A stretch of DNA of 64,000 nt. Origin: a bacterium. GTDB lineage: Bacteria > Patescibacteriota > Minisyncoccia > UBA6257 > JAGOQP01. Within the stretch, counting starts at the first letter, position 1. Each line of letters starts with the position of its first letter. The stretch lies in NCBI GenBank assembly GCA_021814695.1, contig JAKAHY010000003.1, forward strand, positions 20,692 to 84,691, read 5' to 3'. This document shows positions 1-64,000 of the stretch, piece by piece. The notes beneath the pieces are model-generated. The model searched no databases, was not told where the DNA came from, and saw nothing but the letters and a program-made list of their open reading frames with translations. A program made the translations under genes and the position numbers.

Positions 1-2
1 CG

Positions 3-1997
3 CATTGCCAGGGGCTTGGAACAAAGCTTGAGATTGATTTGGATATTATTCTCGAGCCGACCTTATCGCTTGAAGCCGGCGCCATCAAGCCTCTTTTTTC
101 TTTGAGCCGAATGGCTCGGCGCGCATTGGGGGCCAACTGGCAGCATTTTGTGACAGAAACAATAGTCAGGGACCATGGTTATTCTCCCAAGACTAAATTC
201 GGGGATCTTTCCAAGGAGGTTCAGGATTTGATTCTTTACGGAAGCGGGGAAAATTATATTCAACTTCAAGACGGAGACTGGGAAGGAAAAACTCAGTTTG
301 AAGGAATTTTACCCAGATTGGAGAGGTTATACTACGAAACGGATTCGGATTTTATAAGGCAAGAACTCGGTAAATATATGCGCGAAGCAACTTGTCCGGT
401 TTGTCAGGGAGCCAGAGTAAAAAAAGAGTCGCTGGCGGTAAAAGTCGGGGGAAAAAACATCGCTGAAGTTGCCACGCTACCGGCCCAAAAACTTGTTAAT
501 TTTTGCCGTGCCGAAATATACAAGGGGATGTCCCAAAGCCAAAAATCGGTAGCCGAACCTATAATAAAAGAAATAATTACCAAAACTCAATTTCTCAATG
601 ATGTCGGTTTGGATTATATGACAATCAATCGTTCGGCAACGACGCTTTCGGTGGGTGAAAATCAACGCATTCGTTTGGCGACTCAGCTGGGGTCGGGGCT
701 TTCGGGAGTCATTTACGTTTTGGATGAGCCGACTATCGGTCTTCATCCGCAGGACACCGACAGGTTGATAAATACGTTAAAGACATTAAGAGACCTTCAA
801 AACACCGTTGTTGTTGTTGAACACGACGAAAGAGTTATCGCAGAATCGGATTGGGTGATAGAGATAGGTCCGGGAGCGGGAGAGGATGGGGGCAAGGTTG
901 TTTTTACCGGTACTCCCCAGGAACTTTTGAAATCAAAAACTTTGACCGGAATGTATTTATCGGGCAAAAAAACAACCGAATCCGGACTTGAAAAAAATCT
1001 GACCGACATCAAAGAAAAAGAATCCATTAAAATATTGGGAGCTTCCCAATTTAATCTTAAGGACGTCGATTTTAAGGTGCCGACAAAAAAGTTTGTCTGT
1101 GTTGCGGGAGTTTCGGGTTCGGGAAAAAGCACCTTGGTATTGGATGTATTTGCCAAAGCTCTGGAAAAAGAAGTTCTTAAATATCCGTCGGTACCGGGAG
1201 ATTACAAAAAACTTGAAGGCCAGGACAATATTAATAAGGTGATCGTTATAGACCAAAGCCCGATAGGAAGAACTCCGCGTTCCAATCCGGCCACATATAC
1301 CGGAATTTTTACTCCGATAAGATTGTTTTATTCCCATCTTGAGGAGGCGCAAATCCGCGGATATGGTCCGTCATATTTCAGTTTTAACGTTAAGCCTGGA
1401 AGGTGTGAAGCGTGCAGAGGCGAAGGATACAAAAAGGTAGAAATGTATTTTTTGCCGGATATGTACGTCGAGTGCGAGGTCTGTAAAGGAACCAGGTTTT
1501 CTCAGGAAGTTTTGGATGTTAAATATAAAGACAAGAGCATTGCCGATGTCTTAAATATGAGCGTCAAAGAAGCTTTGGGTTTTTTCGCATCATTCCCTCA
1601 GATTTCAGAAAAGATAAAAGTTCTAAACGAAATCGGTCTTGGATATATGAAACTGGGCCAACCGGCAACGACTTTGTCGGGAGGGGAAGCCCAAAGAATA
1701 AAATTAGCCGACGAGTTGGCTCGACGCTCGACGGGCAAAACTCTTTATGTTTTGGATGAGCCGACGGTGGGCTTGCATTTCGACGACGTTAAAAAACTTC
1801 TTTATATTTTGCGCTCGCTGGTGGTTAAAGGAAATACGGTTTTGGTAATTGAACACAACCTGGACGTATTGAAAGAGGCCGACTGGATTGTTGAGCTTGG
1901 TCCCGGGGGCGGAGAAAGCGGAGGTAAAATTGTTTTCGAGGGAACTCTGGACCAGATAAAAAAGAAAAAAACAACAACCGGAAAGTATTTGATATAA
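3..1997 (+). CDS. uvrA: Excinuclease ABC subunit UvrA (5'-truncated by window edge)
   Basis: Frame open from base 3 (HCQGLG...); Zn-finger CPVC/CEAC/CEVC; Walker A GVSGSGKST; signature LSGGEAQRIKLA; DQSPIGRTPRSNPATY motif typical of UvrA. Confidence 0.96.
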   Translation, partial: HCQGLGTKLEIDLDIILEPTLSLEAGAIKPLFSLSRMARRALGANWQHFVTETIVRDHGYSPKTKFGDLSKEVQDLILYGSGENYIQLQDGDWEGKTQFEGILPRLERLYYETDSDFIRQELGKYMREATCPVCQGARVKKESLAVKVGGKNIAEVATLPAQKLVNFCRAEIYKGMSQSQKSVAEPIIKEIITKTQFLNDVGLDYMTINRSATTLSVGENQRIRLATQLGSGLSGVIYVLDEPTIGLHPQDTDRLINTLKTLRDLQNTVVVVEHDERVIAESDWVIEIGPGAGEDGGKVVFTGTPQELLKSKTLTGMYLSGKKTTESGLEKNLTDIKEKESIKILGASQFNLKDVDFKVPTKKFVCVAGVSGSGKSTLVLDVFAKALEKEVLKYPSVPGDYKKLEGQDNINKVIVIDQSPIGRTPRSNPATYTGIFTPIRLFYSHLEEAQIRGYGPSYFSFNVKPGRCEACRGEGYKKVEMYFLPDMYVECEVCKGTRFSQEVLDVKYKDKSIADVLNMSVKEALGFFASFPQISEKIKVLNEIGLGYMKLGQPATTLSGGEAQRIKLADELARRSTGKTLYVLDEPTVGLHFDDVKKLLYILRSLVVKGNTVLVIEHNLDVLKEADWIVELGPGGGESGGKIVFEGTLDQIKKKKTTTGKYLI

Positions 1998-2062
1998 ATA
2001 GATATAAGATTGAGATAAAGTTGATATATTAAGAGAGGTTGTTGTGAAGTGAAGGTGTTTAT

Positions 2063-2099
2063 AAAAAAGAAGGGGAGCAGCGCGAAGCTGCTCCCTTTT
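2063..2099. terminator. Bidirectional intrinsic terminator
   Basis: A-tract, AAGGGGAGCAGC-GCGAA-GCTGCTCCCCTT, T-tract; lies between convergent uvrA and 2149..2607. Confidence 0.8.
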
Positions 2100-2148
2100 G
2101 AGACTGGCACGAATGTTTCGGGTTCTTGGTGTTGCGCTAACCCGGAGG

Positions 2149-2607
2149 TTAGCTGAGGAGGTCGATGATGCCGTTCAGCTCGGCCGCCTCGCTGTTGAGC
2201 TTGACCGCTTCCATCTGGAGCTCGGTTGCCTTGGCGTCTGCCTTGCCCTTGGTTTCGTTGACCTTGTAGCTGATCCTGTTGTGGATGGCTGCGATCTTGG
2301 CCTCCAGCCTGGAGATCTTAGCCTCCATCTTGAGGATCATCCGGTCGATAACGTCGCGGGCGCTCGAGAGAACATTGCGCGCCGCATCGTTCAGAGCATG
2401 AGCGCCGCTGACCTTGGCCTCGCGCTCGGACCGGGCCTCGTCAAGAGCGACGAAGTTGATGCCGGCGGACTCCAGGAAGTCCTGGAGATCCTGGACGGCG
2501 TCCTGCGACGCCACCCGACCGCGCGCTTCCCACCGCGTGAGAAGCTTGCGCAGCTCCTCGAGTCCGTACTTCGCCTTGAAAAGGTGAGACAGGGTTGTGA
2601 TCTTCAC
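2149..2607 (-). CDS. GC-rich helical/coiled-coil hypothetical protein
   Basis: GTG start with SD AAGGGAG; upstream TTGACT-16-TATAAT on the minus strand (~2710-2737); heptad-like C-terminus. Confidence 0.7.
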   Translation of the reverse strand: MKITTLSHLFKAKYGLEELRKLLTRWEARGRVASQDAVQDLQDFLESAGINFVALDEARSEREAKVSGAHALNDAARNVLSSARDVIDRMILKMEAKISRLEAKIAAIHNRISYKVNETKGKADAKATELQMEAVKLNSEAAELNGIIDLLS

Positions 2608-2738
2608 TGGCGACTCCCTTCGGTCCTTTGTGCCCCTTAGTTCTCCTCAAAACCAGAGATTGGGGCTGGTTTTCTTTTCGTGCCTTAGTGTACGATTATT
2701 ACGAATGAAATTATAAACTATTGTATAAAAAAGTCAAC

Positions 2739-2878
2739 CCCGCACCTTTGCTCAACTCAAGCTATCGCTTGAATTAGTATTTATAACCACCAAAGCTGTT
2801 GATTGTTTTAAATTGGGCCGATAGCTTCAGCTCTTACTATCAAAAATGGCCTATTATACAGTTGAGCAAAGGTGCGGG
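2739..2878. mobile_element. MITE-like element with 19-bp perfect terminal inverted repeats
   Basis: CCCGCACCTTTGCTCAACT ... AGTTGAGCAAAGGTGCGGG; related element at 55628-55760. Confidence 0.6.
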
Positions 2879-2977
2879 ATTAACCCCATTAGAAGCAGAT
2901 ATGCGCTGCGAGCACTTGCAGACTCTATCTGGATAAAGCATCTTAAAAAAGCATCTATTTTGATATAATTTAAAATA

Positions 2978-3196
2978 ATGAAAATAACCGTGATTGCTAA
3001 AGTCGGAAAAAAAGAAGAAAAGATTATCAAATTAAATAACTTGTTGTTTGAAGTCTGGACAAAAATGCCCGCCAAGGAAAACAAGGCCAACGAAGATATT
3101 ATTCGCCAGCTGGCCCAATATTTTAAAATTCCCAAATCCCGAATCAGCCTTTATCTCGGCAGAACTCAAAAAGAAAAAGTTTTTGAAATAAAATAA
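2978..3196 (+). CDS. DUF167/YggU family protein
   Basis: PAKENKANEDIIRQLAQYFKIPKSRI...G...KEK pattern; 72 aa. Confidence 0.8.
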   Translation: MKITVIAKVGKKEEKIIKLNNLLFEVWTKMPAKENKANEDIIRQLAQYFKIPKSRISLYLGRTQKEKVFEIK

Positions 3197-3238
3197 AAGA
3201 CCATAATATGGTCTTTAAATTCCGATCTATTATCTCGA

Positions 3239-3457
3239 TTAGTTCTGGTCCGTCTTTCCGGAAAGTCTTTTCAATTTATTTTCCAATTGATACGTTTTTT
3301 CGGTAGCTACGGCCAGGATGTACATTCCGACAAATTCAATACCAAGCGACAAATTTATCAACGATTCGTGCTTACTCGTTGCAAATCCTACCATACCGAT
3401 TACAAGCAATATAACTCCCAATATGACCAATCTGATGATGCGAACCAATCCTATCAT
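3239..3457 (-). CDS. Small two-TM membrane protein
   Basis: SD GGAGGT; upstream TTGACA promoter (~3484-3513); two hydrophobic segments. Confidence 0.6.
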   Translation of the reverse strand: MIGLVRIIRLVILGVILLVIGMVGFATSKHESLINLSLGIEFVGMYILAVATEKTYQLENKLKRLSGKTDQN

Positions 3458-3541
3458 TTGGGTACCTCCGAATTTCTACAAATAATATAAGCGGTTTTCT
3501 ATAAGCTGTCAATTTTATTTGATTATCGATTAAGCCCCCGA

Positions 3542-4255
3542 TTATTTTATGTGATGGAAAACATCGACAATAAGCCGATCGTCGGGAGTGATTGTTTTTT
3601 CGATGGCTTTAAAAATAACATCTGCCACCTGTTGAGGGGTGTGGTACGGTTTTTCTTTTGGAAAAAGCCCTTTAAACATTTTTGTATTGGTTGATCCCGG
3701 GCACACCGTCACAAAATTCATTTTCAGTTTTTTTAACTCCTCATTTAATCCCTGGGTAATATTAATAACAGCGGCTTTGGTCGCGGAGTAAACAGCAATT
3801 TCATCAACGCCATAAATTCCTGCTCCGGAAGCGATGTTGATAACAGTTTTCCCTTGGCAAGAATTTGATGTTTCGCATAGTTTTATAAATTCCTGCATGC
3901 AGATAAATACCCCTTTTACATTAACTCCTATTACAAAATCCCAATCCTTTTCGGTTGTTCTCAAAAAATCTTCTCTTTTTGCCACTCCGGCATTATTTAT
4001 TAAGATATCCAGAGAGCCGAACTTTTTTTCAGCCGCCTCCATTGCTTTTCTGACCTGATTTCGTTTTCGGACATCTCCCTTGGCCAATAATACTCGGCCA
4101 TTAAGATTTAACTCCTTCATCTCGGTTGTCTTTGGAATGTCGGGAGAATAGATAACAACGTTGTATCCTTTGGAGAGAAGCAAATGGGCCGTTGCTAGAC
4201 CGATTCCGGAAGCGCCTCCGGTAATAAAAGCGGTTTTGATCTTGGTGGTTGTCAT
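3542..4255 (-). CDS. SDR family NAD(P)-dependent oxidoreductase
   Basis: TGGASGIG, NNAG and YSATK motifs. Confidence 0.93.
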   Translation of the reverse strand: MTTTKIKTAFITGGASGIGLATAHLLLSKGYNVVIYSPDIPKTTEMKELNLNGRVLLAKGDVRKRNQVRKAMEAAEKKFGSLDILINNAGVAKREDFLRTTEKDWDFVIGVNVKGVFICMQEFIKLCETSNSCQGKTVINIASGAGIYGVDEIAVYSATKAAVINITQGLNEELKKLKMNFVTVCPGSTNTKMFKGLFPKEKPYHTPQQVADVIFKAIEKTITPDDRLIVDVFHHIK

Positions 4256-4279
4256 GATATTATTCAGTATATCACAGTT

Positions 4280-5332
4280 ATGAGTTACGGATTATTTCTC
4301 GCTACGCTGATAGTTGTTCTTGGGGCCGCATTTGTAGCGGCGTACTTTTTGTTCGGAAAAAAGAACAAGGGAGAGGAAAAGACCCAGGATTCCGCCTTTC
4401 TTATGCTTCAAAATCAACTGAACGAAATAACGCGGGTTATGGACAGCAAATTGGGGGAATCACAGAAGGCCACAGTCAGCCAATTCCAGGAAAGTGCCAA
4501 AATAATCCGGGACGTGACCGAAAAATTAACCAAACTGGACGAGACCAACAAACAAGTTATAAATTTTGCCGACCAACTCAAGAATTTGCAGGATATTTTG
4601 AAAAATCCGAAACAGCGGGGAATTTTGGGAGAGTATTATTTGGAAACGGTTTTAAAAAATGTTTTTGCGCCCGGGCAATATCAGATGCAGTATGAGTTCA
4701 AGGATGGAGTGATTGTGGATGCCGTGGTATTTGTAAAGGATAAGATAGTTCCGATTGACTCAAAATTTAGCTTGGAAAATTACAACAGAATTTTGGAAAG
4801 CCGCACCGACGACGAGCGGGAAAGATATGAATCGGCATTTATCAGCGATTTGAAAACAAGAATAGACGAGACTTCCAAATACGTAAAACCCGAAGAGGGT
4901 ACGATGGAGTTTGCTTTCATGTTTATACCTTCCGAGGCCGTCTATTATGATTTGCTGATAAATAAAGTAGGAGCGCTTAAGGCCAATACGAGGGATCTAA
5001 TCGAATATGCCGCTCAAAAGAAAGTTATGGTTGTTTCGCCAACGACATTTCTGGCTTATTTGCAGACGGTTCTCCAGGGCCTTAAAGCAATGCAGATAGA
5101 AGAATCGGCAAAGGAAATCAGAAAAAGAGTTGAGGATTTAGGCAAACATCTGACGGCGTTTGATTCGTATATGGGAAAACTCGCCGGCCATCTGAGCACT
5201 ACCGTAAACACTTTCAATACTGCCCACAAAGAGCTTGGAAAAATAGATAAAGACGTTCTCAAGATAACCGGAGATTCGGGCGGAATAGAAATTAAGCAGA
5301 TTGAAAAGCCGACACTGTTTGACGAAGAATAA
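4280..5332 (+). CDS. rmuC: DNA recombination protein RmuC (paralog 1)
   Basis: N-terminal TM, coiled coil, RGILGE, PIDSKF, FMFIPSE, VSPTT motifs. Confidence 0.9.
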   Translation: MSYGLFLATLIVVLGAAFVAAYFLFGKKNKGEEKTQDSAFLMLQNQLNEITRVMDSKLGESQKATVSQFQESAKIIRDVTEKLTKLDETNKQVINFADQLKNLQDILKNPKQRGILGEYYLETVLKNVFAPGQYQMQYEFKDGVIVDAVVFVKDKIVPIDSKFSLENYNRILESRTDDERERYESAFISDLKTRIDETSKYVKPEEGTMEFAFMFIPSEAVYYDLLINKVGALKANTRDLIEYAAQKKVMVVSPTTFLAYLQTVLQGLKAMQIEESAKEIRKRVEDLGKHLTAFDSYMGKLAGHLSTTVNTFNTAHKELGKIDKDVLKITGDSGGIEIKQIEKPTLFDEE

Positions 5333-5442
5333 AATATCCGCCTGGTAGGCGGATTTATTTTGGGTGCGTGGGGTTGACTTTCTTTCCGGCGCGACTAAAA
5401 TTGCTATACGAATCAACTTTATAAGTAAAATATTTAAGCGAT

Positions 5443-5730
5443 ATGAACTTAAAACCGCTCTCAAACCATATTCTCATCCAACCTTTGGAGGAAGAAAAAA
5501 CAACGAAGTCGGGATTGGTGTTGCCGGAAAACGCTTCGGAAAAACCGACGCGAGGTAAAATCATTGCCGTAGGTTCCGGAAAGAAAGACGAAAAGGGACA
5601 ATTAATTTCCATGACCGTAAAAGTCGGCGATATTGTTTTGTTCAAAAAATACGGCCCTGACGAAATAGAAATGGATGGGGTTAAGTATCTTATAGGAGAT
5701 GAGGATGATGTATTGGCAATAATCGAATAA
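5443..5730 (+). CDS. groES: Co-chaperonin GroES
   Basis: LKPL...TKSGLVLP...AVGSG...VKVGD; adjacent to groEL. Confidence 0.97.
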   Translation: MNLKPLSNHILIQPLEEEKTTKSGLVLPENASEKPTRGKIIAVGSGKKDEKGQLISMTVKVGDIVLFKKYGPDEIEMDGVKYLIGDEDDVLAIIE

Positions 5731-5769
5731 ATAATTGGTGGTAATTAGTAAATAATAATTTTTTAAACT

Positions 5770-7410
5770 ATGGCTAAGCAAATACTTTTTAATGAAAAAG
5801 CTAGGGATGCTATAAAAAGAGGAATCGATAAATTGGCCGAAGCGGTCAAGATGACCTTGGGTCCCAGAGGAAGAGCGGTTGTTATTGAAAAGGGATACGG
5901 CGCTCCGCAGGTAACTTTCGATGGAGTGACGGTTGCAAAGGAGATTGAGCTCGAAGATAAGTATGAAAATCTCGGAGCCGAATTCATAAAGCAGGCAGCC
6001 GACAAGACAAACGACGTCGTAGGCGATGGAACGACAACGTCGGTTGTACTTGCTCATGCGATGATAAACGAAGGCGAGAGGCTTATTCGCGAGAAAGGAT
6101 TTAATGTGATTCAGCTTTCGGAGGCTCTCAAAAAAATGAGCACGGACGTTATTAAAGAGCTCGAATCTCAAAGAGAGGTAATAGCGGACGACAAAAAAAT
6201 AAAAGAAGTCGCCACCCTTTCGGCGAAAGACGAAGGCATCGGAGAAAAAATAGCCGAAGTGATGAAAAAGATGGGCAAAGAAGGAGTTGTCACGGTTGAA
6301 GATTCAAATGCTATCGGAATAGACCACGAAATGGTGGAAGGAATGCAATTTGATAGGGGATACATTTCTGCTTATATGGTAACCAACCCCGATAAGATGG
6401 AGGCGACCATCGAAGATCCTTATATTCTTGTGACCGATAAGAAAATTTCCGCAATAAACGAAATTGTTCCGCTTTTGGAGAAAGTGATAAAGACCGGAAA
6501 AAAAGAAATGGTAATTATCGCCGATGACGTTGATGGAGAGGCTTTGGCAACTCTGGTACTCAACAAGCTTCGCGGAATATTTACCGTACTGGCTCTTAAA
6601 GCTCCGGGATTTGGGGACAGAAAAAAAGAAATGCTTCAGGACATCTGTGTTGTCACGGGAGCCGAATTTATTTCCGAAGAAATGGGCAGAAAGCTTGAAA
6701 ATGTAGATGTCACCAATTTAGGAACAGCCCGAAGAGTGGTGTCCAATAAGGACAATACAACAATAGTAGACGGAAAAGGCGGCAAGGACGCGATCGAAAA
6801 GCGCATCGCTCAGATTCGTTCACAGTTACAGAAAACGGAATCCGATTTCGATAAAGAAAAACTTCAGGAACGCTTGGGAAAACTTTCCGGAGGCGTGGGA
6901 GTTATCAAAGTTGGAGCTCCGACCGAATCGGCCCAAAAAGAACTGAAACAAAGAGTTGAAGATGCCGTAGCTGCCACAAAGGCGGCCATGGAAGAGGGAA
7001 TAGTCCCCGGAGGAGGAATGGCTCTTTACAATGTTTCTGTTAAGGGAGTTAAGCTTGCCGATGGATTTGATAAACATGTTTCGGAAGCGGCCAACTCAAT
7101 CATTCAAAAAGCCCTTCAGTCTCCTTTAGAGGCGATAGCGATCAACAGCGGTGCCGATTATAAAGGTGTTGTCGAAAAACTCGGAAAAGAAAAAGGAGAC
7201 AATTCATGGTTCGGATATAATGCGATGACCGATGAAGTGGGAGATTTAAAAGAGGCCGGCATTATTGATCCGCTGAAAGTTACCAAAACTGCTTTTATAA
7301 ACGCTCTTTCGGTTGCCGGAAATTATCTGACAATTGGAGCGGCGGTTACCGACATTCCGGAAAAGAAAGAAGAACCCAAAGGGATGCCGCATATGCATGA
7401 TTATGAATAG
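5770..7410 (+). CDS. groEL: Chaperonin GroEL
   Basis: TLGPRG, GDGTTT, EGMQFDRGY, GIVPGGG motifs. Confidence 0.98.
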   Translation: MAKQILFNEKARDAIKRGIDKLAEAVKMTLGPRGRAVVIEKGYGAPQVTFDGVTVAKEIELEDKYENLGAEFIKQAADKTNDVVGDGTTTSVVLAHAMINEGERLIREKGFNVIQLSEALKKMSTDVIKELESQREVIADDKKIKEVATLSAKDEGIGEKIAEVMKKMGKEGVVTVEDSNAIGIDHEMVEGMQFDRGYISAYMVTNPDKMEATIEDPYILVTDKKISAINEIVPLLEKVIKTGKKEMVIIADDVDGEALATLVLNKLRGIFTVLALKAPGFGDRKKEMLQDICVVTGAEFISEEMGRKLENVDVTNLGTARRVVSNKDNTTIVDGKGGKDAIEKRIAQIRSQLQKTESDFDKEKLQERLGKLSGGVGVIKVGAPTESAQKELKQRVEDAVAATKAAMEEGIVPGGGMALYNVSVKGVKLADGFDKHVSEAANSIIQKALQSPLEAIAINSGADYKGVVEKLGKEKGDNSWFGYNAMTDEVGDLKEAGIIDPLKVTKTAFINALSVAGNYLTIGAAVTDIPEKKEEPKGMPHMHDYE

Positions 7411-7436
7411 TAATCAGTAAATAGTAATTAATAAAT

Positions 7437-7466
7437 AAAACGGGGGTGATAAACGCCCCCGTTTTT
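7437..7466 (+). terminator. Intrinsic terminator after groEL
   Basis: AAAACGGGGGTG-ATAAA-CGCCCCCGTTTTT. Confidence 0.75.
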
Positions 7467-7579
7467 ATGTAGAGTTTTTTCGCTAATTACTAATAACCGA
7501 TTACCATTTACTGATAACGGGCGTTTTGTTTTTTATGCGATTATGATACAATTGATTGGTAATAATTAATAATAACAAT

Positions 7580-8143
7580 ATGGATATTCTTTCATCGTTG
7601 AACGTTCTCTGGATTCTTTTGGTTCTGATCGTGTTGGCGACCATTTTCATTTACAACGGCCTTATCCGTACTCGTACCCGGGTTAAAGAAGCCTGGTCCG
7701 ATATTGAGGTACAACTCAAACGGAGATATGACCTGATTCCTAACTTGGTAAGTACGGTCAAAGGATATGCGTCACACGAGCAGGGAGTATTTGAAGACGT
7801 AACCAATGCCCGGGCAAACGCTCTTTCTGCGGGCTCCAAAGACGAAAAAGCTCAGGCAGAAAATGCTCTTTCGGGAACTCTAAAATCGCTTTTTGCGGTT
7901 GCCGAAAATTACCCCGATCTTAAAGCCAATCAAAACTTTTTGGATCTTCAGAGCCAACTGACCGATACCGAAGATAAAATTCAGGCAGCGCGCAGATTCT
8001 ACAACAGCATCGTAATGGATTTGAACACGCGAGTTCAGACGTTTCCTACCAATTTTTTGGCAAGAATATTTGGCATCGGACAAGAAGAATTTTTCGGGGT
8101 CGAATCCGAGGCGGAAAAATCTCCTGTAGAAGTAAAATTTTAA
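7580..8143 (+). CDS. lemA: LemA family protein
   Basis: AWSDIEVQLKRRYDLIPNLV, ENYPDLKAN, ARRFYN; ATG at 7580 preferred over the track's TTG start. Confidence 0.94.
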   Translation: MDILSSLNVLWILLVLIVLATIFIYNGLIRTRTRVKEAWSDIEVQLKRRYDLIPNLVSTVKGYASHEQGVFEDVTNARANALSAGSKDEKAQAENALSGTLKSLFAVAENYPDLKANQNFLDLQSQLTDTEDKIQAARRFYNSIVMDLNTRVQTFPTNFLARIFGIGQEEFFGVESEAEKSPVEVKF

Positions 8144-8147
8144 TAAA

Positions 8148-8387
8148 ATGTCTTGGCAATATTTAAGTGGTCAGTTTGGAATGAATGCATGGGCATTGGT
8201 GGTGCTTGTTATCTGGACTCTTTTCTGGAAAGGATGGGCTTTATGGAAGTCTGCCAGAAGGGGAGAAAAATATTGGTTTGCTGCTTTGCTTATAATCAAT
8301 CTCCTGGGACTCCTGGAAATGCTTTATATCTTTGTGATTACACCCTGGATTGATTCCAAGAAAAAGAAAGCGGAGGTTAAAGAATAA
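8148..8387 (+). CDS. DUF5652-like small membrane protein
   Basis: WKGWALWKSARR...WF..LLIINLLGLLE.LY pattern. Confidence 0.75.
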   Translation: MSWQYLSGQFGMNAWALVVLVIWTLFWKGWALWKSARRGEKYWFAALLIINLLGLLEMLYIFVITPWIDSKKKKAEVKE

Positions 8388-8454
8388 TTGACGTTTAAAA
8401 TAGGTTGTGAGAAAATTGCTCCGCATATCAAGCGGAGTAATTTATTAAATACTT

Positions 8455-9360
8455 ATGTCTACTACAGCATATTCATTCCGGGATTCAAACATAAGAAAAA
8501 CATGGGCGATATTTACGCTGTTTTTGATAATTGTTATCGGAGTGGGATGGATAATTTCACTGGCTTATAATGATGCCTCGATTCTTTATTTTGCGGTTAT
8601 TTTCAGTTTGGTAATGAACCTGATTGCTTATTGGAAATCGGATTCAATCGCGCTCTCTTTGTCACGGGCTCATGAGGCTGATAAAAATACCAACAGAGAT
8701 TTATTTAATGTTGTAGAAAATCTATCTATCACTACCGGAATTCCGACGCCCAAGATTTATATTATTGAAGATTCTTCGGCAAATGCATTTGCTACAGGAA
8801 GAAATCCAAAACATGCTTCGATTGCGGTAACTACCGGATTGTTGCAAAGGCTTAATAAGACCGAGTTGGAAGGGGTTATCGCTCATGAGATGTCTCATGT
8901 AAAAAATTACGACATTCTCGTTTCTACTGTTGTGGTTGTTTTGGTCGGGTTTATCACGATTCTTACGGATTTTTTTATGAGAAGTTTGTGGTGGCGGGGG
9001 CGGGATAGCCGCGAAAACAATGGATCTATCTTTATGATAATCGGAATTGCTACCGCTATTCTGGCTCCAATACTGGCGACAATTATTCAGATGGCCATTT
9101 CCAGAAAAAGGGAATTTTTGGCCGATGCGTCCGGAGCGTTGATAACCCGATACCCGGAAGGGCTGGCTTCGGCTCTTGAAAAAATATCCTCCGATAGGCC
9201 TATGGCACATCCCCAAAATGCCACGGCTCATATGTTTTTTTCCAGTCCGTTTAAGGCGGATGCCGGAGGTCAGCAGAAAACTCCGTGGTTTGTAAAATTA
9301 TTTATGACCCACCCGCCCATAGAAGAGCGTATCAAGGCATTGAGGCAAATGTCTCAATAA
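8455..9360 (+). CDS. htpX: M48 zinc metalloprotease HtpX
   Basis: NAFATG, HEMSH, REFLADA, THPP motifs; TM helices; next to lemA. Confidence 0.93.
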   Translation: MSTTAYSFRDSNIRKTWAIFTLFLIIVIGVGWIISLAYNDASILYFAVIFSLVMNLIAYWKSDSIALSLSRAHEADKNTNRDLFNVVENLSITTGIPTPKIYIIEDSSANAFATGRNPKHASIAVTTGLLQRLNKTELEGVIAHEMSHVKNYDILVSTVVVVLVGFITILTDFFMRSLWWRGRDSRENNGSIFMIIGIATAILAPILATIIQMAISRKREFLADASGALITRYPEGLASALEKISSDRPMAHPQNATAHMFFSSPFKADAGGQQKTPWFVKLFMTHPPIEERIKALRQMSQ

Positions 9361-9397
9361 TCTTGCTATTTATTGCCGTTGAATTTATAGTTTCATT

Positions 9398-9730
9398 ATG
9401 AAAGAACTTGCCGGTTCCGAGCGGGCGCCGATGCCCGAACGGGAAGCAATTCGAAAAGAATTGGAGGCGCTCATTCAGATTGAAAATAATCCTCACTTAA
9501 AATCGCTTAATATAAGCGAAATAGGTGATGAAGAAATAGAACTGTTTGGAAAATATCTGAAAGGCTCGCTTGGGGAAATTGAATTAAAAATCCGGATGGA
9601 AGCCATATCCAAAGAGCTTCATTCCAAAGGCATTGGCAGCGAAAAAATCCTTGACGACTCACGGATGAATCTTTTAGCATATCTTTTGAACAAAACAATT
9701 CTTTCAAAAGTTGAAAATAAGCAGAAATAA
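9398..9730 (+). CDS. Hypothetical protein
   Basis: 110-aa ORF with host-like composition. Confidence 0.55.
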   Translation: MKELAGSERAPMPEREAIRKELEALIQIENNPHLKSLNISEIGDEEIELFGKYLKGSLGEIELKIRMEAISKELHSKGIGSEKILDDSRMNLLAYLLNKTILSKVENKQK

Positions 9731-9758
9731 AATCAAAATCCCGCTTAAAGCGGAAGGG

Positions 9759-9857
9759 TGCCCGCCTTGCGCCACCGCTGAAGCTAAGGCGGCACGTGGT
9801 CGCAAACCTCTTTCGCGTAAAGCTTCAGAGGTCACGGAATGCTACGGCGGGCAGGCA
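9759..9857. repeat. Nested palindromic REP-like repeats
   Basis: TGCCCGCC...GGCGGGCA ends with internal (GA/AA)AGCT-centred palindromes; similar motif at ~24648-24675. Confidence 0.5.
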
Positions 9858-9869
9858 AGAGTTAGAGAT

Positions 9870-9904
9870 GGAGAGTTCGCATAGTGGTCTAGTGCGCAAG
9901 ATTG
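9870..9904 (+). pseudogene. Degenerate 5' half of a tRNA-Ser
   Basis: GGAGAGTTCGCATAGTGGTCTAGTGCG = acceptor 5' strand plus D-arm, then breaks off. Confidence 0.55.
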
Positions 9905-9962
9905 TTCCCGATTTATCTGAAATTTTAAAAATGAAGTTATAAATCGCAATCCCGCTTAAAGC

Positions 9963-10049
9963 GGAAGGGTGCAGGAGTGGTTTAACTGGTGGTCCTGGAA
10001 AGACCATGTGCCAGAAATGGCACCGCGAGTTCGAATCTCGCCCCTTCCG
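9963..10049 (+). tRNA. tRNA-Ser(GGA)
   Basis: Acceptor GGAAGGG/CCCTTCC; anticodon arm TGGTC-CTGGAAA-GACCA; long variable arm; T-loop GTTCGAATC; CCA not encoded. Confidence 0.93.
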
Positions 10050-10061
10050 CTTTGTGCGGGA

Positions 10062-10116
10062 GAAAGCGTGTGTGGGGTAAAACCCACCGAGAGTTCGAAT
10101 CTCTCACCCTCCGCCA
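10062..10116 (+). pseudogene. 3' half of a second tRNA-Ser (ends CCA)
   Basis: GAAAGCGTG, variable arm GTGGG-GTAAAA-CCCAC, GAGAGTTCGAATCTCTC, ACCCTCCGCCA. Confidence 0.7.
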
Positions 10117-10156
10117 TGTACGGGAGAAAGCGCGTGTCCCGATAAATTAAAATTGA

Positions 10157-10185
10157 GAATCCCTGCCTACCGGTAGGCAGGGATT
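10157..10185. repeat. Palindromic repeat CCCTGCCTACCGGTAGGCAGGG
   Basis: Palindrome flanked by GAAT/ATTC; type of repeat common in CPR genomes. Confidence 0.6.
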
Positions 10186-10273
10186 CTAAGGAGGAGCGAA
10201 GCGACCACGTGAGATTCCCTCATCTTACTCATGTGATTTTTTATTTCAAAATATTTAATGTTATAATTTGCAC

Positions 10274-10597
10274 ATGGAATACAATAACATTACAACGGTA
10301 CTTGAGTTGCCGGGTAAAAAAATAGTTAAAAACTTCGGTTTAGTGAAGGGGATTACGGTGAGGTCAAGGTCAATTTTCGGAACGCTCGGGGGCGCGCTAC
10401 ATACTCTTGTCGGCGGAAATATTACTTTATTCACCAATCTGTGCGAAAAAACACGCCAGGAGTCTTTTGAGCTGATGGTTAAACACGCGGAGGAAATGGG
10501 AGCCAATGCGATTGTCGGAGTGCGTTACGACGCTAATGACGTTATGTCGGGAGTAACCGAAGTGCTTTGTTACGGAACGGCAGTTTTGGTTGAGTAA
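10274..10597 (+). CDS. YbjQ/UPF0145 family protein
   Basis: GLVKGITVRSR...GANAIVGVRYD...YGTAV. Confidence 0.9.
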   Translation: MEYNNITTVLELPGKKIVKNFGLVKGITVRSRSIFGTLGGALHTLVGGNITLFTNLCEKTRQESFELMVKHAEEMGANAIVGVRYDANDVMSGVTEVLCYGTAVLVE

Positions 10598-10731
10598 AAA
10601 ATTTAGCTTCCAAGAAATACCAAGAAGCCGGGAGTTTTTGATAAGAATAAAATAGCAACATTATAATTATATAGTTTCCTGCAGATAAAAACCGCTTTAA
10701 GCAAGGCGGTTTTTCTGGTAAGATAAATCCA

Positions 10732-11307
10732 ATGAAGAAAGAGAAATCGATTTTTATTAAGATACTTTTAATGGCGTTAGGCGTGTTTTTAATTGCGGGA
10801 GCGATGATATTTCTTAATATATTATCGGAAAATTACGTCACAACAATTCGCGATCTTCCCATGTATCTTGCTAATTATTTGTGGTTTTCTAAATCTTCGT
10901 CTCCACTTGAAATAATCAAGATGTCGGTTGATTCGCCCAATTCGCCTAATTTGACATATCCCTTTTCCGACACAAACATCAAAGTTGAATTGAAAAGTAA
11001 TACTTATGCATTTGTGAATGAATATTATTTTCAATTTTATCTGGACGGCGCTTATTATATGGATGGCGAAGGAATGCTCTCTCTTGCTCATGGCGATACA
11101 TATGAAGTGCCGCCTTCAACATTTGAGGCTGTTATTAGTAATATAGCCGAAGCTTGCAAATTCTCCGGCTTAAACGCTGGACAGCATAATCTTCTTTTAA
11201 AAGTCACTACGGACAAAAAAATATCATTAATGACGGATATGTCAGGGCCTACAGTTAGTGAAAAATCAATTCAATTCAATCTTGATAGCTCTTGTCAAAA
11301 AAAGTAG
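10732..11307 (+). CDS. Membrane-anchored hypothetical protein
   Basis: N-terminal TM followed by a soluble domain. Confidence 0.6.
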   Translation: MKKEKSIFIKILLMALGVFLIAGAMIFLNILSENYVTTIRDLPMYLANYLWFSKSSSPLEIIKMSVDSPNSPNLTYPFSDTNIKVELKSNTYAFVNEYYFQFYLDGAYYMDGEGMLSLAHGDTYEVPPSTFEAVISNIAEACKFSGLNAGQHNLLLKVTTDKKISLMTDMSGPTVSEKSIQFNLDSSCQKK

Positions 11308-11333
11308 CATAAATAAGATTCACGTTTTGTAAT

Positions 11334-12029
11334 ATGTCTTTCGAAAAACCAAAACCAATACCCGAAGAAAACGAACTCCCTCTTAAGATTTCTAAATCAG
11401 AAGCATCTGCTCACCAAGGCAGGGAATCGGCTTTGACCGATATTAAACTTGAAGGCAAGGACCAAGCCTTTGCTTTAAAGGAGGTAAAGAAAGAAGAGTT
11501 TGCATCCATTGAGGAAATGAAAAAGAGCAAGGATTTTTACGACCATCTTAAAAGAATGCCGGGATTGGGAAAATTTGTTTTAAACACCAGTTTTTTCAGC
11601 GCGCGGGAAACCGCTCAGGAAAATCCTCACGCTTACAGAATCCAAAAACTTGTAGAGGGTAAAAGATTGGACGAGCTGAAAGACGAAGAGCTCTATTCCG
11701 ATCCGGAGCTTACAAAGCAGTTGCTTGATTTTGTTGACTCCGCCATCGAATCTCTTAAGAAAGCGAACGAAAGCAAAGAGGGCAGCCCCGATTTTTACGG
11801 GGACAAATTGGCGGCGATTTATCTGTACAATCCCAGATACAGCGGAAACATAATTATTGCCGATAAACCGGATGAAAATGGAAGAAGGATATTTTTAGTG
11901 GATACCAGCCGGCAAGTTCAGCAGGCGAGCAAAATAGGCGGTCTGTATCAAAAACACGTAGGAAGCCAACTGCAGATTATTCAGCTCGAGAGGTGGAAGA
12001 AAAAAATAGAAGAACGCCTGGCTAAATAA
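11334..12029 (+). CDS. Hypothetical protein, possible kinase-like fold
   Basis: FALK, IQKLVEGK, PDF..NIII, FLVD motifs reminiscent of protein-kinase-like folds. Confidence 0.5.
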   Translation: MSFEKPKPIPEENELPLKISKSEASAHQGRESALTDIKLEGKDQAFALKEVKKEEFASIEEMKKSKDFYDHLKRMPGLGKFVLNTSFFSARETAQENPHAYRIQKLVEGKRLDELKDEELYSDPELTKQLLDFVDSAIESLKKANESKEGSPDFYGDKLAAIYLYNPRYSGNIIIADKPDENGRRIFLVDTSRQVQQASKIGGLYQKHVGSQLQIIQLERWKKKIEERLAK

Positions 12030-12054
12030 GAATTCGAACCGGCTACGTTGCGTA

Positions 12055-13380
12055 TTAGCCGCCGATTACAACTTTGGAAATTCCGAATATATTCCTGACC
12101 GAATAGTGGTCGGAAAAACTTATATCTTTTCCATTTGCGATATACGGGTCGCGCATAAGATATTTTCCTCTACTGCCACTGACCAGAACGACAAAATGGG
12201 TTCCTCCATAAGCCTTAAGCCCGATAACGACAGGGTTGCCGGTTGAAAGCGTTGAATCGATTGCGGCGGTTTTACGCGTCACACTCACGCCGTCGACGTT
12301 GATGGTATACAAAAGATATGCCGGATAATAGACGGCAAAATTATCCGGATTGGAATTTATCGTCACGGGAGTAACGTCCCGATAATTATAGTGAGTCATT
12401 ATCATCGCCATAGATGTAACCAGACATCCGTCGCTGGCAAGATTAAATTGCGTTCCGTTGAGAGCGTTGCTGCCCCAAGCCATATCCCGCTGATTGTAAT
12501 AGCAGCCCCAAGCATCGCAGACGGTTTGATTGGGGAGTAGTTTTGAACCGCCGGCATTTTTGACGAAATCCGAAAAACTTTTTACCTGAGCTTCTGCGGC
12601 GGCGAGTAATTTTTGGTAATTCGATTCCTGAGCCTTTGTGTCGGCAAGCAACTGGTTTTTGGATTGGACTGTTGCGGCCAGAGATTTTTGCTGAAGCGCC
12701 AGAGATTTATTTTGCGCCGTAAGTGTGGCCTGTTTTTCCCTGGATGCAGCCTGAGAATTGGTCAGATCAACTTTCTGCGCTTTGAGGGAGCTGATATTGT
12801 CTTGGATGTCGTTTTCCAGCTGGATGTTGGCGTTGATGTCGTCCCAAATCTGGGAAATGGTATCGGATGATAACATTTGCATAAGTAACGATTGCCCGTC
12901 GGCTATTTGAAGGTTTCTCAAATATGCCCCAAGCGTTGTTCTGTTTGTGGCGATTGTTTTTTCCGTATCCACTATTTTCCCTCCCAACTGTTTAATTTGC
13001 AGTTGAGTCGTGTTTATCTGGCGTTGAGTCACCGATATCTGTGCCTCCACTTTTTTTCGCTGCAAGTCGAGAGTGTTAATTGCGGCCTGAAGCGTTTTTT
13101 TATCCGCTCCTATCTGCTGAAGTTTTACCTGATATTGTGCAATTTGCAGATTTAGGGTGGCTATCTGCTGATTATCGGCATCAATTTGAGCCTGAAGAGA
13201 GTTTGAATCCGGCGTCGCTGTTGTGGTTGCTGCCTGAACTGCCATCGATCCCCAAACGATAATGACATAAATAAAAACGGCAGTAAAAAGCGTGGCGAAT
13301 GTTATTTTGCGTGTTATGTGTGAATTCATCAGAGTTAAACCTATTCTATTCATTTTTCCCGATATTGGATGCTTCGTCAA
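12055..13380 (-). CDS. Secreted coiled-coil protein with C-terminal C39-like cysteine peptidase
   Basis: Signal/TM, PcsB-like coiled coil, YYNQRD..W, GCLVTSMAM, THFVV, MRDPY; true start may be ATG at 13329. Confidence 0.8.
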   Translation of the reverse strand: MTKHPISGKMNRIGLTLMNSHITRKITFATLFTAVFIYVIIVWGSMAVQAATTTATPDSNSLQAQIDADNQQIATLNLQIAQYQVKLQQIGADKKTLQAAINTLDLQRKKVEAQISVTQRQINTTQLQIKQLGGKIVDTEKTIATNRTTLGAYLRNLQIADGQSLLMQMLSSDTISQIWDDINANIQLENDIQDNISSLKAQKVDLTNSQAASREKQATLTAQNKSLALQQKSLAATVQSKNQLLADTKAQESNYQKLLAAAEAQVKSFSDFVKNAGGSKLLPNQTVCDAWGCYYNQRDMAWGSNALNGTQFNLASDGCLVTSMAMIMTHYNYRDVTPVTINSNPDNFAVYYPAYLLYTINVDGVSVTRKTAAIDSTLSTGNPVVIGLKAYGGTHFVVLVSGSRGKYLMRDPYIANGKDISFSDHYSVRNIFGISKVVIGG

Positions 13381-13409
13381 ATGCTGTTTATTTATTTGAT
13401 TTTATTATT

Positions 13410-13437
13410 TGCACCAAAAACATAAAACCGCACGTAT
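13410..13437 (+). promoter_or_regulatory. Putative ECF sigma promoter TGCACC-N17-CGTA
   Basis: Same motif and spacing recur at 15025-15051. Confidence 0.65.
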
Positions 13438-13493
13438 TATTACCTGTAGGGTTAGAAAAGCCATCTAACTCAAATAATTAATAATAAAAAATT

Positions 13494-14342
13494 ATGTTAA
13501 GAAAAAATTACGTTTCTTTGTTGGCAATATTAGGCGTAGCAATCGTTGTAGTTTTAATCGCGCCGATGGTGGCCCAAACTATGGGACTGGCAATGGGAAT
13601 TGCCTCGGTTACTCCGGTATTTGCCGAGACGACAAGTGCCAACAGCAATGTGCCTGTAGGACATTTTTATCGGGGAGAGGGTTCCGATAGGGAAAACGGA
13701 GCCAATATGAGACCCGCGGTCTTTGGAACGGTCTCGGCGGTAAATGGAAACATGATTACCGTTACCAGTAAGCTCAGATTTAGACGTAGCGGCAATAATG
13801 CCACGACCACCGCCGCCACTACTGCGACCTATACGGTTGATGCGAGCAAGGCTACCGTTACAAAAAACGGAGCAAGCTCATCGGTCGCAAATATTGCGGT
13901 CGGAGACATGATCATGGTTCAGGGAACCGTTAGCGGAACAAATGTTACCGCAACGGCAATCAGAGATAATGTTGTCCAGCGGGATTTTCAAAGAACGCAG
14001 CCAAACCCGATAATTCAGGGAAATGGCCAGCCGATAGTCAGCGGTAGCGTGACTGCGATCAACGGTAATACCATTACTATTACCAATAAGAGCAATGTCA
14101 CTTACACTATTGATGCTTCCGGCGCCACGGTTCAGAGCGGAAACTCAACCTCGACTCTTTCAAGCATAGTTACCGGCGATAATGTGATTGTCCAGGGTGC
14201 CGTAAACGGAACTTCGGTGACTGCGTCCTCAATTATCGTTCAGGGAAAGCCCGCCAATACGGCGTCTGAAGATTCATCCAGACCTCGATTGGGATTTCTT
14301 GGGGGAATATTCGGATTCTTCCAGCATTTATTTGGATTTTAA
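13494..14342 (+). CDS. Secreted protein with two OB-fold-like (DUF5666-like) repeats
   Basis: Signal peptide; repeated G.V.A.NGN.IT...YT.DAS.ATV...GD...VQG.V.GT.VTA. Confidence 0.7.
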   Translation: MLRKNYVSLLAILGVAIVVVLIAPMVAQTMGLAMGIASVTPVFAETTSANSNVPVGHFYRGEGSDRENGANMRPAVFGTVSAVNGNMITVTSKLRFRRSGNNATTTAATTATYTVDASKATVTKNGASSSVANIAVGDMIMVQGTVSGTNVTATAIRDNVVQRDFQRTQPNPIIQGNGQPIVSGSVTAINGNTITITNKSNVTYTIDASGATVQSGNSTSTLSSIVTGDNVIVQGAVNGTSVTASSIIVQGKPANTASEDSSRPRLGFLGGIFGFFQHLFGF

Positions 14343-14472
14343 TCATTGAAATTAATTGGATGTCAAAAACAGAAGGATTGTCGCCCTTCTGTTTTTTGCG
14401 GAAAGATAGGTCCCATTCTTTTCTGGTATAATTATTGACAGGAAAGGATAAAAACAAGTATCGTGCCAACCT

Positions 14473-15018
14473 ATGCAATCTGATGAGCAATTAGTCGGCT
14501 TATATCTGAAAGGGGAGGAACACTCGCTTGAGATTTTGATAGGCAGGCATGCCGGCCATGTTTTTAATTTTATACATCAGTACGTAAAGAACTCCGACCA
14601 AGCCGAGGATTTGACTCAGGAAACTTTCGTAAAGATTTGGAAAAACATAAAAAAGTTTGACGTTAAAAAAAGTTTTCGGATCTGGATGTTTCAGATTGCC
14701 CGCAACACGACCATAGATTTTTTAAGAAAGAAGAAGAACATAAATTTTTCCGAATTGGAAAAAAATGACGGGACCGAATTTGATGCCGTAGACGAATCCT
14801 TAAACCCCGAAGAAATTTTGGAGAGGAAATCATCCGAAGAGGCCGTAACAGGAGCGTTGGAAAAAATTTCGGACAAACACCGTTCGGTAATTACTCTTTA
14901 CTATCGCGAAGGATTTAATTTGAGGGAAATATCCGAAATTATGGATCAACCGTTGGATACCATCAAAAGCCGTCATCGCAGGGCTTTAGGGGAGCTTAAA
15001 AGATTGTTGTCCAAATGA
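14473..15018 (+). CDS. ECF family RNA polymerase sigma factor
   Basis: AEDLTQETFVKIW, W..QIARN..IDFLRK, region 4 EISEIM....TIKSR. Confidence 0.93.
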   Translation: MQSDEQLVGLYLKGEEHSLEILIGRHAGHVFNFIHQYVKNSDQAEDLTQETFVKIWKNIKKFDVKKSFRIWMFQIARNTTIDFLRKKKNINFSELEKNDGTEFDAVDESLNPEEILERKSSEEAVTGALEKISDKHRSVITLYYREGFNLREISEIMDQPLDTIKSRHRRALGELKRLLSK

Positions 15019-15024
15019 CGAAAA

Positions 15025-15052
15025 TGCACCAAAATTATAAGATAATGCGTAT
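15025..15052 (+). promoter_or_regulatory. Putative ECF sigma promoter TGCACC-N17-CGTA
   Basis: Matches 13410-13436; lies just upstream of the 15063 ORF. Confidence 0.65.
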
Positions 15053-15062
15053 ATAACAGCGT

Positions 15063-15500
15063 ATGGAAAAACGGGAAAAAATTGAAAATATTCTTTCCGG
15101 ATCATTGATTCAGTCCCCGGAAGGGCTTTCGGATAAAATTATTTTGGCAATCAGCATCCGAGCCAAAAGATCCGCAAGAATCAGAGCGTATGTTTTTTCC
15201 GCCACCTCGTTTGCGTCGGCGGTTTTGTTGTATCTTACGGGTAAGATGGCCGTCTCCGAATTGTACAGGAGCGGCACCTCTCAAGTTTTCTCTCTCGTAT
15301 TTTCCGATTTTCAAACGGTTGTGAGTAATTTAAGCTCGTTTGTCCTGACTATCGCCGAATCGTTGCCGGTTTTGCCGATAGTATATGCAATCTCGAGCGC
15401 CGTTGCTCTTTTTGTCCTGTCGGCTTTTGCGATAAACAATATTAAAAAAACGGAGTCGATCAAAATAAATTTTTATAAAAATGGATACAAACATGCTTAA
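15063..15500 (+). CDS. Membrane protein, putative anti-sigma factor
   Basis: Directly after the ECF sigma gene; short cytoplasmic N-terminus plus TM helices. Confidence 0.55.
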   Translation: MEKREKIENILSGSLIQSPEGLSDKIILAISIRAKRSARIRAYVFSATSFASAVLLYLTGKMAVSELYRSGTSQVFSLVFSDFQTVVSNLSSFVLTIAESLPVLPIVYAISSAVALFVLSAFAINNIKKTESIKINFYKNGYKHA

Positions 15501-15984
15501 GTCGAAATGGTTTAGGATAGCGGTCTGCTCGGCATTGGGGCTTATTGTCCTTTTGCTGGTTTTTTTGTTGGGCGCGTATATAGGCGAAAAGAAAGCCGAG
15601 TTCGGATACCAGTGGGGACAAAATTACGGAAGATTTTTTGGCGAACCCAGAGTGGGATTCTTCAATAACGCCACCGGGAGCAGCATGCAGGGTCCGCAAG
15701 GGCCGATGGGAATGAATGCCTTCGGTAATGGAGGAGTTGTGTTGAAAGTCGACGGTTCCACGATGGCGATAAAAGGTAATGACAATATAGAAAAAGTTGT
15801 CGCTATCGATGCTCAAACTCTTATCCGGGAAGGAAACACCGCCGTTTCTTTGAGTGATGTCGAGCCCGGGGACCAAGTTGTAGTTATCGGTTCTCCCAAT
15901 AACAGCGGACAGATAATTGCCAGATTTATTCGCGTGTTTGAACGCCAAACTCAGCCGACTCCGACAAGCACTATCAATAAATAA
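15481..15984 (+). CDS. Membrane-anchored OB-fold-like hypothetical protein
   Basis: TM followed by G.V.KVDG...GDQVVVIG.P...IIARFIR. Confidence 0.6.
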   Translation: MDTNMLKSKWFRIAVCSALGLIVLLLVFLLGAYIGEKKAEFGYQWGQNYGRFFGEPRVGFFNNATGSSMQGPQGPMGMNAFGNGGVVLKVDGSTMAIKGNDNIEKVVAIDAQTLIREGNTAVSLSDVEPGDQVVVIGSPNNSGQIIARFIRVFERQTQPTPTSTINK

Positions 15985-16006
15985 TTAAATTAATTTCAAT
16001 AAAAAA

Positions 16007-17752
16007 ATGAGCTGGATAAAAAGCACCGCCGGTCTGGTTTGGAGTAAGGCAATAGCGCATAAATTTATAGCATTTATCATTATCGTCGCTGTTGTCGGCG
16101 GAGGATACTACGAATACAAACATTTAACTGCGGGAACGGTGACGACTCAGTATGTTACTTCGGCCGCGGAGAAAGGAACTCTTGTTGTTTCTGTTTCGGG
16201 AAGCGGCCAGGTTTCGGCTTCCAATCAGACCAATATTCAGGCGCAGGTGTCGGGAATAGTTTCCAGCGTTCCGGTAACCGATAACCAGAAAGTTAAAGCC
16301 GGACAAATCCTTGTGATCTTGGATACGACAAATGACGAAAGGGCTGTCCGCAATGCGCAATCCAGTTTGGAAAATGCGCAACTGGCATTACAAACTCTTT
16401 TACAGCCGCCAAGTACGTCTACATTGCTTCAATCCCAGCAATCAGTGGTTCAATCCCAGCAGTCTCTTCAGAACGGACAAAATAGTCTAGCTTCGGATTA
16501 TACGAGCGCTTACGCCGACGTCTCGAATGTTTTTATTGACCTTTCCGGGGTCATGGCCGGACTGAATAATGTTTTGTACAGTACGAGCATTAACAAAATT
16601 CAGGCCAATGTTGACGCGTACACAAATCTGATAGCCGATATCAATGCCAATGCCACTCAATATCATGACAGCGCCATATCCGGATATCAGGCAGCCTATG
16701 CCGCATACAATCAGGCTTTGGCGGATTATAAAAACTCGAGTATAAACTCCAGCACTTCAACAATAGAATCTTTACTCTCCGAAACATACGGTACGCTCAA
16801 AATAGTTTCTACCGCCAACAGCAATGTCAAAAATTTGCTGGACTTGGTCAACACAACTTTGCAGCAGCAGGGGAATTTAAAAATTCCGGCTCAGTTGAAT
16901 GTGGACGAAACGAGCATGCAGTCTTATATCTCGACGACAAATAATCATCTCCAGACAATTTTACAGATTCAAAATTCTATTCAATCCGATAAGCAGGCGA
17001 TAACCATCGGACAAATTTCGGTAAAACAAACAGCCGCAGCTCTTGAACAGCTTCAGAGCGGACCGACTCAGCTTCAGATTCAAACTCAGAAATTGTCGGT
17101 GACTCAGGCGCAAAATGCGCTCTCGGACGCAAAAGAAAATCTTAACAACGATTATGTTAGGGCTCCTTTTGACGGAATTATTACCGACATAACCGCCCGC
17201 GTGGGACAGCCGGCAAGTGGTACTCTGGCGGTTCTTGTCAGCAATGCTCAGCTGGCTCAGGCGACCCTCAACGAAGTGGACGTGGTTAATGTTAAAGTCG
17301 GCCAGCAGGCGACCGTGACTTTTGATGCTCTTCCGGATATGACGCTTACGGGAAAAGTATCCGAAGTTGATACTATAGGCACCGTTGTCCAGGGAGTTGT
17401 GAGTTATAACGTTCAGGTAGCGTTGGACGTTTCGAATGATCAAGTCAGGCCGGGGATGAGTGATACTTTGGCGATAATTACCAATGTAAAACAGGATGTT
17501 CTGCTTGTTCCCAATGCCGCAATCAGCACCAAGAGTGACGCCTCATATGTCCAGGTTTTGGGCGCGGATGGATTGCCGACACAGGTGGAAGTAACGACCG
17601 GATTGGCAAACGATACCCAAACCGAAATTCTTTCGGGAATTAATGAGGGAGACAAAGTCGTAACCAGAACAATTACATCAACCGCAACGACCCCGACAAC
17701 GCAATCTTCGGGCGGGTTGGGCGGAATTAGAATTCCGGGAATCGGGCGATAA
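16007..17752 (+). CDS. Efflux periplasmic adaptor subunit (MacA-like)
   Basis: TM, lipoyl-like halves, long coiled coil, RAPFDG, VLLVPNAAI. Confidence 0.88.
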   Translation: MSWIKSTAGLVWSKAIAHKFIAFIIIVAVVGGGYYEYKHLTAGTVTTQYVTSAAEKGTLVVSVSGSGQVSASNQTNIQAQVSGIVSSVPVTDNQKVKAGQILVILDTTNDERAVRNAQSSLENAQLALQTLLQPPSTSTLLQSQQSVVQSQQSLQNGQNSLASDYTSAYADVSNVFIDLSGVMAGLNNVLYSTSINKIQANVDAYTNLIADINANATQYHDSAISGYQAAYAAYNQALADYKNSSINSSTSTIESLLSETYGTLKIVSTANSNVKNLLDLVNTTLQQQGNLKIPAQLNVDETSMQSYISTTNNHLQTILQIQNSIQSDKQAITIGQISVKQTAAALEQLQSGPTQLQIQTQKLSVTQAQNALSDAKENLNNDYVRAPFDGIITDITARVGQPASGTLAVLVSNAQLAQATLNEVDVVNVKVGQQATVTFDALPDMTLTGKVSEVDTIGTVVQGVVSYNVQVALDVSNDQVRPGMSDTLAIITNVKQDVLLVPNAAISTKSDASYVQVLGADGLPTQVEVTTGLANDTQTEILSGINEGDKVVTRTITSTATTPTTQSSGGLGGIRIPGIGR

Positions 17753-17756
17753 AAAT

Positions 17757-18473
17757 ATGATTGAACTTAAAGGCGTAAATAAAGTTTATAAAACCGGAGA
17801 CGTAGAAACGTGGGCCTTAAAAGATATTTCATTCAAAGTGAATGACGGAGAATTTATTTCCATTATGGGGCCTTCGGGTTCGGGAAAATCAACGCTGATG
17901 CACATCATCGGAGCGTTGGATACTCCCACAAGCGGCGAGTATCTTCTGGACGGCAAGGATGTTTCCAAAATGGCCGACGACGAGTTGGCCGATATCCGAA
18001 ACGATAAAATCGGATTTGTTTTTCAGCAGTTTAATCTTTTACCAAGAATCACGGTTTTTCGTAACGTTATGCTTCCGCTTATATATGCCGGGACTCCAAA
18101 AGAAGCGCGCGAAGAATCGGCGCGTAAAGCTTTGATTTCGGCCGCGTTGCCGGAAAATTGGTGGACTCATCATTCCAACCAGCTTTCGGGAGGACAGATG
18201 CAACGTGTGGCTATTGCCAGAGCATTGGTCAATAATCCGACGATAATTTTAGCCGATGAGCCGACGGGAAATTTGGATTCCAAAACCGGAGAAATAGTTT
18301 TAGGCACATTTCAGAAACTTCACGAACAGGGGCGCACAATAGTTTTGATTACCCACGAACTTTATGTTGCCGAACACGCCGAGAGAATCATTCACATTGT
18401 TGACGGCCAGGTAAAATCCGACAGCAAGAGCCATCCCCGAAGAAAAATATCAATGAAAGATTACAAAGATTAA
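17757..18473 (+). CDS. ABC transporter ATP-binding protein (MacB/LolD family)
   Basis: [31 protein letters not shown]. Confidence 0.95.
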
Positions 18474-18482
18474 CACCCAAAT

Positions 18483-19706
18483 ATGGAAATATCGGAATTA
18501 TTACAAGAAGCATTTTCAGCCGTGACGCTCAATAAGGCGCGCTCGGGTTTGACGATTTTGGGTATAGTCATCGGAATCGGTTCGGTTATTGCCATGATCT
18601 CCATCGGCCAGGGGGCTCAGGGTTCCATTACTTCAAGTATTCAATCTATCGGCTCCAATCTTATTTTGATTACGCCCGGATTTCAGCGGACTCCCGGAAG
18701 CCAGGTGAGCGCCGGCCGCGGGAGTGCCGAAACTTTGCGTCAGGAAGACGCCGACGCCATCGCCAACCAGGTATCAATGATACAAGCAGTTGCTCCCGAA
18801 ATAACCCGTCGCTATCAGATTACGGCATTGGGTAAAAACACGAATACCTCCGTTGTCGGAACCGTTTCCAGTTATCCGGAAGTAAGAAACATTCAGATAG
18901 ATTTGGGAAATTTTATTACCGACCAAAACGTAAAGGACGGTTCCAAAGTGGCCGTGCTGGGTCCGACTACCCGGGACGATCTTTTCGGTACCGGCGTGGA
19001 CCCAACGGGAAAAACCATCCGTATTAATAATATAAATTTCCAGGTGGTCGGAGTTACCGTAGCTAAAGGTGGAAGCGGATTTGGGAGCCAGGATGATATG
19101 ATATTTGTTCCGATTTCAACGGCTCAAAGATATTTGGAAGGGGATACTTATGTAACCACAATCAGCGTCGAGGCGCAGGATGCGCAATCGATGACTCAAG
19201 TTCAGGATCAGATAACCAGCCTGCTTTTGGAAAGGCATCATATTTCCGATCCGACTCTGGCGGATTTTCAGGTATTAAACCAAACCGATATTCTTTCGAC
19301 GGCATCGACCATTACCAATACCTTCACTATTCTCTTGGCTTCAATTGCAGGAATTTCTTTGATTGTCGGAGGTATCGGAATCATGAATATGATGCTCACA
19401 ACCGTTACCGAGAGAACGCGTGAAATAGGATTAAGAAAAGCCATCGGCGCCAAGAAGCGGGATATCAGCACTCAGTTTCTGATAGAGTCGGTGATGCTGA
19501 CTTTCTTGGGTGGTATAGTGGGAATTATATTAGGCTGGATGCTTTCAATGCTGGTAACTTATTTTGCGGGTATTACCACGAGTATTTCCTGGTGGTCAAT
19601 TCTGCTGGCATTTGGAGTGTCGGCCGGAATCGGAATCGTATTCGGATATTATCCGGCCCGTCGTGCGGCCTCTCTTAATCCGATAGAAGCTTTGAGATAC
19701 GAATAA
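18483..19706 (+). CDS. MacB/FtsX-type ABC permease
   Basis: LTILGIVIGI, VGGIGIMN, ERTREIG, PIEALRYE. Confidence 0.93.
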   Translation: MEISELLQEAFSAVTLNKARSGLTILGIVIGIGSVIAMISIGQGAQGSITSSIQSIGSNLILITPGFQRTPGSQVSAGRGSAETLRQEDADAIANQVSMIQAVAPEITRRYQITALGKNTNTSVVGTVSSYPEVRNIQIDLGNFITDQNVKDGSKVAVLGPTTRDDLFGTGVDPTGKTIRINNINFQVVGVTVAKGGSGFGSQDDMIFVPISTAQRYLEGDTYVTTISVEAQDAQSMTQVQDQITSLLLERHHISDPTLADFQVLNQTDILSTASTITNTFTILLASIAGISLIVGGIGIMNMMLTTVTERTREIGLRKAIGAKKRDISTQFLIESVMLTFLGGIVGIILGWMLSMLVTYFAGITTSISWWSILLAFGVSAGIGIVFGYYPARRAASLNPIEALRYE

Positions 19707-19734
19707 TAAATATAAAAACAACTAAAATAAAAAA

Positions 19735-20178
19735 ATGAATAACAAAAAAGATATGAAAAAAATGTTGCCAATGGCAATAGTGGCAGTCGTCGCTTTGGTA
19801 GCGGGATATTTTGCGGGCGCGCATTTCGGTTCGGGCACTCAGCCTTCGAGCACAAGAAATTTCGGCAATTATCAGCAAGCCGGAGGCGCTGCTGCCGGTA
19901 GAAGAGTCGGAGCAGTCGGTGCGGGTTTTGTCCGCGGAAACATCATTTCCAAAAACGATACCAGCATAACCATCCAACAGCCGGACGGAAGTTCCAAAAT
20001 AATATTATTTTCCGCTTCTACGCCGGTTATGAAATCGGTAACGGGAAGCTCCACTGATCTATCCACGGGACAGGAAGCAACAGTCATCGGAACGACAAAT
20101 TCCGACGGCAGTGTAACGGCGCAATCGATTCAATTGGGACAACAAAGGCCGCAAATTCAAACTCAAACAAATCAATGA
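19735..20178 (+). CDS. Membrane-anchored DUF5666-like protein
   Basis: TM followed by G.IISK...DGSSKII...V.G..NSDGSVTAQSIQ. Confidence 0.65.
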   Translation: MNNKKDMKKMLPMAIVAVVALVAGYFAGAHFGSGTQPSSTRNFGNYQQAGGAAAGRRVGAVGAGFVRGNIISKNDTSITIQQPDGSSKIILFSASTPVMKSVTGSSTDLSTGQEATVIGTTNSDGSVTAQSIQLGQQRPQIQTQTNQ

Positions 20179-20594
20179 AAAAATACATAATCACTACGGT
20201 TTCGATTATCGCCGCCGTAGCATTGTTGGTGGTGGGTTATTTTGTCTTTGTAGGAATGTCTGGAAAAACAGTTTCCACAACTCCCGGAGCCAAACTTTCC
20301 GACCAACCTTACGCTAAATTCGCTTATTTAGTTTCGGGCGACACGTTAAGTCCCGAGGCTCAAACCGCACTTGCCGGATTTACCGTCCAAAAACAACCGG
20401 CGTCCGATGGGGGAACGGATATCACTTTAAAATCAACTCAGGCCGGCGGACAGGACCTGCAATATCATTTACAGAAAGGCCAGCAACTATATTTCGTTGA
20501 GACCAGTATGGGAGACGATCAGGGCAATCAGGAATATGGGATGTACGACGATAAAGGAGTGATAACGGATGCCAACGGATATATAGTTCAATAA
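20175..20594 (+). CDS. Membrane-anchored hypothetical protein
   Basis: 4-bp overlap with upstream gene; N-terminal TM. Confidence 0.65.
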   Translation: MKKYIITTVSIIAAVALLVVGYFVFVGMSGKTVSTTPGAKLSDQPYAKFAYLVSGDTLSPEAQTALAGFTVQKQPASDGGTDITLKSTQAGGQDLQYHLQKGQQLYFVETSMGDDQGNQEYGMYDDKGVITDANGYIVQ

Positions 20595-20719
20595 GCGGTG
20601 GGGAAAATGGGGCTATGGCCTCATTTTTTATATCGGCAGCAGTAACAAAATAAAATAAACGATAAAAGCATTTGACAAACGAATAAAATAATGATATAAA
20701 AAACCTACTGGAGGTGTTC

Positions 20720-20932
20720 TTGAAAGACCAAGCTTCGTGTCCGCGACTCGCTCAGGCAGAACCGTCCACCGAAGGTGGCAAAGCGCTGATCGATTGCATC
20801 GGTCCGTCCGAGAAGTGCTCGGACTGTCCGCTCCGTGACAGCGACTGCCAGATCGCCTGGTTCGGGCAGGAGCCCGACAGGTTCAACAGTTTCCAGCGCC
20901 GTCGGGCGCTCAAGGATCTTCTGGGGGATTAG
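20720..20932 (+). CDS. Small Cys-containing GC-rich protein
   Basis: TTGACA promoter at 20672; SD GGAGGTG; TTG start; five Cys including CSDC. Confidence 0.55.
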   Translation: MKDQASCPRLAQAEPSTEGGKALIDCIGPSEKCSDCPLRDSDCQIAWFGQEPDRFNSFQRRRALKDLLGD

Positions 20933-21043
20933 CTCTTTATATGTTATTTGTTCGTGCCAGGCGTCGCCTGGTATTTTTTTACGTTTTTTCTTGATTTTAA
21001 ATTTGTTTTGGCTAAACTACAGGCAGTTCTCATTGGAGGGGAA

Positions 21044-21298
21044 ATGTCGAGACCGACGAATACTAAAACGGTATCATTGAAAATCAGGCATCTTCTGATC
21101 TTTGTTATTATGGTCGGGTTGATTCCAACAATTATGATGATGGGAGTTTTGCTAGGAAGTTTCTATCTGGCGGAACTCTTGAAGTTGTATTTGCTGGCCC
21201 CGATTGGTGTTTTTCTGGGCTTGATGATTATTTTACCCGTATCATTTAAGGGGAATGATTTGTTTAGAAAGTGGTATCCGCAGTATTTTACCGACTGA
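21044..21298 (+). CDS. Small two-TM membrane protein
   Basis: SD GGAGGGG before ATG 21044; two hydrophobic helices. Confidence 0.6.
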   Translation: MSRPTNTKTVSLKIRHLLIFVIMVGLIPTIMMMGVLLGSFYLAELLKLYLLAPIGVFLGLMIILPVSFKGNDLFRKWYPQYFTD

Positions 21299-21401
21299 AT
21301 TTTGGTCGGTTTTTTTGTGAACATAAATATGTGTCCGATAATTTGACTATTGTCTGAAATGATGTTTTTATACTGCCAGTACGCGAAAAAGGAGAACGAA
21401 G

Positions 21402-21926
21402 ATGAACTCTGACAATGGCAGTTTGGAGAATGTCGACGTATCTTCGTTTGCAACCAAAACCAAAAAGGGACTGTCCGTACTCGCTATTTTGGGGATTGTG
21501 GCAGTCGCTGTTGTGTGCCTGGTGTCGGTTTTTAAAGGCCGAGAAGATGCGAATGCGATGAATGAAAGGGTAGGCGCCGGGTTTTCTAAAGAGGAAATCG
21601 CCGGTATGGAAAAGACTGTTAATGCGGCAAAGTCCATCAACGTCGATGTTTTCAAGTTGATTGCCAAACTGAACGCAGAAGGCACAATCGTTCCGCCGTC
21701 TATGGCAGCAGCTGCGTTTGAGGCCGATAGGAGCCTCGACGGTGCAATCAGAGATTATATTGATGCTCTCCATCTGCAGATCCGTTGCATTGAAGATAAA
21801 AGTCTTACAAAAGATTCCATCAGCTCTGAAGCGGATGCCATTCGGGTAAGATTCAGAGGGCATTTTTATAGGGCGTCGTACATTTGGTATAGAATCGCAA
21901 TAGAGGCCAAAAGAATCGCCAGATAA
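21402..21926 (+). CDS. Membrane-anchored hypothetical protein
   Basis: SD AAAGGAG; single TM; hairpin terminator after the stop. Confidence 0.6.
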   Translation: MNSDNGSLENVDVSSFATKTKKGLSVLAILGIVAVAVVCLVSVFKGREDANAMNERVGAGFSKEEIAGMEKTVNAAKSINVDVFKLIAKLNAEGTIVPPSMAAAAFEADRSLDGAIRDYIDALHLQIRCIEDKSLTKDSISSEADAIRVRFRGHFYRASYIWYRIAIEAKRIAR

Positions 21927-21986
21927 CCGGAGTTTATGCTCCGGATTTTTTTATCCTTTTGTCGGCACGAAAGACAGTAAAAACAT

Positions 21987-22550
21987 TTATCTGATCCCCG
22001 TATCGCAGAAAATAGTTGTTGTGGCGTAAGAATCGGGGCCGACGGTTACTTGCGGATGGTCGCAACGGGGAAGATTGCTTTCTCCCGCTCCCAAAGTGTA
22101 GTCACCGGGAGGAAGTGATAGCGAGAATTTTCCATCGGCTCCGCTGTTGGTAAATGCTATGGCATGCACCGGATCGTTTGAGCGAAAAACCGCGACCATT
22201 GTTTGGTATGGTTTGTCGGCGCAGTTGGGGTCGGGCGGATTTTTTTGAACGGGGCAGGTCGGACCCAGCATCACAATTCCTTTTATTCCAGATTTGTAAG
22301 GCAGTATTCCTTGTGTGCCGGTTCCTTCTTGAGGGCTGGTTGTTGTAGTTGCAGTTGGGCAGGGAGTGAATTCGCAGTTGGGTCCTGTGCGGCCGACATA
22401 CGAACCGTCCGGACAAAGTTTAGCTTCCTGAGTGCAGGCAATTTGCGAAGGAATAGTTTGTATGGGGAGTGAATTGGAAAACAACCAATAGACACCTAAA
22501 GTGGCGGCAATGGAAATTAAAGCGAAGATAATTAAATTGGTTTTGCTCAT
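21987..22550 (-). CDS. Surface protein with CPR-type Cys motif and carboxypeptidase-regulatory-like domain
   Basis: ACTQEAKLCPDGSYVGRTGPNCEFTPCP; GPTCPV; DGKFSLSLPPGDY. Confidence 0.7.
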   Translation of the reverse strand: MSKTNLIIFALISIAATLGVYWLFSNSLPIQTIPSQIACTQEAKLCPDGSYVGRTGPNCEFTPCPTATTTTSPQEGTGTQGILPYKSGIKGIVMLGPTCPVQKNPPDPNCADKPYQTMVAVFRSNDPVHAIAFTNSGADGKFSLSLPPGDYTLGAGESNLPRCDHPQVTVGPDSYATTTIFCDTGIR

Positions 22551-22741
22551 ATTTTTATTATCTTATATATAACTTTATTAGAAGTATACATAATTTTATC
22601 GGAAGTGGTTTAAAATTAACAGAGTAATATTTTTCAATTTATAAAATCACGCATTTCGGCGATCGTCGAAATGCGTGATCGAGGGGTTGTTTTTTGGGAA
22701 ATTTTGTTTAGAATATCAGCAGTTCTTAATGGGAGGGTAAA

Positions 22742-23113
22742 ATGATGTCCCCTGAAAAGGAAAAAGCACTTGAAGATAAGTATCTGTTTTTTCGACCCGT
22801 CTGGGGAGTGGAATGCGGTGATGGCTGGTTTGGAATTATTGACGAGCTGTGCGCTAAACTTTCAAGGATGGATTTGAGTGGCGCAAGAATAGAATTTATC
22901 AAAGAAAAATTTGGTGGCATGAGAGTCGGACTTTCTCACGTCGGAGGGAAAAACTATGGAGACGCACTTTCTATTATTGAGTATGCCTACGATAGAAGCA
23001 TGGAGACATGCGAGGAATGCGGACGGCCCGGCATCTTGAGGGACATTAAGGGATGGTTTAAGACGTTGTGTGACGGATGTTTTGCCAAGACATTGAGTCG
23101 GTCGAATGAATGA
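22742..23113 (+). CDS. Conserved hypothetical protein (phage-like, Zn-ribbon C-terminus)
   Basis: ECGDGW, IKEKFGG.R, TCEECG, TLCDGC; SD GGGAGG. Confidence 0.7.
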   Translation: MMSPEKEKALEDKYLFFRPVWGVECGDGWFGIIDELCAKLSRMDLSGARIEFIKEKFGGMRVGLSHVGGKNYGDALSIIEYAYDRSMETCEECGRPGILRDIKGWFKTLCDGCFAKTLSRSNE

Positions 23114-23255
23114 AATCAAAGTAGCAAATGCTATTTTACCGGAAGAGTTGAACCTCGCCGACGACGACAATTGTTGCCCGGCCTGGTCGGGACCAATTTC
23201 CGAATCACCGGATAAACCGATACGAGATGAATGTTGTGATGATGACGACGACTAA
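23106..23255 (+). CDS. 49-aa acidic peptide with two CC pairs (not in ORF track)
   Basis: MNEIKVANAILPEELNLADDDNCCPAWSGPISESPDKPIRDECCDDDDD*; overlaps upstream stop; hairpin AAGACGAC/GTCGTCTT plus T-tract follows. Confidence 0.55.
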   Translation: MNEIKVANAILPEELNLADDDNCCPAWSGPISESPDKPIRDECCDDDDD

Positions 23256-23410
23256 AACCAAAAGACGACTTAAAGTCGTCTTATTTTTTTATCTTGTTAA
23301 AAATAAAATTAAAATGCCATAAATGGCAGGGATTTTTTGTCACCCCTTTAATCGTAAAAGAGTGGCGCCAAAACTATTATATTTTTTATCTATGAAGAGA
23401 TGGTGGATAT

Positions 23411-23602
23411 TTTGCTACTTTTTGGGTCGGCAAAAAGTAGCGCAAAAACCGACAGGCTTTTGCAAATCTTATAATTAATTTATTTCGTTTGGGCTTCTGT
23501 CCAAAACTCAACCTCATTACATTCGGGATTTAAACAGTTGGACAGATTGCTTTGCAACCGCCCTCACTCGCATAAATTAATTAGATAAGATTTTCGGCCT
23601 GG
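23411..23602. repeat. Structured repeat family, copy 1 (extra 5' hairpin at ~23335-23374)
   Basis: 5' hairpin plus long interrupted stem capped by AACTC...AAACA; shared architecture with 24704-24878 and 49836-50046. Confidence 0.55.
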
Positions 23603-23730
23603 TGTTTCCCTTATGTCATTCCAGCGGACGCTGGAATCCAGTATTCATCTATAAGATTTCTGGCTCAGGCTTATAAAAAATAAAAAAAACAGCTTGGCAG
23701 ATGCCAAGCTTGATGAGGATGAAGAAGGGT

Positions 23731-24054
23731 TCAGTTTGTGTGAGGGGGCTTCTCAACGAAGCCGTTGTCTTCCGCCCAGGCACGGAAGTCCGGTCCGGCG
23801 ACCTGGACGATGTTCTTGATCTCGACGATGAAGATCGTGCGCGGTCGGTAGTCGGTCGGGTCGGTGAACGCCTCCAGCTCTTCTTTGCAGTAGGCGATAC
23901 CGGCGGCCGAGAACATCGGGTTCTGGAGCAGCACTACCGGCAGGCATCCGGAGGGGACGGCGTCCCACTCCAGCGTTTTTCCTGGCACCTCGGTCCCGTA
24001 TTCGACGAGGAAGGTCTCCTTACTCATGTTGCGCGGGTTGATGTAGTAGCCCAT
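23731..24054 (-). CDS. GC-rich hypothetical protein
   Basis: SD AAGGAGAGGG; TTGAC promoter elements ~24114-24127; terminator AGCTTGGCA/TGCCAAGCT at 23691-23710. Confidence 0.65.
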   Translation of the reverse strand: MGYYINPRNMSKETFLVEYGTEVPGKTLEWDAVPSGCLPVVLLQNPMFSAAGIAYCKEELEAFTDPTDYRPRTIFIVEIKNIVQVAGPDFRAWAEDNGFVEKPPHTN

Positions 24055-24229
24055 TGCCCTCTCCTTTCTTTTCCTTATTTGAGTTAACAGCTAGTTAAAT
24101 AATAACATAATTAGTCAAATAAGTCAATAATTGAATATCAAATTCCTAATTACTAATGTCTAATTACTAACACACATAAGTAAAAAAAGTGGCCCATCTC
24201 CGAAGAGTTGGGCCGTTGGGTGCTGATTT

Positions 24230-24313
24230 CTACTTCCCGTTGGAAGAGTTGGCCTCCTCGATGAGGGGATCGAAGAAGCTGTTGAGTGCGTCGTCGAAGG
24301 TATCGAATTCCAT
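24230..24313 (-). CDS. 27-aa acidic micro-peptide in its own transcription unit (not in ORF track)
   Basis: MEFDTFDDALNSFFDPLIEEANSSNGK*; SD AAAAGGAGG; TTGACA-16-TATACT (24348-24375); terminator 24182-24214. Confidence 0.6.
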   Translation of the reverse strand: MEFDTFDDALNSFFDPLIEEANSSNGK

Positions 24314-24450
24314 TTCCGGCCTCCTTTTGAAGTTCTAAACTGTTTAAAGTATAGCATAAAATTAAGATTTGTCAATAAGGTGTGATTAATTACTATTAAC
24401 TGTTTACTATTAACTGATTACTTGTTATCATTCAATTACAACTTAATAGA

Positions 24451-24591
24451 AGTTATCAAGAGTGGCGGGGAGGGAATTGGCCCCATGATCCGCCCAGCAA
24501 CTTGTCTTAGGTCTCGACGCTTAGGATAAAGTGCTAAATCCAATCCCCGAAGGCGTACTCGTCCTGAGCTCGCCGAAGGAGAGAGATAAGG
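24451..24591 (+). promoter_or_regulatory. SAM-I (S-box) riboswitch aptamer
   Basis: TTATCAAGAG..GGGAGGGAATTGGCCCCATGA..CAGCAAC..GTGCTAAATCC..GAGATAAG; upstream of metK. Confidence 0.88.
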
Positions 24592-24613
24592 TAGGTCGAT
24601 TTTTAATGCCTTT

Positions 24614-24647
24614 AAACTCTTTCCTTCTCGGGAGAGAGTTTTTCTTT
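24614..24647 (+). terminator. Probable riboswitch-controlled terminator
   Basis: AAACTCTTTCC-loop-GGAGAGAGTTT followed by a T-rich tract. Confidence 0.55.
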
Positions 24648-24703
24648 GCCTCGTCGAAGCTTTAGCGAAGGCGGGTATTTATTATCCTTTCGGGCAATGG
24701 CTG

Positions 24704-24878
24704 TTTGCCACCCTTTTGACCGCAAAAGGGTGGCGTCTAAAACTCCCAGGCTTAACATATGCTTATAATTCAGTCGATTCGCGCTTCGCTCCTGTCCACA
24801 ACTCGCTTCGCTCAAACAAGTGGACAGCAAAACAGCTCGCGCTCATCTGACTGGATTAAATAAGCATATGTGGCCTGG
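24704..24878. repeat. Structured repeat family, copy 2
   Basis: TGCCACCCTTTTG/CAAAAGGGTGGCG hairpin; long stem capped by AACTCGCTTCGCTCAAACA. Confidence 0.6.
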
Positions 24879-24968
24879 CCGTTGAGAGTTATCACGGATA
24901 TCAAAAAATCCGTATAAATCCGTTACATCAGCATTAATCCGTGTAGTAATTAATATCTAACTAATAAC

Positions 24969-25172
24969 ATGATCATAAACGCAAACGATGAAAATAACAG
25001 AAAAGGTTTCATAATTGGAACCAGCGTGGCTCATCTGAAAAAATATAAAAAAACCGTAATACAAAGGGCGGTCGATAACGAACTCATTCCTATAAGTACT
25101 AAGGGAAAAACAAAAGAAGAGATTGTTAAAGAACTGATGAAACAAGCGAAACATATTATTGATCGCAATTAA
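24969..25172 (+). CDS. Hypothetical protein
   Basis: 67-aa ORF between the riboswitch and metK. Confidence 0.4.
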   Translation: MIINANDENNRKGFIIGTSVAHLKKYKKTVIQRAVDNELIPISTKGKTKEEIVKELMKQAKHIIDRN

Positions 25173-25216
25173 TCTCAACTTCTATCCATTTATATCAACT
25201 AATATCTATTAACATC

Positions 25217-26182
25217 ATGCTTAACGAAAAAATAAGAACCTGCGAATACGTCTCCCCAAAACATCCAGATAAAATCTGTGACCAAATTGCCGATGCTATT
25301 CTGTCCGCTTATCTGAAAAAAGACAAAAAAGCGCGGGTGGCGGTGGAAGTTATGGGCGGGCACGGAGTGATAAATATATCGGGAGAAATAACCAGTAAAG
25401 CGAAAGGCATAAAAATACGAGATATAGTAGAGAAAGTGATATATGAGGGAACCGATATAGATAGAGATAGATTGAGATACGGTGGAGATAATATAAAAAA
25501 TAGAGATAAATTAAAACACAATAGATACAAAATCAATATAAACATTACTCATCAAAGCCCGTTTATTGCGCATGGAGTGGATACCGGCGGAGCGGGAGAT
25601 CAGGGAGTTATGGTCGGCTATGCCTGCAACGAGACCAAATCGCTGATGCCTCTGGAATACGAACTGGCCAAAAATTTGTGCCTGAATATTTACAAAAAAT
25701 ATCCTTATGACGGAAAAACTCAGGTAACTATAGACGGCAAAAAAGTTACGGCAGTTGTCGCCAGTTTTCAAAACACCAAAACTCCGGAATTGGAAAAATT
25801 GGTCAGGCGGCTCATAAAATCGGAAAAATATTTTATCAATCCTGCGGGGGAATGGCCGGTCGGAGGATTTGACGCCGACAGTGGGCTTTCGGGAAGAAAA
25901 ATTGTAGTTGATGCTTACGGACCAAACGTTCCGGTCGGAGGCGGAAGTTTTGCCGGCAAAGACCTGACTAAAGTAGACCGAAGCGGAGCGATGATGGCCC
26001 GAAAAATTGCCGTTGAGCTTCTAAAAAAGCACAAAGCCAAAGAGGTGCTGGTGAAACTGGCTTATGTAATTGGCGTACAACAGCCGGTAATGGCAGTGGC
26101 TTTAGCTGATGGAAAGTTGATTGAAGTAAAAGGCAGGGATTTGAGTACGAAGGGGATAGTGGAAACTTTGAGTTTTATCTGA
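25217..26182 (+). CDS. metK: S-adenosylmethionine synthetase (short form)
   Basis: EYVSPKHPDKICDQIAD, GAGDQG, GLSGRKIVVDAYG, GGGSFAGKD.TKVDRS; SAM-I riboswitch upstream. Confidence 0.95.
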   Translation: MLNEKIRTCEYVSPKHPDKICDQIADAILSAYLKKDKKARVAVEVMGGHGVINISGEITSKAKGIKIRDIVEKVIYEGTDIDRDRLRYGGDNIKNRDKLKHNRYKININITHQSPFIAHGVDTGGAGDQGVMVGYACNETKSLMPLEYELAKNLCLNIYKKYPYDGKTQVTIDGKKVTAVVASFQNTKTPELEKLVRRLIKSEKYFINPAGEWPVGGFDADSGLSGRKIVVDAYGPNVPVGGGSFAGKDLTKVDRSGAMMARKIAVELLKKHKAKEVLVKLAYVIGVQQPVMAVALADGKLIEVKGRDLSTKGIVETLSFI

Positions 26183-26221
26183 AAAAGGCATAAAATATGA
26201 TCAATCGTATCTAAACTCAGC

Positions 26222-29200
26222 ATGCCCCAAAAGATCTCAGATTATATAACCGAGGTATCAGATAAATATAAAACTGGCCGTGCCGGAGAGCATGCTTATA
26301 GGCCCACTTTTGAAAAGCTCATTAAGTCGATAGATCCAAAACTTTCGATCATTAACGATCCGAAACGTACAGAACACGGAGCGCCTGATTTTATATTTGT
26401 AAGGGGAGACTTGATAGCGGGCTATGTTGAGACAAAAGATATAGATGAGGATCTTGATAAGACTGAAAAATCAGAACAGATAGAAAGATATTTAGGTTAT
26501 TCAAATCTAATTCTCACTAATTATCTCGAATTTCGTTTTTTTAGAAACGGAGAACATTATGGCGAGCATATTATTATAGGGAAGATAATTGACGGAGTCG
26601 TTAAAATTCAAGAAGATCAGATCAGTTCTTTGGAAGATGTTATTTTTGATTTTTTATCTGCTAAGCCAGAAGCTATAAAAAGTGGAATTCGTCTGGCAAA
26701 AATTATGGGAGGTAAGGCGCGCCGTATAAGAGATAGCGTAAAACAATTTCTGACTAAAGAATCGGAAGATAATCAAGAACTCTCGCGCGTTTACGAAACA
26801 ATAAAAAAACTTCTGGTTCACGATTTAACTTCCGAATCATTTGCGGATATGTACGCTCAGACTCTTGTTTATGGGCTTTTTGTGGCTCGTTATTATGACG
26901 AATCTCCGGATAATTTTACGCGTCAAGAAGCGCGTGATCTTATACCGGCATCAAATCCATTTCTGCGTCATTTCTTTGACCATATTGCTGGTCCGGATTT
27001 TGATAAACGATTAGCTTATATAGTAAATGAACTTTGTGAGGTTTTCTCGGTCGCGGATGTTCAAGTTCTCATGAGTCAGTATTTTAAGCAAGAGGATTTG
27101 TGGGGGAAGATACATAAAGGCCCTGATCCGGTTATCCATTTTTATGAGGATTTTTTAAAAGAATATGATTCTGAATTGCGTAAAAAAATGGGAGCATTTT
27201 ATACTCCATTACCAGTTGTAGATTTTATTGTCCGGTCAGTTGATTATCTCCTCAAAAAAGAGTTTAACTTATCCGGGGGCCTTGCTGATGCTACTAAGAC
27301 AGGGTTAGTGCACAAAGTTCAAATTCTTGATCCAGCCGTAGGGACGGGAACATTTATTAGTGAAATTATTCGTACTATCTATCAAAGTTTTTCTGGGCAA
27401 GAAGGACGTTGGCCGACTTATGTTTATCATGATCTTTTGCCTCGTTTACATGGCTTTGAATTAATGATGGCGCCTTACACCATTGCCCACCTTAAATTTA
27501 GTATGATGTTAAAGGAGACGGGTTTTAAACACTTTAACAATAGTAGGCTTGGTATCTATCTGACAAATTCTCTAGAGAATGGAGACGCTCAAGATAGTTT
27601 ATTTACAGGATTTGGTTTTGCCGAGAGTATTGCGGAGGAATCCAAAGAGGCGTCAAAAATCAAGAATGAAAAACCAATCATGGTTGTTGTTGGTAACCCG
27701 CCATATAGCATTAGCTCCTCGAATAAGGGTGAGTGGATTCTAAATCTTATTAAAGACTACAAAAAAGACTTGGGCGAAAGAAAAATTAATCTAGATGATG
27801 ACTATATAAAATTTATTCGTTTTGCAGAACATTTTATAGAAAAAAATGGAAGTGGTATTGTAGCTATGATAACCAATAATTCATTTATTGATGGAATTAC
27901 TCATCGTCAAATGAGGAAGCATTTATTGGAAACATTCGACAATGTTTATATTCTTAATTTGCACGGCAATTCTAAGAAAAAAGAAAAGTGTCCAGACGGT
28001 AGTAAAGATGAGAATGTTTTTGATATTCAACAAGGCGTATCTATTTCAATTTTTGTAAGAAAAGAAGGCAAAAAACAAGAATTAGGAAAAGTATTCCACT
28101 CTGAATTATACGGCAGACGTCAAGATAAGTTTGAGAAACTTAATTCTTTTGATTTAGAAAACATAAAATGGCAAAGACTTAATACCATAGAGCCTTATTA
28201 TTTCTTTATCCCAAAAGATTTTAGTTTGAGTGATTCTTATGATAACTTTTTCTCTATAACAGATCTGTTCAAAATTTATTCAGCAGGGATAAAAACTAAA
28301 GTTGATAACATATCAATAGACTTTGAAAGAGAATCACTCGGGAAAAGAGTTGAAGACATACTTACAAATAAATATTCATTGCAAGAAGTCATTAAAAAAT
28401 TTAGCTTGAATCCAAAAACTACCTGGGAATACAACAATGTTCTGAGGGCGAGTTTTAACGATAAAGTTTTGTCTTTCTATGATTATAGGCCGTTTGATAG
28501 AAGATTTATCTACTATGATAAAAATTTTCTTTCCAGAAGTAGATCGCAAGTAATGGATAATTTTTTTAATAAAGATAATATAGGCTTAGAAACTTCACGT
28601 ATGGGTGATTACATTTTTATTTCTAAAAATATTTCAGACGAGCATTTTGTTTCAGATAATTCATTTAAATTTCCACTTTATCTGTACCTAGATAATGGTC
28701 AGCAAATATCCAATCTTAAAAATGAGATCGTGGGAAAAATTACAGGAATTACTGGCAAAGCAGCTCCCATAGATATTCTTGATTATATTTATGCAGTCCT
28801 CCATTCGCCTAATTATAGAAAAAAATATGAGGAATTTTTAAAAATTGACTTCCCGCGGATACCATATCCAAAAGACAGAAAAACCTTTGAGAAATTAGTG
28901 AGTTTTGGAAAAGAGTTGAGAGAACTGCATCTTTTAGAATCTACAAAGCTTAAAAACTTTATCACGACATTTCCAGAATCAGAAAGTGATCTCGTTGAGT
29001 CAAAATATCCAAAATATAAGGATGGGAATGTTTATATAAATAGTACTCAATATTTTGGTAATGTTTCAGAAGTTATCTGGAATTTCTACATAGGAGGATA
29101 TCAACCTGCTCAAAAATGGCTTAAAGATCGCCAAGGCCGAAAACTTTCAAATGAAGACATTGAACACTATCAAAAGATGATTGTAGCTTTGATGGAGACA

Positions 29201-29242
29201 GACGGGGTTATAAAAGAAATTGATAAAATTTATGTTCAATAA
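26222..29242 (+). CDS. Single-chain restriction-modification enzyme (N6-adenine MTase; Type IIG/IIL-like with Type ISP-like specificity domain)
   Basis: N-terminal GAPDF...VETK nuclease motif; motif I ILDPAVGTGTF; motif IV GNPPY; YRPFD, DFPRIPY, IGGYQPAQKWLKDR C-terminus. Confidence 0.88.
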   Translation: MPQKISDYITEVSDKYKTGRAGEHAYRPTFEKLIKSIDPKLSIINDPKRTEHGAPDFIFVRGDLIAGYVETKDIDEDLDKTEKSEQIERYLGYSNLILTNYLEFRFFRNGEHYGEHIIIGKIIDGVVKIQEDQISSLEDVIFDFLSAKPEAIKSGIRLAKIMGGKARRIRDSVKQFLTKESEDNQELSRVYETIKKLLVHDLTSESFADMYAQTLVYGLFVARYYDESPDNFTRQEARDLIPASNPFLRHFFDHIAGPDFDKRLAYIVNELCEVFSVADVQVLMSQYFKQEDLWGKIHKGPDPVIHFYEDFLKEYDSELRKKMGAFYTPLPVVDFIVRSVDYLLKKEFNLSGGLADATKTGLVHKVQILDPAVGTGTFISEIIRTIYQSFSGQEGRWPTYVYHDLLPRLHGFELMMAPYTIAHLKFSMMLKETGFKHFNNSRLGIYLTNSLENGDAQDSLFTGFGFAESIAEESKEASKIKNEKPIMVVVGNPPYSISSSNKGEWILNLIKDYKKDLGERKINLDDDYIKFIRFAEHFIEKNGSGIVAMITNNSFIDGITHRQMRKHLLETFDNVYILNLHGNSKKKEKCPDGSKDENVFDIQQGVSISIFVRKEGKKQELGKVFHSELYGRRQDKFEKLNSFDLENIKWQRLNTIEPYYFFIPKDFSLSDSYDNFFSITDLFKIYSAGIKTKVDNISIDFERESLGKRVEDILTNKYSLQEVIKKFSLNPKTTWEYNNVLRASFNDKVLSFYDYRPFDRRFIYYDKNFLSRSRSQVMDNFFNKDNIGLETSRMGDYIFISKNISDEHFVSDNSFKFPLYLYLDNGQQISNLKNEIVGKITGITGKAAPIDILDYIYAVLHSPNYRKKYEEFLKIDFPRIPYPKDRKTFEKLVSFGKELRELHLLESTKLKNFITTFPESESDLVESKYPKYKDGNVYINSTQYFGNVSEVIWNFYIGGYQPAQKWLKDRQGRKLSNEDIEHYQKMIVALMETDGVIKEIDKIYVQ

Positions 29243-29294
29243 AATAAAAATAATATAAATTTTAAATAAGTTTTGATGATGGTACGATAATTTT

Positions 29295-31454
29295 ATGAAA
29301 AAAATACAATTAAAATTAGCAAATTGCTACGGAATTAAGAAATTAGAAAGAGATTTTGATTTTTCGAATAACGGTACTTATGTAATTTATGCTCCCAATG
29401 GAGTTATGAAAACTTCATTTGCGAAGACATTTAAAGACTTAAGTTTAGGATTAAATTCTAAAGATTTGATTTTTCCAGAAATAGAGACGATCCGTGAGAT
29501 TAATAAAGAGAACAATACTAATTTGTCTAAAGAGGAAGTTTTTGTTGTAGAGCCATATAATGAGGATTTTAATTCAGAAAAAATATCTACCCTTTTGGTT
29601 AATAAAGAATTGAAAGGCAGATATGATAAAATCCATTTAAAAATTGATGAAGAAAAGAGCGGGTTACTAAAAGAATTAAAAAACTTATCTGGATTTCGAG
29701 ATGATATCGAAGAAGAAATTTCTCAAGCTTTTACAAGTGAGGACGATAGATTATTTGATTCTCTAGAAAGGGTGGAAAAAGAAGTTATGGATATTTCAGA
29801 ACCTGTGTATTCTGATATTTCTTATAAAGAGATTTTCAATGAAAAGGTTCTAAATTTTCTGATGACTAAGGATTTCAAAGAAAAAATTGAGCAATATATT
29901 AAAAAATATGACGAATTAATTGAAAGTTCAAAATATTTTAAAAAAGGTATATTTAATCATAATAATGCATCAGTTATAGCCAAGAGTTTAGTAGATAATG
30001 GTTTCTTTAAAGCACAACATTCCATTTCTTTAAATACAAGAGAAAGTAAAAATGAAATTTACACCAAAGAAGAACTTGAAAAAGTCATTGATGAAGAAAA
30101 AAACGCTATATTGAATAACCCTGATTTGGTGAAAGTTTTTGAAGAGTTGGACAGCAAATTAAAAGCTAATAAAGAATTGCGTGATTTCAGAGATTATTTG
30201 TTAAATAATCCAAAAATTTTACCAGAACTGAAAAATCTTGATAGTTTTCGACAAAAATTATGGGTATCCTATTTTAAGAGTCAAAAAGATTTATACGAGA
30301 GTTTCTTAAAGGAATACCATTCTGGAAAAAGTGAATTGGACAAAATAATAGAACAAGCTAAAACAGAAGCAACGCACTGGATGGATGTGATAGACATCTT
30401 TAATGAAAGGTTTTCAGTTCCGTTTAAGCTTAGTATAAAAAATCAGGGTGATGTTATTTTAAAACGAGATGTTCCTAGTATCGCTTTTATATTTAAAGAT
30501 TCAAATGGCGAAGTTCCTGTAGAAAAATTAAATTTACTCCAAGTATTAAGTAGCGGAGAGAAACGTGCTCTGTATATCTTAAACATAATTTTTGAAGTTC
30601 AAGCAAGAAAAGAAGAAAATCAGGAAACCCTATTTATTATTGATGATATAGCAGATTCTTTTGACTATAAAAATAAATACGCGATTGTTGAATATTTGAA
30701 AGATATTTCGGAAGAAACAAATTTTTATCAAATAATTTTAACTCATAACTTCGATTTTTTTAGAACCGTTCAGAGCAGGTTTGTTCCTTATGATAATTGT
30801 TTAATGGTTGAAAAAACAACTGAAGAATTAAAAATAGTAAAAGCAGATTATATAAAAAATCCATTCAAATACTGGATGAATCATTTAGATGATGATAAAA
30901 AATTAATAGCATCAATTCCGTTTGTAAGAAATCTTATTGAATACACAAAAGACACAAACGATGATGATTTTTTGAAATTAACATCATTATTACACGTTAA
31001 ATCAAATTCCGATTCTATTTTTAAAAGCGATTTACAAAATATTTATAAAAGTATATTTCCTAACTTATCACTAACCTTAATAGGTAAAGATGAAAAGGTT
31101 ATTAATTTAATTTTTAATTTAGCAGATACCTGTTTAACTGCGACCGTAGGCATAAATCTAGAAAATAAGATTCTTCTTTCTATTGCTATTAGATTGGTAG
31201 CGGAAAAATTTATTTTAAGTAAGATAACTGATAAAAGTGAGATTGTCGGAAAACAAACAAGGAAACTTTTTGAAAGATTTAGAAATGAATTTAATAAAGA
31301 TAATTTTGAACAAGAAAATATTAAAATACTAGAGCAAGTTAATCTTATGACTCCAGAAAATATACACTTTAATTCATTTATGTATGAGCCTATTTTAGAT
31401 ATGTCGGATGATCATTTGAAAAACTTATATAACGAAGTGAAAAAATTAAAATAA
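29295..31454 (+). CDS. ABC/SMC-like ATPase (AAA_13 / RloC-PrrC-like), putative defence protein
   Basis: Degenerate Walker A YAPNGVMKTS; coiled coil; signature LSSGEKRA; Walker B IIDDIADSFD; H-loop LTHNFDFF. Confidence 0.75.
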   Translation: MKKIQLKLANCYGIKKLERDFDFSNNGTYVIYAPNGVMKTSFAKTFKDLSLGLNSKDLIFPEIETIREINKENNTNLSKEEVFVVEPYNEDFNSEKISTLLVNKELKGRYDKIHLKIDEEKSGLLKELKNLSGFRDDIEEEISQAFTSEDDRLFDSLERVEKEVMDISEPVYSDISYKEIFNEKVLNFLMTKDFKEKIEQYIKKYDELIESSKYFKKGIFNHNNASVIAKSLVDNGFFKAQHSISLNTRESKNEIYTKEELEKVIDEEKNAILNNPDLVKVFEELDSKLKANKELRDFRDYLLNNPKILPELKNLDSFRQKLWVSYFKSQKDLYESFLKEYHSGKSELDKIIEQAKTEATHWMDVIDIFNERFSVPFKLSIKNQGDVILKRDVPSIAFIFKDSNGEVPVEKLNLLQVLSSGEKRALYILNIIFEVQARKEENQETLFIIDDIADSFDYKNKYAIVEYLKDISEETNFYQIILTHNFDFFRTVQSRFVPYDNCLMVEKTTEELKIVKADYIKNPFKYWMNHLDDDKKLIASIPFVRNLIEYTKDTNDDDFLKLTSLLHVKSNSDSIFKSDLQNIYKSIFPNLSLTLIGKDEKVINLIFNLADTCLTATVGINLENKILLSIAIRLVAEKFILSKITDKSEIVGKQTRKLFERFRNEFNKDNFEQENIKILEQVNLMTPENIHFNSFMYEPILDMSDDHLKNLYNEVKKLK

Positions 31455-31470
31455 ATAATTAAAAGATTTT

Positions 31471-32880
31471 ATGACCATAATGATTTTACTAATAATAAAT
31501 ACTTTTGGAATCGCTCTTTTGACATTTCTGTTTTTTAAGAATAAACAATCTGATAATGCCGGCCAAATAACAAAAGCTGTTGAGATTTTATTTGATAGAA
31601 TGGATAAGGCTTTTAAGGAAGAAATGTCTCTAAATAGAAAAGAGTCGGCAGACTCAGAAAAAAGATTACGCGAAGAAATTTCTAGCTCATTTAAGGGATT
31701 TGGAGATTCGCTTGATAAAAGAATGTCCGAACTTGCTAGTACTCAAAATAAGAATTTTGAAGGATTTTCTATAAAACTTACAGAATTAATTGATAAGAAT
31801 GATACAAAAATAGAAAAAGTCAGAGAAACAGTTGAAAGAAAGCTTGAAAATATACAAAAAGACAACGGCGAAAAATTAGAAATGATGAGGCAGACAGTAG
31901 ACGAGAAGCTCCAATCTACCTTAGAGAAGAGACTGGGAGAATCATTCAGGCAAGTAAGCGACAAACTGGATTCTGTCCATGTCGGGCTTGGAGAAATGAG
32001 AAATCTGGCGTCTGACGTTGGTGGTCTAAAAAAAGTTTTAACAAATGTAAAAACACGCGGTATCTGGGGTGAGGCACAACTGGGTGCTTTACTGGACCAG
32101 GTATTATCTCCGGAACAGTATGCAAGTAACGTTGCAGTTAAGCGTGATGGCAGAGAAAGAGTAGAATATGCTATCAAATTACCAGGCACTAAAGAAGACG
32201 GAAGTGATCCCGTGTGGTTGCCTATAGATTCAAAATTTCCTCAAGAAGATTATGATCGTCTAATTAGCGCATACGAACAAGCAGATGCCAATGCAATTGA
32301 TGTAGCGTCTAAACAACTGGAGCTTAGGATTCGCAATGAAGCCAAAAGTATCAACGAAAAATATATTGATCCACCCAATACAACAGATTTTGCCATATTA
32401 TTTTTACCATATGAAAGTTTATATGCAGAGGTTATTAGGCGCCCCGGTCTCTGCGAAACAATTCAAAGAAGCTACAGGGTTACAATAACGTGTCCGTCAA
32501 CATTGGGTGCTTTATTAACCAGTCTTCAAATGGGATTTAAAACTCTTGCTATACAAAAGAGATCAAGTGAAGTGTGGGAAGTGCTCGGAGCAGTAAAAAC
32601 GCAATTTGGTAAATTTTCTAACTTGCTCGAAAAAACTCAAAGACAATTGAAAACCGTAGCTGGTACAATTGAAGAAGCTACTAAAAAAACCAAGACAATT
32701 GAGGGTAAACTAAGAAAAGTACAACAATTACCAGAATCTTTATCAATTAAGGTACTAAAAGGAGTGGAAGAGTTGGAAAATAGCCAGGAGGATGCAGAAG
32801 GAATAGAAAAGACGTCAATTTCTGAGACGCAAGAAGATTTTTCAGATAAAGAGATTAGATCAGAAGACCTACCGTTTTAG
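31471..32880 (+). CDS. rmuC: DNA recombination protein RmuC (paralog 2)
   Basis: KTRGIWGE, LPIDSKFPQEDY, TTDFAILFLP.E motifs. Confidence 0.9.
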   Translation: MTIMILLIINTFGIALLTFLFFKNKQSDNAGQITKAVEILFDRMDKAFKEEMSLNRKESADSEKRLREEISSSFKGFGDSLDKRMSELASTQNKNFEGFSIKLTELIDKNDTKIEKVRETVERKLENIQKDNGEKLEMMRQTVDEKLQSTLEKRLGESFRQVSDKLDSVHVGLGEMRNLASDVGGLKKVLTNVKTRGIWGEAQLGALLDQVLSPEQYASNVAVKRDGRERVEYAIKLPGTKEDGSDPVWLPIDSKFPQEDYDRLISAYEQADANAIDVASKQLELRIRNEAKSINEKYIDPPNTTDFAILFLPYESLYAEVIRRPGLCETIQRSYRVTITCPSTLGALLTSLQMGFKTLAIQKRSSEVWEVLGAVKTQFGKFSNLLEKTQRQLKTVAGTIEEATKKTKTIEGKLRKVQQLPESLSIKVLKGVEELENSQEDAEGIEKTSISETQEDFSDKEIRSEDLPF

Positions 32881-35800
32881 GTATCATTCTTCAATAAATC
32901 CTCCTCAAAACTTTTGATTCCGTTGAAGCCCATTTCTGCGTATTTTGATATGTCCGGAAAGTCGAGATTTATTATTTTCTTATAAACAATGCCTATTAAG
33001 GCCTTTAGGCGCTCAACTTCTTGCGGATCTATGTCCAGTGTTAGCCCAACGAGTTCTTTATGAAGGGGTTCTATAAAGCTTATAACTCCTTTATTTACCG
33101 TATATTTATTTCCGAATGCTTTGGAGTTTTCTATAAGGAGTTTATAGAATATTAACTGATTACGGTTGCGCCAGGCCTTAATTTTTGCGTACTGGTCGGT
33201 TGGGGACCAGCTATCTATTGGTTTTCCGGTTTTAAAATCCTCAACTATCATTTTGTTCCCTTCGATTTTTATTTTATCTATTCTTCCTGTTATGGGCGTT
33301 CCGTCTATAATTGCCCCCTCCTTTTTGAAATCAAATTCACTCTTATCGTCAATTGAAAAAGATTTCTTCTTCTGATTATAAAAGTTTTCAATTGCTTTCT
33401 GTCCTCTTTGCAGTAGGAGATCAAAATCCTTTTGGTTGAGCCGTCCGTTTTTTAGGGATTCTTCAAACCAAATTAACACCTCTTTAGTCGGAGGTAGTTT
33501 TTTATTATTTTTTAGGTAGTTGTATGTGCGTTTGATAGTTTCATGAGCGGCCGATCCAAGAATGCCACTTGGGGTCTTTGGTTCAGGAAATAAAAGCAGA
33601 TTTTTTTCAAAGAAAGTTGCTGGTCCGCCATCAACAACATTTAAGAAATTCTGTAAATGAGTAACGTTGAGTTTATAGTCGTCCAAAATTGGTTTTAAAA
33701 GCGCTTTTTCTTCGGCTACAAAAGGGGGAGTGTGCAACATATTTAATTGATCAACTAGCATCTCTTCCGGAACTCGATTAATATCTTTTATTTCAATAAA
33801 TTCTGGTTCAAAAGATTTTAAAGCACCTTCCGGGGATATAAATCCAAGGCGAGAAGATTCTTTTCCCTTGTTGTCATATTTATATGATGTCAGATATAAC
33901 AATCTTTTGGCTCTGGTGATGGCAACATAAAAAAGTCGGAGTTGATCATCTATATTGTCTCCTGCTGGGCTGATGGGTAAATTCGATGGCAGGGTTATAT
34001 TATTTCTACCTCGTCCGGTTCCGGCCCAGGAATCTTCCTGGCAATTTAAAACAAATACGGCTTCAAATTCCAATCCTTTGGCTTTGTGTGCGCTCATCAA
34101 TTGGACCGCTTCGTTGGAATTAATAAAAGGACTGGTGTTATTTATGGGGAGGTTGTTTTTTGTGTGGATGTCAAAAAATTCAATCATCTCTCCAATATTT
34201 ACTCTTTTACCACGTCTATATTCTCTTAGGGATTCAATAAATGATTTTAATGAAGATAGAAAATTTAAATAATCTGCTCTGTGTTTGGTAAATTTGTCCT
34301 TGTTAAAATAATAAGATCTAAATGGACTAAACATATCATTGCTACCCGCAGTTTCTTCCTCGGTTTTTTCATCTGAAAGGATTTGCTGGGGTCCACCAAT
34401 GAGCTCCTGGAGAACTTCTTCTGCCGTTGCGTAAGTTGCTAGTCCTCCCAAGTTAATGAAAAATTCCGCTATGTCACTTAGCTGTCCTCCTAATTCTTTC
34501 ATAACCATAAGCCACGGCTTGTTTTCTTTTATAGCCTTTATAGAAAGCTCCCAAATCATTGATCGTTTTATATTCCAGAACGGATAGTTTAATATCTCCG
34601 GTAAAAAGTTATCGGCATCGTCCGATTTTTTCATTATAGAGTCAACAAATTTGGCCATCGTGATAAGTTCCAAAATGTGCGGTTCCTGCAAAACATTTTG
34701 CTGGCGTTCGTAAGCAATTGGAATTTTAGCCATGTGGAAATAAGGAGCTAGAGATTCAAGGTCTTTATGTTCGCGAGCGATAACGGCAATTTCTTTGGGG
34801 GATATGCCTTGTTCAATCAATTTTTTTATTTCGGTTGTTATCCAATGATATTCTATTTCTTTGGAAGCAAATTCTTTTGAATGGATTTTTCCATCTTTTA
34901 TATTTTTATTACTGGCGATCAGCTCTTTTTTTAATTCTGGAAAGATATTTTCAAGACGATTAACACCTTTTTTAATTATAAGTTTTGCTGCGTCTAATAT
35001 GTCTTGAGTTGATCGATAATTTTCTTTAAGAACTATTAGCTCTGGTTTGCGGTATGTGTTTTGAAAACCGCTGACGTTGGTAATTTCTGCCCCCTGAAAT
35101 TTGAAAATTGCCTGGTCATCGTCTCCGACAACCATTATATTGGGTCTGCCTTCGTTGACAGGGTTATCAGTTAGAAGCTTCAATAACCTCATTTGGGCAT
35201 CATTGGTGTCTTGAAATTCATCCACAAGAATATATTGGTAGCGTTCCTGTAAGTCCAGTTTTACGTTTAAATTGTTTTCGAGCACGGAGATTGCGTCCAG
35301 GATCATATCGTCAAAATCATAATATTCGTTTTCTCTCAACTTCTTCATATATTTTTCGTATATGTCGGCTAACGCCTCCATCCTTTCGATGTTTAAAAGA
35401 TCGGTGATATGCCTGAATCCATCCTCGCCTTTTTCTGTCCATTCATTTTTCCATTCTGTTACTGGGGATGTTGCATTCAAATCCTCGGCGTTTTTGACGG
35501 CTTGGGCGAGTGAGTACGCTAGTGATTGAGCAAAAGGTCTAAAGAAGCCCGGTAATTTTTTAGATTTAAAAGCGCCGATCTCCTTGGCGGCTGAAATTGC
35601 GGCAGGATATAATTTTTTTGAGATCCTGTCATTAAAAACAGATTTGATTATTGGGTCTGCATGTTCTATTTCTTTTTTATTTTCGGCTAATATAGTTTTG
35701 AATTCATCCGGAGTAAGCCCGGCTTTTTTAAGATATTCGATCGCCTTTTTTGTTTTATATAAGTAAGTAAATTGACCATTGAACTCTGATCGCAGGGGAT

Positions 35801-36203
35801 TATCATATGGAAGTTCGGTAAATATTTTTTCTAATATTTCTGTCTGTGTTATCTGGTCAGCAGGAAGAAGAGTGGCGCCATTATAAAAATATTCCGGATA
35901 ATAATTTATTATTTCAACTCCAAAACTATGAAAAGTATGGATAGAAACTCTGTATGCGTCATGGCCGATAAGACCAGCTAATCGGTTGCGCATATTGAAT
36001 GCGGCGGCGTCGGTAAATGTTAAACACAATATATTTCCTGGGGAGGCGTCAGTATTTTTTAAAATATTAGCCACACGCAAGCTCAGAAGCTCGGTTTTTC
36101 CGGATCCCGGCCCGGCTATAACCATCACGGGGCCATCTATGGTATCAACGGCCTGTTTTTGTTGTTTATTTAAATTTTTAATCCTATCTTCAAATGTGCT
36201 CAT
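32877..36203 (-). CDS. UvrD/PcrA-like helicase fused to C-terminal PD-(D/E)XK nuclease (AdnAB/AddA-like)
   Basis: AGPGSGKT, VDEFQDTN, VGDDDQAIF, NYRS, HKAKGLEF, YVAITRAK; C-terminal GRIDK..EDFKTG. Confidence 0.92.
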   Translation of the reverse strand: MSTFEDRIKNLNKQQKQAVDTIDGPVMVIAGPGSGKTELLSLRVANILKNTDASPGNILCLTFTDAAAFNMRNRLAGLIGHDAYRVSIHTFHSFGVEIINYYPEYFYNGATLLPADQITQTEILEKIFTELPYDNPLRSEFNGQFTYLYKTKKAIEYLKKAGLTPDEFKTILAENKKEIEHADPIIKSVFNDRISKKLYPAAISAAKEIGAFKSKKLPGFFRPFAQSLAYSLAQAVKNAEDLNATSPVTEWKNEWTEKGEDGFRHITDLLNIERMEALADIYEKYMKKLRENEYYDFDDMILDAISVLENNLNVKLDLQERYQYILVDEFQDTNDAQMRLLKLLTDNPVNEGRPNIMVVGDDDQAIFKFQGAEITNVSGFQNTYRKPELIVLKENYRSTQDILDAAKLIIKKGVNRLENIFPELKKELIASNKNIKDGKIHSKEFASKEIEYHWITTEIKKLIEQGISPKEIAVIAREHKDLESLAPYFHMAKIPIAYERQQNVLQEPHILELITMAKFVDSIMKKSDDADNFLPEILNYPFWNIKRSMIWELSIKAIKENKPWLMVMKELGGQLSDIAEFFINLGGLATYATAEEVLQELIGGPQQILSDEKTEEETAGSNDMFSPFRSYYFNKDKFTKHRADYLNFLSSLKSFIESLREYRRGKRVNIGEMIEFFDIHTKNNLPINNTSPFINSNEAVQLMSAHKAKGLEFEAVFVLNCQEDSWAGTGRGRNNITLPSNLPISPAGDNIDDQLRLFYVAITRAKRLLYLTSYKYDNKGKESSRLGFISPEGALKSFEPEFIEIKDINRVPEEMLVDQLNMLHTPPFVAEEKALLKPILDDYKLNVTHLQNFLNVVDGGPATFFEKNLLLFPEPKTPSGILGSAAHETIKRTYNYLKNNKKLPPTKEVLIWFEESLKNGRLNQKDFDLLLQRGQKAIENFYNQKKKSFSIDDKSEFDFKKEGAIIDGTPITGRIDKIKIEGNKMIVEDFKTGKPIDSWSPTDQYAKIKAWRNRNQLIFYKLLIENSKAFGNKYTVNKGVISFIEPLHKELVGLTLDIDPQEVERLKALIGIVYKKIINLDFPDISKYAEMGFNGIKSFEEDLLKNDT

Positions 36204-36264
36204 AGTTAAAACAATACTTCAAATTTTAGATCACGTCTATTGTGAGTATGATATAATAATACAA

Positions 36265-36426
36265 ATGTTTCATCTGCCACCAAATTTTGCTTGGGAATTG
36301 ATAAAGAACATGGTCTTTGTTTGGTGGTTGCTAATTAAAGCATTCTGGCCGTTTTTGGTTTTATTAGCCCTTTTCTACGTTCTTGATTATTGGATTAGTA
36401 ATAAAAAAAGAAAAAATAAAAAATGA
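36265..36426 (+). CDS. Small membrane protein (53 aa)
   Basis: ATG after TGATATAAT; hydrophobic helix and basic tail; overlaps next start. Confidence 0.5.
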   Translation: MFHLPPNFAWELIKNMVFVWWLLIKAFWPFLVLLALFYVLDYWISNKKRKNKK

Positions 36427-36896
36427 ATGATATTGAATTTTCTAGAGATTTAATAAAAGGTAAAATTGCGGAAGTCGTGTTTGAGCAAATGTTTAGATCC
36501 TCAGGGAAATATACGATACTGCATTCCGGTTACGAATATACACTTCCTGAACTTGCACAGTATCAGCATATAGCGGAAGTGAAAGCCGTTATCGAAAATA
36601 TAAGAAATGCTCCTGATTTTGTTTTAATATCTCAGGATAAAAAAGAAGTGCATTTAGTAGAGGTAAAATATCGTACACATAGACGTCCAAATGAATTAAA
36701 GGAAATCGCGGAGGATGTGTTAAAAATCTGGAATCCATGTTGGCTATTTGTTGCATCTCCAGACGGTTTCTTTTTTGAACCCTGTAATACTGTTGTAAAT
36801 AATAATGGTGAGATGGGATTGCTTTATTCAAAATGGGTCAACGAAGACATTCAGCGAGAATTTCTTAAATTATTGAACGAATTTGAAAAAAAATAA
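36423..36896 (+). CDS. PD-(D/E)XK endonuclease-like protein
   Basis: KGKIAE..., APDF..., VEVKYR. Confidence 0.65.
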   Translation: MNDIEFSRDLIKGKIAEVVFEQMFRSSGKYTILHSGYEYTLPELAQYQHIAEVKAVIENIRNAPDFVLISQDKKEVHLVEVKYRTHRRPNELKEIAEDVLKIWNPCWLFVASPDGFFFEPCNTVVNNNGEMGLLYSKWVNEDIQREFLKLLNEFEKK

Positions 36897-36900
36897 ACCC

Positions 36901-37149
36901 ATGAGCAAGGATGAAGAGTTGATATATGAAAATTGCCCCATATGTCTTAAAACGGGATTTGATGGGCACCTGGCTTATCTGGCAATATTGCATTACCAGA
37001 TTGAAGCCGGAAAAGAAGAAGGCGTCCCGATTGACAAGGTTTTCGATAAAACTCAGGCACTCAAGCATTCTATTAATAAAGAAAATGTGCATGAAAATAT
37101 CATCATTTCTCTGAGGCGGCTTGAAAAAATTGAAAAAAATAATAAATAA
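36901..37149 (+). CDS. Hypothetical protein (CxxC)
   Basis: ORF 4 nt downstream of the nuclease-like gene; CPIC motif. Confidence 0.5.
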   Translation: MSKDEELIYENCPICLKTGFDGHLAYLAILHYQIEAGKEEGVPIDKVFDKTQALKHSINKENVHENIIISLRRLEKIEKNNK

Positions 37150-37723
37150 TCCGCCCAAGGCGGATTTTGTGTAGACAAATTGACGCTATAATCTTTTTAA
37201 TGTAGCTTGAATTCAGCAACTATATAAAACCAAAGGAGGGGCGACAGATGCCTAAAAAAATCCAATGCTATCTAGCCGGTTCGTTTATTCCATTTGGAGG
37301 TTGCGAAGATTGGCGCGATTATGTTGAGTCGAATTGTCTGTGCGGAAAAATCTCATTTTATGATCCCAGATCAGATACTGAGCAGGAATCTATAGCATCT
37401 TTTACGTCTCAGGATTTGAAAGGGGTAGGGTCGAGTGATGTCATCTTCTGTTTTATGGATAAGAACGCGGGTGAGGTCGGATCTGCTGCAGAATGCGGAT
37501 TTGGCCTTGCTAAAAATCGGATGGTAATTCTTTGTATTGGGGAGGACGTTGACTTCCCTCATCCGTTTATGTTGGGGCTTGCGCGTCGAGTGATTATCGG
37601 ACTTGATGCCGGAATAGAATATCTCAAAGGTCTTGCTGATTATGGAATTGAGAATGAATTTGCTGTTGCCTACGATTTTTTGAAAGATAAGAGCCAAAAA
37701 TAATTCCGCCCAAGGCGGATTTT
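37145..37723. repeat. Direct repeats TCCGCCCAAGGCGGATTTT flanking the NDT-like gene
   Basis: Copies at ~37150-37168 and ~37705-37723. Confidence 0.65.
37248..37703 (+). CDS. Nucleoside 2-deoxyribosyltransferase-like protein
   Basis: YLAGS...W...YDPR...DL..V.SSDVI...GSAAECG; SD AAAGGAGG. Confidence 0.72.
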   Translation: MPKKIQCYLAGSFIPFGGCEDWRDYVESNCLCGKISFYDPRSDTEQESIASFTSQDLKGVGSSDVIFCFMDKNAGEVGSAAECGFGLAKNRMVILCIGEDVDFPHPFMLGLARRVIIGLDAGIEYLKGLADYGIENEFAVAYDFLKDKSQK

Positions 37724-37740
37724 TGTTGTATAATAAACTC

Positions 37741-37920
37741 ATGAGCAATAAATATCATAGCGGGGGAGCGAGTGCGGTCTACGGCCTGGGGTTTGTCGGC
37801 GCGGCTATATATTTCATCGGCCACGCGGCAACTTTCTGGCTGGGAGTTTTAGGCTTTCTTAAAGCCCTTGTCTGGCCGGCATACGTCGTCTACTACGCCC
37901 TCCAAGTTCTGGTAAAATAA
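37741..37920 (+). CDS. Small membrane protein
   Basis: YGLGFVGAAIYFI..A.TFW.GVLG.LKALVWPA pattern. Confidence 0.65.
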   Translation: MSNKYHSGGASAVYGLGFVGAAIYFIGHAATFWLGVLGFLKALVWPAYVVYYALQVLVK

Positions 37921-37988
37921 TTCCATTACAGACATTCCAATCCCGATATATCGGGATTGGAATGTCGTAAGTGAAGAAAAATAAAAAA

Positions 37989-38672
37989 ATGCGAACGGAT
38001 AAAAAAATATTTACAATCGTTCTGCTGGTTTTGGGATTGGCTTGGGCCGGAATCACCAGCGCCCATCAGCCCAGGATTGAATTTAATTCCAATCCGACAA
38101 TCGACAATCCCGTTCCAATTTCCAATCCGGGAGTTTCTCAGGCATTTTACGGCGATCTTAAGGGTAGTCCCCAGTACTACGAAATCAAACTTGATAGCCC
38201 TTTAGATTTTTATTTTGGTGTTTTGGTTCCGGATGTTCCGGGAATCGGGAAAAATGTTTCGGCCGGGCTTATCATAGAAAATTCGCCAAAAAGTTCGTAT
38301 GCCGCTTTTCTGGACGCCTCCAGGTCTGACTGGAATATATTTTACGAGGAATTTGCAGGAGATAATTATTTTTTTGGACCCGATACCACAATAAATCTTC
38401 CGGCGGGAAATTATCTGATCAAGGTATTTAATCCTGACAATGTCGGAAAATATGTTTTAGTTGTCGGAAAGGAAGAAGTCTTTCCTCCAAGTGAATGGCT
38501 GAGTGCGGCAATAAAATTGCCTTTGCTAAAAACCCAGTTTTTTGAAAAACCGATATGGTCGTTATGGGAAGGAAAAATCGGAAAATATCTGGTTATTGGG
38601 TATCTGATATTTATTATTCTGGTTATTGGCGCAATTTATCTAATTGTAAAAAAATTAGTTGCAAGAAAATGA
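37989..38672 (+). CDS. Secreted/membrane hypothetical protein
   Basis: Signal peptide ending AHQP; C-terminal TM. Confidence 0.7.
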   Translation: MRTDKKIFTIVLLVLGLAWAGITSAHQPRIEFNSNPTIDNPVPISNPGVSQAFYGDLKGSPQYYEIKLDSPLDFYFGVLVPDVPGIGKNVSAGLIIENSPKSSYAAFLDASRSDWNIFYEEFAGDNYFFGPDTTINLPAGNYLIKVFNPDNVGKYVLVVGKEEVFPPSEWLSAAIKLPLLKTQFFEKPIWSLWEGKIGKYLVIGYLIFIILVIGAIYLIVKKLVARK

Positions 38673-39178
38673 AGCCAAAAACGGTCACGGTCAATGACAA
38701 AATGCAGAAAGGGTATAAATATACTCTAACCGAACCGGCCGGAAGAAATTTTGACCCGAGATTCAAGCCGGAGCTGACTCCAAAACAAATGCTTGAGTTG
38801 GGAGTCTTTGGCGGGAAATATATGACCGACTGCGGGAAAGAATTTCCCAAAAGCTGGTTTACGAGGGCAAAGCTTTCTCCCGAGCACCACGATGACTCTC
38901 TTAATTTTTTCCATAAGCACGCGAGCCAGCCGCTTAAAGTTTGGAGGGAAAAGTGATGGATTTATCCGATGGATCCTAGGGGTTGGTTTCAATGGTACTG
39001 CCGCTATTATATGGGGCGCAGAATTCCCGGAGAGGATGAGCGTCAGATAAAGCGTTGGCTGGCGATAAGGCGCCATATCGCGCAATTGAAAAAAAATTGC
39101 CGAAAAGGTGACCTTAAATGCCGGCCCGTCCAAAGGCAGGCGTTGCTCCATTGGGCGTACGACTCCCGCCGTTATTAA
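38669..39178 (+). pseudogene. Conserved hypothetical protein interrupted by an in-frame TGA (38954-38956)
   Basis: LTPKQMLELGVFGGKY...[23 protein letters not shown]; both halves in the same frame. Confidence 0.75.
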
Positions 39179-39215
39179 AATATCGACTCCGGTCGAATTT
39201 TGGTATAATGGATTT

Positions 39216-39776
39216 ATGAACAATACAAAATTTATAGCAATTCTTATCGTCGTGGCTTTGGTCGTTGTTGGGGTTTATATGCTTGAAAACAGAAACGCAA
39301 CAGCTCCCGTTGTTTCCATGTCCGGCCAGACCCAAACATCGTTTGACCCGATGAATGCCACTTATAATATAGATGGTAAAGCTTACGCGCTCGTCAACGG
39401 AGTATCGGAAGTAGAGGCCGCTCCCGGATCGGCGTCAAAAATAACCACCCGTTATTTTGGCAATCAGGCCAGCGGAGACCTTAACGGAGATGGAGTGCCC
39501 GATTATGGATTTTTGATTACCCAAGACGGGGGAGGCAGCGGAACTTTTTTCTATGCGGTTGCGGCGATAAAAACGTCTTCCGGATATCAAATGACAAACG
39601 CCTATATTTTGGGAGATAGGATTGCTCCTCAGACTACGGAAATTATGGGTCAGGAGTTGGTGGTAAATTATGCGGATAGAAATCCCGGTGAGCCGATGAC
39701 CGCCCAGCCATCTTTGGGAGTATCAAAATATTTTAAAGTTACGCCCGATAATCAGCTTTTAGAAATTACTCCGTAG
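39216..39776 (+). CDS. Membrane-anchored hypothetical protein
   Basis: TM; GDLNGDG; GGGSGTFFY; LGDRIAPQ. Confidence 0.7.
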   Translation: MNNTKFIAILIVVALVVVGVYMLENRNATAPVVSMSGQTQTSFDPMNATYNIDGKAYALVNGVSEVEAAPGSASKITTRYFGNQASGDLNGDGVPDYGFLITQDGGGSGTFFYAVAAIKTSSGYQMTNAYILGDRIAPQTTEIMGQELVVNYADRNPGEPMTAQPSLGVSKYFKVTPDNQLLEITP

Positions 39777-39807
39777 TTATTTTTGGCGATAGTTATATAA
39801 TAAACAT

Positions 39808-40110
39808 ATGAGAGGATTTATTAATTTTATTCGTGAACAGGGAGTTGTGGGCCTTGCGGTCGGATTTATTTTAGGCGGCGCGGTATCCAAAGTAGTCTCT
39901 GCCCTGATAACCGACATTATCAATCCGATTTTGGGATTAATTTTGGGATTGGCGGGGGATTTAAAAACAGCATCGTTTGGCATCGGTTCGGCACAGGTTA
40001 TGTATGGGGATCTTATCAGTGTGCTTATAGATTTTATCGTGATTGCGCTGGTTGTTTATTTCGGAGTCAAAGTCATAGGGCTCGACAGATTGGATAAGAA
40101 AAAGGAATAG
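39808..40110 (+). CDS. mscL: Large-conductance mechanosensitive channel
   Basis: GVVGLAVGFILGGA..KVVSALI.DIINP; YGDLIS.LIDF. Confidence 0.88.
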   Translation: MRGFINFIREQGVVGLAVGFILGGAVSKVVSALITDIINPILGLILGLAGDLKTASFGIGSAQVMYGDLISVLIDFIVIALVVYFGVKVIGLDRLDKKKE

Positions 40111-40240
40111 TAGCCGGTAATAAAAAGACCGGTTTTTTATATCCCGAATGTAATTGACTAAATTATTAAATAATGATATAATCTTTTTGTGAACTAAAGC
40201 AGTACTTTACAACAAAACCAAACCGGAAAGGAGGCGTCAG

Positions 40241-40855
40241 ATGAGCGCGGAGCTGTTTGGCCTTCTTTCGGGAGGCCTCGTGGTGGTGAGCATTATCCCA
40301 TACTCAATTCGGACGTATCAGAGGAAAGTTGCTCCGAGACTCACGAGTTGGGCGCTTTGGTCATCGATCGGACTCATTCTGCTCCTCACTTACAGAAGTT
40401 CGGGAGCGGAAGCAAACATCTGGCCGGCAGTTTTCGGATTTTTCAATCCGATGCTTATCGTGCTTATCATCATCATAAGACAGCGCGGTAAGTTGGAATG
40501 GCCGAACAATCTGGAGATTGCCTGCATCGTGATCAGCATGACATCTCTTGTCATGTGGGTCATGGCGCATGAGAACAAAGAGCTTTCGCAATATGCTCTA
40601 TACATGGCGATCGTCGCCGACATCTTCGCTTCGATTCCGACCATCGACTTTGTATGGAGGCATCCGGACGAAGATCGGCCGTTTGCTTGGGCGTTGTTTG
40701 CAATTGGATACGGACTCGCGTTCTTCGCGATTCCCGAATCCACATTTGCAAACTACATTTTGCCCGCCTACATGGTTACCGCTTCTCTCAACATCATGTT
40801 CCCGTTGGTTTTGTACAGGCTAAAGAAAAACATTCCACTCAAAGAGTGGATCTAG
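40241..40855 (+). CDS. Multi-TM membrane protein (PQ-loop-like)
   Basis: Several TM segments; IPY.., SIPT..; own TTGACT promoter and SD AAAGGAGG. Confidence 0.65.
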   Translation: MSAELFGLLSGGLVVVSIIPYSIRTYQRKVAPRLTSWALWSSIGLILLLTYRSSGAEANIWPAVFGFFNPMLIVLIIIIRQRGKLEWPNNLEIACIVISMTSLVMWVMAHENKELSQYALYMAIVADIFASIPTIDFVWRHPDEDRPFAWALFAIGYGLAFFAIPESTFANYILPAYMVTASLNIMFPLVLYRLKKNIPLKEWI

Positions 40856-40950
40856 CCCCGCATAGAAGATTCTATTTCTCCTGCGGGGTTTTTGTTTTAA
40901 TTTTGCGATGATATAATAACCTTAGAACACAACACAAAAGGAGAGTGTTT

Positions 40951-41327
40951 ATGGGTAAAGGCCGAAAACTTAGCCTTAAGAAAGCCAAAGAGAATTTGGG
41001 CAAGGCGATGGAAGAAGGGGATCCGAAGAAAATCGCTGCCGCTGCCGCAAGAGTGATGCTGGCCGATCCCATGTCAAATAATGTTTTTTGTACGGCCTCG
41101 CTCTTTTACCGCTGCTTTCTAAATTGGTTAAGGACAAGCGATATGAGCCCTACGTTGACCATGTCATCAGGCCGATGATTTTGGCGGAAATGAAAGAGAT
41201 AAAAAAGAAGGTCGGCAAGCCTCTTCCAAGGCATTACAAGGAGATTGTCATTAAGTCATTTATGTACGCGCTCAGGAAACCGTTGCGGAAAAACAAAGCA
41301 CCTCAGGAATCAAATAAAGAAGAATAA
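40951..41327 (+). pseudogene. Probable frameshifted hypothetical gene (T6 run at 41084-41089)
   Basis: Adding one T fuses the 40951 and 41088 ORFs: ...MSNNVFLYGLALLPLL... Confidence 0.5.
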
Positions 41328-41474
41328 CCGGGAAAGCCCGGATTTTTTTATAAAGAATTGACTTAGGTATTTGCTTTAGATAGCGCTTTTTAATATTCAA
41401 AACCTTTTTGAGGGCTTTATTTAACCATAAAAAACGTCTATAATAGGGATTATAATAATAGTCTAATTTAATTA

Positions 41475-43040
41475 ATGAAAAACATTCTTTTCAAAGTGTG
41501 GGGGTTTGTAAAACGTCGATGGCTTTTGGTTTCTATTCTTGTGATTATTCTTTTGGTTGTCGTTCTCTTGTTTAGCAAGGGCAATGGCGCCATTTCAACG
41601 GTTGCCGTAACCAGAGGCTCGGTTGTTTCTTTGGTAAATATCACCGGACAAGTAAGGCCGCCACAAAGTTTGGATATGGCTTTCTTGCAGGGGGGAAGAA
41701 TAGCAAAAATATATGTTTCCGTGGGAGATAAGGTTTCAGCCGGACAAACTCTGGCTCATTTGGAGAACGCCGATCTTGTTGCTCAGGTGGCTCAAGCGGA
41801 GGCCAGCGTTAAATCGCAGCAGGCTCAATTGGACGAGCTTGTAAACGGAACGCGCCCCGAAACTTTGCAATCCAAAAAAGCCGAACTCGACCAGGCTAAA
41901 GCGCTTTTGGCCAGTTATCAGACCAATGCCATAAACGTTCTTAACGATGCTTATGCCAAATCGGATGATGCGGTGAGAAAACAAACCGACGGAATGTTTA
42001 ATAACGATAATTCAAATTATCCGACACTGACTTTTTCTTCCGGTGATGCCCAAGCCGTTATTGACGCTCAATCGCTCCGGGTAAGTGCCGGATCCGAATT
42101 AAGCAAATGGCAAACCGAGCTTTTGCAGCTGCAATCCGGATTCACCTCAGATTCCATAGACGCGGCGCTTGCCAGCGGACAAAACCATCTGACGGTTATC
42201 AGAAACTTTCTTCAAAGAGTTTCGGATGCGCTCGAAAGCCCCATAGGGATATCCGCCGCTACCGTCGATTCCTATAAACTTAACGTCAATACCGGACGCA
42301 CAAACGTAAATACCGCTTCAACCAACATTACCAGCCAACAGCAGTTGATTGTTTCCCAAAAATTATCCGTAGATAAAATCCAAAGCGACTACGATCTGCT
42401 CGTTGCCGGTTCGACCCCCGAACAAATTGCCTCCCAACAGGCGCAGGTTGATGAAGCCAAAGCAAACGCTCTATACCAGGAAGCCTTGTACGAAAAAACT
42501 TTAATCAGAGCTCCGTTTGACGGAACCGTTACAAGATTGCCGTTTAGGCAAGGAGATACGGTCACGATAAGCGACGCGGTGGTTTCTCTCGTGGGAACCG
42601 GAAAAATGCAGATTGAAGGAAGCGTTGCCGAGACCGATATATCCAGGGTAAAAATAGGGGAATCGGCTCAGGTGACGCTGGATGCTTATGGACCGAACGT
42701 TATTTTCGATGCCAAAGTTATAAAAATAGACCTTTCGGCAACGGCATTGGAAGGAGTCGCCACCTACAAGACAACTTTAGAATTCAATCAGATGGACTCT
42801 CGGATTTTACCGGGACTGACCGCCAACGTTGATATTCTTTCGGACAAACGGGATAACGTTTTGTACATTCCTACCCGTGACGTAGTGGAGCAAGAAGGAA
42901 AAAAATATGCCAATGTTCTTGTTAATGCCGAAGACAAGCAAACCAAGCAGGTTGAAATAACTACCGGCCTCAGGGGTTCGGACGGAAAAACCGAAATAAC
43001 TTCGGGGCTTAACGAAGGAGATTCGGTTGTGGCTGAATAA
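41475..43040 (+). CDS. Efflux periplasmic adaptor subunit (MacA-like), cluster 2
   Basis: TM, GDKVSAGQ, coiled coil, RAPFDG, EITSGLNEGD. Confidence 0.88.
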   Translation: MKNILFKVWGFVKRRWLLVSILVIILLVVVLLFSKGNGAISTVAVTRGSVVSLVNITGQVRPPQSLDMAFLQGGRIAKIYVSVGDKVSAGQTLAHLENADLVAQVAQAEASVKSQQAQLDELVNGTRPETLQSKKAELDQAKALLASYQTNAINVLNDAYAKSDDAVRKQTDGMFNNDNSNYPTLTFSSGDAQAVIDAQSLRVSAGSELSKWQTELLQLQSGFTSDSIDAALASGQNHLTVIRNFLQRVSDALESPIGISAATVDSYKLNVNTGRTNVNTASTNITSQQQLIVSQKLSVDKIQSDYDLLVAGSTPEQIASQQAQVDEAKANALYQEALYEKTLIRAPFDGTVTRLPFRQGDTVTISDAVVSLVGTGKMQIEGSVAETDISRVKIGESAQVTLDAYGPNVIFDAKVIKIDLSATALEGVATYKTTLEFNQMDSRILPGLTANVDILSDKRDNVLYIPTRDVVEQEGKKYANVLVNAEDKQTKQVEITTGLRGSDGKTEITSGLNEGDSVVAE

Positions 43041-43049
43041 TTTCGCAGC

Positions 43050-43772
43050 ATGGAAAAGCTCATAGAGGTAAAAAATTTAACCAAAGTATACGAGGAGGGG
43101 GATTCCAAAACCTTTGCCGTAGACGATATTTCCCTGACCATCGACAGGGGAGAATTTGTTTCCATAGTCGGACCTTCCGGTTCCGGAAAATCGACCCTGA
43201 TGCATATTTTAGGATGCTTAGACAGGCCGACTTCGGGAAAATATTTTTTTAACGGCAAAGAGATTAATTCATATTCGGACGAGGAGCTTGCCAAAATCCG
43301 GAATAAGGAAATAGGGTTCGTGTTTCAGGCATTCAATCTTCTGCCGCGTTTATCGGTAATGGAAAACGTTATGATGCCGCTGGTGTATGCCGGAATTCCG
43401 GAGTCCAAGCGGTTGACACAATGCGAAAGAGCCGTGGATTTGGTCGGGCTTCATGACAGGGAAAAATATCAGACGGCAAAATTATCCGGCGGACAGAAAC
43501 AAAGAGTCGCCATTGCCAGAGCCATCGTAAACGAGCCGGCGATAATATTTGCCGACGAACCTACCGGAAACCTGGACTCAAAGTCCGGGGCGGTTGTTTT
43601 GGAATTTTTGCAGAAGCTTAATAAAGAGGGACACACGATAGTTATCGTTACCCACGAAACTTACGTAGCCGAATCCGCCAGAAGAATAATCTCTATAAAG
43701 GACGGTAAAATAGAAAGCGATATGAAAGTCGAACATCAGAGAATTGTTTCCAAAGACGCTTTAATAAAATAA
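43050..43772 (+). CDS. ABC transporter ATP-binding protein (MacB/LolD family)
   Basis: [31 protein letters not shown]. Confidence 0.95.
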   Translation: MEKLIEVKNLTKVYEEGDSKTFAVDDISLTIDRGEFVSIVGPSGSGKSTLMHILGCLDRPTSGKYFFNGKEINSYSDEELAKIRNKEIGFVFQAFNLLPRLSVMENVMMPLVYAGIPESKRLTQCERAVDLVGLHDREKYQTAKLSGGQKQRVAIARAIVNEPAIIFADEPTGNLDSKSGAVVLEFLQKLNKEGHTIVIVTHETYVAESARRIISIKDGKIESDMKVEHQRIVSKDALIK

Positions 43773-45014
43773 ATGAAAACCAAAGATACTCTAAAAATTG
43801 CAGTCGAAGGCCTGACTACGCATAAATCGCGTACGATGCTGACAATTCTGGGAATAGTTATCGGAATCGCTTCGATCATGCTTGTGATGTCCATCGGGCA
43901 AAGTGCCCAGAATCTGATATTGGGTCAGATACAAAGTTTCGGCCCGACTCTCGTGTCGGTGCACCCGGGACGCCGGCCCCAAAGCTTGGCGGGATTTACG
44001 GGAGTTCTTTTTAACGATTCGCTAAAACAGCGGGACGTTGATACGCTTGCCCAGAAAACAAACGTACCCGACGCGGTTCGTATCGCGCCTTACGTTTTTA
44101 CCAGCACTCCGGTTTCTTTCGGATCGGAATCGTATACAACTTTTGTCATGGGCAGTTCGCAGGATGTTTTTAATTCCTTCCATTTGGACGTAGCCCAGGG
44201 AGTCGCTCTTACGGACTCGGATGTCGCCTCAAGAAGCTCAGTGGCTGTTATCGGACAAAAATTGGCAAACGAACTGTTCGGCGCCAATAATCCGATAGGA
44301 CAAAACATAAAAGTCAAAAATAAAAATTTCAGAGTCATAGGGGTTCTTGCTCCAAAGGGACAGATGGTTTCTTTGAACTGGGATGAAATTGTCTTGACTC
44401 CTTATTCTTCTCTTCAGCAATATGTTTTGGGAATACATTATTTTAACGAAATTTCGGTTGAGGCCAGTTCTTTGGCGACCGTACCGACGGTGATTGCCGA
44501 CATAACCAGAGTTCTCAGGCAAAACCACAACATAACGGATCCGACAAAAGACGACTTTTATATTCAAACTCAGGAAGATGCGGCCAATACCGTCAGCTCC
44601 ATTACCGACATTCTTACATTACTGCTCACCTCCGTTGCCGCTATTTCGCTTGTAGTGGGCGGAATCGGAATTATGAATATAATGTTGGTTTCGGTTACCG
44701 AGCGAACCAGGGAAATCGGGTTGAGAAAATCTTTGGGAGCAACCGATAAAAATATACTTGTCCAATTTTTGACCGAGGCCATTATGCTGACTCTTGCGGG
44801 CGGAATAATCGGAATTATTTTAGGTACGTCTTTAGGACTCGCGATAACTTATATGATAGATAAATTCGGCGGCCTTTCGTTTCCGTATTCGTTTTCTCTT
44901 TCGGGAGCGATATTGGGCGTTATAGTTTCGAGCGTCATCGGATTGGCTTTCGGAATATTTCCGGCAAGGCAGGCATCCCAAAAGAGCCCGATTGAGGCTT
45001 TGCGTTACGAATAG
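43773..45014 (+). CDS. MacB/FtsX-type ABC permease
   Basis: LTILGIVIGI, VGGIGIMN, ERTREIG, PIEALRYE. Confidence 0.93.
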   Translation: MKTKDTLKIAVEGLTTHKSRTMLTILGIVIGIASIMLVMSIGQSAQNLILGQIQSFGPTLVSVHPGRRPQSLAGFTGVLFNDSLKQRDVDTLAQKTNVPDAVRIAPYVFTSTPVSFGSESYTTFVMGSSQDVFNSFHLDVAQGVALTDSDVASRSSVAVIGQKLANELFGANNPIGQNIKVKNKNFRVIGVLAPKGQMVSLNWDEIVLTPYSSLQQYVLGIHYFNEISVEASSLATVPTVIADITRVLRQNHNITDPTKDDFYIQTQEDAANTVSSITDILTLLLTSVAAISLVVGGIGIMNIMLVSVTERTREIGLRKSLGATDKNILVQFLTEAIMLTLAGGIIGIILGTSLGLAITYMIDKFGGLSFPYSFSLSGAILGVIVSSVIGLAFGIFPARQASQKSPIEALRYE

Positions 45015-45029
45015 AAACTCCGTTTTTTG

Positions 45030-45073
45030 TTATCCACAGCCATTATTGACGCTGTATATTGATAAGGTACAAT
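45030..45073 (+). promoter_or_regulatory. DnaA box TTATCCACA followed by a sigma70 promoter TTGACG-16-TACAAT
   Basis: Box 45030-45038; -35 at 45046-45051; -10 at 45068-45073. Confidence 0.55.
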
Positions 45074-45077
45074 AAGA

Positions 45078-45207
45078 GAGCATAAAGCAATTTATTCCAA
45101 TCGTTGCTTATGTTCGCCAAGGGCGAATCGGTTTCTTGGTGTGAGGCCTTGAAATCAAAAAGTAAGGATTGGGCTTCAAGGTCCCCTCCGTTTGCGGAGG
45201 GGATTTT
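45078..45207 (+). ncRNA. Candidate small structured RNA (~125 nt)
   Basis: Promoter upstream; several hairpins; strong terminator TCCCCTCCG-TTTG-CGGAGGGGA-TTTT; no SD-led ORF. Confidence 0.4.
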
Positions 45208-45251
45208 GTGTATATGGAGAATTATTATCGGCTTATGATATAATCGCGTTT

Positions 45252-45785
45252 ATGTTATCTATAGCAGTCGGAACAACTTCCGAACAAAAAATAGGATATC
45301 TCAAGGAAGTATTAAAGGAGCTCAATATTGATGCTCAAATTTTTCCGTGCGAGGTAAAAAGCTTGGTTTCCGAACAGCCGTTGACTTCGCAGGAAACAAA
45401 AGAGGGCTCAATTAACCGCGCCCGGCACGCATTCGAGCTGACAAAAGAATCGAGAAAGTCCGTTGATTTTGCAATCGGAATCGAGGTCGGATACGAAATA
45501 AACGAAAAGGGAAATTACGAAATATTTTGCTGGACTTCGGTTATTGACGGGAAAGGAGACACTATATCGGGGCAATCGAGTAATTTTTTGATGCCCAATT
45601 TATTTCAGAAAGTAATCAAAGAAGACAAATATGTTTATCATTATCTTGATGAATATATGGCGAGCCACAATGACGTCGTAGAAAAAGCAGTCGGAGAAAT
45701 GATCCGCAACAGAAAGCCGTTTATAGTGGATGCCACAAGAAAAGCTCTCATGTACCATCTGAAGAAAGAAGATTTTAAACAATAA
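45252..45785 (+). CDS. YjjX/DUF84 inosine-xanthosine triphosphatase-like protein
   Basis: IAVGTTS..K, VSEQP....ETK.GS.NRA, GIEVG. Confidence 0.8.
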   Translation: MLSIAVGTTSEQKIGYLKEVLKELNIDAQIFPCEVKSLVSEQPLTSQETKEGSINRARHAFELTKESRKSVDFAIGIEVGYEINEKGNYEIFCWTSVIDGKGDTISGQSSNFLMPNLFQKVIKEDKYVYHYLDEYMASHNDVVEKAVGEMIRNRKPFIVDATRKALMYHLKKEDFKQ

Positions 45786-45795
45786 TCAAAAACAG

Positions 45796-46728
45796 ATGAA
45801 AAAAGCGGTTAAAATTATTTTTTTGATTGCCGTTGTGGGGGTTGCCGGATACGCGTTCCGCAACCAATTGGAATTTGTCGTTTCGAGATTTAAAACCCAA
45901 TTTTTACCCTGCCAGCAGCCGATAACATATTCCATCGGTTCTTTTGATTCGCGGTTCGGCATTACAAAGGAAAACTTTCTCACAGACGTGAATAAAGCGG
46001 TTCAGATATGGGACAAGCCGGTTAACAGGCAATTATTCGAATATTCTCCCACGGGAAGTTTGAAGATTAATCTTATTTATGATTATCGTCAGGAGGCTAC
46101 AAACAAACTTCAGCAATTGGGTATAGTCGTGGATAACACCAATAGCTCATATGACGCAATCAAAACAAGATACGACACGATGATGGCCGACTATCAGCAG
46201 AAGAAATCGGCATTGGATGTTCGCATCGCATCTTTTCAAAGCCAGCAAGACGCGTACAACGCGGAAGTCAGTTCGTGGAATAAAAAAGGAGGAGCGCCGG
46301 AAAATATTTACAATCAGCTCAATCAGCAAAAAGCTTCCCTGGATGCGGAAGTTGTCGCCATAAATCAGGAGGAGTCGGTTCTGAATGCGGAGGCGACAAA
46401 CATCAATGCTTTGATTGTCGCATTAAATCAACTGATTAACGAATTAAATCTGAACATTTCCCAATATAATGCCGTAGGCGGACAACAAGGGGGAGAATTT
46501 GAAGAGGGGAGTTTTCAAAGCGGTCCGGCAGGTGAATCGATTGATGTCTATGAATTTAGCAGTCAGGATAAACTCATCAGGGTATTGGCGCATGAACTTG
46601 GGCACGCGTTGGGTCTTAATCACGTTAATGATCCTAAAGCGATCATGTACAGATTAAATTATTCAACCAACGAAAGTTTATCGACCGCGGATCTGGCGGC
46701 GTTAAAATCATTGTGCGGTATAAAATAG
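45796..46728 (+). CDS. Matrixin-family (M10) metalloprotease with coiled-coil insert
   Basis: HELGHALGLNH zinc motif; AIMY Met-turn; N-terminal TM. Confidence 0.85.
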   Translation: MKKAVKIIFLIAVVGVAGYAFRNQLEFVVSRFKTQFLPCQQPITYSIGSFDSRFGITKENFLTDVNKAVQIWDKPVNRQLFEYSPTGSLKINLIYDYRQEATNKLQQLGIVVDNTNSSYDAIKTRYDTMMADYQQKKSALDVRIASFQSQQDAYNAEVSSWNKKGGAPENIYNQLNQQKASLDAEVVAINQEESVLNAEATNINALIVALNQLINELNLNISQYNAVGGQQGGEFEEGSFQSGPAGESIDVYEFSSQDKLIRVLAHELGHALGLNHVNDPKAIMYRLNYSTNESLSTADLAALKSLCGIK

Positions 46729-46790
46729 TGCGCTTATTCCGGATTCTTGTGTGTATTGACAATTATATTTATATATGATATACTAACATC

Positions 46791-47121
46791 GTTGTACACT
46801 TAATAATGTCTAAGGTGTGTTCGGGGAGGCGCATATCGCGACGAAGCGTAATGTGCCAAACCGGACACCTCCAAAGGCGCTTCGAGCGCCAGACAGTGGA
46901 CCGATGGTCCACACGGGGCGGCTAGTGCTGCTCCACGAGTCCGGCCGTCAAGAATCGGTAATATCCGGCGGCATCAAGCGGATCAACCCGAAAACCACGG
47001 CTCGACTCCAAACACCCGGGGTAGCGCCCATGCATGCCAACCGCGGCTAAGTCCGCAACCGGCTCATAGGGTAATGCGCCCCACTCCAACAACAGGACGT
47101 TTCTTCGGAAACGTCCTTTTT
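46791..47121 (+). ncRNA. Candidate structured ncRNA (~330 nt)
   Basis: TTGACA-17-TATACT (46756-46784); GC-rich run of hairpins; terminator AGGACGTTTC-TTCG-GAAACGTCCT-TTTT; no SD-led ORF. Confidence 0.6.
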
Positions 47122-47186
47122 CATTTACCTTTATTTGGCAATTAGTTCTATAATTAAGATATTAGAATTAACCTGTTTAATTTAAT

Positions 47187-47480
47187 ATGACTCCACAACA
47201 ATTAAGGGAAAAACTGGCCAAAGGAGAAAAGGTTAAGATACTCGATGTCCGTGAGCGCGAAGAATATGAGCAGGGAGATAAAATAGAAGGGGCCGAAAAT
47301 ATGCCTATGGGCAGGGTTTTTGTAGAAGCTCAAAAAGGAACATTGCCGAAAGATGAGCATATAGTGACCGTATGCAAAACCGGAGGCAGGTGTGAAATTG
47401 TCGCCCGCGAACTCAAAAACAAGGGTTATAATATAGAGCATCTTGAGGGAGGAATAGATGAGTGGAAAAAACAAAATTAA
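47187..47480 (+). CDS. Rhodanese-like domain protein
   Basis: LDVRE.EEY, CKTGGR, LEGGI.EW. Confidence 0.9.
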   Translation: MTPQQLREKLAKGEKVKILDVREREEYEQGDKIEGAENMPMGRVFVEAQKGTLPKDEHIVTVCKTGGRCEIVARELKNKGYNIEHLEGGIDEWKKQN

Positions 47481-47540
47481 GATACAGATAGAAATAAGTT
47501 AATACAAAATAAATTGTCGGGTTTGTGATATAATTTACCT

Positions 47541-47720
47541 ATGAAGAACAAATTTGAAGGAATTTTTGAAATAATTGCGGCACTTATAGTTCTGTTTTCT
47601 TCGATGTGGGATCCGAAAATTTCGATTGTTTTGTCAGTCTCCGCACTGATTATTTTTGGTGTCATTAAATTATTGACCGGCGAAAAAAATAAAAAGTCGC
47701 AGCCGGAAATTAATAACTAA
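47541..47720 (+). CDS. Small two-TM membrane protein (59 aa, not in track)
   Basis: MKNKFEGIFEIIAALIVLFSSMWDPKISIVLSVSALIIFGVIKLL...; TGATATAAT upstream. Confidence 0.6.
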   Translation: MKNKFEGIFEIIAALIVLFSSMWDPKISIVLSVSALIIFGVIKLLTGEKNKKSQPEINN

Positions 47721-47728
47721 AATAAAAT

Positions 47729-48133
47729 ATGAAAGGTTTTGTAGATAATATAGAGAAGCTTTCATTGGAGAATGAAAACTTCCGCAAAGTTTTGTACACC
47801 GCAAAAAACAGCCAATTAGTGGTGATGAGTCTGTTGCCGGGAGAAGAAATCGGAATGGAGGTCCATCACTTGGATCAATTTATAAGAGTCGAATCCGGAC
47901 AGGGGAAGGCTATTTTGGATGGAGTTGAGCATGATATAAGCGACGGATTTGCCGTAGTTGTCCCGGCCGGGACAAATCACAACATCATCAACACCTCTCA
48001 AGCGGAAAAGATGAAGTTGTATACCGTTTACTCTCCTCCGAATCACAAAGACGGAAAAATACACGTTACCAAAGCGGATGCCGAGGCCGACGAAGGCGAG
48101 CACTTTGAGGGCGTGACAACCGAACAAATGTAA
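47729..48133 (+). CDS. Cupin domain protein
   Basis: QLVVMSL.PGEEIG.EVH..DQF...VPAGT.HNIIN. Confidence 0.9.
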   Translation: MKGFVDNIEKLSLENENFRKVLYTAKNSQLVVMSLLPGEEIGMEVHHLDQFIRVESGQGKAILDGVEHDISDGFAVVVPAGTNHNIINTSQAEKMKLYTVYSPPNHKDGKIHVTKADAEADEGEHFEGVTTEQM

Positions 48134-48141
48134 ATCAATTT

Positions 48142-48669
48142 ATGAACAAAAAGATTTTTGTAATCAGGGGATTGCTCCGATTGGCTTTGGGATGGATATT
48201 CTTGTGGGCATTTTTGGATAAGCTTTTCGGGCTCGGATTCTCTACGGCAAAAAGTTCTTCCTGGATTGCCGGCGGTTCTCCGACTCTCGGTTTTTTAAAA
48301 AATGCCGTTACCGGACCGTTGGCCGGTTTTTATCACGGAATAGCCGGAAATCCCATTGTTGATTGGTTGTTTATGCTCGGGCTTTTGGCGGTAGGACTGC
48401 TTCTTATGCTTGGGGTTGCCATTCGTTTTGCCAGCGCTATCGGAATAGCCATGTTGGCTTTAATGTATTCGGCTCTCTTATTGCCGACAACCAATCCGTT
48501 TTTGGATGAACACCTGATTTACATTCTGATTCTGGCGGCTTTGTACATAAGCGAACCCGGAGAATTTTTAGGACTCGGAAAGTGGTGGAAAAATTACGTG
48601 TTTGCAAAAAAATTCTATATTTGCGGCAATGCGGAAAGTGAGCCGACATCGGGAGCTGTAAACCAATAA
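48142..48669 (+). CDS. DoxX/DoxD-like membrane protein
   Basis: LRLALGWIFLWAFLDKLFG...GGSPT.GFL; NPFLDEH. Confidence 0.8.
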   Translation: MNKKIFVIRGLLRLALGWIFLWAFLDKLFGLGFSTAKSSSWIAGGSPTLGFLKNAVTGPLAGFYHGIAGNPIVDWLFMLGLLAVGLLLMLGVAIRFASAIGIAMLALMYSALLLPTTNPFLDEHLIYILILAALYISEPGEFLGLGKWWKNYVFAKKFYICGNAESEPTSGAVNQ

Positions 48670-48672
48670 ACA

Positions 48673-49785
48673 ATGAAATTCGTCATCTTTATGATACCTG
48701 GGCTGGCTTTTATTGCGGCGGCAAGCTGGCTGATTTATCTTTCAATTGTAAAGTGTTTTTCGATTCAGGCACTCTCGGGGAAGTTGATTGTGGCGGTAGT
48801 ATTGTTTTCCATTATTTTTGGATTCTTTGTAATGTCGGCTATCTCGCGGGCTTATGAAAGTCCGCTGATAAAATATCTTTATCTGATATTTGCCGTGCTG
48901 GTGGGGGTAACGATTTTTGCGTTTTTTGCATCGGTTATCGGATGGATTGTAATAGGCCTTGCAAAGTTGTCGGGAATATCAGCCACGCCTCATATTGTAA
49001 TGATCATAATGATGATCCTGGCGATTATTTTTTCGGGATATAACATCTGGAACGCTTATAATCTGAAAGTAACCGACATTAACGTTCCAATCAGAAACCT
49101 TCCGGATTATTGGAAAGGCAAGACGATAGTCCAGATTTCGGATGTCCATCTGGGGAATGTCCACGGGGTAGCGTTTTTAAATAAGATAGTGGATATGGCC
49201 AACGCCCAAAAACCGGACATTATTGCCATTACCGGAGATTTGTTCGACGGAATGGACGGAGATTTGGCGCCTTTTATCGGTCCGCTCAACAGGCTAAAGG
49301 CCAACGACGGAATCTTTTATATCAGCGGAAATCACGAATTATATCTTGGGCTCGATAAAGCTCTGGCGGTAATTAACCAAACAAAGATTCGGTTTATTGA
49401 TAATAAAATAGTTGATGATAACGGGCTTCAGATAATCGGAATTGGATACGGCCAGGATATGGTGGCACAGGATATCAGAAAAATAATTACTTCAAATCCG
49501 GATTACAATGCGTCTATGCCCAGCGTCCTTTTGTATCACATTCCGCTTCCCAGCCAGATTGAAGTGGCTAAAGAAATGGGAATAGGGCTTTATCTGGCCG
49601 GCCATACTCATGTGGGACAGATGTTTCCGTTCGATTTCATAACCCACATAGTTTATAAGGGATACGATTATGGCATTCATCGGGAAGGGGATTTCACCGA
49701 ATATACATCAAGCGGGGCCGGTACTTGGGGCCCGCCGATGAGAAGCGGAAATACTCCAGAGATTGTTGTCGTTCATTTGCAATAA
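48673..49785 (+). CDS. Membrane-anchored metallophosphoesterase (YkuE/YaeI-like)
   Basis: SDVH, TGDLFD, GNHE, GHTH.GQ, WGPPMR. Confidence 0.92.
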   Translation: MKFVIFMIPGLAFIAAASWLIYLSIVKCFSIQALSGKLIVAVVLFSIIFGFFVMSAISRAYESPLIKYLYLIFAVLVGVTIFAFFASVIGWIVIGLAKLSGISATPHIVMIIMMILAIIFSGYNIWNAYNLKVTDINVPIRNLPDYWKGKTIVQISDVHLGNVHGVAFLNKIVDMANAQKPDIIAITGDLFDGMDGDLAPFIGPLNRLKANDGIFYISGNHELYLGLDKALAVINQTKIRFIDNKIVDDNGLQIIGIGYGQDMVAQDIRKIITSNPDYNASMPSVLLYHIPLPSQIEVAKEMGIGLYLAGHTHVGQMFPFDFITHIVYKGYDYGIHREGDFTEYTSSGAGTWGPPMRSGNTPEIVVVHLQ

Positions 49786-49835
49786 GTTTTTTATTGCTTT
49801 TAATCATAAACAAATGCTGCCAAAGTCGGCAGCTA

Positions 49836-50046
49836 TTTTTATCACCCTTTGTTCCGGCAAAGGGTGATACCTAAACCGGCAAGTTTTATATATTCTCTCA
49901 ATTAAATCAAAACAAATATTTCGCTTTATCTTGAACTCGTCCTCACTTTGTTCGGACTCAAACAATCAAGACAATTCTCACTTTTTATGAAAAGTGAAAA
50001 ATCGCTTATATTTGCTTGATTTAATTATGCTCGCATATATAACTTG
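49836..50046. repeat. Structured repeat family, copy 3
   Basis: TATCACCCTTTG/CAAAGGGTGATA hairpin; long stem capped by AACTCG...CTCAAACA. Confidence 0.55.
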
Positions 50047-50215
50047 ATTGATAAGATGAGAGAGCAGAAACCAGTTTTTTAATACAAAAAAGCGCCTAAT
50101 TTTTCGGCGCATCACCTTTCACAATCAAAGATCGTTCGTTGCAATTCAAAAAGAGGCCATATTTGCCGATTCTTGTAAGGCTTGACAAATATATTCATTA
50201 TGCTATAATGCACTC

Positions 50216-50993
50216 GTATTGAAAATCAAATAAAAGGAGGGAGGTGAGTGGAGGCGCAAAAAAGCGCCAGCGTCCGAAACAACAACCGCTACTCGTCGAC
50301 CGCTAACCGACATCGTGTCGGTTCTCAGGGCCCGGACCGAAATCTTGCCCGTGGCCAGAGCCGATTATGACTACTGACCAATTGGTCAGAGTCAATCATG
50401 GCTTTTGGCCCAAGGCGGGGATTTGCGGCAAAGGGGTCCCGAACGCGGTAGTAAAGTCCATGGAGGGCACAATGCTTTAGACTAAGGCCTAAGGCCCAAT
50501 CCGACGACAGACGATCCGCCGAGCCTCCAAGCGCGCAAGGGGTGCGCGCTACTACATAAATGACCCCACGGAAAAAAACGTGAGCGGAGGAAAACACCGG
50601 ACCACCATCTGGCACAGAGTAAAGGACTCTGGATAGCCGGCAAACCGCCGCGCCCCAAGTTAAGACGACGAAGCGGCACAGGGGCGTGGCACGAGAGACG
50701 ACGGAGGAGCCACGAATGCATACACTCCGTAGACTCAACTCATAGAGGGATGAAGCGGCGCCTCTATGAGTAGCTGTCCGAACCCGGGAACGACAGGTTT
50801 CCCAGGGCGTGACGCCGCCGGTTAGGGAGAAGACGGAGCGCTCTCCCGCGTAAAAAATGCTCCAAAAGTACTTTGTGCCCCGGGGATAAATGGGCCAAAC
50901 CCTGGGTGGAACAGGCCTCGTAAGCGCGACCGCGTAAGTGTCCCGCAACCGGGAGCGTCCAGCAAGCAGTACGGACGCTCCTTTTTCTTTTTT
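50216..50993 (+). ncRNA. Candidate large structured ncRNA (~770 nt)
   Basis: TTGACA-16-TATAAT with extended TG (50182-50209); more than 10 GC-rich hairpins with A-rich linkers; terminator GGAGCGTCC/GGACGCTCC-TTTTT; no sense ORF of 60 aa or more. Confidence 0.65.
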
Positions 50994-51034
50994 AAATATT
51001 CACTAATATTTTTTTATAATGATATAATTAGCTT

Positions 51035-51526
51035 ATGAGGAAATTGAGCTACATTATTATTCCGCTGATTGCTTTGGCTACCGCTTTATCCGGAGGATGG
51101 TTTACCGGAAAGGGAATGAGTTGGTATAAAACAATAAATCTTCCCGATTGGACTCCGCCGGGAAGCGTTATAGGATTTGTTTGGACGGTTATTTTTATAT
51201 TGACGGCAATTTCCGCGATTATCGTTTGGAATAAATCCGAAAGGACAAAAAAATTCAAATGGGTCGTGGCTCTTTTTATAGTTAACATTTTTCTTAATGT
51301 CGGATGGAGCTTGGTATTTTTCTTTCAGCATCAGATCGGAGCGGCCGTTATGGATGCGTTTGCTCTCTGGCTCTCGGTGCTTCTTTTGATTCTTTATATG
51401 CGCATAATGGCTCATCAACAGGGAAAGATGGCGCTGTATTGGGCTTACATCGCATTGCTGCCGTATTTGATTTGGACAACTTTTGCCACATATCTGACCT
51501 ATGCCGTGTGGTTGTTAAACAAATAA
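51035..51526 (+). CDS. tspO: TspO/MBR tryptophan-rich sensory protein
   Basis: WY..INLPDWTPP...G.VWT, LN..WS.VFF, LPYL.W..FATYL. Confidence 0.9.
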   Translation: MRKLSYIIIPLIALATALSGGWFTGKGMSWYKTINLPDWTPPGSVIGFVWTVIFILTAISAIIVWNKSERTKKFKWVVALFIVNIFLNVGWSLVFFFQHQIGAAVMDAFALWLSVLLLILYMRIMAHQQGKMALYWAYIALLPYLIWTTFATYLTYAVWLLNK

Positions 51527-51531
51527 AATTT

Positions 51532-51879
51532 ATGCTTAAACTCAAACGCGCATACGAACCAGCCCAAAGAGGAGACGGCTTTAGGGTTCTTGTGGATCGT
51601 CTTTGGCCCAGAGGAGTTAGTAAAGCAAAAGCTAAATTTGACTTGTGGCTTAAGGATGTAGGGCCAAGCACTCAGTTGAGAAAGTGGTTTGGCCACGATC
51701 CGAAACGATGGAAGGGGTTCGTTTCTCGGTATAATAAGGAATTGAAATCGAAAGTAGACGATTTTAAAATGCTTAAGGCTAAATCCAAAAGGGGAACCGT
51801 GACTTTGATATATGGTGCCAGGGACAGGGAGCATAATGAGGCATTGGTTATAAAAAAGAAAGTCGAAAAAATGAAATAA
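51532..51879 (+). CDS. DUF488/YeaO family protein
   Basis: KRAYE...DGFRVLVDRLWPRG...PS..LRKWF.HDP..W; HNEA. Confidence 0.92.
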   Translation: MLKLKRAYEPAQRGDGFRVLVDRLWPRGVSKAKAKFDLWLKDVGPSTQLRKWFGHDPKRWKGFVSRYNKELKSKVDDFKMLKAKSKRGTVTLIYGARDREHNEALVIKKKVEKMK

Positions 51880-51921
51880 AATAATTGTTGGACGGAATAT
51901 TAACGGGTACAATTGATAAAA

Positions 51922-52740
51922 ATGCTAAAGGAGCAGCACTCAAAACACAACAAGCATTTCAATATTATTTATCCGGCATCCACGGTACAAAAGCTGTATT
52001 CTATTTTTGTGACTCCGGTTATAGTCTTGGCGGTTATTTGGGTACTGATAAAAACATTTTCTTTATTTCCCGGAATTCCCAAAGTGGTTGACTATGAAAT
52101 AGTGGCAAAAGCATTCGGATATACCTTTTGGAGACTTTTAGTGGCATATGTTTTGGCGTTGATAGCATCCGTGCCGCTTGCGTTATGGGCAAACAAGAGC
52201 GATACAGCCGAAAGAATTTTATTACCGACGTTTGATATCATCCAGTCGATTCCGGTTCTGGCTTTTTTTCCGATAGTAATTGCGGTTTTCATACAATTTG
52301 GGATGTACAACGGAGCGGCGATATTCATACTTTTTCTGGCAATGCTCTGGAATATGGTTTTTAGTCTTATCGGGGGGCTAAGGTCAATTCCGGCCGATAT
52401 CAAATCCGCGGCTAGAGTTTTTGGCATAACCAAACTCTCTTATCTTAAAAAAATCCTGCTCCCGGCAAGCGTTCCTTATCTTGTTACCGGATCGCTTTTG
52501 GCGTGGGCTCAAGGGTGGAATATTATAATTGTCGCCGAAGTTTTACATACCTATATTCCCGGAGGTACCGCTTCCCAGGACCTTTTTGGAATCGGAAGTA
52601 TGCTGGTAAATGCGGCCGCCGGTTCCCAACAGGAGCTTTTTGTCGCGGCGATTGTGGCGATGGTTATCGGAATTGGGCTGATTAACTTTTTTGTTTGGCA
52701 AAAATTATTACACTATGCAGAACGATTCAAATTTGAATGA
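51922..52740 (+). CDS. ABC transporter permease (NitT/TauT family)
   Basis: DIIQSIPVLAFFP; EAA-like loop; WNIIIVAE. Confidence 0.85.
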   Translation: MLKEQHSKHNKHFNIIYPASTVQKLYSIFVTPVIVLAVIWVLIKTFSLFPGIPKVVDYEIVAKAFGYTFWRLLVAYVLALIASVPLALWANKSDTAERILLPTFDIIQSIPVLAFFPIVIAVFIQFGMYNGAAIFILFLAMLWNMVFSLIGGLRSIPADIKSAARVFGITKLSYLKKILLPASVPYLVTGSLLAWAQGWNIIIVAEVLHTYIPGGTASQDLFGIGSMLVNAAAGSQQELFVAAIVAMVIGIGLINFFVWQKLLHYAERFKFE

Positions 52741-53443
52741 CATTATAGTTTTTGAAAACGTTTCAAAAACATATCAGCCGCAAAATGATGTTGGAATAAA
52801 AAACGTCAGCTTTTCGGTTCACAAAGGAGAATTTTTATGCCTTATCGGCCCTTCGGGTTGCGGTAAATCGACGGTTCTTAAAATAATTACAGGGCTTGAA
52901 AAAGAAACCTCCGGAAAAGTAATCAAGCCGGAGAAAGTCTCTATGGTATTTCAAAACGGGGCGCTTTTTCCTTGGCTAACCGTTTATGAAAATGTCGCCA
53001 TTGCTCTCCAATCCGAAAATGTCCCCAAGGAAAATATCCAAAAAATGGCGATGAAGCATATCGAGATGATGGGTTTGGGGGAATTTACGAATAAATACCC
53101 CAGGGAACTTTCCGGAGGGCAGCGCCAAAGAGTTGGGATTGCCAGGGCGCTGGCGGTTGATCCGGCGGTGTTGTTATTGGACGAACCATTCTCGGCGTTG
53201 GATGCCAAGACGACCGATGAACTTCACCGGGACATACTTAAAGTATGGGCGGAAACAAAAAAGACCATAATAATGGTTTCTCATTTGATAGAAGAATCGG
53301 CAGCTCTGGCCGATAGAGTGTTGTTGATGAAAGACCAGACTATCGATTATGAATTTAAAATTACACTTCCTCATCCGCGCCACGAACAAGCAGCCGATTT
53401 TTTGAAGTTGATTAACGAGATTCGCAGGAGATTTTTTAGGTAA
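52715..53443 (+). CDS. ABC transporter ATP-binding protein (NitT/TauT family)
   Basis: GPSGCGKST, LFPWLTV.EN, LSGGQRQR, LLDEPFSALD. Confidence 0.92.
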   Translation: MQNDSNLNDIIVFENVSKTYQPQNDVGIKNVSFSVHKGEFLCLIGPSGCGKSTVLKIITGLEKETSGKVIKPEKVSMVFQNGALFPWLTVYENVAIALQSENVPKENIQKMAMKHIEMMGLGEFTNKYPRELSGGQRQRVGIARALAVDPAVLLLDEPFSALDAKTTDELHRDILKVWAETKKTIIMVSHLIEESAALADRVLLMKDQTIDYEFKITLPHPRHEQAADFLKLINEIRRRFFR

Positions 53444-53944
53444 TTAACCCAAAAGCCGTGAGGCGGCGACTATAATTGCTATGATAAGGATTTGGCTGGT
53501 CACCCCTAAAACGAGGTGATTTTTAATTTCGTATTTTGTGTGGACCCATCGGTGAAATTTTTGAAGAGAGCGAAACGGCTCTATTTTAAGTTTCCAATAT
53601 ACAAACTGAAGGGCGTCGGGAAGCATTCCTCCAAGAGCTCCTAAAATTAAAATAGAAGCCTGATAATCGGACTTGGGGCTAAACAGCCAGACACTCAGGG
53701 CTATCCCAGCCGCAAAATCAATAAATATTTTTGAAATATCTATAATGAATTTTTTTCCAAAAACCATATCTCCGTTAAGCGGGTCGGAAGGATTGTTTTC
53801 GTGTGAAAGCAGTCTGTAGTTCCAATGGGGAATGGCATCCAATACGAAGTGACTTAAAAAAGCGGCAATGAATGCTGCTGCCGGATTTGAAGGAAAAAGT
53901 CTTGCCGCCGCCGCTCCGGCGATGGCGTGAGTCATTAATATCAT
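53444..53944 (-). CDS. Membrane protein, putative metal-dependent hydrolase-like
   Basis: MTHA, SHFVLDAIPH, LPD, FH.WVH. Confidence 0.65.
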   Translation of the reverse strand: MILMTHAIAGAAAARLFPSNPAAAFIAAFLSHFVLDAIPHWNYRLLSHENNPSDPLNGDMVFGKKFIIDISKIFIDFAAGIALSVWLFSPKSDYQASILILGALGGMLPDALQFVYWKLKIEPFRSLQKFHRWVHTKYEIKNHLVLGVTSQILIIAIIVAASRLLG

Positions 53945-54006
53945 TGAGTAAAGTATATCGCCCAAATATCTGGCAATCAAGAAGATTAGTTATTATAATT
54001 GATTAA

Positions 54007-54549
54007 ATGGAAGGTTATACTATCGCTCTGGGAACTATTTCCGAACGCGAGTTGGAATATCTGAACGAAATTTTAAACGAACTGAATATAAATTCTTTTG
54101 TAGTATCCGTTGAGGCCGACAGCCTAGTTTCAAATCAACCGATTTCATCGGACGAAACCAAAAAAGGATCTTTAAACAGGGCGCGTCATGCATTCCGCAT
54201 AGCCAAAGAACATGGCGAGGGCCAAATTTTAGGCGTTGGAATCGAAGTGGGATACGATAAAAATCGATTCGGCCGATACGAGGTTTTATCTTGGGCATCT
54301 ATTGTGGACGGCAAAGGAAAAGAAATTTCCAAAAAATCGCATTCGTTTCAAATCCCTCTTTTTTTCAACCACGCACTGGAGTCGGGAGAGCATATTTCCG
54401 ATTATGTGGATGAGTATGTCAGTAAAAGAAAGACCGGAGAAGAAAAAATAGTGGCCCATCTTATAAACAACCGGCGCCCGTTTATTGTAGGCGCAACCAG
54501 GGCCGCCTTTGTCCATTATTTACTGGATAAAAAAACTTCCAATAAATGA
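54007..54549 (+). CDS. YjjX/DUF84-like protein (paralog 2)
   Basis: VSNQP....ETKKGSLNRARHAF, GIEVGY; clearly similar to the 45252 ORF. Confidence 0.78.
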   Translation: MEGYTIALGTISERELEYLNEILNELNINSFVVSVEADSLVSNQPISSDETKKGSLNRARHAFRIAKEHGEGQILGVGIEVGYDKNRFGRYEVLSWASIVDGKGKEISKKSHSFQIPLFFNHALESGEHISDYVDEYVSKRKTGEEKIVAHLINNRRPFIVGATRAAFVHYLLDKKTSNK

Positions 54550-54556
54550 GAGTCGG

Positions 54557-55588
54557 CTATTGAGTGCTGGATGGGCTGCTTGTCGAGTAATCCGAACGAT
54601 AAGTGCTGAATCCGTTCCATAAAGCCCATCCGGTACATCCGGCATCGGTGCAGGCTCTTATTTGAGCATCTATATCCTGCGGAGTGTAATCCATAAGTTT
54701 CCAGGGAGAAATAGATTCAATGTTGAATGCCTGAATCCACGAACGCAGGCTCGCTATTCTTTTCGGGTCGTCTTTTACTTTTGCCCAACCGGCAGTAAGA
54801 GCTTGAAACACGGTTTGATAAGGTTCGGTTCCCGGATGTTTTATCCCGAAAGTTCCCAGAGCCCAATGCGATGGGTAGGGCATCGGCATTATATAATCAA
54901 AATTCTGGGCAGCGTCTTCCAGGCTTTGGCCGATTCCGGCTTCGGGATTGATAAATGTTGTTCCGAAAATATCGGCCGAAATGGGAAATCCATATTTTTG
55001 CCTTACTTCTTTATTAAGAAACTCAAAGAAAGCCTGAATCGTGGGACGTCTTTGTTCGATGGGGGTTTGGCTTTGAGCTTCGGTCGGACCGCCGTAACGG
55101 ACATAGTCGTAATTGATTTCGTCAAAACCCAAATCGTAAGCGGATTTTGAAGTAGTGGCTATCTGGTCCCAACGCTCTCTGGAAGCCGGATCATACCAGG
55201 ATTTTTCTCCGTTTTTGAAAGCCACAATTCTGCCTATGAGATAAATGTTTTTATCGTGCAATCCCGACAGAATTCCTTTTACCTTTTCGTTATTTATGTC
55301 AAAAAGTCCGGATCCGTCGGAACGGACATCTATTACGAGCGAATTGAATTCATTCTTCTCCAAATTCGATATAACCTCCTGTAATTTTTTAGGGGATTCA
55401 AAGGAGTAGAAGGTAACATACAAAGCTTTGACTACGGCCGGCGTTGCAATATGAATAACCTTAATTTCTTTTACGACCGGTTGTTCTGTCGGGGTGGTTG
55501 CCGAAAGATTAATGGTATTGTGAACAGTAAAAAAAGCCGTTCCGGCCAGAATGAAAACCGCGGCAATTGTGGCATATAACTTAAACAT
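54557..55588 (-). CDS. Putative glycoside hydrolase (DUF4015-like TIM barrel)
   Basis: NSLVIDV, GFDEINYDYVRY, ISADIFG, GIGQ, PMPYPSH, WIQAF, WALWN. Confidence 0.8.
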   Translation of the reverse strand: MFKLYATIAAVFILAGTAFFTVHNTINLSATTPTEQPVVKEIKVIHIATPAVVKALYVTFYSFESPKKLQEVISNLEKNEFNSLVIDVRSDGSGLFDINNEKVKGILSGLHDKNIYLIGRIVAFKNGEKSWYDPASRERWDQIATTSKSAYDLGFDEINYDYVRYGGPTEAQSQTPIEQRRPTIQAFFEFLNKEVRQKYGFPISADIFGTTFINPEAGIGQSLEDAAQNFDYIMPMPYPSHWALGTFGIKHPGTEPYQTVFQALTAGWAKVKDDPKRIASLRSWIQAFNIESISPWKLMDYTPQDIDAQIRACTDAGCTGWALWNGFSTYRSDYSTSSPSSTQ

Positions 55589-55627
55589 GCTTTAGATAGA
55601 TATTACCACGTGTTTTTTACTTTACAA

Positions 55628-55760
55628 ACCCCACACCTTTTCTCAGCTCGAGCGAAGCTCGAAAAAAAACAAAGTTTTATAATTTGTTTACCAATAAACT
55701 TTATTTGGCAGTCATCAAAAACAGAGGATTTATGATATTGGCTTAGATAAGGTGCGGGGT
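55628..55760. mobile_element. MITE-like element, degenerate copy
   Basis: ACCCCACACCTTTTCTCAGC ... GCTTAGATAAGGTGCGGGGT (17/20 inverted match). Confidence 0.5.
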
Positions 55761-55794
55761 AAACCCCCCGCGCAAAAAGTGATATAATACAATT

Positions 55795-55962
55795 ATGGAA
55801 AAAAGGACGTGTAAAAAATGTCACGGTCCGGCCGACGAATATATTTGCGAAAGATGCGGCCACGTGATGAAAGATTGCGACCCCAAGCACGAATGCGGAA
55901 TGGAGAATTGCCATCCTCGCTGTACCCAGTGCGGAAAGTCGGAAGAAAATTGCTCGTGCTAA
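55795..55962 (+). CDS. 55-aa Cys/His-rich metallothionein/zinc-finger-like protein (not in track)
   Basis: MEKRTCKKCHGPADEYICERCGHVMKDCDPKHECGMENCHPRCTQCGKSEENCSC*; TGATATAAT upstream. Confidence 0.72.
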   Translation: MEKRTCKKCHGPADEYICERCGHVMKDCDPKHECGMENCHPRCTQCGKSEENCSC

Positions 55963-56023
55963 GTAGTCGTATTGTGTCCGCTTAATGGCGGGCAGGGTTT
56001 ATTTTTGCCTTTTAAATTAATAT

Positions 56024-57070
56024 ATGAAAAATAAAGAATTGTTCATATCCTCTGAAGGAGAAACGAAAAAGGGCCCAAAGGAATATTTAGTGGATGAAAT
56101 TATGGCCGATAACGGAGTTTTTGACGACAGCTCTTACGATCTGGTAGTAAAATTTGCCAATGGCCAAAAACTTAATCCGGAAAGAACGGAAAAGGCCAGG
56201 GCAATAATTAGCGAATGGTGGCTTAACAAGTATGGATTTCCATTTGAACTAAAAACGGAGAGAGAAGAGGTATTGAGAAGAAAATACGGCCCCAGCAAGG
56301 AAATGCGCGATTCGGTTTTATTACAAGAGGAGTTGCTTAACGCCATAAAAGAACAGGATAAGGATAAGATTCAGAAATTAAAAATAAAGTACACAAAAGA
56401 ATTCCCCGATCAGTTGGAAGGCGTTGAGGTTCTTTTTGCCTTGCCTGAACTTCTTAAAAAAACCAAAAGTTTTAACAATCATGAAAAAGGAGTGAAATAC
56501 ACTCCCGAAACTTTCAGGGATTTATGTGAAAGCCAATTTCTTGTTACGCATTTTATTTTACTAAACAGTGGCGACAAACCGTTTCTGAGTCAGTTTTGGC
56601 AGGTTATGGAATTTATCGCCGAAAGAGACGGAACCAAACACGAACTCAACATAATAAGAAGAGGCATTGTAAGCCAGGTTTCGGTTGACCTGATTCTCAA
56701 GGAGTTGGGGATGGCTCCACAACTTTCTCATCCAAGAGAGGACGCTTTTGAAAAGACCGATATGTGGATTGAAAATAAAACCCGGGTTCAGGTTAAGGGA
56801 AGTGAATATATTTCGGAGCCGGCCATAATCAGTACGGATGAAGTGGTTTTTCCCGGAGTAGTCACAAAAGAACCCAATCAAGAGACTTATTTTAATTCCA
56901 AATTTTCCTATGAAACGGCACAATTTAGGGCAAAAATAAAAAAAATAAATCCCAAATCAGAGGGAATATTCTTTGTGATCCCGACTCATATGATAGATTT
57001 CGTTACCGGCCAGCCGGACGAAAAGCTTGTGGATTTTTTCAGGAAAAAAATGGAAGAAAGAAAAAAATAA
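56024..57070 (+). CDS. Hypothetical protein, possible PD-(D/E)XK-like C-terminus
   Basis: EDAFEKTDMW...VQVK motif. Confidence 0.6.
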   Translation: MKNKELFISSEGETKKGPKEYLVDEIMADNGVFDDSSYDLVVKFANGQKLNPERTEKARAIISEWWLNKYGFPFELKTEREEVLRRKYGPSKEMRDSVLLQEELLNAIKEQDKDKIQKLKIKYTKEFPDQLEGVEVLFALPELLKKTKSFNNHEKGVKYTPETFRDLCESQFLVTHFILLNSGDKPFLSQFWQVMEFIAERDGTKHELNIIRRGIVSQVSVDLILKELGMAPQLSHPREDAFEKTDMWIENKTRVQVKGSEYISEPAIISTDEVVFPGVVTKEPNQETYFNSKFSYETAQFRAKIKKINPKSEGIFFVIPTHMIDFVTGQPDEKLVDFFRKKMEERKK

Positions 57071-57092
57071 TCCCCCCGGTTGGGGAGTTTTA

Positions 57093-57779
57093 TTATCCGT
57101 CGATCCCGAGAAACTTCAGATCGCGGAAAAGATTCTTTCGGAGATCAAAATATCTCTCGTTGATATCCTTGGGTTTTTCGTTCAAGCTGATAACCACCAA
57201 TTCGTCCCAGGTATGGAACGAACAGGGAAATGGAGTGGTCACGTTTTTTACAACAACGGCGTTGATCACCATTCCGGTATTCTTGATAATATAATCCCTG
57301 TGGATTCCGTCCATAATCACAAGGTCGGCCCCATGTTGTTCAATAATCGGTGGAATATAAAGCGCCATACACTTGCGTTCGTTCTCGTCGCGTCCGAAAG
57401 CAAAGAATGCTCCCAGTTCGCCAAGTCCGCCGGTAATCATAAACTCGTCGAAAATATCGGTTACGCTTTCCAGTAGGTAAACGTAATTTTCCCGGTAAGC
57501 GAATTTCTGGCCGATTTTCAGCAATCGGGGGTCAAGCTTAAGCATTTCAATCTCGTTATCGGCAAATACTGGCTGCCCGTCGAGCGTGGTAATCCGGCTT
57601 ATGAAATAGGCCAGCGTGTTTCTGCGCATAGGAACGATTGATTCTACTTCTTTCATATCCCTGAGAGGCAAAATAACCTGTACGGTATTGAGGTTTGGCA
57701 ATCTTAGGCCGTGATTGAACCGGTCGGGTGAAAAACGCGTCCAAAAGTCATCCGCGGGGATTTCCCATTCGGGCCTCAT
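57093..57779 (-). CDS. Hypothetical protein with ParB/Srx-like motif
   Basis: PPIIE...VIMDGIHR; SD AAGGAG. Confidence 0.6.
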   Translation of the reverse strand: MRPEWEIPADDFWTRFSPDRFNHGLRLPNLNTVQVILPLRDMKEVESIVPMRRNTLAYFISRITTLDGQPVFADNEIEMLKLDPRLLKIGQKFAYRENYVYLLESVTDIFDEFMITGGLGELGAFFAFGRDENERKCMALYIPPIIEQHGADLVIMDGIHRDYIIKNTGMVINAVVVKNVTTPFPCSFHTWDELVVISLNEKPKDINERYFDLRKNLFRDLKFLGIDG

Positions 57780-57849
57780 TTTTTAGGCTCCTTTTTTTTG
57801 AATCGTGCTTGGGGTATTATAGTAATGAAAAATTCATCAGTCAAAGAGC

Positions 57850-58407
57850 ATGAAAATAGGATTCGATTTGGACGGAGTAATAATAGACCATACCGACAGC
57901 AAACTGATTCTCGCCAAAAGGCTGGGTTATGATTTGACGCCACAACAAACCGCTTCCGACGAAATTCAAAAAATAATTCCTTCCGAAATCCTTTCCAATA
58001 TTAGAAGTGCCATTTATGACGATGCCGATATAGCGATGTTGGCAAACTTAATGACGGGAGCGGTTGAATCTTTGGATAGCCTAAAAAAATCTTTTGTGCC
58101 GATATTTCTGGTATCTCGAAGGCATAATCCAAATGTACCCATAGATTTTATGAAAGCCAAAGGATTGTGGCCGGAATACTTTAACGCAGAAAACTCCTTT
58201 TTTGTGGCGACGGTTGCGGAAAAAAATTCAAAAGCAAAAGAAATCGGAGTAACCCATTTTTTGGACGACGAAATGAATGTCATAGAAGTTTTGAAAGATG
58301 TTCCGAACAGATTTTATTTTGACAGATTCAATTTATGCGGAGACGGCGACGGATACACCAGAGTTGTTTCCTGGGAAGATTTTTTGAAAAAAGTTTATGG
58401 TTACTAA
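57850..58407 (+). CDS. HAD-superfamily (5'-nucleotidase-like) protein
   Basis: IGFDLDGV, VSRR, K, FLDD, RV.SW. Confidence 0.8.
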   Translation: MKIGFDLDGVIIDHTDSKLILAKRLGYDLTPQQTASDEIQKIIPSEILSNIRSAIYDDADIAMLANLMTGAVESLDSLKKSFVPIFLVSRRHNPNVPIDFMKAKGLWPEYFNAENSFFVATVAEKNSKAKEIGVTHFLDDEMNVIEVLKDVPNRFYFDRFNLCGDGDGYTRVVSWEDFLKKVYGY

Positions 58408-58663
58408 TTTTAGGACAAGAGTTTTTGATATAGTCTCCAAAATAAAAAAGGGCCAAACTTTGTCGTACAAAAGCGTTGCGGAAATGGCGGGAAGCCCTAA
58501 GGCTTATCGGGCCGTAGGGAATATACTCCATAGCAATCACAATCCGAAAATTCCGTGCCACAGGGTAATTTGCTCGAATGGAGATATCGGAGGATATAAC
58601 AGAGGAACAAAAAGAAAGGCGATAATGCTTAAAAAAGAAGGGACTACAAAATTTAAACAATAA
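58397..58663 (+). CDS. MGMT family (Ogt DNA-binding domain) protein
   Basis: SYK.VA..AG.P.A.RAVG, PCHRVI. Confidence 0.88.
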   Translation: MVTNFRTRVFDIVSKIKKGQTLSYKSVAEMAGSPKAYRAVGNILHSNHNPKIPCHRVICSNGDIGGYNRGTKRKAIMLKKEGTTKFKQ

Positions 58664-58690
58664 ATTAATTAATCTCCAATTATCCGAAAT

Positions 58691-59851
58691 ATGCACATAT
58701 TGAATTTTTTGAGGCGTTATAGGGATAAATTTGACGATCCCGCAAGGCACCTTTTACGGATAGAAATAAATTCAAAATATCTTAAGGATAATATCGCCAG
58801 ATTTAAAACGCTTTATCCTCACCATCATTTGGCGGCGGTGCTTAAGAGTAATGCCTATGGCCACGGCCTTAAGGAAGTCGGCAGGTTTTTGGATAGGCAA
58901 AAAGAGGTGGAATGTTTTGTCGTGGACAGCATTATAGAAGCGCAAACTTTACGCGATGTGGGAACGCACAAACCGATAATTGTTTTGGGGTATGTCCCCA
59001 GAGTAGCGCTAAAATCGCTTAAAAAAATAAAACAAGTTATATTTGTCGTTAATTCCGTGGAGCAGGCGGAATTGATGCAGGCGACGATAAATTTCAGGCT
59101 GGAGGTGCATCTTAAAGTCGATACCGGAATGAACCGCCAGGGGATAGCCCTTAGCGAACTGACTCACGTAATAGACGTGCTTAAATCCAATAAAAAAATT
59201 ACCATTGCGGGCATGATGTCTCATTTAGCCGATGCCGACGGCCCTACGGGTCTGGCCACTCAGGAGCAAATAGGAAAATGGAAAATAGCTTTACAAAACT
59301 ACAAGAGAGCGATACCGGAGAGCCGGAATCATATTTTTCATTTTGCGGCAACTGCCGGGGCCAGATATCTTTCTACGGCCGAAAGTAATCTTGTTCGTGC
59401 CGGAATCGGGCTTTACGGTTTTGATACGACTCAGGATAAGCAGCTCAAGGTAAGGCCGGTGCTTTCGTTTTGGTCAAAAATAGTAAATCTTAAAGAAATA
59501 AAAGCGGGGGAAAAAATCGGATACAACTTTACTTTTACGGCGCCTAAAGATATGAAAATTGCCGTTCTTCCCTGCGGTTACTATGAGGGAATTCCCAGGG
59601 CGTTGAGCAATAACGGATTTTTCTATTACAAGGGAACGCCCCTAAAAATTTTGGGGAGAATAAGTATGAATTTAACCGTAGTGGATGTTACCGATGTGAG
59701 CGAACCGCTTCACCTTGAAGACGAGGTGGAAATATATTCGGCAAATCCGGAGCAACCGAATTCTGTGGAGAATATCGCAAAACTTTGTGATACGATTCCT
59801 TACGAAATTTTAGTCCGATTGGCGCCTACGATAAGAAGGGTGATCAAATAA
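58691..59851 (+). CDS. alr: Alanine racemase
   Basis: AVLKSNAYGHG (PLP Lys), HLKVDTGMNR.G, GRISM, TIPYEIL. Confidence 0.95.
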   Translation: MHILNFLRRYRDKFDDPARHLLRIEINSKYLKDNIARFKTLYPHHHLAAVLKSNAYGHGLKEVGRFLDRQKEVECFVVDSIIEAQTLRDVGTHKPIIVLGYVPRVALKSLKKIKQVIFVVNSVEQAELMQATINFRLEVHLKVDTGMNRQGIALSELTHVIDVLKSNKKITIAGMMSHLADADGPTGLATQEQIGKWKIALQNYKRAIPESRNHIFHFAATAGARYLSTAESNLVRAGIGLYGFDTTQDKQLKVRPVLSFWSKIVNLKEIKAGEKIGYNFTFTAPKDMKIAVLPCGYYEGIPRALSNNGFFYYKGTPLKILGRISMNLTVVDVTDVSEPLHLEDEVEIYSANPEQPNSVENIAKLCDTIPYEILVRLAPTIRRVIK

Positions 59852-59927
59852 TCATAAATAATAGTACGGCTATCCTTTGTACCGATTTGCGTTTATACTG
59901 CGTACAACATATTAAATAGATGTATTT

Positions 59928-61652
59928 ATGTCCGATCCCATACAGGAAATAAAAGATAAATTGGATATTGCCGATGTTATCAGGGAATATATTCCCTTAA
60001 TGCCGGCAGGAAAAAATTTGAGAGCCGTGTGTCCGTTTCATAAAGAGAGGACGCCGTCTTTTATAGTTTCTCCCGACAGACAGACATGGCATTGTTTCGG
60101 GTCCTGTAACGAAGGAGGGGATGTTATCAGTTTTGTGATGAAGTATGAGCACGTAGAATTTTATGAGGCTCTGCAAATGCTTGCCCAAAAAGCGGGAATA
60201 GAACTTCGAAGAATAAGCCCGTCCAGCCAAAAAGAATTCGGAATTCTTTACGACATAAATTCCGCCGCAAAAGATTATTTTGTCCAGCAAAGAAACGATG
60301 AACAAGCGGCAAAATACATTTCTTCCAGAGGACTTAAAAACGAAACGCTTGATGATTTTGAAATCGGATACGCGCCCCAAAGCATTGATGGTCTGATAAT
60401 CAATCTTGTAAACGCCGGATATGATGTTGCCGATGTTGAACGTGCGGGACTCGCTTTCAAAACCGAAAGGAAAACTTATATGGACAGATTCCGCGGGAGG
60501 ATTATGTTTCCGATTTACAATACTTTCGGTAAGGTAGTCGGATTTTCAGGACGCATCCTGCCGGAGCTGGATACGGGCGAAATGGGGAAATATGTCAATT
60601 CTCCCGAAACTCCTATTTTCAATAAATCCAGGATTCTTTACGGGCTTCACAGAACAAAACAGAATATCCGGGAAGAAAAAACAGCTTTTCTGGTTGAGGG
60701 CCAGATGGATTTTTTGATGCTTTATCAGGACGGGGTAAAAAATTGCGTTGCGACATCGGGAACTGCTCTTACGCAGCATCATCTGGAAGTGCTTAAAAAG
60801 ATTGCCGAAAAAATTATAGTCGCCTTTGACAGCGATGACGCCGGAATGATAGCCGCGGAACGTGCCATAGATATGGCTCACGCAATAGATTTAAACGTCG
60901 GGGTGTTTCTCTTAAACGACGCCAAGGACGCCGCCGAATACATCCAAAAAAATCCGGGCAAGATAAAACATCTTATAGATTCCGGCTCAATGAGCGCTTT
61001 AGATTTCTATTTCAAGCGGTATATTGATAATTCTGCCGAAGGGGATATGAAAAATAAAACCAGGCATGTTTTGGAAAAAATTCTCCATATTTACAGCCCT
61101 ATGGAACAGAGCCGATGGATAAAAAAAATTGCAGAAAAAATAGGACTTCCCGAATCATCTTTATCCGATGAGCTTAGACTGCTCAAATCCAAGCACCCTC
61201 CAAAAGCGTCTTCGGATACTGGCCAGGCATTAAAAAATGCCGATGAGCCGCCGCTTAAGACCAGAGCCGATAAAGTAGCAATGGAGATAATTTTAATGTC
61301 TCTTTTGGACGAAAGTGAATTACCCAAACTCGAAGACTTTAAGGCATTTTTCCCGGAACGATTTTGTAAGGTTATAGATTTTTTGCAGGGCGTTCAGGTG
61401 GATGATGAGGAAGCAAAAGCATTGGCTCGATTTGCAGAACTGAAATCATCATTGCGTTATGGAGATTTTGATATGGAAAAAGTGCCTTTTGAAATAAACG
61501 TGCTTCTTAAGGAGTTAAAAAAAGAATTTTATAAGGAAAGAAAGGACGTTCTTATGGAGCAGATAAAGAAAGCGGAAAAAGACGGAGATGAAACCAGATC
61601 CTCACAGTTATTGCGGGAATTTGACGAATTGGCAAAATTAGTGAATAATTAG
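59928..61652 (+). CDS. dnaG: DNA primase
   Basis: CPFH.E.TPSF..WHCFGSC, DRFRGRIMFPI, KYVNSPET, VEGQMD. Confidence 0.97.
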   Translation: MSDPIQEIKDKLDIADVIREYIPLMPAGKNLRAVCPFHKERTPSFIVSPDRQTWHCFGSCNEGGDVISFVMKYEHVEFYEALQMLAQKAGIELRRISPSSQKEFGILYDINSAAKDYFVQQRNDEQAAKYISSRGLKNETLDDFEIGYAPQSIDGLIINLVNAGYDVADVERAGLAFKTERKTYMDRFRGRIMFPIYNTFGKVVGFSGRILPELDTGEMGKYVNSPETPIFNKSRILYGLHRTKQNIREEKTAFLVEGQMDFLMLYQDGVKNCVATSGTALTQHHLEVLKKIAEKIIVAFDSDDAGMIAAERAIDMAHAIDLNVGVFLLNDAKDAAEYIQKNPGKIKHLIDSGSMSALDFYFKRYIDNSAEGDMKNKTRHVLEKILHIYSPMEQSRWIKKIAEKIGLPESSLSDELRLLKSKHPPKASSDTGQALKNADEPPLKTRADKVAMEIILMSLLDESELPKLEDFKAFFPERFCKVIDFLQGVQVDDEEAKALARFAELKSSLRYGDFDMEKVPFEINVLLKELKKEFYKERKDVLMEQIKKAEKDGDETRSSQLLREFDELAKLVNN

Positions 61653-61680
61653 GGTAATTATAGCCATTTAACCAAAGCCT

Positions 61681-62916
61681 ATGGCAAAAAAACCATCTTC
61701 AAAAAAGAAGGCGAATAAAAAGTCGCCAAAGCGTTCTGTTAAACACGTAAAGAAGTCGGTTAAAATTTCCAAAAAAGTCCACAAGAAAGCAGTCAAGAAG
61801 ACAAAGGGGGCAAAGAAGACATCAAAACAATCAAAGAAAAAAACTGTTTTTGATGAAAATCTTATTAACGAACTTGTCACCCGCGGAAAAGGAAGGGGAT
61901 TTGTTACCGACACCGAAATTTTGACTATCTTCCCGAACATCGAAAACGATGTTGATTTTCTGGAGCAAATATATTCCCAGCTCGAACAGCACAATATAAA
62001 AGTTATTGAAGTCAGCCAGTTAATAGATACGCCCGAGACGGCCAAGCCGGTATCGCCCAAAGAAATAAGTTCTTTGGAAGCAACCGAACTTCCCGATGCC
62101 GTTCAGTTATATCTTAAAACTATCGGAAGAACAGCTCTCTTAACGGGACAGGAAGAAAAGGATTTAGCCAAGCGTTCAGAACGGGGAGACGAAGAGGCCC
62201 GCCACAGACTGATTCAGGCAAACTTGCGTCTGGTGGTTTCCATTGCTAAGCACTACGTAAATCGAAGCACAAATCTTGGAATTTTGGATTTGATTCAGGA
62301 GGGAAATATTGGACTTTCTAGAGCGGTTGATAAATTCGATTACCGGAAAGGATTCAAATTTTCAACTTACGCTACTTGGTGGATTCGCCAGGCGATTACC
62401 CGCGCGTTAGCCGATCAGTCGCGCACCATCCGCATTCCGGTGCATATGGTGGAAACGATTTCAAAATATACTCAAATCAGAAGGCGTCTGGCACAGGAAT
62501 TGGGAAGAGAGCCGCTGGCTGAAGAAATTGCTATAGAAATGGGAATCTCGGTGGATAAAATCCGCCATATTCAGGAAATTTCACAGGAAGTTTTATCGCT
62601 TGAATCTCCCGTTGGAGAAGATGAGGACAACTCCACTCTGGCCGAATTCATAAAAGACGAAAAAGGATTGGCTCCCGACCAGGTTACTGCCCATTCGTTG
62701 CTTAAAGAAAAAATAGAAGAAATTATGAATGATTTGGCGCCCCGCGAAAGGGAAATTATCGGAATGCGTTTCGGACTTGAAGACGGAGTGACACACACTC
62801 TTGAAGAAGTCGGACAGAAGTTCGGAGTTACCCGCGAGCGTATCAGGCAGATTGAAGCCAAGGCGCTTGAGAAAATGCGTGAGCACGAAAAATCAAAAGC
62901 GTTGGAGGAATATTAA
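61681..62916 (+). CDS. rpoD: RNA polymerase primary sigma factor with Lys-rich N-terminus
   Basis: [43 protein letters not shown]. Confidence 0.97.
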
Positions 62917-63059
62917 AAAGAGGGTATAGGGGTTAGGGTAAGGGGCAAAGTATATAAAAAAATAAAACCAAAGGCCGTCTCATCCGAGGCGGTTTTTGGC
63001 TGTTTGACAAAATATGCGGAGGGGGGGGATAATTAAAGTAATAATTAACAAATAAAAGT

Positions 63060-63494
63060 ATGAGGTTTGAACAATATAAACCAAGCCAAGAAGAAATAAA
63101 GAAAGCTGAGAAAGCAATGACTATCAATCAAGATTTGGCGTCACTTCTAAGGCATAACAAAAAAGAATTTGAAGAACATGTTCAAGAATGGAAGGTTACA
63201 AGAAATGAGAATGGGAGCACTGATGTGAGTGGTATTATTGATGGAACTAAAATACAACTTCACGGGGAGCGATATAAAGGAGGTAATACTATTGGAACTT
63301 ATTGGTCTGGAAAAGTAGGTGTGGGTGGAAGAATGGTAGAGATATCAGAAAATGATGCTATGCATCTATTTGATAAATATAATACAAATAGCGAGGCCGC
63401 TGAAGAACTTCCCGAATATGAAGCTAAAGCCAAAAAGGATATTGAAGAAATGAAATCTGCTAATGAAATTGTAGATAAATTATTGGGCAGATAA
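63060..63494 (+). CDS. Hypothetical protein
   Basis: 144-aa ORF; TTGACA at ~63004; terminator ~63524-63548. Confidence 0.6.
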   Translation: MRFEQYKPSQEEIKKAEKAMTINQDLASLLRHNKKEFEEHVQEWKVTRNENGSTDVSGIIDGTKIQLHGERYKGGNTIGTYWSGKVGVGGRMVEISENDAMHLFDKYNTNSEAAEELPEYEAKAKKDIEEMKSANEIVDKLLGR

Positions 63495-63598
63495 CTATTT
63501 AGAATTATCTTTCAATAAAACAAAAAACCGCCTGTTATGGGCGGTTTTGATTTTTGCGTCATAAAAGTATAGAATTCATCTATACTTTTTCGTTTACG

Positions 63599-64000
63599 AT
63601 GTTTTTAGAACTGAGAAAAAAATTTTTTGAATTCTGGAAAGAAAGAGGTCATGCGGTTGTAAAATCGTCGTCTTTGGTGCCCGACGATCCGTCGGTGCTT
63701 TTGACGACAGCAGGGATGCAGCAGTTCAAAAGATATTACACGGGCGAACTTAATGCTCAATCGGATTTCGGTTCGTCCCGCACTACCTCAATCCAAAAAT
63801 GTTTTCGGACTTCCGATATAGAAGAAGTGGGCGACGATACTCACCTGACGTTTTTTGAGATGTTGGGGAATTTTTCATTTGGTCCGGTAAAAAGCGACGA
63901 TCCCAAGGACACAAATGGGAATGGTGGGTATTTCAAAAAAGCGGCTATTGTTTGGGCGTATGAATTTTTGACCAATATTCTGGAAATAGCTCCCGAAAGA
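63599..64000 (+). CDS. alaS: Alanine--tRNA ligase (3'-truncated by window edge)
   Basis: [48 protein letters not shown]...[14 protein letters not shown]. Confidence 0.93.

Follow-up and report, generated by a model that had tools for sequence, protein, structure and literature searches.

A likely uncatalogued, fast-evolving large non-coding RNA gene in a patescibacterial genome

Analysis of a 64,000-nucleotide stretch of a patescibacterial genome (the window, to which positions without a contig name refer) points to what is likely an uncatalogued, fast-evolving and narrowly distributed gene for a large non-coding RNA, with a conserved core in close relatives. That this RNA unit is a real, functional non-coding RNA we consider probable. 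The best explanation taken whole, a stand-alone RNA of ~775 nt and two domains acting as a scaffold or decoy, is offered tentatively and falls somewhat short of probable; action as a scaffold or decoy for a protein or for the RNA itself, which is argued from analogy, is possible but open to doubt. The features discussed below are the following.

50182-50209, + strand: sigma70 promoter with extended -10 element (-35 TTGACA at 50182-87, 16-nt spacer, TG-n-TATAAT at 50201-09)
50216-50993, + strand: predicted non-coding transcript of ~775 nt, its start placed from the -10 box
50216-50252, + strand: A-rich leader and SD-like purine tract (AAGGAGG at 50234-40, GGAGGUGA at 50240-47)
50240-50528, + strand: predicted 5' multibranch domain (helix probabilities 0.6-1.0)
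50248-50370, + strand: frame of 40 codons from a GTG, judged probably not a gene
50445-50584, + strand: conserved block A, with an 8-bp hairpin at 50530-50, seen in relatives' contigs; limits from depth arithmetic
50587-50920, + strand: predicted 3' multibranch domain; middle part (50585-50851) diverged in a relative
50852-50950, + strand: conserved block B, seen in relatives' contigs, with a GUAA-capped hairpin (50924-46) and then an AACC linker at its 3' end
50951-50993, + strand: terminator-like intrinsic hairpin and U-tract (-18.4 kcal/mol)
50948-50325, - strand: antisense ORF of 207 codons with an NCBI protein entry, regarded here as a shadow frame
51020-51526, + strand: tspO gene, downstream context, with its own extended -10 at 51020-28 and ATG at 51035

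The promoter scores 12 out of 12, the only site to do so among 14 promoter-like sites between 46500 and 52000. In the terminator, a GC stem of 10 bp (50951-60/50973-82) has a pair probability of 0.98, and a U-tract then extends to 50993; the hairpin loop of 12 nt is over the limit of the terminator scanner, and the terminator is therefore absent from the scanner's list. GC content is 0.53-0.60 within the unit versus 0.32-0.44 in the flanks. A preliminary description had claimed a consensus promoter, a GC-rich terminator and a GC content above that of the flanks, and also seven stems, the absence of any sense ORF of at least 60 aa, and an AAGGAGG at the 5' end that leads only to frames of 20 or 40 codons; the promoter, the terminator, the stems and the short frames were all found where it had placed them, apart from the last stem, which ends at 50847 rather than 50846, and the ORF listing holds no sense frame of that length. 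The unit occurs once in the genome. Upstream of the promoter, the spacer at 49816-50180 is AT-rich with several hairpins, and two pieces of it match other contigs (C5, 77% over 75 nt; C10, 79% over 57 nt).

Downstream, the gap from the end of the terminator to tspO is 42 nt, and the extended -10 of tspO stands six bases 5' of its ATG; the tspO transcript is probably leaderless and separate from the RNA unit. The promoter, the terminator and the extended -10 of tspO together indicate that the unit stands alone: its consensus promoter would drive constitutive, high expression of a ~775-nt RNA, and transcription would end at the terminator hairpin to give a stand-alone transcript. The same terminator could serve instead in an attenuator or riboswitch-like leader, in which a helix of 50811-19 with 50951-59 would block termination and allow read-through into tspO, a DUF488 gene and an ABC transporter. 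This helix, which excludes the helix 50634-41/50817-24, reaches a probability of 0.96-0.99 in the fragment 50790-50972, and the short distance to tspO is matched by an adjacency of the unit and tspO that is kept in relatives' contigs. Its probability is 0.18 in the whole nascent transcript, however; the extended -10 of tspO is placed for a leaderless start, tspO homologs in two other genomes (G002 and G005) have no such leader, and the adjacency is not special because other neighbouring genes are also syntenic in the relatives. We regard regulated read-through as quite improbable.

The genome (748 kb in 16 contigs, 99% complete) contains GC-rich protein genes that have strong promoters, A-rich leaders, purine boxes and terminators like those of the RNA unit, and four of these genes fold at z scores of -3.4, -3.9, -4.5 and -12.9 against dinucleotide shuffles; GC content and z score alone therefore do not decide the nature of the unit. 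Thus, of the original proposal of an undescribed large non-coding RNA, the reading itself is retained as the best one, but the GC content, promoter, terminator and folding on which it drew are common to GC-rich protein genes. What sets the unit apart from these genes is the missing coding signal. In six frames, no 25-codon window rises above +0.1 on a codon model trained on eight GC-rich genes, whose own scores of +0.35 to +0.76 are training-set scores, and the unit has no residual codon periodicity. It is this lack of codon signal in any frame, together with frame-breaking indels in relatives (below), that argues for non-coding status. Compared with the SD-led GC-rich cassettes, then, the unit has the same promoter, A-rich leader, SD-like box, folded GC-rich body, terminator and variable slots but no codon-biased ORF, and would be their non-coding counterpart. 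Among the GC-rich genes themselves, six gave z scores of -0.5 to -3.8 against synonymous shuffles; an ORF of 247 codons at 43954 of contig C14 (+ strand, GC3 0.96) has z scores of -12.9 against dinucleotide and -3.8 against synonymous shuffles, and mRNA structure may be selected in GC-rich cassette genes. An orphan gene running from 2737 to ~2050 on the - strand (23428 of contig C9) is likewise GC-rich and SD-led, with a coiled-coil-like product of 152 aa and its own consensus promoter and terminator.

The shared layout would also be explained if the unit were an mRNA of the SD-led GC-rich cassette class, with the 40-codon frame translated and the folded tail stabilizing or gating the message. 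AAGGAGG lies 7 nt before the GTG at 50248 and is predicted to be partly open in nascent transcripts, and SD-like boxes precede 8 of the 29 ORFs in the genome with GC3 above 0.55 versus 37 of the 573 below. Yet the frame has no codon bias (GC 0.61/0.56/0.61 at the three codon positions; codon score not above that of other frames) and no Pfam match, its peptide is absent from the protein collection, and its GTG is predicted to be paired at every transcript length tested (unpaired probability 0.19 or less). The region of the frame does not align in a relative's contig in which the downstream non-coding blocks do, and the 3' end of the 16S rRNA (contig C8, ~1126-1180) is without an anti-SD sequence, so that the AAGGAGG at 50234 is not readable by ordinary pairing. 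The 40-codon frame is probably not a gene, and we consider translation of the unit as an mRNA unlikely. Slippage into the -1 frame on the A6G sequence (50258-64) was rejected, leading only to a short frame without codon support, as was a type I toxin-antitoxin system, the peptide being hydrophilic and no antisense unit being present; long antisense targets of the unit were also sought, and only scattered 13-nt matches were obtained.

Two ORFs lie antisense to the unit, one of 207 aa (50948-50325) and the other of 79 aa, and neither figured in the preliminary description. The larger belongs to a stop-free run of 221 codons that is reached in ~1% of 5000 shuffles, and NCBI has entered its product as a protein; if it were a real gene, the plus-strand signals would be incidental. 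Against this, the protein is a singleton in the protein collection (NCBI source), without a Pfam match and with an Atlas recognition of 869 (best score 0.76). It had one weak, repeat-like match, to an insect protein, and no other homolog among 1.84 billion representatives, and no homolog of near or shorter length in a set of 5.8 billion. The GC content of its codon positions is flat (0.59/0.59/0.58 versus 0.62/0.37/0.84 in a GC-rich gene of the same genome), the indels in a relative shift its frame, and the minus strand has no strong promoter or fitting terminator. Codon bias, homologs and a kept frame, by which a protein-coding gene would be recognized, are all missing here. We judge the ORF to be a shadow frame, its reality as a gene being extremely unlikely, and the NCBI annotation is corrected accordingly: the 207-aa protein entered at this locus is probably not real.

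Evidence of homologs comes entirely from four DNA runs of one mine-drainage study, possibly the source of the window itself, in which the stretch containing the RNA unit is present. Relatives' contigs from these runs were aligned to the window at 80% likeness, and alignment tables only were used. In the first contig (depth 7.4 in run X1 and 8.5 in X2), a 31-nt promoter piece (~50181-50211) aligns, the next 233 bases (50212-50444) do not align at 80% or more, and alignment resumes at 50445. Four indels follow within 45 nt of block A, at 50482 (-1), 50508 (+1), 50514 (+2) and 50526 (+2), for a net shift of +4; in the predicted fold the first falls in a loop, the second and third at helix edges and the fourth inside a helix. 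The second contig aligns at ~50527-50584 and, after an interruption, from 50852 onward past the terminator and into tspO; this latter part contains 55 substitutions and 8 gaps. Between 50584 and 50852 the contig has, by arithmetic, ~236 letters versus 267 in the window. A third contig (depth 3.1), in which 50567 is linked to position 51137 in tspO, may represent a further relative. Depths agree with these block limits (957 observed and 957 predicted in one bin, 386 versus 392 in another), and the bin upstream of the promoter (49996-50179) gains no depth from relatives in any run.

Over more than half of its length the RNA unit is thus unalignable at 80% in these relatives, the neighbouring genes of which are ~85% identical (those genes differ at ~15% of sites in these runs, for example 60 of 401). 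Blocks A and B align at 80% or more, and are therefore kept about as well as the neighbouring genes. The unit is accordingly a conserved core, formed by the two blocks, with a faster-changing, variable periphery. Homologs that conserved a reading frame, named at the outset as evidence that would count against a structured RNA, are not what these contigs provide: the relatives keep blocks, and their indels break the frames.

Beyond these runs no homolog was found in the collections searched. The RNA unit as DNA had no match in 60 relatives or in 19 genomes of the family. BLAST searches of samples of GTDB genomes, which overlap, gave nine short matches (19-29 nt) in 400 genomes of the class, two in 400 genomes of the order searched with block A and one in 400 genomes of the phylum; none could be extended, and the short matches inspected are coding DNA or SD leaders. 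A single-sequence RNA model (R1) matched one of 150 relatives, inside a coding gene that we take to be ruvC and with its pairs broken, and a second model (R2) matched none of 150. Phage and plasmid collections contained no homolog of the unit, and seven viral scans returned six loci, none extending into one. Protein-led scans of metagenomes and genomes returned seven TspO loci (29-52% identity), none with the RNA unit; these blanks are weak because the known relatives with TspO at 83-85% identity, although they carry the exact search words, escaped the TspO-led scans. The proposed collection of homologs therefore succeeded in part, with diverged blocks in metagenome relatives and none in the GTDB genome samples. 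To judge from these comparisons of sequence, the unit has the appearance of an accessory element that belongs to a narrow lineage and evolves fast.

The RNA unit lies in a shuffled accessory gene cluster, with neighbours that include a metallophosphoesterase and TspO. In the same-genus genome G002 the neighbourhood of peptidase, tspO, cupin and metallophosphoesterase is present without the RNA insert, and inspection of loci in G001 and in G005 likewise showed no RNA unit. In all, the unit is missing from this position in two genomes of the same genus. Two paralogous genes of the DUF84/NTPase_I-T family (PF01931; 45192-45785 and 54007-54549) bracket the accessory cluster together with the RNA unit and a second unit described below. 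Patchy presence, with the unit missing at the matching same-genus locus and from 19 of 19 family genomes, is what would be expected of a selfish or vestigial cassette with a fold that has no function for the host, whether it began as a GC-rich gene that has since decayed or is a mobile element of the non-autonomous kind. The shuffled cluster, three reverse transcriptases in the genome, dispersed repeat pieces just upstream and a possibly related smaller unit 3.4 kb away are consistent with this. However, the unit is single-copy, the scanned neighbours include no transposase, integrase or reverse transcriptase, and the unit has no group II D5/D6 or intron family match and is not the template of a diversity-generating retroelement (DGR). 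A decayed gene might have left residual codon periodicity, and none is seen; the perfect promoter, moreover, is kept in a relative. A selfish or vestigial origin is rather unlikely in our estimation, and the RNA that we prefer would have an accessory, non-essential role in the cell.

The folding of the unit against shuffles, proposed at the outset as a check, gave a z score of -5.6 (20 shuffles), unchanged without the terminator, with the caveat that GC-rich protein genes of the same genome also fold strongly. This value is in the range of the genome's own RNase P RNA (-5.3) and tmRNA (-4.1). The minus strand folds equally well (-5.4, 20 shuffles), which counts against the best explanation. 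The unit contains 10 perfect hairpins of at least 6 bp versus 4.1 +/- 2.2 in shuffles (P=0.02), and all of the stems named in the preliminary description have high pair probability in single-sequence prediction. In the predicted fold, A makes up 88 of the 163 bases of unpaired stretches and G or C occupies 320 of the 455 paired positions.

Two multibranch domains are predicted for the candidate RNA. The 5' domain (50240-50528, z -5.7) comprises two short hairpins and an irregular hairpin of 110 nt (50328-50439) in this single-sequence prediction, and the tip of the latter is a perfect palindrome of 16 nt (50374-89) with the loop AAUU. The conserved 8-bp hairpin at 50530-50 and then an A-rich linker stand between the domains. 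In the 3' domain (z -3.9; -5.2 for 50634-50824), predicted helices 50611-21/50869-79 and 50634-41/50817-24 lead to a multiway junction with hairpins at 50647-90, 50701-30, 50738-71 and 50825-47 of 10, 6, 11 and 6 bp, respectively. The purine tract of the leader is predicted to pair with 50515-28 and the terminator tail (probabilities 0.91-0.95), and AAGGAGG is predicted to be unpaired with a probability of 0.06 once the transcript is complete and of 0.5-0.8 in shorter, nascent transcripts; the 5' SD-like tract would thus be sequestered by long-range pairing in the model. The RNA would stay untranslated, its SD-like tract hidden, and would fold compactly into its two domains and act through its shape. 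Palindromes are not enriched in the unit (16 versus 11.9, P=0.14), and none of its predicted unpaired segments is complementary to another over 5 nt or more. The loop word GAYGRAGCG, which has three copies in the unit and four in the window, was discarded after a fair test (P 0.17-1.0). A pseudoknot that would tie block A to block B (50443-49/50929-35 and 50465-72/50873-80) is kept as a bare possibility at most; it has a pair probability of ~0 in the nested ensemble and is by estimate no more than chance expectation.

Rfam 15, which includes OLE, ROOL, GOLLD, raiA and LOOT, contains no credible match to the RNA unit, and the claim of novelty withstood this check. The single above-threshold match in the window is a SAM riboswitch at 24450, and the best matches within the unit at E values up to 10 score 13-23 bits, far under the cut-offs. 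The riboswitch (SAM-I, 24450-24592, 49.2 bits, above the Rfam cut-off) precedes a GC-rich gene. No RNase P, tmRNA or intron signature is present in the unit, as had been claimed. The sole RNase P match (RF00010) in the genome lies behind its own promoter on contig C3 (30291-30747); at 39 bits versus a cut-off of 100, this RNA appears to carry long insertions. A P4-like pairing within the unit (50394-401/50454-62) was rejected, its order being reversed with respect to CR-I then CR-V and its strands lying inside other helices. The tmRNA (RF00023, ARAGORN) is on contig C7 (114.6 bits), with none in the window. Searches for 6S RNA (RF00013) and small SRP RNA (RF00169) found no match genome-wide at E values up to 1, the 6S search being weak, since its control was detected in 5 of 14 known genomes; group II intron D5/D6 (RF00029) had no match in the genome (control 5 of 14), and no Rfam intron family was found in the region of the unit. 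A role as a DGR template was rejected, the best adenine-blind score being 16.5 versus 17.6 for a shuffled query; the DGR on contig C5 has its own template.

CsrB and RsmZ are stand-alone RNAs that act as protein sponges, with several hairpins and many GGA loop motifs. The unit resembles them in standing alone and in having several hairpins and loops rich in purines, but GGA is not clearly enriched in it (22 versus 18.5) and its loop word is not significant; CsrA was not found in the genome (control 3 of 14). OLE has an OapA-type partner protein, whereas the neighbours of the candidate are the metallophosphoesterase and TspO. Both are large stand-alone RNAs, and the longest predicted hairpin of the candidate also has a palindromic loop; in the part of PMC12286853 drawn on here, OLE and GOLLD monomers are described as joining through palindromic kissing loops, and of the kissing loops by which OLE dimerizes one is palindromic. 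The unit differs from OLE in having no Rfam match and in being far less conserved. ROOL averages 581 nt and many GOLLD RNAs exceed 800 nt, according to the portions of PMC5737381 and PMC12286853 used. As far as these sources go, the unit resembles ROOL and GOLLD in size class, multibranch fold, accessory occurrence and the lack of a known protein partner; unlike them it has no Rfam match, lies far from tRNA genes (the one tRNA of the window is 40 kb off), is absent from the phage collections searched and is found only in close kin. It also changes faster than is described for OLE, ROOL and GOLLD. With HYER and the ORF-less group IIC and group I introns, as presented in sections of PMC12990946, the unit shares the lack of an ORF, a length of several hundred nucleotides and GC-rich helices, but it has its own promoter and terminator and interrupts no gene.

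The unit has the characteristics of the large, ornate non-coding RNAs: it stands alone, exceeds 500 nt, contains no ORF and has a multistem fold in single-sequence prediction. By analogy, the folded RNA might serve a protein as scaffold or sink, or might form a self-assembling particle, in the manner of OLE, ROOL and GOLLD, which are described as acting in this way, by shape, in passages of PMC12286853 and PMC12990946. Large bacterial non-coding RNAs with complex folds are rare and often of unusual biochemistry, to follow the relevant part of PMC5737381. A search of the titles and abstract openings of openly accessible papers found no large non-coding RNA from Patescibacteria; the 224 motifs in the supplement of PMC5737381 could bear on the novelty of the unit. 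A perfect promoter for an RNA of 775 nt is kept in a genome of 748 kb, which suggests that the RNA matters to the organism, and because the candidate can be made in vitro, probing and cryo-EM are feasible without culturing it.

A second GC-rich unit running from promoter to terminator (46756-47121; ~330 nt, z -5.3, no codon signal) lies 3.4 kb upstream of the RNA unit and is kept, with indels, in a relative. Its 3' part resembles the last 60 nt before the terminator of the RNA unit, in block B, and a CACCUCC precedes a GC hairpin within the second unit. The similarity of the 3' ends has P=0.001, the ends having been chosen after the match was seen, and P=0.17 over the full length; on these alignments the second unit may be a distant paralog. 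The shared 3' motif occurred in 4 of 140 genomes, always in long ORFs, versus 15 matches of a reversed-pattern control, and the second unit had two short matches in 250 genomes of the order, neither an extended homolog. A 23-nt match to it at ~1500 of locus L045 (G631:C2) falls immediately 5' of the terminator of a GC-rich minigene, within the 3' untranslated region; similar AC-rich words occur after the stop codons of several cassettes.

The CACCUCC that precedes a similar hairpin in the second unit bears on a further possibility, that the RNA unit acts by SD pairing, either as a decoy for the ribosomes of an anti-SD-bearing host or, through CCUCC, as a helper in trans for the SD-led genes of the organism itself. 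The 16S rRNA has no anti-SD and uL1 was not found in the genome, a combination that recalls the Parcubacteria subgroup, mostly lacking uL1, for which anti-SD loss is reported in the part of PMC9297842 consulted; the RNA begins with a triple SD-like tract, and a CCUCC (50524-28) lies inside conserved block A. Chance alone would be expected to place a CCUCC in a GC-rich sequence of 775 bases, however; the tract and the CCUCC are predicted to pair with each other, and the +2 insertion of the relative falls within the CCUCC. We hold an SD-pairing role to be very unlikely, and grade no higher the broader view that the RNA, large, folded and protected at its ends, is a non-coding member of the SD-led cassettes, forming a new family with the second unit and serving as an SD decoy for a host bacterium or as an anti-SD in trans.

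The reverse transcriptases of the genome lie on other contigs. Contig C5 (16100-20100) carries an apparent DGR. It comprises two GC-rich target genes, nearly identical at their 3' ends, together with a template rich in AAC and, at 19023, a reverse transcriptase. On contig C14, a reverse transcriptase follows a non-coding stretch and a small HTH-like gene at ~1400-3100, in a retron-like layout, and another, at 62300-64062, stands at the contig end beside a gene with a DGR-like C-terminus.
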